From Malacoraja senta (taxonomy: Eukaryota), in assembly GCA_038087875.1 (NCBI GenBank), contig CM075988.1:26290001-26354000 (forward strand): a stretch of 64,000 nt of DNA, read 5' to 3'. Shown here one piece after another: positions 1 through 64,000 of this stretch (positions within the stretch are counted from its first letter, which is position 1; each line of letters starts with the position of its first letter). The translations under genes were made by a program, and so were the position numbers. The notes beneath the pieces were generated by a model. It ran no database searches and had not been told where the DNA came from. It saw only the letters and a list, made by a program, of their open reading frames with translations.

Positions 1-99
1 AATGAACATTAGCCCAGGATTCCCAGAAAACAGCTGCTCAAATCAATAGCAACACATTAGACTGCTCAGCCTGGCATTAGTAATCAGGGTCTCGACCCA

Positions 100-362
100 A
101 AACGTCACCTATCCATGTTCTCCACAGATGCTGCCTGACCCGCTGAGTTACTCCAGCACTCTGTGAAACATCACCTATCCATGTTCTCCACAGATGCTGC
201 CTGACCCGCTGAGTTACTCCAGCACTCTGTGAAACGTCACCTATCCATGTTCTCCACAGATGCTGCCTGACCCGCTGAGTTACTCCAGCACTCTGTGAAA
301 CATCACCTATCCATGTTCTCCACAGATGCTGCCTGACCCACTGAGTTACTCCAGCACTTTGT
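100..362 (+). repeat. 66-bp tandem array (about 4 copies) of a Penelope pLTR-derived unit
   Basis: Unit gaaacgtcacctatccatgttctccacagatgctgcctgacccgctgagttactccagcactctgt; period 66 (aac at 101, 167...). Confidence 0.9.
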
Positions 363-1239
363 CTCCTTTTGTGATCAATAGCATCCGCTCCTTGAAGCTA
401 ACACAAATCCAGAACTCCTGCACACAATGGTACAAATCAAAAAGGCTCCTTAGGAACAGCTGTCAGCATGCAAATGCCAGCGAGAATCAGGATGTTACTC
501 CCAAAAATGGGGGAAACTAAAATAAAGGAAGCAAAAAGAGAGTGAATGAGAATAGATTAGCTGCTAATTTAAATGGGAATTCACAAATGATTTAAAGAGT
601 AAAAAGGCAGTAGAGAGGAGCATGGTTTACTCAGAAGAATAATGGGACCTTGCAGACTGATGCGGAGGGGAGTGTTACAGTATTCAATGAGCTCTTTGCA
701 TCTTGTCTTTGCCAGTGAAGAGGGTACTTCCAAGGTAACAGCGTAAGAGGAGATTATTGAGAAAACAAAATATTATAAAACTTGAATAAGAAGGAACTGC
801 AGATGCCAGTTTACACCAAATACAGACACAAAAAGCTGGAGTAACTCAGCGGTTCAGGCAGCATATCGAGAAAAGCAACAGGTGATGTTTCAGGTCAAGA
901 CCCTATATCAGTCTGAGAGTCAGGGGAGAGGAAAACCAGAGATGTGTTACCTGTATCTCTCCCGATCCCTACACTGCTAAAGGAACTCGACCCGAAACGT
1001 TACCTATTCCCGATAAATATCGAGGTTTTGGAAAAGTTGGCAAACTAAGATCCAAGGGAATCTCCAGAGGAAATCACAGGGATGGTGACCCGTAGTCTGT
1101 CAATGTTGTTTGGGTACAGGGTGATGCTGGAGGGTGGGAGAGTGGTGAATATTATTGGACACAAAGTGCTGGAGTAACCTAACGGCTCAGGCAGCATCTC
1201 TGGAGAACGTGGATAGATAATGTTCTGGGTGGGGACGAG

Positions 1240-1503
1240 GAAGATTGCAAACAGCCCGGTCCATCACGGTTACTGACCTCTCCACCATCCAAAGTCCAGC
1301 ACAGTTACTGACCTTCTCATCATCCAAGGCATCTATAGCAGTTGCTGCTTCAAAACGGCAGCCAGCATCGTCAGCGACCCACACCACCCTGACCACACTC
1401 ACATTTCACTCCTGCCTTCAGGAAGAAGGTACAAGAGTCTGAAAATTGTAATGTCCAGGTTCAGGAGCAGCTTCTTCCCAACAACCATCAGGCTATTAAA
1501 CAC
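1240..1503 (+). mobile_element. Rex1/Babar 3' fragment
   Basis: ctcctgccttcaggaagaaggtacaagagtctg..aggttcaggagcagcttcttccc (LLPSGRRY..RFRSSFFP). Confidence 0.75.
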
Positions 1504-4500
1504 CTGAAACTCATACGATCATAAGGCCATAAGTGATAGGAATAGAATTAGGCCATTCGGCCCATCAAGTCTACACCATTTAATCATGGCTGATCCATCT
1601 CTCCCTCCTAACCCCATTCTCCTTCCTTCTCCCCGTAACCTCTGACACTCTCTGACATGCTCCAACTAATCTCCAAACTACAAACGGTCTTGATTGCACC
1701 AGGGACTTGGGGGGTGATGCTTCTGTCGTGGAACCATTGTTTGCTTGTTTTCATATATTGAACTGTTTGTTGATGAAGGTGACTATGTTTACATATCTGT
1801 TGTTGCTGCTGCTGCAAGAAAGGATGGCACTGTTCCGTGTCAGGACCAATGACAATAAAACACTCTTGACTCTCCTTCAGTCTGAAGTCTGAAAAAAAAG
1901 GATTTTGACCCAAAACATCACCTATCCATGTTCTTCAGAGATGCTGCCTGGCCCATTGAGTTACTCCAGCACTTTGTGTCCTTTTGTATAAACCAGCATC
2001 TGCAGTTCCTTGTTCTACATGGTGAATCTTATTCCCTTGTTCAAACACAAAGCACCAAGGAGCAACACAGCCAGTCCGTTTAAACTCAGAGACGGGGAAA
2101 GCACTTCATAACATCGATTCAGGACAGAGTTAATAGTAACCAGGAACAAAATGGAGAAAAAAAAGCCAAGATAGATTTGTTATGGAAACATTGTGTTTAA
2201 CCAATTGGATGGAATGTTTTGATGAGGTAATGTTATCCTATCCACGTACCTGTCTAAATGTTTCTTAAACGTTAGGATAGTCCCAGCCTCAACTACCTCC
2301 TCTGTCAGCTTCTTCCGTACACCCACCACCCTCTCTGTGAAAAGGTTACCCCCTCAGATTCCTATTAAAACCCATGTCCTCTGGTCTTTGATATACCTAC
2401 TCTGGGCAAGAGCCTCTGTGCATCTGCTCGATCTATTCCTCTCTTGAGGAAGGTGAATAATTCTACAGGGATCAGTTCCAGGGCGTTTCTTTTCAAAATA
2501 AGAGTCAAGTCATGAGTCAAGTGTGTTTTAGTGTCATATGTCCCGAACGGGACAATGAAATTCTGACTTTACAATAACTTTACAATAATGACCTTGACAT
2601 GTGGTGCAAACCACATTTTGCAAATTGGCAGTTGATACAAAATTGGCGAAACTTTGTTATGAGATACAAAGAAAACACTGATACATTGTCACATGGTATC
2701 AAGAGACTGGTTATACAGGCAGATGACGTTTCATTTGAGAAGTGGGAGGTGCAGCAAGAATTAGAAAAGACAGCATGGAATAAAGGACTGAAATCCAGAC
2801 TGAAGAAGTCTCGATCCGAAACGTCACCCATTCCTTCTCTCCAGAGATGCTGCCTGTCCCGCTGAGTTACTCCAGCATTTTGTGTCTTTCTTCTATTTAA
2901 ACCAGCATTTGCAGTTCTTTCCTACACATGCTAAAGGGAGTGTAGGAGCAAAGGCCCCTGGTAAATGGAGGCAAATAAAACCTATTGAGATTGCAGAGTG
3001 GCTGTGAAACGTGTTAGTGTGGCCTCCGCATGGCCTCCGCTGTGGGCCACTACATTGTAGGAAGGAAATGGTGCCAGACACAATACCGCACAAATTTACA
3101 AAAATAGTTCCTGGGATCAGAGGCCAATGACTCTAGTGGGACCGAGAATATTTTCTTTAGAGAAGGTCAAAGGGACTTTCCTGAAAAGTTAGTCATATTT
3201 TACATTTCATGAGGCTGATATTCATATTTATGTTTAAAAACATTGTTGAAGCCTGCTCAGTTACTTTACAAACACCTGTGATCATTTTTGTTGGTTGGCC
3301 TTAACTATGCATTAGTTTCGCTCCCATCCTTATTTCCATATAGTTGTATATATTAGAAGGAGAGAATGAACACTAGCCAGAACATGTTCCCGGTAAAATC
3401 TGGATTAAGCAAATGGTATAGATTTACCTGTTTAACTGGAAGTCAAACCTTGAACATTTGGCATTAACTTTGTGAAATGTAGAAGCCCTGAACTTTGGCC
3501 AGAGTAGTCGGCTTTCCTGAGTGATGGAAACTGTTGGTGGAAAAACACATCTTGGTCGCATGTCTGGGCAGCCCAGAAGCGAGAGGCATAGACAGATTGT
3601 AGGGTTCAGGAGAGAAGAACAGAAATAGGGATGGAAAGTTCAACGGAAGTCTAGCGTATGGGAGGCCAGGCTTAGCCCACTTCCCAACTCTTGGCCCATT
3701 GCACGGCAGCATATAGTTGTTAAACCCGCCATCCAGGTACTTTATAAAATGCCAGTAAAGTGGTTTTGTTCCACCACCCTTTCAAGGAATGAGGTTCACA
3801 CAACATTGAGTGAATTACTGTTGCAACACTTTTCCATCTACCATCCAGAACCAGAGGACGTAGGTTTAAAGTCAGGGAGGGGGGGGGGGCATTTGTTGTA
3901 TTGAACGAGCTGTCAGAGGTAGTTGAGGCAGGTACTATCACAATGTTTGGGAAACATTTAAACGGGTATGTGGATGGGATAGGTTTAGAGGGATTATAGG
4001 CATGTAGGACTAGTGTAGATGGGGCATGTTGGTCAGCATGGGCAAGTTTTGGCCAAAGGGCCTGTTTCCATACTGTATGACTCTAAGAGATGGATTTATG
4101 CTCAATAAACAAACTTACACTAAATATACTCACCAGCATGCTGTGAACGAGGTCCCTCATGCTTTCTTGTCAAAGCCTCTGATAATTGTACATCCCTGTA
4201 ATTAAACTTTCCCTTGTCGAAACCCCACAGAGTCACAGGCTGAAGAAGGGTCTCGACCCAAAACGTCACCCATCCCTTCTCTCCAGAGATGCTGCCTGTC
4301 CCGCTGAGTTACTCCAGCATTGGGGATCATGACAGAAGCCTCCTCGTGGCGATCCCCGGAAACGACGACACGATGCACTCTGTGACGCGTCCGGCGACCA
4401 ATTCTGTCAACGTGTTGGATGACGACAGGAGCCAACAGCGAGCTACAAGTCGTCTGACACACGAGCGAACGAACTCCAGCATTTGGTGTCTACCACAGTC

Positions 4501-4606
4501 ATTAATGTCCCAACACTAGTAACTCCTCCGCATGGTCTATACAGCCCTGACAACTATCCCATGGAGTGGTGATGAAAAGTATACACGGTACTCTAAGTGA
4601 CGACAT

Positions 4607-5270
4607 GCTGGAGTAACTCAGCGGGTCAGGCAGCATCTGTGGAGAACATGGATAGGTGACGTTTCACAGAGTGCTGGAGTAACTCAGCGGGTCAGGCAGC
4701 ATCTGTGGAGAACATGGATAGGTGACGTTTCACAGAGTGCTGGAGTAACTCAGCGGGTCAGGCAGCATCTGTGGAGAACATGGATAGGTGACGTTTCACA
4801 GAGTGCTGGAGTAACTCAGCGGGTCAGGCAGCATCTGTGGAGCGAAGGAAATGGGCAACCTTTCGGGCCGAAACCCTGAAGGAAATAGGCAATGTTTCGG
4901 GCCGAAACCCGGAAGGGTTTCGGGCCGAAACGTTGCCTATTTCCTTCGCTCCATAGATGCTGCCGGAACATGGATAGGTGACGTTTCACAGAGTGCTGGA
5001 GTAACTCAGCGGGTCAGGCAGCATCTGTGGAGAACATGGATAGGTGACGTTTCACAGAGTGCTGGAGTAACTCAGCGGGTCAGGCAGCATCTGTGGAGAA
5101 CATGGATAGGTGACGTTTCACAGAGTGCTGGAGTAACTCATCGGGTCAGGCAGCATCTGTGGAGAACATGGATAGGTGACGTTTCACAGAGTGCTGGAGT
5201 AACTCAGCGGGTCAGGCAGCATCTGTGGAGAACATGGATAGTGATGTTTCAGGTCGGGATGCTTCTTCAT
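4607..5270 (-). repeat. Same 66-bp tandem array, inverted (about 7.5 copies), interrupted at about 4841-4964 by a palindromic piece of a sister subfamily
   Basis: Reverse complement of the unit at 100-362; 22-aa periodicity in ORF 4851-5288. Confidence 0.9.
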
Positions 5271-5592
5271 ACACAGTACTCTACCTGAGGCTCAATACAG
5301 ATCCAACATGGCCTCCGTGGCCATATTCTGCAACTCAGCCAATACAAATGTTCTTAAAGTTTGTTGTTTTCTCAGATTTTTTTTAAACAATTAACAATTT
5401 AAAATTTGTCATAATTTTGAATGATTTTAAGTATCTCTTGCTCAGCCGAATAATTTAGGACCGAGGGATTTTCAGAGTCAGAGAAGACTGTCAGCTGCCA
5501 ATGTTTTCATGGGCACTCTGTGGGGCAGTGTTCAGCAGGTCTGTGGACACTCTGCCACCATTCAGCTCCAATTCAGCACACAGGCTAGCACA

Positions 5593-5865
5593 GGGGTGGC
5601 ACAGCAGTAGAGTTGCTGCCTAACAACGCCAGAGACTCGGGTTCGATCCTGACCACGGGTGCTGTCTATACTGAGTTTGTACGTTCTCCCTGTGACCACA
5701 TGGGTTTTCTCCGGGTGCTCCGGTTTCCTCCCACACTCCAAAAACGTACAGGTTTGTAGGTTAATTGGCTTCGGTAAAATTGTAAATTGTAAATAAGTGT
5801 AGGATGGTGTGCGGACTTAATGGGCCAAAAAGTCTGTTTCCACCTTGTATCTCTAAGGTCTAAAT
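5593..5865 (+). mobile_element. HE1 (tRNA-derived V-SINE)
   Basis: A/B-box head (ggtggcacagcagtag, gggttcgatcc), V-domain gggttttctccgggtgctccggtttcctcccacac, CR1-like tail. Confidence 0.85.
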
Positions 5866-6869
5866 CCTAAAGGCCTTCCACATCTGGCACAGGTAAGTAT
5901 TGTCCGCGGGTATTTCAGACAGTGTGCAGCCACCAACAAGTTCAGCTCCACTCTAATCACGTCATTGGATCTAACTGCCCAAACCGGCTCCTTGTGTTGC
6001 TGTGCTCACCTGACATCATGATCTATTATGTTTAATCTTCTCTTGCTCAATACCACAGAGTATTTCTGCCACTGTGGGAGAGGAGACTATCATTGTACCT
6101 TCTCAGGCCATGATCTAAAATAAACTCGACACCCTTCACAAACAGACAAAACTCACCAAGCCTTGGTTCATTTCTCACCCCCACCCGTGTTTCAGCTTTC
6201 CAGACTGACATAGTCTCACACTCCCAGTCTGTGCTGGATGTGCAGTAACCACCCCATGTTCAATAACATGGCCAGAAGCTGCACTAATATAGGTCAGTGT
6301 CCAAGTATCACACCTGCCCAACATCAGCAGAACACCCTGTGATATTTATTGAAGAAGGGTCTCGACCCGAAACATCACCCATTCCTTTTCTCCAGAGATG
6401 CTGCCTGTCCCGCTGAGTTACTCCAGCATTTTGTGTCTATCTTTGATTTAAACCAGCATCTGCAGTTCTTTCCCATGCTATTTATTTACTTACTGCCCTC
6501 CGGTCAAAAATAGGCCATTTGATTTGAGACACAAGACAGGTGTACATAATCCACAGTTTCCACCACATTGAGGACAGTTCTTTCTATTCCATTTCTTTGT
6601 CAATTGGTTTTGTTTGATTAATAATTTAGTGCTTAATTGATTGAATTACAACAAGACAGGTGAGCTGGTTGAGTAAACTAACAAGTTGATGAGCTTACCT
6701 TGCACTAAACGTTATTCCCTTATCATGTATCTATACACTGTAAATGGCTTGATTGTAATCATGTATTATCTTTCCTCTGACGGTATAGCACGCAACAAAA
6801 GCTTTTAACTGTATCTCGGAAAGTTAGTTCATTGAATGAACACATTCTCTGTGAGTTGACTCTGTGAGT

Positions 6870-6960
6870 CTGAAGAAGGGTTTCGGCCCGAAACGTTGCC
6901 TATTTCCTTCGCTCCATAGATGCTGTTGCACCCGCTGAGTTTCTCCAGCATTTTTGTGTA
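6870..6960 (+). mobile_element. 91-bp Penelope-derived non-autonomous element with intact hammerhead-like core
   Basis: CTGAAGAAGGGTTTCGGCCCGAAACGTT at 6870-6897; flanked by 15-bp direct repeat ctctgtgagttgact (6847-6861, 6962-6976). Confidence 0.8.
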
Positions 6961-7164
6961 CCTCTGTGAGTTGACTATTGGCCACCATTTGATGGAACCA
7001 TGGTCATGGCATGAATGGATTCATGTCACCACCAACTAGTTTTAAGATTATTGTTGTCCTATTCTCAGCTGCCCTTTGTTAATAGCGCAACCTGGAGTTG
7101 ATTTTTAACAATAGTATTTTTAAGTAACAGTTGCTGGTAAGTGAACAGACTTTTCACATTTTTA

Positions 7165-7342
7165 AGAAAGAACTGCAGATGCTGGAAAACTTGAAGGTAG
7201 ACACAAAATGCTGGAGAAACTCAGCGGGTGAGGCAGCATCTGTGGAGAGAAGGAAGGGTCTCGACCCGAAACGTCGCCTATTCTTTCTCTCCATAGATGC
7301 TGCCTCACCTGCCGAGTTTCTCCAGCATTTTGTGTCTACCTT
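7165..7342. mobile_element. Palindromic (inverted dyad) Penelope pLTR-derived element
   Basis: aaggtagacacaaaatgctggagaaactcagcgggtgaggcagcatctgtggagaga is mirrored by tctctccatagatgctgcctcacc...tttgtgtctacctt, around gggtctcgacccgaaacgtc. Confidence 0.8.
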
Positions 7343-8296
7343 TCACCTTTTTAATGTGTTCATCCCCTCTTGCCCTTTCTTTCACCAACCCCTTGCTTTG
7401 TATTTGATGCCAGTGACTGGCATGGCCCAGTTCAATGAGTGTTGCATTTCCCAGTCCCTGTCCACTACCTATAACTCTTGGTATTCCATTCCAGGCTATG
7501 GAGTGTCATCACTGACACACCTTGACTGCCTGAAGCTGATGGTTTTGCACTTTTCACCAGCCTGAAGTGACCGACCAAGGTGTGGCCTTGCGTTCCAGCG
7601 TTACATTCTGCGGCAAGTGAGTTCCAGCGCGGGTCACTACCCTACAAGAAAGAAGACTCTGAGTTTGGCTTAAATAGTTGAGATTACAAACCAGTTTTAA
7701 CTCCCCAATGTAGTAGTGAGGGTAGATAGATTACTGTGGAATTCTGAGGGTTTTGTTTCCTTCTAAAGCTTCAAGGGCACCTTGAAGGTCCCTGTGCAGC
7801 ACTGGGGAACAGTTACGTTATTTTGGTGTACGAGGGAACTGCAGATGCTGGTTTAAACCGAAGATAGACACAAAAAGCTGGAGTAACTCAGCGGGACAGG
7901 CAGCATCTCAGGAGAGAAGGAATGGGTGATGTTTTGGGTCGAAACCCTTCTTTAGTTATTTTGGTGCTCTGTTCAACCCGTCTCCTTCCTCCAGTTTGAG
8001 AATGGGGGAGGTTGTTCTAGCCCTCGAGCCAGTATCTGTATCTCCATTTGAGTCATAGAAGTCGTACAGTGTGGAAACAACCCCTTTGGCCCAACTTGCC
8101 CACACTAGCCAACATGCCCCATCTACACTAGTCTCACCTGCGTGTGTTTGGCCCATATCCCTCTAAACTGGCCATCTCCATTTGGTTGCTATAACTCTAA
8201 TCTCTCGGTGAAGGTAGAATGTTGTTTTGTGAGCTGTATTTAATGACTGTCTCAATCCTGTTTGGTGGATTGTATGACCAACTCAGTTTCTCTCGT

Positions 8297-8601
8297 TTAT
8301 TTTAGAGATACAGCACAGAAACAGGCCCTTCGGCCCGCCAAGTCCATGCCGACCAGCGATCCCCATACACTAGTACAATTCTACACACTAGGGTCAATTT
8401 GCAATATTTACTGAAGCCAATTAGCCTACAAACCAGTACGTCTTTGGAGCGTGGGAGGAAACCGGAGCGCCCAGAGAAAACCCACGCAGGTCACGGGGAG
8501 AACGTACAAACTCCGTACAGACAGCACCCGTAGTCAGGATTGAACCCGGGTCTCTGGCACTGTAAGACAATAACTCTATCCGCTGCCCCACTGTGCCGCC
8601 C
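8297..8601 (-). mobile_element. HE1 SINE
   Basis: Full-length reverse copy. Confidence 0.88.
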
Positions 8602-9384
8602 TCATTGATGCAAGTTCCTTTCTCGACTAAAGCGGACACCGTAGCGAGCAGTGGCTTCCTACACATTTAGTGTCTATTCAGCAGAACGAGGTCCTTTTTC
8701 AGCAAAGTAAAATCATTGCACACTGTACGCAAAAAAGTTATAGTTGCGACTCGTTTTTAAATATTGATTACATAAAATAAAATGCACTACTTTGACCTTG
8801 TATATAATATAGAAAGTGCAAGCATGTTTATCTTGAGTTTAAATCATGACAAAATATTTTTTAAATTGATGCATGATTGACCCACTGTGTTTGTTTTAGG
8901 CAGTTACGTTTTGCAACTGCTGTAAAGTGAACTCTCTCTGCAGCCAACATATAAGTGGACTGTTGTGCTTTTGTTATCTCTGTGGAGTGGGAGTGTGAGA
9001 GTGAAACTGAGATGCCTCTTTGTTTGACTAACAGGGAAATGGAATTGAGAAGATACTGAAAGGACAGACGTGGCAGGTAAAATCTCTCCGGAATGGGGCT
9101 TTTCTAGTTTTGGAAATATGGCAGGGAGTTTTTCGTGGTTATGGATCAACAAGGAAACACAAAAGTGGACATTGGGTGTGGAAAGAAGTCGCAGCCTCTT
9201 TGTTTTAAATTTTTTATTGAAGTTTCAAAGGTGTGCAGTAGTGTTGTGATTGGCCAGTCCTCCATGCATTGGGCTTGTGAGGAGTTGCACTTTGTACATT
9301 TCATTCAAAGTTACAGCTAGTTATTGTGGATTGAGGCAGCATTTGAATAGTGTCTTTCAAAAGTTAATGCATTGGCCAACCATA

Positions 9385-9600
9385 GACTCGGTGACCGTTT
9401 GGTCTGGCAAGACTTGCCAGATCTCTGTTGCTGACCATTTTAACTCCCCTTCCCATTCCCACGCTGACCGTACTGTCCTGGGCCTCCTCCATTGTCAGAG
9501 TGAGGCAACACACACAAACCGGAGTAACAGCACCTCCTGTTCCACTTGGACAGCTTACAACCCAATGGTATGATAATTCAATGCCCAATTGTAAGTAACT
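9385..9600 (+). mobile_element. Penelope-like retroelement, GIY-YIG endonuclease C-terminal fragment
   Basis: VADHFNSPSHSHAD.TVLGLLHCQSEAT, then frameshifted QHLLFHLDSLQPNGM; followed by a CT-rich 3' region. Confidence 0.8.
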
Positions 9601-9651
9601 TCTAACAACCCCGTCCCCTGAGCCCCACCTGGACTTGTACCTATTTCTCCA

Positions 9652-9682
<31 letters not shown>

Positions 9683-9732
9683 CTTCCACCTACATTCCTT
9701 TTCCTGGTTTAACAATTCACAACTCTTCAATC

Positions 9733-9823
9733 CTGAAGAAGGGTTTCGGCCCGAAACGTTACCTATTTCCTTCGCTCCATAGATGCTGCTGCACCCGCTG
9801 AGTTTCTCCAGCATTTTTGTGTA
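9733..9823 (+). mobile_element. 91-bp Penelope-derived element with intact hammerhead-like core
   Basis: Same motif at 9733-9760; direct repeat tcttcaatcct (9724-9734, 9824-9834). Confidence 0.8.
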
Positions 9824-11315
9824 TCTTCAATCCTTTTGTCTGCGTGCTGTTTTTAAATCTCTGGCCCTTGTCCAACCATCTGCCTATCAACACCCCCTTC
9901 ACCTGTAGTCACCTATTGCCTTCCATGCTTCGTCCGCCAAGCCTAATCCCCCCCACACCCCCCCCCCCCACACACAATCAATATGAAGATTAGCATTGTG
10001 TCTTTTTTCAATGTGTTGCCATTTTTCGTGTAAATTTCTAGGATGGGATTGGGGGGTGGAGGGGTTGGTGTAGTGGGGGGGGGGGGGAGTGGCCATTTTA
10101 GGGAAGTCCCTTTAGCAAGGTCAATGGAATTCCAATCAGTGATTTTGAATGTTCAGTCACTGATGGTCACACTGACAATGGTTTTTCTCTTTGGACTCTG
10201 AAGTGCATGTTTCTGGACCCAGGGAGTTCATGACCGCAGGCCCTGTTGTTCAGGGGATGAAAACTGCACGGACACCATGGCACGTTCATGTTGACCCTGG
10301 TCTTGGTCCTAGAAAGAGGTGGTACGTCAGGAGACTTTGTGCATCATTTACTGTTATATCTACTCTTTGAGGGAACTAATTGACTGATGTCAATGTACCA
10401 CTCTAGCTTGGCTATCCAAACTTTACCCATTATATTATTATTCCTTTGACCTTTCCAGTCCAGTTGAATCTGATTCCACTTTCTTTCCAGATCAAAACAA
10501 CCTCTTAAATAATCTCCTTTCCACCAATTATCTTCATTCTGAGCCCTCTGGTTACCTGTCCTGTTGCCTATGGAAATATTGTTTTGGTCAACAGTTTGGA
10601 GACTGCTGCTAATTCCAGCAGATCTGTATGCCACTCCATATGCTGGTGTTAGACGTACAGTTAAATGATTCAGTGGCTCCAGATACCACAGCGTCTAGAA
10701 CTATCAGTGTGTCTACTGACAGCCTTGGACAATAGGAGTAGGCCATTTGGCCCTTCGAGCCAGCACCGCCATTCAATGTGATCATGGACTTGAAATGTGA
10801 CGCTGTTTTCACTGAATCAAATAAGGGAAAAAAACTATTAATGTTTCGTGGGACTTGAGTGGAAAGGTGTCGGGCAACATGTAGATGGACAACAGTGAGA
10901 GAGTCAGAACCAAAGGGGAAGTGGTGGTGCAGCATGGAGTCTTCAGCTCCACTGGATGAGTGCTGGGTCCAGGGCGATAATATCCGGTTGAGTCTGGTTT
11001 GTGTTTTGACAATGTATAGCAGTGTTAACCCTTGCACCGCTGTTACTGATAGAGGGGGTGGGGAGAAAGACACAGTGCTGGAGTAACTTAGTGGGTTAAG
11101 CAGCATCTCTGGAAACCATGGAAAGATGATCGCTCAGGTCGGAACCCTTTTTCAGACTCTGAAGGAGGGTCCTAGCTTGAAACGTCACATGCCCATGTTC
11201 TCCAGAAATGCAGCCTGACCTGCTGAGTTACTCCAGCACTTTGTGTCTCCAGCATCTGCAGTCCCCTGTGTCTCCATGTCACTGAGAGGCCCTGCTCACT
11301 CTGAGAACAACACTG

Positions 11316-11619
11316 GGGCAGCACATTGGTGCAGCAATAGAGCTGCTGCCTCACAGCGCCAGAGACCCAGGTTCGATCCTGACTACGGGTGCTGTCTGTG
11401 TGGAGTTTGTATGTTCTCCCCGTGACATGCAAGGATTTTCTCCGGGTGCTCTAGTTTCTTCCCACATTTAAAGACCTAAGATTTGTAGGTTAATTGGCTT
11501 CGGTAAAAATTGTAAAATTGTCCCTGGTGTGTAGGATAGTGCTAGTGTACGGGGATCGCTGGTCGGCATGGACTTGGTGGGCCGATGGGCCTGTTTCTGT
11601 GCTGTATCTCTAAACTAAA
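11316..11619 (+). mobile_element. HE1 SINE
   Basis: Full-length; ends ctgtatctctaaactaaa. Confidence 0.88.
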
Positions 11620-11929
11620 TTCAACTGCAATTTCCCAGTCTGTGTCTCTAATGCAGTGAATGATTGAGGAAGCTGAGTTTCTGTGTTATATTTTTACTAG
11701 CTTCCTTGACTCTGAATCAGTAGATTGTAATGACCAAGATGAAGTGTTTGTAATCACGTGATATCCCTCATGCTTTCCACCCAATGATGTCGTCTAGGAG
11801 TCCGGTTACTGTTGTAATATTGGGAACCTAGCAGCCCATTTGCTGACTAATGGTCTAATCTTCAATTGTTGGATCAGTGTGTAGGGTATAAAGTCCAGCG
11901 CACCAGTCAACTGCTCTGCTGTTGTTCAC

Positions 11930-12022
11930 ATTCGTGGGATTCTCTGCATCCACGTGAGAGGGCAGATGAGGTCTTGGTTTCCTGAGGCATCTTGGATAAC
12001 GGTGCCTGTCGGTAGTGTCAGC
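11930..12022. mobile_element. Possible ancient Deu-domain SINE relic (SacSINE1/AmnSINE1-like)
   Basis: gggattctctgcatccacgtgagagggcagatgaggtcttggttt resembles the recalled Deu core gggatcttttacgtccacctgagagggcagacggggcctcggttt. Confidence 0.4.
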
Positions 12023-12315
12023 ATCTTTTAATAGGTAGGTGAACCTCCCCTCCCCTCTGTAATGTGTCCACCACTGGGGTCAGGCTGGTCAATGCCCATA
12101 AAGCAGCCCCACTTAGTATTCCTTCAATAAACACAAATGCCAGAGAGGTTCAGCAACGTCGGTGGAGTGAGGAAGATAATGGCTCAGCTCTGACACTCCT
12201 CTCTCTAGATGTTCTGTGGAAGAGGTTTGGATCGGAGTGGTTATTTTGGTTTACTCCACAGTTGCTTCCTGACCTGATGAAGGTTTCTGCCATTTCCTCT
12301 TTCTACTGGTATACC

Positions 12316-13318
12316 GATGGTTGAAAGCTTCAAGTTCCTCAGTGTAAATATCACCAGCAACGTATCCTTGACCAGCCGTATCTGCAGTTGGTCAAGGAGA
12401 CCTGCGGCCTACACCAACTTGGTGGGGAGGCACCGATTCAGGACTTACCTGGACTTTTTACCTTGTCTGCACATCTGGATGCCCGCAGCGGCAGCTGCGG
12501 AGGGTTGGGGTCCCGACCACGGGGGAAAATGGAGGAGGACTGGCCAATTTTTGTGCCTTCCACCACTGTGGTGGATGTTTGTGTAAAATGTTTTAATTGT
12601 GTTTTTGTGTGTTCTTTAGCATTGTACCGCTGCTGGCAAATTCATTTCACTTCCACTTTATGTGCAATGTGACGAATAAAACTGATTGTGCTTGTGATTG
12701 TATCGAAACAATGACCAAGAAAACACACCAATGCCTCTACTTTTTTAGAAGGTTTAGTAAGTTCGGCATGTTCCCAACAACCCTCACCAACTTCTACAGA
12801 TGCGCTGTAGAAAATATTTTATCGGGTTGCATCACAGCAAGGTTTGGGAACAGCTCACTACCAGACCGCAATAAATTGCAGAGATTGTGGATGCAGCCCA
12901 GACCATCACACAAACCAACTCCCATACATCGATTCCATCTACACCTCATGCTGTCTCGGCAAGGCCACCAACATAATCAAGGACCAGTCTCACTCCAGTC
13001 ACTCCCTCTTCTCCCCTCTCCCATCAGGCAAGAGGTACAGAAGTGTGAAAACGCACACCTCCAGATTCAGGGACAGTTTCTTCCCAGTTATCAGTCAACT
13101 GAACCATCCTATCACCAACTAGAGTGCGGTCCTGAACTACTGTCTACCTCATTGGAGACCCTCGGACTGTCTTTAATCAGACTTTACTGGATTTTAACAT
13201 ACCAAACATTATTCCCTTTATCCTGTATCTTTACACTGTAGACAGCTTGATTGGAATCATGTATAGTCTTTCCACTGACTGGATAGCACGAAACAAAAAA
13301 AGCCTTTCACTGTACCTT
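12316..13318 (+). mobile_element. Rex1/Babar LINE 3' fragment, with a nested element of about 320 bp at about 12383-12699
   Basis: VESFKFL.VNI; KKTHQCLYFFRR..LTNFYRCAVENILSGCITA; HSLFSPLPSGKRYRS..RFRDSFFP. Confidence 0.85.
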
Positions 13319-14338
13319 ACACGTGACAGTAAACTGAAATATTTCAGATTTCCTTAATTTGCCATATTTTCCATGTTATTTCTTCCTTTATGTCTTGTCC
13401 TTACATACACTAATCTGCTATTCCTTGGCGAGCATGTAACTCGCCAATACAATTCTATTTCATTCTATTTTAAGCATCATTTCCCTGGGCAGTCACTTAG
13501 AGGAGTCACTTCCCCGGTGGTCAGATGATCAATACCTTCTGCAGTTGTAATGGCCAAAAGTTCGTTCTGAACACTCTTTATAAACACAGGATCAGTCCTC
13601 TGACACTTTAATGCAGCCCTCTGTGAGGTTGTGTCGTCTTTTTCTTCACCCATCATAGAAACATAGAAAATAGGTGCAGGAGTAGGCCATTTGGTCCTTC
13701 GACCATTCAATATGATCATGGCTGATCTTTCAGAATCAGTACCCCGTTCCTCCATTCTGTTAGCCCTAAGAGCTATATCCAACTCTCTCTTGAGCACATC
13801 ATCATCCAAGAACTGCTTGAGGGAGAAAATCTGAGTTTATCAGCATGCAGGAAGGTTGGTGAATGGAAATGATTCCAAAGCCTCAACACATTCCATGATG
13901 TCTTGGTGATAAATGCAGATGTGGTGGCAGGCAGCACAGTTGTTACGTGTGTGTTGAGGTGAATGTTATTGACCACAGCACAGTGAAGGAAGCAGGAACA
14001 ACTAACTACCACATTACAAATTCTCCCACCTTTTAAATAAAAAACCTACTTCCTGGTGGCGAGTTTATTTGTGGAGACACAAACTGCCTTTGCAGTTTAA
14101 CAACGACAGACACAACATGCTGGAGTAACTCAGCCACTCAGGCAGCATCTGTGGAGAAAAGGAATAGGTGATGTTTCAGGTGGAGACCCTTCTTCAGACT
14201 GAGTCAGGGAGGGGGATACTGGAATGATGGGAATGTACAGAACAGCCTACCTCCGCGCATATAGGGTTGTCTTGACTTAAATACATTATTTCTGCAGCTT
14301 TGGCTACCATTTCTATTACTAATTATATGCACAAATTG

Positions 14339-14615
14339 TAGTTTAGTTTAGAGATACCGCATAGAAACAGGCCCTTCGGCCCACGATCACCCATACACTA
14401 GTTCTATGTTATCCCACTTTTGCATCCACTCCCTACACACTGGGGCCATTTACAGAGGGCCAATCAACCTACAGCCCCGCACGTATTGGGGCTGTGGGAG
14501 GAAACCCACGCAGTCACAGGGAAGACTTGCAAACTCCCCACAGCCAGCACTGGAGATCAGATCGAACCTGTGTCTGGGGTGCCGTGAGGCAGCAGCTTTA
14601 CCCGCTGCGCCGCCC
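14339..14615 (-). mobile_element. HE1 SINE (diverged)
   Basis: Reverse copy just upstream of the candidate promoter. Confidence 0.75.
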
Positions 14616-14677
14616 ATTAGTCTGAAACCAAAATGTTCGTCCACATCAAGACATAACGCAGATGTGAATCACTGTTG

Positions 14678-14750
14678 TATTTATAAAATGCCTCTACCTG
14701 TGGGCTCTTGTACTTTGTGCTGGAGGGGTGGGGCCAGGGGCAGGGCTGGC
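14678..14750 (+). promoter_or_regulatory. Candidate TMPRSS4 promoter elements (TATTTATAAAA; GGGGTGGGG GC/CACCC box)
   Basis: Motifs lie about 150-220 nt upstream of the candidate ATG; CpG-richer sequence follows at about 15000-15300. Confidence 0.3.
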
Positions 14751-14895
14751 TGCCTTAGACCTGCCGCACATGTCATGTCACTCTGCAGTTCCCACACCTG
14801 GGCTTTCCCCATCTCACCTGCAACAGTTTAGTCCTGCACTTCCTGCTACACACACGGCTGCAATCCTGTCTGGAGGGGCCTCTGCAGTCGCAACA

Positions 14896-60136
<45,241 letters not shown>

Positions 60137-62085
60137 GGGTGAAGGCTTTGGTTAAATTTTCACGCCAGTCCTGGGTTTCATTTTCTGGGATCCTGGGAGA
60201 ACATTGCCCCAGCATGACCATCGGTAATGGACTCTCCGACTAGATCCGAACTATTTGCGTAAGATGCTGCTGAGGTGTGTGGCCTGGACTGGCAGAATAC
60301 AAGGAACACAGCCCCAGCCCACTCACAGGCCCTCGTCAAAGATCACACCCAATGGGGTCTAAAGCCAACATGTGGGTCATTGTTAAGATTGTATATTGAA
60401 GATTGAATACAATCCGACAGCAGTTTGTTTTATGCGGTTTTGATATTTAAAAACATAAATGTATATTGGGGGGCATTGACATATTACTTGAGATGCCACA
60501 ATGAGCCAAATGTAAATCTTTGTCAGTGTTCTCCAAAATGCCTTTAAAATGTACATTAACAATATTACATCAAAAATATTTGCAGAGAGCTAGTTTATTA
60601 TTTCATTCTTCTTGATTTAATTATGACTGTCAAATGAGATTTGCAGGTTTTTGCAAAGAGAATTTCAAGATTGCCAATTTAAAAAAAATCCAATGTTGGA
60701 AATGAAGGTTTGATTGCTGGACCTGACGGGTCAGTGATCACAACTCTTTATCTCACCCAACTTTGCCACCAGAAGTCAAAGAACCATTTTATATGTCTGT
60801 TTTGAAACTATGTATACTTGAGTTGAGGATTGTTGGTGCCCAGAGATGCAGTCTTGCCTTATTTTATGCACTGTCTTGATATTGTAGCCTTTATATACAA
60901 CACCCTGTGATATTGGAGCATCTATACAAGGATATATTTTATTGTGGAAGGCAAATATTGCAGGTTCTCAAACATTACATGCAGGGTTCAACATACCTCA
61001 AGTTGTCCAACACAAGTTTTCAGTTTTTGTCCATGTGAGGTTCATCAAAGTCAAATTGAGTTTTGGGCTGTGTATTTGTGGTTAGAAACTAGACCCAACT
61101 TGCCCAGAATGATGAACCGCACACCAGATCTAGATTTCACCCCAGGGCCTGGAGCTGAACATCCGTGTAGAGGCCTTCTGCAGCTGGATTAAGAGGTAGC
61201 AAACCTTAATCTGGCAAATCCTATCCTCGGGGTGAAGTTCATCCCTAATGTCTTTATGCCAATTTCTGTTGTCTCCATAATCTGTATTGTGGAAACGATG
61301 GATTTTTCACTGTGTCCTTCCAGAACAAAATATTTTTTTTTAATGAAATTTTATTTTGTAAAGGCATTTATTTAAATGGAAGTCATTCTTTTGTTGACAT
61401 TTTATTAAATTGCACAGGCAATCATGTGGGAGATGTAGTGTCCAGGCTTGGTGTAATAGCATTGATGTGGTGCTTGTACCCATTTACCAGCCAGCTCCTC
61501 AATCATTTCAGTGAGAGCTGATCGCTGCCAGAACAGTGGGGAGGGGAGCAATGAGTGTTGGGCTACAAGGAGTCTCAGTGCCCTTCGATCAAAGAGCCGA
61601 AAAAAACATGCCAAGATTTCCAGTGGATCCTAGTGGACATTCGGCATAGGACAAGTTGAGGATCAGGCTATGATGCATTCCCTTCTCTCCAGATATCCTG
61701 TCTGCTTGTGCTATCTGGATAGCCCGTGTTGAACAGCTAAGTGTAATGCACGTTCAGATGGCAGCATGCGAGGACTCGAGTGTCTTTCCTTGACTACAGA
61801 GCATTTTCTACATATTTATATTGTGCAAAACAATCTACTTTCATTCACTGTAAGTGGTGCCTGGAGGAGGTTGCCAATGCAAAGAACATTCAGTTTACTC
61901 AGTTTGTCTGCTTCTCCATCTCTTATTTCCACTTCTCTTCTGTTGCTAATTAGCGACAAGGACTATGGTTAAAGGCTGGCATAATCCTCCTGGACTTTAT
62001 TCCTTGCTGGCGATGTGGCTCTGGTTTGACCTTGAAAGCTTGTGAAAACTTATTTGTCAAAATGAGATTGTTTTGGATTGTTTAA

Positions 62086-62091
62086 AATAAA
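62086..62091 (+). terminator. Candidate TMPRSS4 polyadenylation signal AATAAA (second one at 62318-62323)
   Basis: First canonical AATAAA I found after the stop codon; GT/T-rich sequence downstream. Confidence 0.5.
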
Positions 62092-62909
62092 TCGATTATT
62101 GTAAGATCTGTCCATGATGTATTTTTCCGATGCATTGAACCATTGTAAACCATGTTCATTTTAGTTGTATCTAGACCCACCCCATCGCAACGGATGATCC
62201 AAATTCTACAAGAAAATACCCTCCCCCACAGAGCTGGTTCAGCTGGAGAGAATGATTCAAATACTCGAGACTAGATTGAAATGTGTTTATTTAATTTGTG
62301 ACAGATTCTCAGTATAAAATAAATCTATTACCAGCATACAAAATTAAATATAATCTAGAATGTCAATCCTTTATACATTAGCAAAACATGCATAGTTTGT
62401 ATTTGGCATCTAAATCAAAAATAGGCAATGCATACTTCATTGAAAGAGAGTTTGAGAATCACAGTTACCTGATGACTACCATTACCATGTTGAACCATTC
62501 CTTGCTGCAGTGTGTCAGTCACGAGAGGGGACCTCGCACTCCGCTACGCGCAGGAGTTAAAGAAGGTGGGGTGGGGAGAAAGGACCAAGAGGGGATGTAG
62601 GCTAGGCTTATTGAAATATCAATGTGGTAAAGTGCTGGAAACAGGATGAAGGAAGGAGCTGCAGATGCACCATAGACACAAAATGCTGGAGTAACTCAGT
62701 GGGTCAGGCAGCAACTCTGGAGAAAAGGAATAGGTGACATTTCGAGTCACCTATCCTGAAGAAGGGTTTTGACCCAAAACGTCACCTATTCCTTTTCTCC
62801 AGAGATGCTGCCTGACCCACTGACTCTAACGTCTTGTGTGCTTTGGGCAGCTGTACCATCTCATTCAAGTGACCTGCATTAATCATTTATTGGTCAACAA
62901 AGAGGAATA

Positions 62910-63615
62910 TCAGGGGTTCAGGCAGCATCTATGGAGGGAAATGGATAGACAATGTTTTGTATCAGGACCCTTCATGACGTGAGGGGGATAACTGGTAAAA
63001 GGGAGAGGGGGAAGGGTCAGGCAAGACCTGGCAATGATGGCTGGATCCAGTTCAGGAGAGGATGGTTGGCAGATACATTGGGTGGGGAGGGAAGGATGCA
63101 AATGGACACAATAGCTGATGATACATGGTGATGACATCAGGCTGCAGATGTAGAATCTGATGGAGAGGCGAGGAGTGCAATGTGGCAGCGGGTGGGGGAG
63201 GCGGGGGTGATAGGTTACAGGGAAGGAGGAGAAGGGGACATGGAGATAGAGTGGGTGGATGATGAGTAAAAGGAGGGACTAGGAATGGGGAGAGTGGAAA
63301 GAGAAGTGTATGTAATTCAGGAGAAGGGGTGGATTCAATCTGAAACTGGACAATTCAATGTTCATGATGTTGGGTTGTGGACCACCCAAGCGGGATATGA
63401 GGTGCTGTTCTTCCAGATTACATGTGGCCTCGCCCTGGTAGTGGGAGAGGCTGAGGACAGACGGGCCGAATGGGGAATGGAATGGAAGTGGTAAGCAACT
63501 GGGAGCTCAGGCTGACCCTAGTGGACAGAGCAGTAGTGTTCAATGGATCTGTTGCCTACACCACACCTGGTGTCACTGATGTGGAGGAGACCACATTGAC
63601 AGCACTGAATGCAGT
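62910..63615 (-). mobile_element. Degenerate Penelope-like element: GIY-YIG domain, 3' region and pLTR
   Basis: Minus strand CIQCCQCGLLHISDTRCGVGNRSIEH (decayed GIY-YIG), LEEQHLISRLGGPQPNIMNIE, then a degenerate gaagggtcc..aaaacattg unit in the same sense. Confidence 0.75.
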
Positions 63616-64000
63616 GGTCAAGGATTATAAATAGACACACTAAATGCTGGAGTAACTCAGCGGGACAGGCAGCGTCTCTGGAGAGAAGGAACGGGTGATG
63701 TTTCGGGTCGAGACCCTTCTTCAGACTGGATTCAGGATTATGAATGCAGATTTCCATTGGCTGTGTTTATGCTCATATAATTTGAGATACATGGACAGCG
63801 CCAGGGTGTGTCTCCCCCTCTCTCTCCCCCTGGACTCATGGGCTGATGAAGCAGGTAATTCCCCATCTGGTTCTTTCAAAGGATCTGGGAGTGATTTGCT
63901 GGGATCCCCAGGTATGGTCACCTCTGGAGACTTGGGAAGGAAGGACAAGATGTGAAGGTGAGATCCATCAGCAAACCTGTTGGCTGCAGACACTCGTTTC

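Follow-up and report, generated by a model that had tools for sequence, protein, structure and literature searches.

Three nearly identical 91-nt units that open with the letters of a minimal hammerhead ribozyme occur in the 64,000-nt stretch of Malacoraja senta DNA analysed here (below, the window). They raise the question of what kind of mobile element the unit is, and whether its ends are set by the ribozyme or by another step in its propagation. The first-pass annotation had read it as a recently active, non-autonomous Penelope derivative of SINE size that starts exactly at the ribozyme core. Unit positions are counted below with the C of CUGA as +1, and statements on published systems refer to the accessible parts of the cited papers.

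The copies at 9733-9823 and 24971-25061 are identical and the one at 6870-6960 departs from them at unit positions 29 and 57, which agrees with the reported limit of 2 differences in 91. The direct repeats of 15 bp and 11 bp that had been noted beside copies 1 (6870) and 2 (9733) are both present, but copy 3 (24971), for which none had been claimed, has a target duplication as well. Beside copy 1 there is a 5-nt filler (6862-6866) repeating target sequence. Copy 2 lies within an older Penelope-like remnant, in its 3′ UTR; the head of this copy overlaps its own duplication by 2 nt, and in copy 3 the left duplication copy coincides with the head. A contig of run X5 aligns up to 24979, so the first 13 nt of the copy 3 head double as the left duplication copy. 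Beside each of the young copies the 3′ flank looks like the beginning of the tail described below, which fits priming aided by a few matching bases. The analysis also supported the proposal that the unit is non-coding.

Sites in related organisms were read from contigs of runs X1 (organism A), X3 (organism B), X5 (organism D) and X18 over the region 24420-25250. The first three are the larger runs, and X18 is probably DNA. In X3 and X5 about 90-93 nt are missing at the site of copy 3. One X3 contig holds 49 letters against 139 in the window, and one X5 contig skips 126 nt with 33 letters in between; the X5 contig 5′ flank shows 34 differences from the window in about 540 letters. The insertion is therefore absent from the orthologous site in two related organisms and is young, in support of the recent activity that had been claimed. 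The contigs of X1 (organism A) cover the region up to 25092, and the comparison of sites rests on X3 and X5.

A search with an nhmmer profile built from ten window copies gave 47 hits, which merged into 27 loci making up 6.1% of the window, or about one locus per 2.4 kb. The earlier count of about 20 copies was thus too low. In each of the larger runs 48,000-75,000 contigs match the family, a figure that is not a copy number. The shared 3′ end at 91 nt is real but is one of two, as other family members continue into a further tail of about 35 nt, which was present on 14 of 35 arms. Among the six places listed per run for loose contig ends, with subfamilies pooled at 85% identity, 3′ ends at 25062 and 25066 run into the tail consensus.

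Four simple head-to-head pairs were found, each with the tail on exactly one arm; a nested complex at 4850-4970 was left out of this count. The two arms match at 57/61, 57/65, 45/57 and 39/40 positions in the four pairs. One common duplication encloses the pair in two of the four cases, with 14 bp (1 mismatch) around the pair at 7170 and 11 bp (1 mismatch) around that at 28338. Opposite-strand joints from −2 to +32 and from −2 to +34 were seen in contigs of three of the four runs. Across the family the duplications measure 11-17 bp, and a duplication score of at least 9 was reached at 12 of 26 loci versus 5% of 400 random position pairs.

A sister subfamily had been described from four heads, all of which are found at their places, but none is intact. 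Those at 6349 (+), 63724 (−) and 23506 (−) carry CA in place of CG in the palindrome, the first of them also without C3, and the arm at 7250 is without CUGA. A derived subfamily has one head followed by near-identical 66-bp tandem units, which start at GAAAC and contain neither CUGA nor stem II. The complex at 4850-4970 sits within a 66-bp array. It is an inverted insertion of young type in which head fragments are duplicated, and a 15-bp duplication with 1 mismatch brackets the whole. The tailed copy at 53063-53174 (−) has lost about +18..+32, and with it the predicted cut site, through an internal deletion; the duplication of this copy extends over the initial bases of its head. Weak matches to the unit body at 28851-28902 (−) and 42185-42239 (−) may be older, more distant subfamilies.

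Features of the window: copies of the 91-nt unit and its family, Penelope-like remnants and a separate dispersed repeat.
Feature	Position	Strand	Remarks
Young solo unit, copy 1	6867..6960	+	Start −3, without tail
Copy 1 plus target duplication	6847..6976	.	15 bp exact, 6847-6861 / 6962-6976
Young solo unit, copy 2	9733..9823	+	11-bp duplication 9724-9734 / 9824-9834
Young solo unit, copy 3	24967..25061	+	13-bp duplication 24967-24979 / 25062-25074, 11/13 identical
Predicted minimal type I hammerhead	24969..25000	+	Descriptor match; predicted cut after 24998
Young-type copy with ~35-nt 3′ tail	23383..23510	−	
Young-type tailed copy	35765..35851	−	Start +32, 16-bp duplication
Head-to-head pair	7170..7341	.	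Tailed arm from ~+29..+35, tail-less arm from ~+3..+6
Head-to-head pair	28338..28528	.	Full-head tail-less arm and tailed arm from +31
Head-to-head pair	11065..11265	.	Two nearly full heads, one arm tailed
Head-to-head pair	62655..62823	.	Tailed arm from +16
Sister-subfamily solo copy, tailed, core decayed	6349..6470	+	
Sister-subfamily solo copy, tail-less	63631..63728	−	12-bp duplication (1 mismatch)
Sister copy retaining ~14 nt of upstream sequence	14100..14215	−	Upstream sequence shared with the 787-941 minus copy
66-bp tandem derivative loci	83-365; 4600-5272; 24243-24403	+; −; +	Unit numbers differ
Broken GIY-YIG endonuclease remnant of Penelope-like element	63342..63622	−	Stop and frameshift
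Pyrimidine-rich 3′ UTR, then diverged head and body	62910..63340	−	
Second GIY-YIG remnant and pyrimidine-rich UTR	9265..9990	+	Endonuclease 9265-9600; short head-like stub near 9975-9990
SINE-sized dispersed repeat copies	5586-5736, 8414-8578, 11316-11466, 20763-20935, 25252-25438, 29010-29160, 51988-52138		

A descriptor consisting of CUGANGA, an optional extra nucleotide, a 4-bp stem II, GAAA, a 2-nt palindrome and UH matched three places in the window and none in 60 Markov-resampled windows. When 20 heads were taken one by one, only the three young copies passed, and the other 17 had lesions or indels, a common one being CG to CA in the palindrome. The match at 24969 is predicted to consist of a 2-bp stem I, CUGAAGA, an extra A, a 4-bp stem II, GAAA, the palindrome ACGU and UU. 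The equivalent cuts are predicted after 6897 in copy 1 and after 9760 in copy 2. The minimal type I architecture that had been proposed was supported by the extra nucleotide after A9, G10.1-C11.1 and a palindromic 15.2-16.2. That extra A, which had been given as a caveat, is a published hallmark of the minimal hammerheads of Penelope-like elements, or PLEs (PMC4209133). Helix I is 2, 0 and 2 bp long in the young copies and helix II is 4 bp, against 4-5 bp and 7-8 bp in the families of S. mansoni (PMC4209133). A helix I of 2 bp has been reported in the variant hammerhead of D. virilis (PMC4209133). Position 17 is U in the young subfamily, which differs from the motifs of that paper.

A search of the window with Rfam covariance models to E 1 gave 20 matches, and one of 24900-25120 to E 10 gave two, none of them to a hammerhead. 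Matches to microRNA families near 7200 and 28400 lie on inverted pairs and were rejected. Stem II pairing had been described as maintained while the letters vary. In 23 aligned rows, a two-sided change was found in 0 of 4 pairs, and the covariation score was 0.252 versus a shuffled mean of 0.253. Covariation was rejected as an argument for the stem. The RNAalifold consensus had 0 pairs, and nine single folds gave z from −1.35 to +1.35 with no stable consensus fold; two young copies folded (z +0.57 and −0.15) no better than shuffles. The predicted probability of stem II was below 0.01 in 45-nt young RNAs, 0.07 in a 36-nt young RNA and 0.84-0.98 in a 33-nt sister RNA. For a dimer that pairs in stem II and in the ACGU helix but not in stem I, the computed energy was −13.3 kcal/mol versus −28.8 kcal/mol for the best cofold. 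On these folding models the hammerhead appears to be disfavoured in the young copies. The short stem I and the U at position 17 likewise speak against activity as free RNA.

Core conservation gave a divided result. Counted on 18 of 23 aligned copies, which are not independent of each other and exclude five with incomplete or diverged heads, the core has 14/198 changes against 51/233 at +29..+45 and 21/72 in loop II (p 8e-6). Across subfamilies the core is better conserved than the loop, but it is no better conserved than the downstream body (61/708), and the core without G12 (10/180) gives p 0.22 against the body.

We then determined where the copies begin. Of 35 arms placed by automated alignment, 16 have their start at −5..+3 (p 3e-8 in a binomial comparison with uniform), 10 at +4..+16, 5 at +27..+36 and 4 further upstream. 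The 5′ ends are therefore clustered and not random, as had been predicted. Correction by eye showed that the head of the copy at 53172 (−) is full but internally deleted, and so brings the first bin to 17 and the +27..+36 bin to 4. The copy at 4910 (−) had been scored on its neighbour's head, which left its bin unchanged, and that at 62975 (−) had been scored +6 yet carries the entire UTR. Among the six listed places, contig 5′ loose ends fall at −4 and −2 in X1, X3 and X5 and at −4 and −3 in X18. Those at −4 have a short C-rich upstream consensus, and those at −2 or −3 have long mixed flanks.

These results show that the unit begins at or slightly ahead of the 5′ strand of stem I. An exact start at CUGA holds for copy 2 (+1) only, as homology reaches −3 in copy 1 and −4 in copy 3. 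The idea that the ribozyme core sets the start was not upheld, given that the cluster spans −5..+3 and the predicted cut, after +28, is internal. Since this cut lies inside the unit, cleavage would set neither unit end, and intact copies would derive from uncut or rejoined RNA. Ribozyme cleavage was accordingly rejected as the source of the main 5′ end. At the start of the unit, the copies that extend upstream have TCAG(T/A), an initiator-like motif. A splice acceptor just 5′ of the head, suggested by a pyrimidine tract and CAG, was set aside, as a shared upstream exon was not seen.

A smaller group of arms, 4 of 18, starts at +27..+32, at or just past the predicted cut, which is not significant in the window (p 0.07). 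Together with the contig joints at +32 and +34, these starts could reflect cut RNA that served as template. They could also come from stalling at a competing hairpin, or from microhomology that the head shares with a run of pyrimidines at +30..+41.

The link to a Penelope-like element that had been proposed was supported by the remnant at 63342-63622. Behind it lies a UTR of 365 nt with 73% C+T. The head and body that come next share 71-78% identity with family copies, and this arrangement ties the family to the 3′ end of the element. The position behind a frame with reverse transcriptase (RT) and GIY-YIG domains holds for the family as a whole, the endonuclease-linked head being of an older subfamily and not the young one. 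In tblastn the endonuclease part of a little-skate protein matched 63342-63622 (E 7.5e-16) and 9418-9504 (E 7e-11). The best protein match of an endonuclease fragment from the window was to a gene model of the little skate, with 72% identity across 62% of the 47 query residues, and further matches came from sharks and a ray, which suggests a skate-like cartilaginous fish as host. The protein P0002 is a chimera whose whole-length search was dominated by LINE reverse transcriptases, and residues 138-236 were used instead. Pfam gave no match for either short endonuclease fragment.

A zebra-shark PLE protein model reads through the UTR and ends in SLMKGLRPKRQ about 126 codons past the endonuclease. 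Translated heads of the window include a ten-letter stretch and SLKKGLDPKH that resemble this end. The zebra-shark model was alone in such an ending among 156 PLE-like proteins scanned. The relatives carry RT, a Cys linker and GIY-YIG; the linker was found before GIY-YIG in 4 of the 5 relatives first examined, by pattern only, and the window itself holds only endonuclease and thumb-region remnants. This linker is a mark of Neptune and Nematis (PMC8557442; PMC3846280), so that Neptune or Nematis is the probable clade judging from the relatives. The 91-bp unit matches the terminal repeat (pLTR) of a PLE, probably one of Neptune type, from hammerhead to priming site.

The family also shows the optional tail, the inverted 5′-truncated copy and the variable-length target duplications that characterise PLEs. 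In these elements an inverted 5′-truncated copy stands at the 5′ end, and a tail of 30-40 bp is often confined to one of the two ends (PMC8557442). PLEs have expanded in the introns of the whale shark (PMC6155905, PMC8848866, 10.1101/443036). Exact-pattern scans of viral and metagenome contigs gave 0 matches to the unit. A third Penelope-like remnant, at 15345-15503 (+), corresponds to the region between RT and endonuclease, with no head downstream up to 16300.

We consider, with a probability of roughly 0.55, that the solo copies are short by-product cDNAs of the parent element's own reverse transcriptase. The steps proposed here draw on the ends of the copies and on biochemistry from the anole. 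Transcription of the element would start at the putative initiator TCAGT, about 3 nt ahead of CUGA. The GIY-YIG domain would nick the target, and the RT would prime within the RNA at about +91 or about +125, with a few matching bases helping. Priming in the 5′ repeat would leave a template of about 95-130 nt, from which the cDNA would run off at the RNA 5′ end and be joined to the target by a short filler or through microhomology. The head-to-head pairs would result when both target strands are primed, and priming in the 3′ repeat would give the rarer copies that reach into UTR and ORF. The hammerhead would be carried along uncut, cutting only as a dimer or with the help of a protein.

Published promoters are compatible in location: the Adineta pLTR contains one that has an Inr-like motif (PMC3846280), and that of the D. 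virilis PLE is internal (PMC2377424). Several observations speak against the by-product reading. A full-length parent with the diagnostic bases of the young subfamily was not seen in the window, and none of the four full-head young copies keeps upstream UTR. The boundary is not a single base, with 10 of 35 arms starting at +4..+16, and the 66-bp tandem form at three loci shows that altered forms spread.

The main rival, which is the reading of the first-pass annotation, is an independent SINE-like derivative. Here an internal polymerase II promoter, or read-through, would provide transcripts of the solo units, and PLE protein would re-mobilise them in trans. The very high density of the family, the lack of upstream UTR in the full-head young copies and the recurrence of the tandem form would all suit it, and pLTRs are sufficient as cis elements for mobilisation in trans (PMC3846280). 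On the other hand, polymerase III A and B boxes, searched for as patterns, were absent in or near all three copies scanned, and Rfam found no SINE head derived from tRNA, 7SL or 5S in the window. Read-through copies should often carry host flank, whereas the duplications abut the head within a few bases at most of the 12 scored loci. Both unit ends can moreover be explained without a separate master, as they match what an autonomous PLE would leave. We regard this explanation as doubtful, though a serious one.

A variant of the by-product reading divides the cDNAs into two classes, in which skate-like genomes would preserve a dense record of the Penelope cycle. The first and larger class would run off at the RNA start, just ahead of the hammerhead, and the minor class at +27..+34, often the tailed arm of a pair, would be copied from hammerhead-cut RNA; the unit of about 95 nt, with overlapping promoter, ribozyme and priming site, would then be a minimal self-propagating Penelope parasite. 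This is speculative and, in our estimate, improbable. If true, template use of hammerhead-cut Penelope RNA would be seen in vivo for the first time, through the +27..+34 class.

Ordinary 5′ truncation, in which long transcripts are primed in their 3′ repeat and the RT stalls at the ribozyme region, is somewhat less credible than the SINE-like form. It would account for the upstream-extended copies (4 of 35, plus 62975 with its entire UTR), and for the C-rich, UTR-like consensus of the −4 loose ends in all four runs, among the listed places; most single minimal hammerheads have indeed been interpreted as truncated PLEs (PMC4209133). A stall is expected 3′ of a structure, however, and the main cluster lies at or beyond the 5′ edge, with the whole motif already copied, in a region whose predicted folding, as given above, does not exceed that of shuffled sequence. 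A non-LTR retrozyme, a tandem repeat that self-cleaves into circularising monomers reinserted by rolling-circle reverse transcription, is very improbable: head-to-tail joints do occur (25063 to 24971 in X1 and X3, 25056-25058 to 24965-24970 in X5, 1-3 contigs each) and animal retrozymes have been proposed as PLE derivatives (10.64898/2026.07.22.740005), but none of the tandem arrays in the window has hammerheads in all its units, the 66-bp arrays being devoid of CUGA and stem II, the unit ends are fixed and not circularly permuted, and the motif is minimal and not canonical.

The kind of element found here is already known, as minimal hammerheads in Penelope repeats have been described since 2014; the motif is not new and the unit is no new system. 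The hammerheads of metazoan PLE pLTRs likewise lack helix III and have a palindromic 15.2-16.2, an extra nucleotide after A9 and G10.1-C11.1 (PMC4209133). They too are mostly single and dispersed, with some opposite-strand pairs, and in fishes they were reported in Xena, Poseidon and Neptune. Two supplements of that paper, other than file 1, contained no term for cartilaginous fishes.

Poseidon_Ac of the green anole is similar in that an optional tail is delimited by two internal priming sites, with a hammerhead about 100 nt upstream of them (PMC11167929). Both target strands are nicked and extended there, uncut RNA is the template in vitro, and the ribozyme requires protein (PMC11167929). In the anole no RNA-seq reads were found that had either end at the cut site, according to the accessible text of the same paper, and solo copies with a sharp 5′ end are not discussed in that text. 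The ORF of Poseidon_Ac starts at stem II (PMC11167929), whereas the unit has no start codon there and its relatives are Neptune-like. A later ATG frame of the unit closes in sister copies, as judged by eye.

Penelope of Adineta vaga has an inverted truncated pLTR, solo pLTRs, an optional 31-bp tail, an Inr-like motif, 8-10-bp duplications and microhomology at 5′ junctions, as our family or its proposed pathway would have (PMC3846280). Its pLTRs are about 200 bp long and of very low copy number, while the unit is about 95-130 bp and dense. Animal non-LTR retrozymes share with the unit a non-coding nature, a type I hammerhead and a relation to pLTRs (PMC7229834; 10.64898/2026.07.22.740005). They differ in being tandem, with mostly canonical ribozymes and circular RNA, against a dispersed, minimal unit with fixed ends. 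PLE-derived retrozymes include a chondrichthyan case (10.64898/2026.07.22.740005). In the papers searched we found no description of the skate family, which may well be catalogued in Repbase or Dfam already. An abundant, recently active and sharp-ended family such as this one bears on the in vivo role of these hammerheads and on the origin of inverted and tailed insertions.

The window contains several other features. At 53804-56494 (−) an open frame of 896 residues encodes RT and APE endonuclease domains; upstream of it, the frame at 56752-57177 (−) has a GDSL esterase domain. Together they form a fairly intact LINE, probably of the CR1/L2 group. Related LINE 3′ pieces lie at about 22115-22638, 25911-27148, 33047-34103 and 46631-47358. 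An open frame at 12597-13241 (+) matches ALKBH8_N (E 5e-5) and is probably a LINE 3′ fragment. Two minisatellite arrays with 48-bp units were found at 29828-30211 and 30559-30798, and a low-complexity array with 8-12-bp units at about 41700-42200. A separate family of dispersed repeats, at least 150 bp long, is SINE-like in size. A piece of a trypsin-family domain at 58680-59177 (+; E 1e-13) is probably an exon of a host serine protease.
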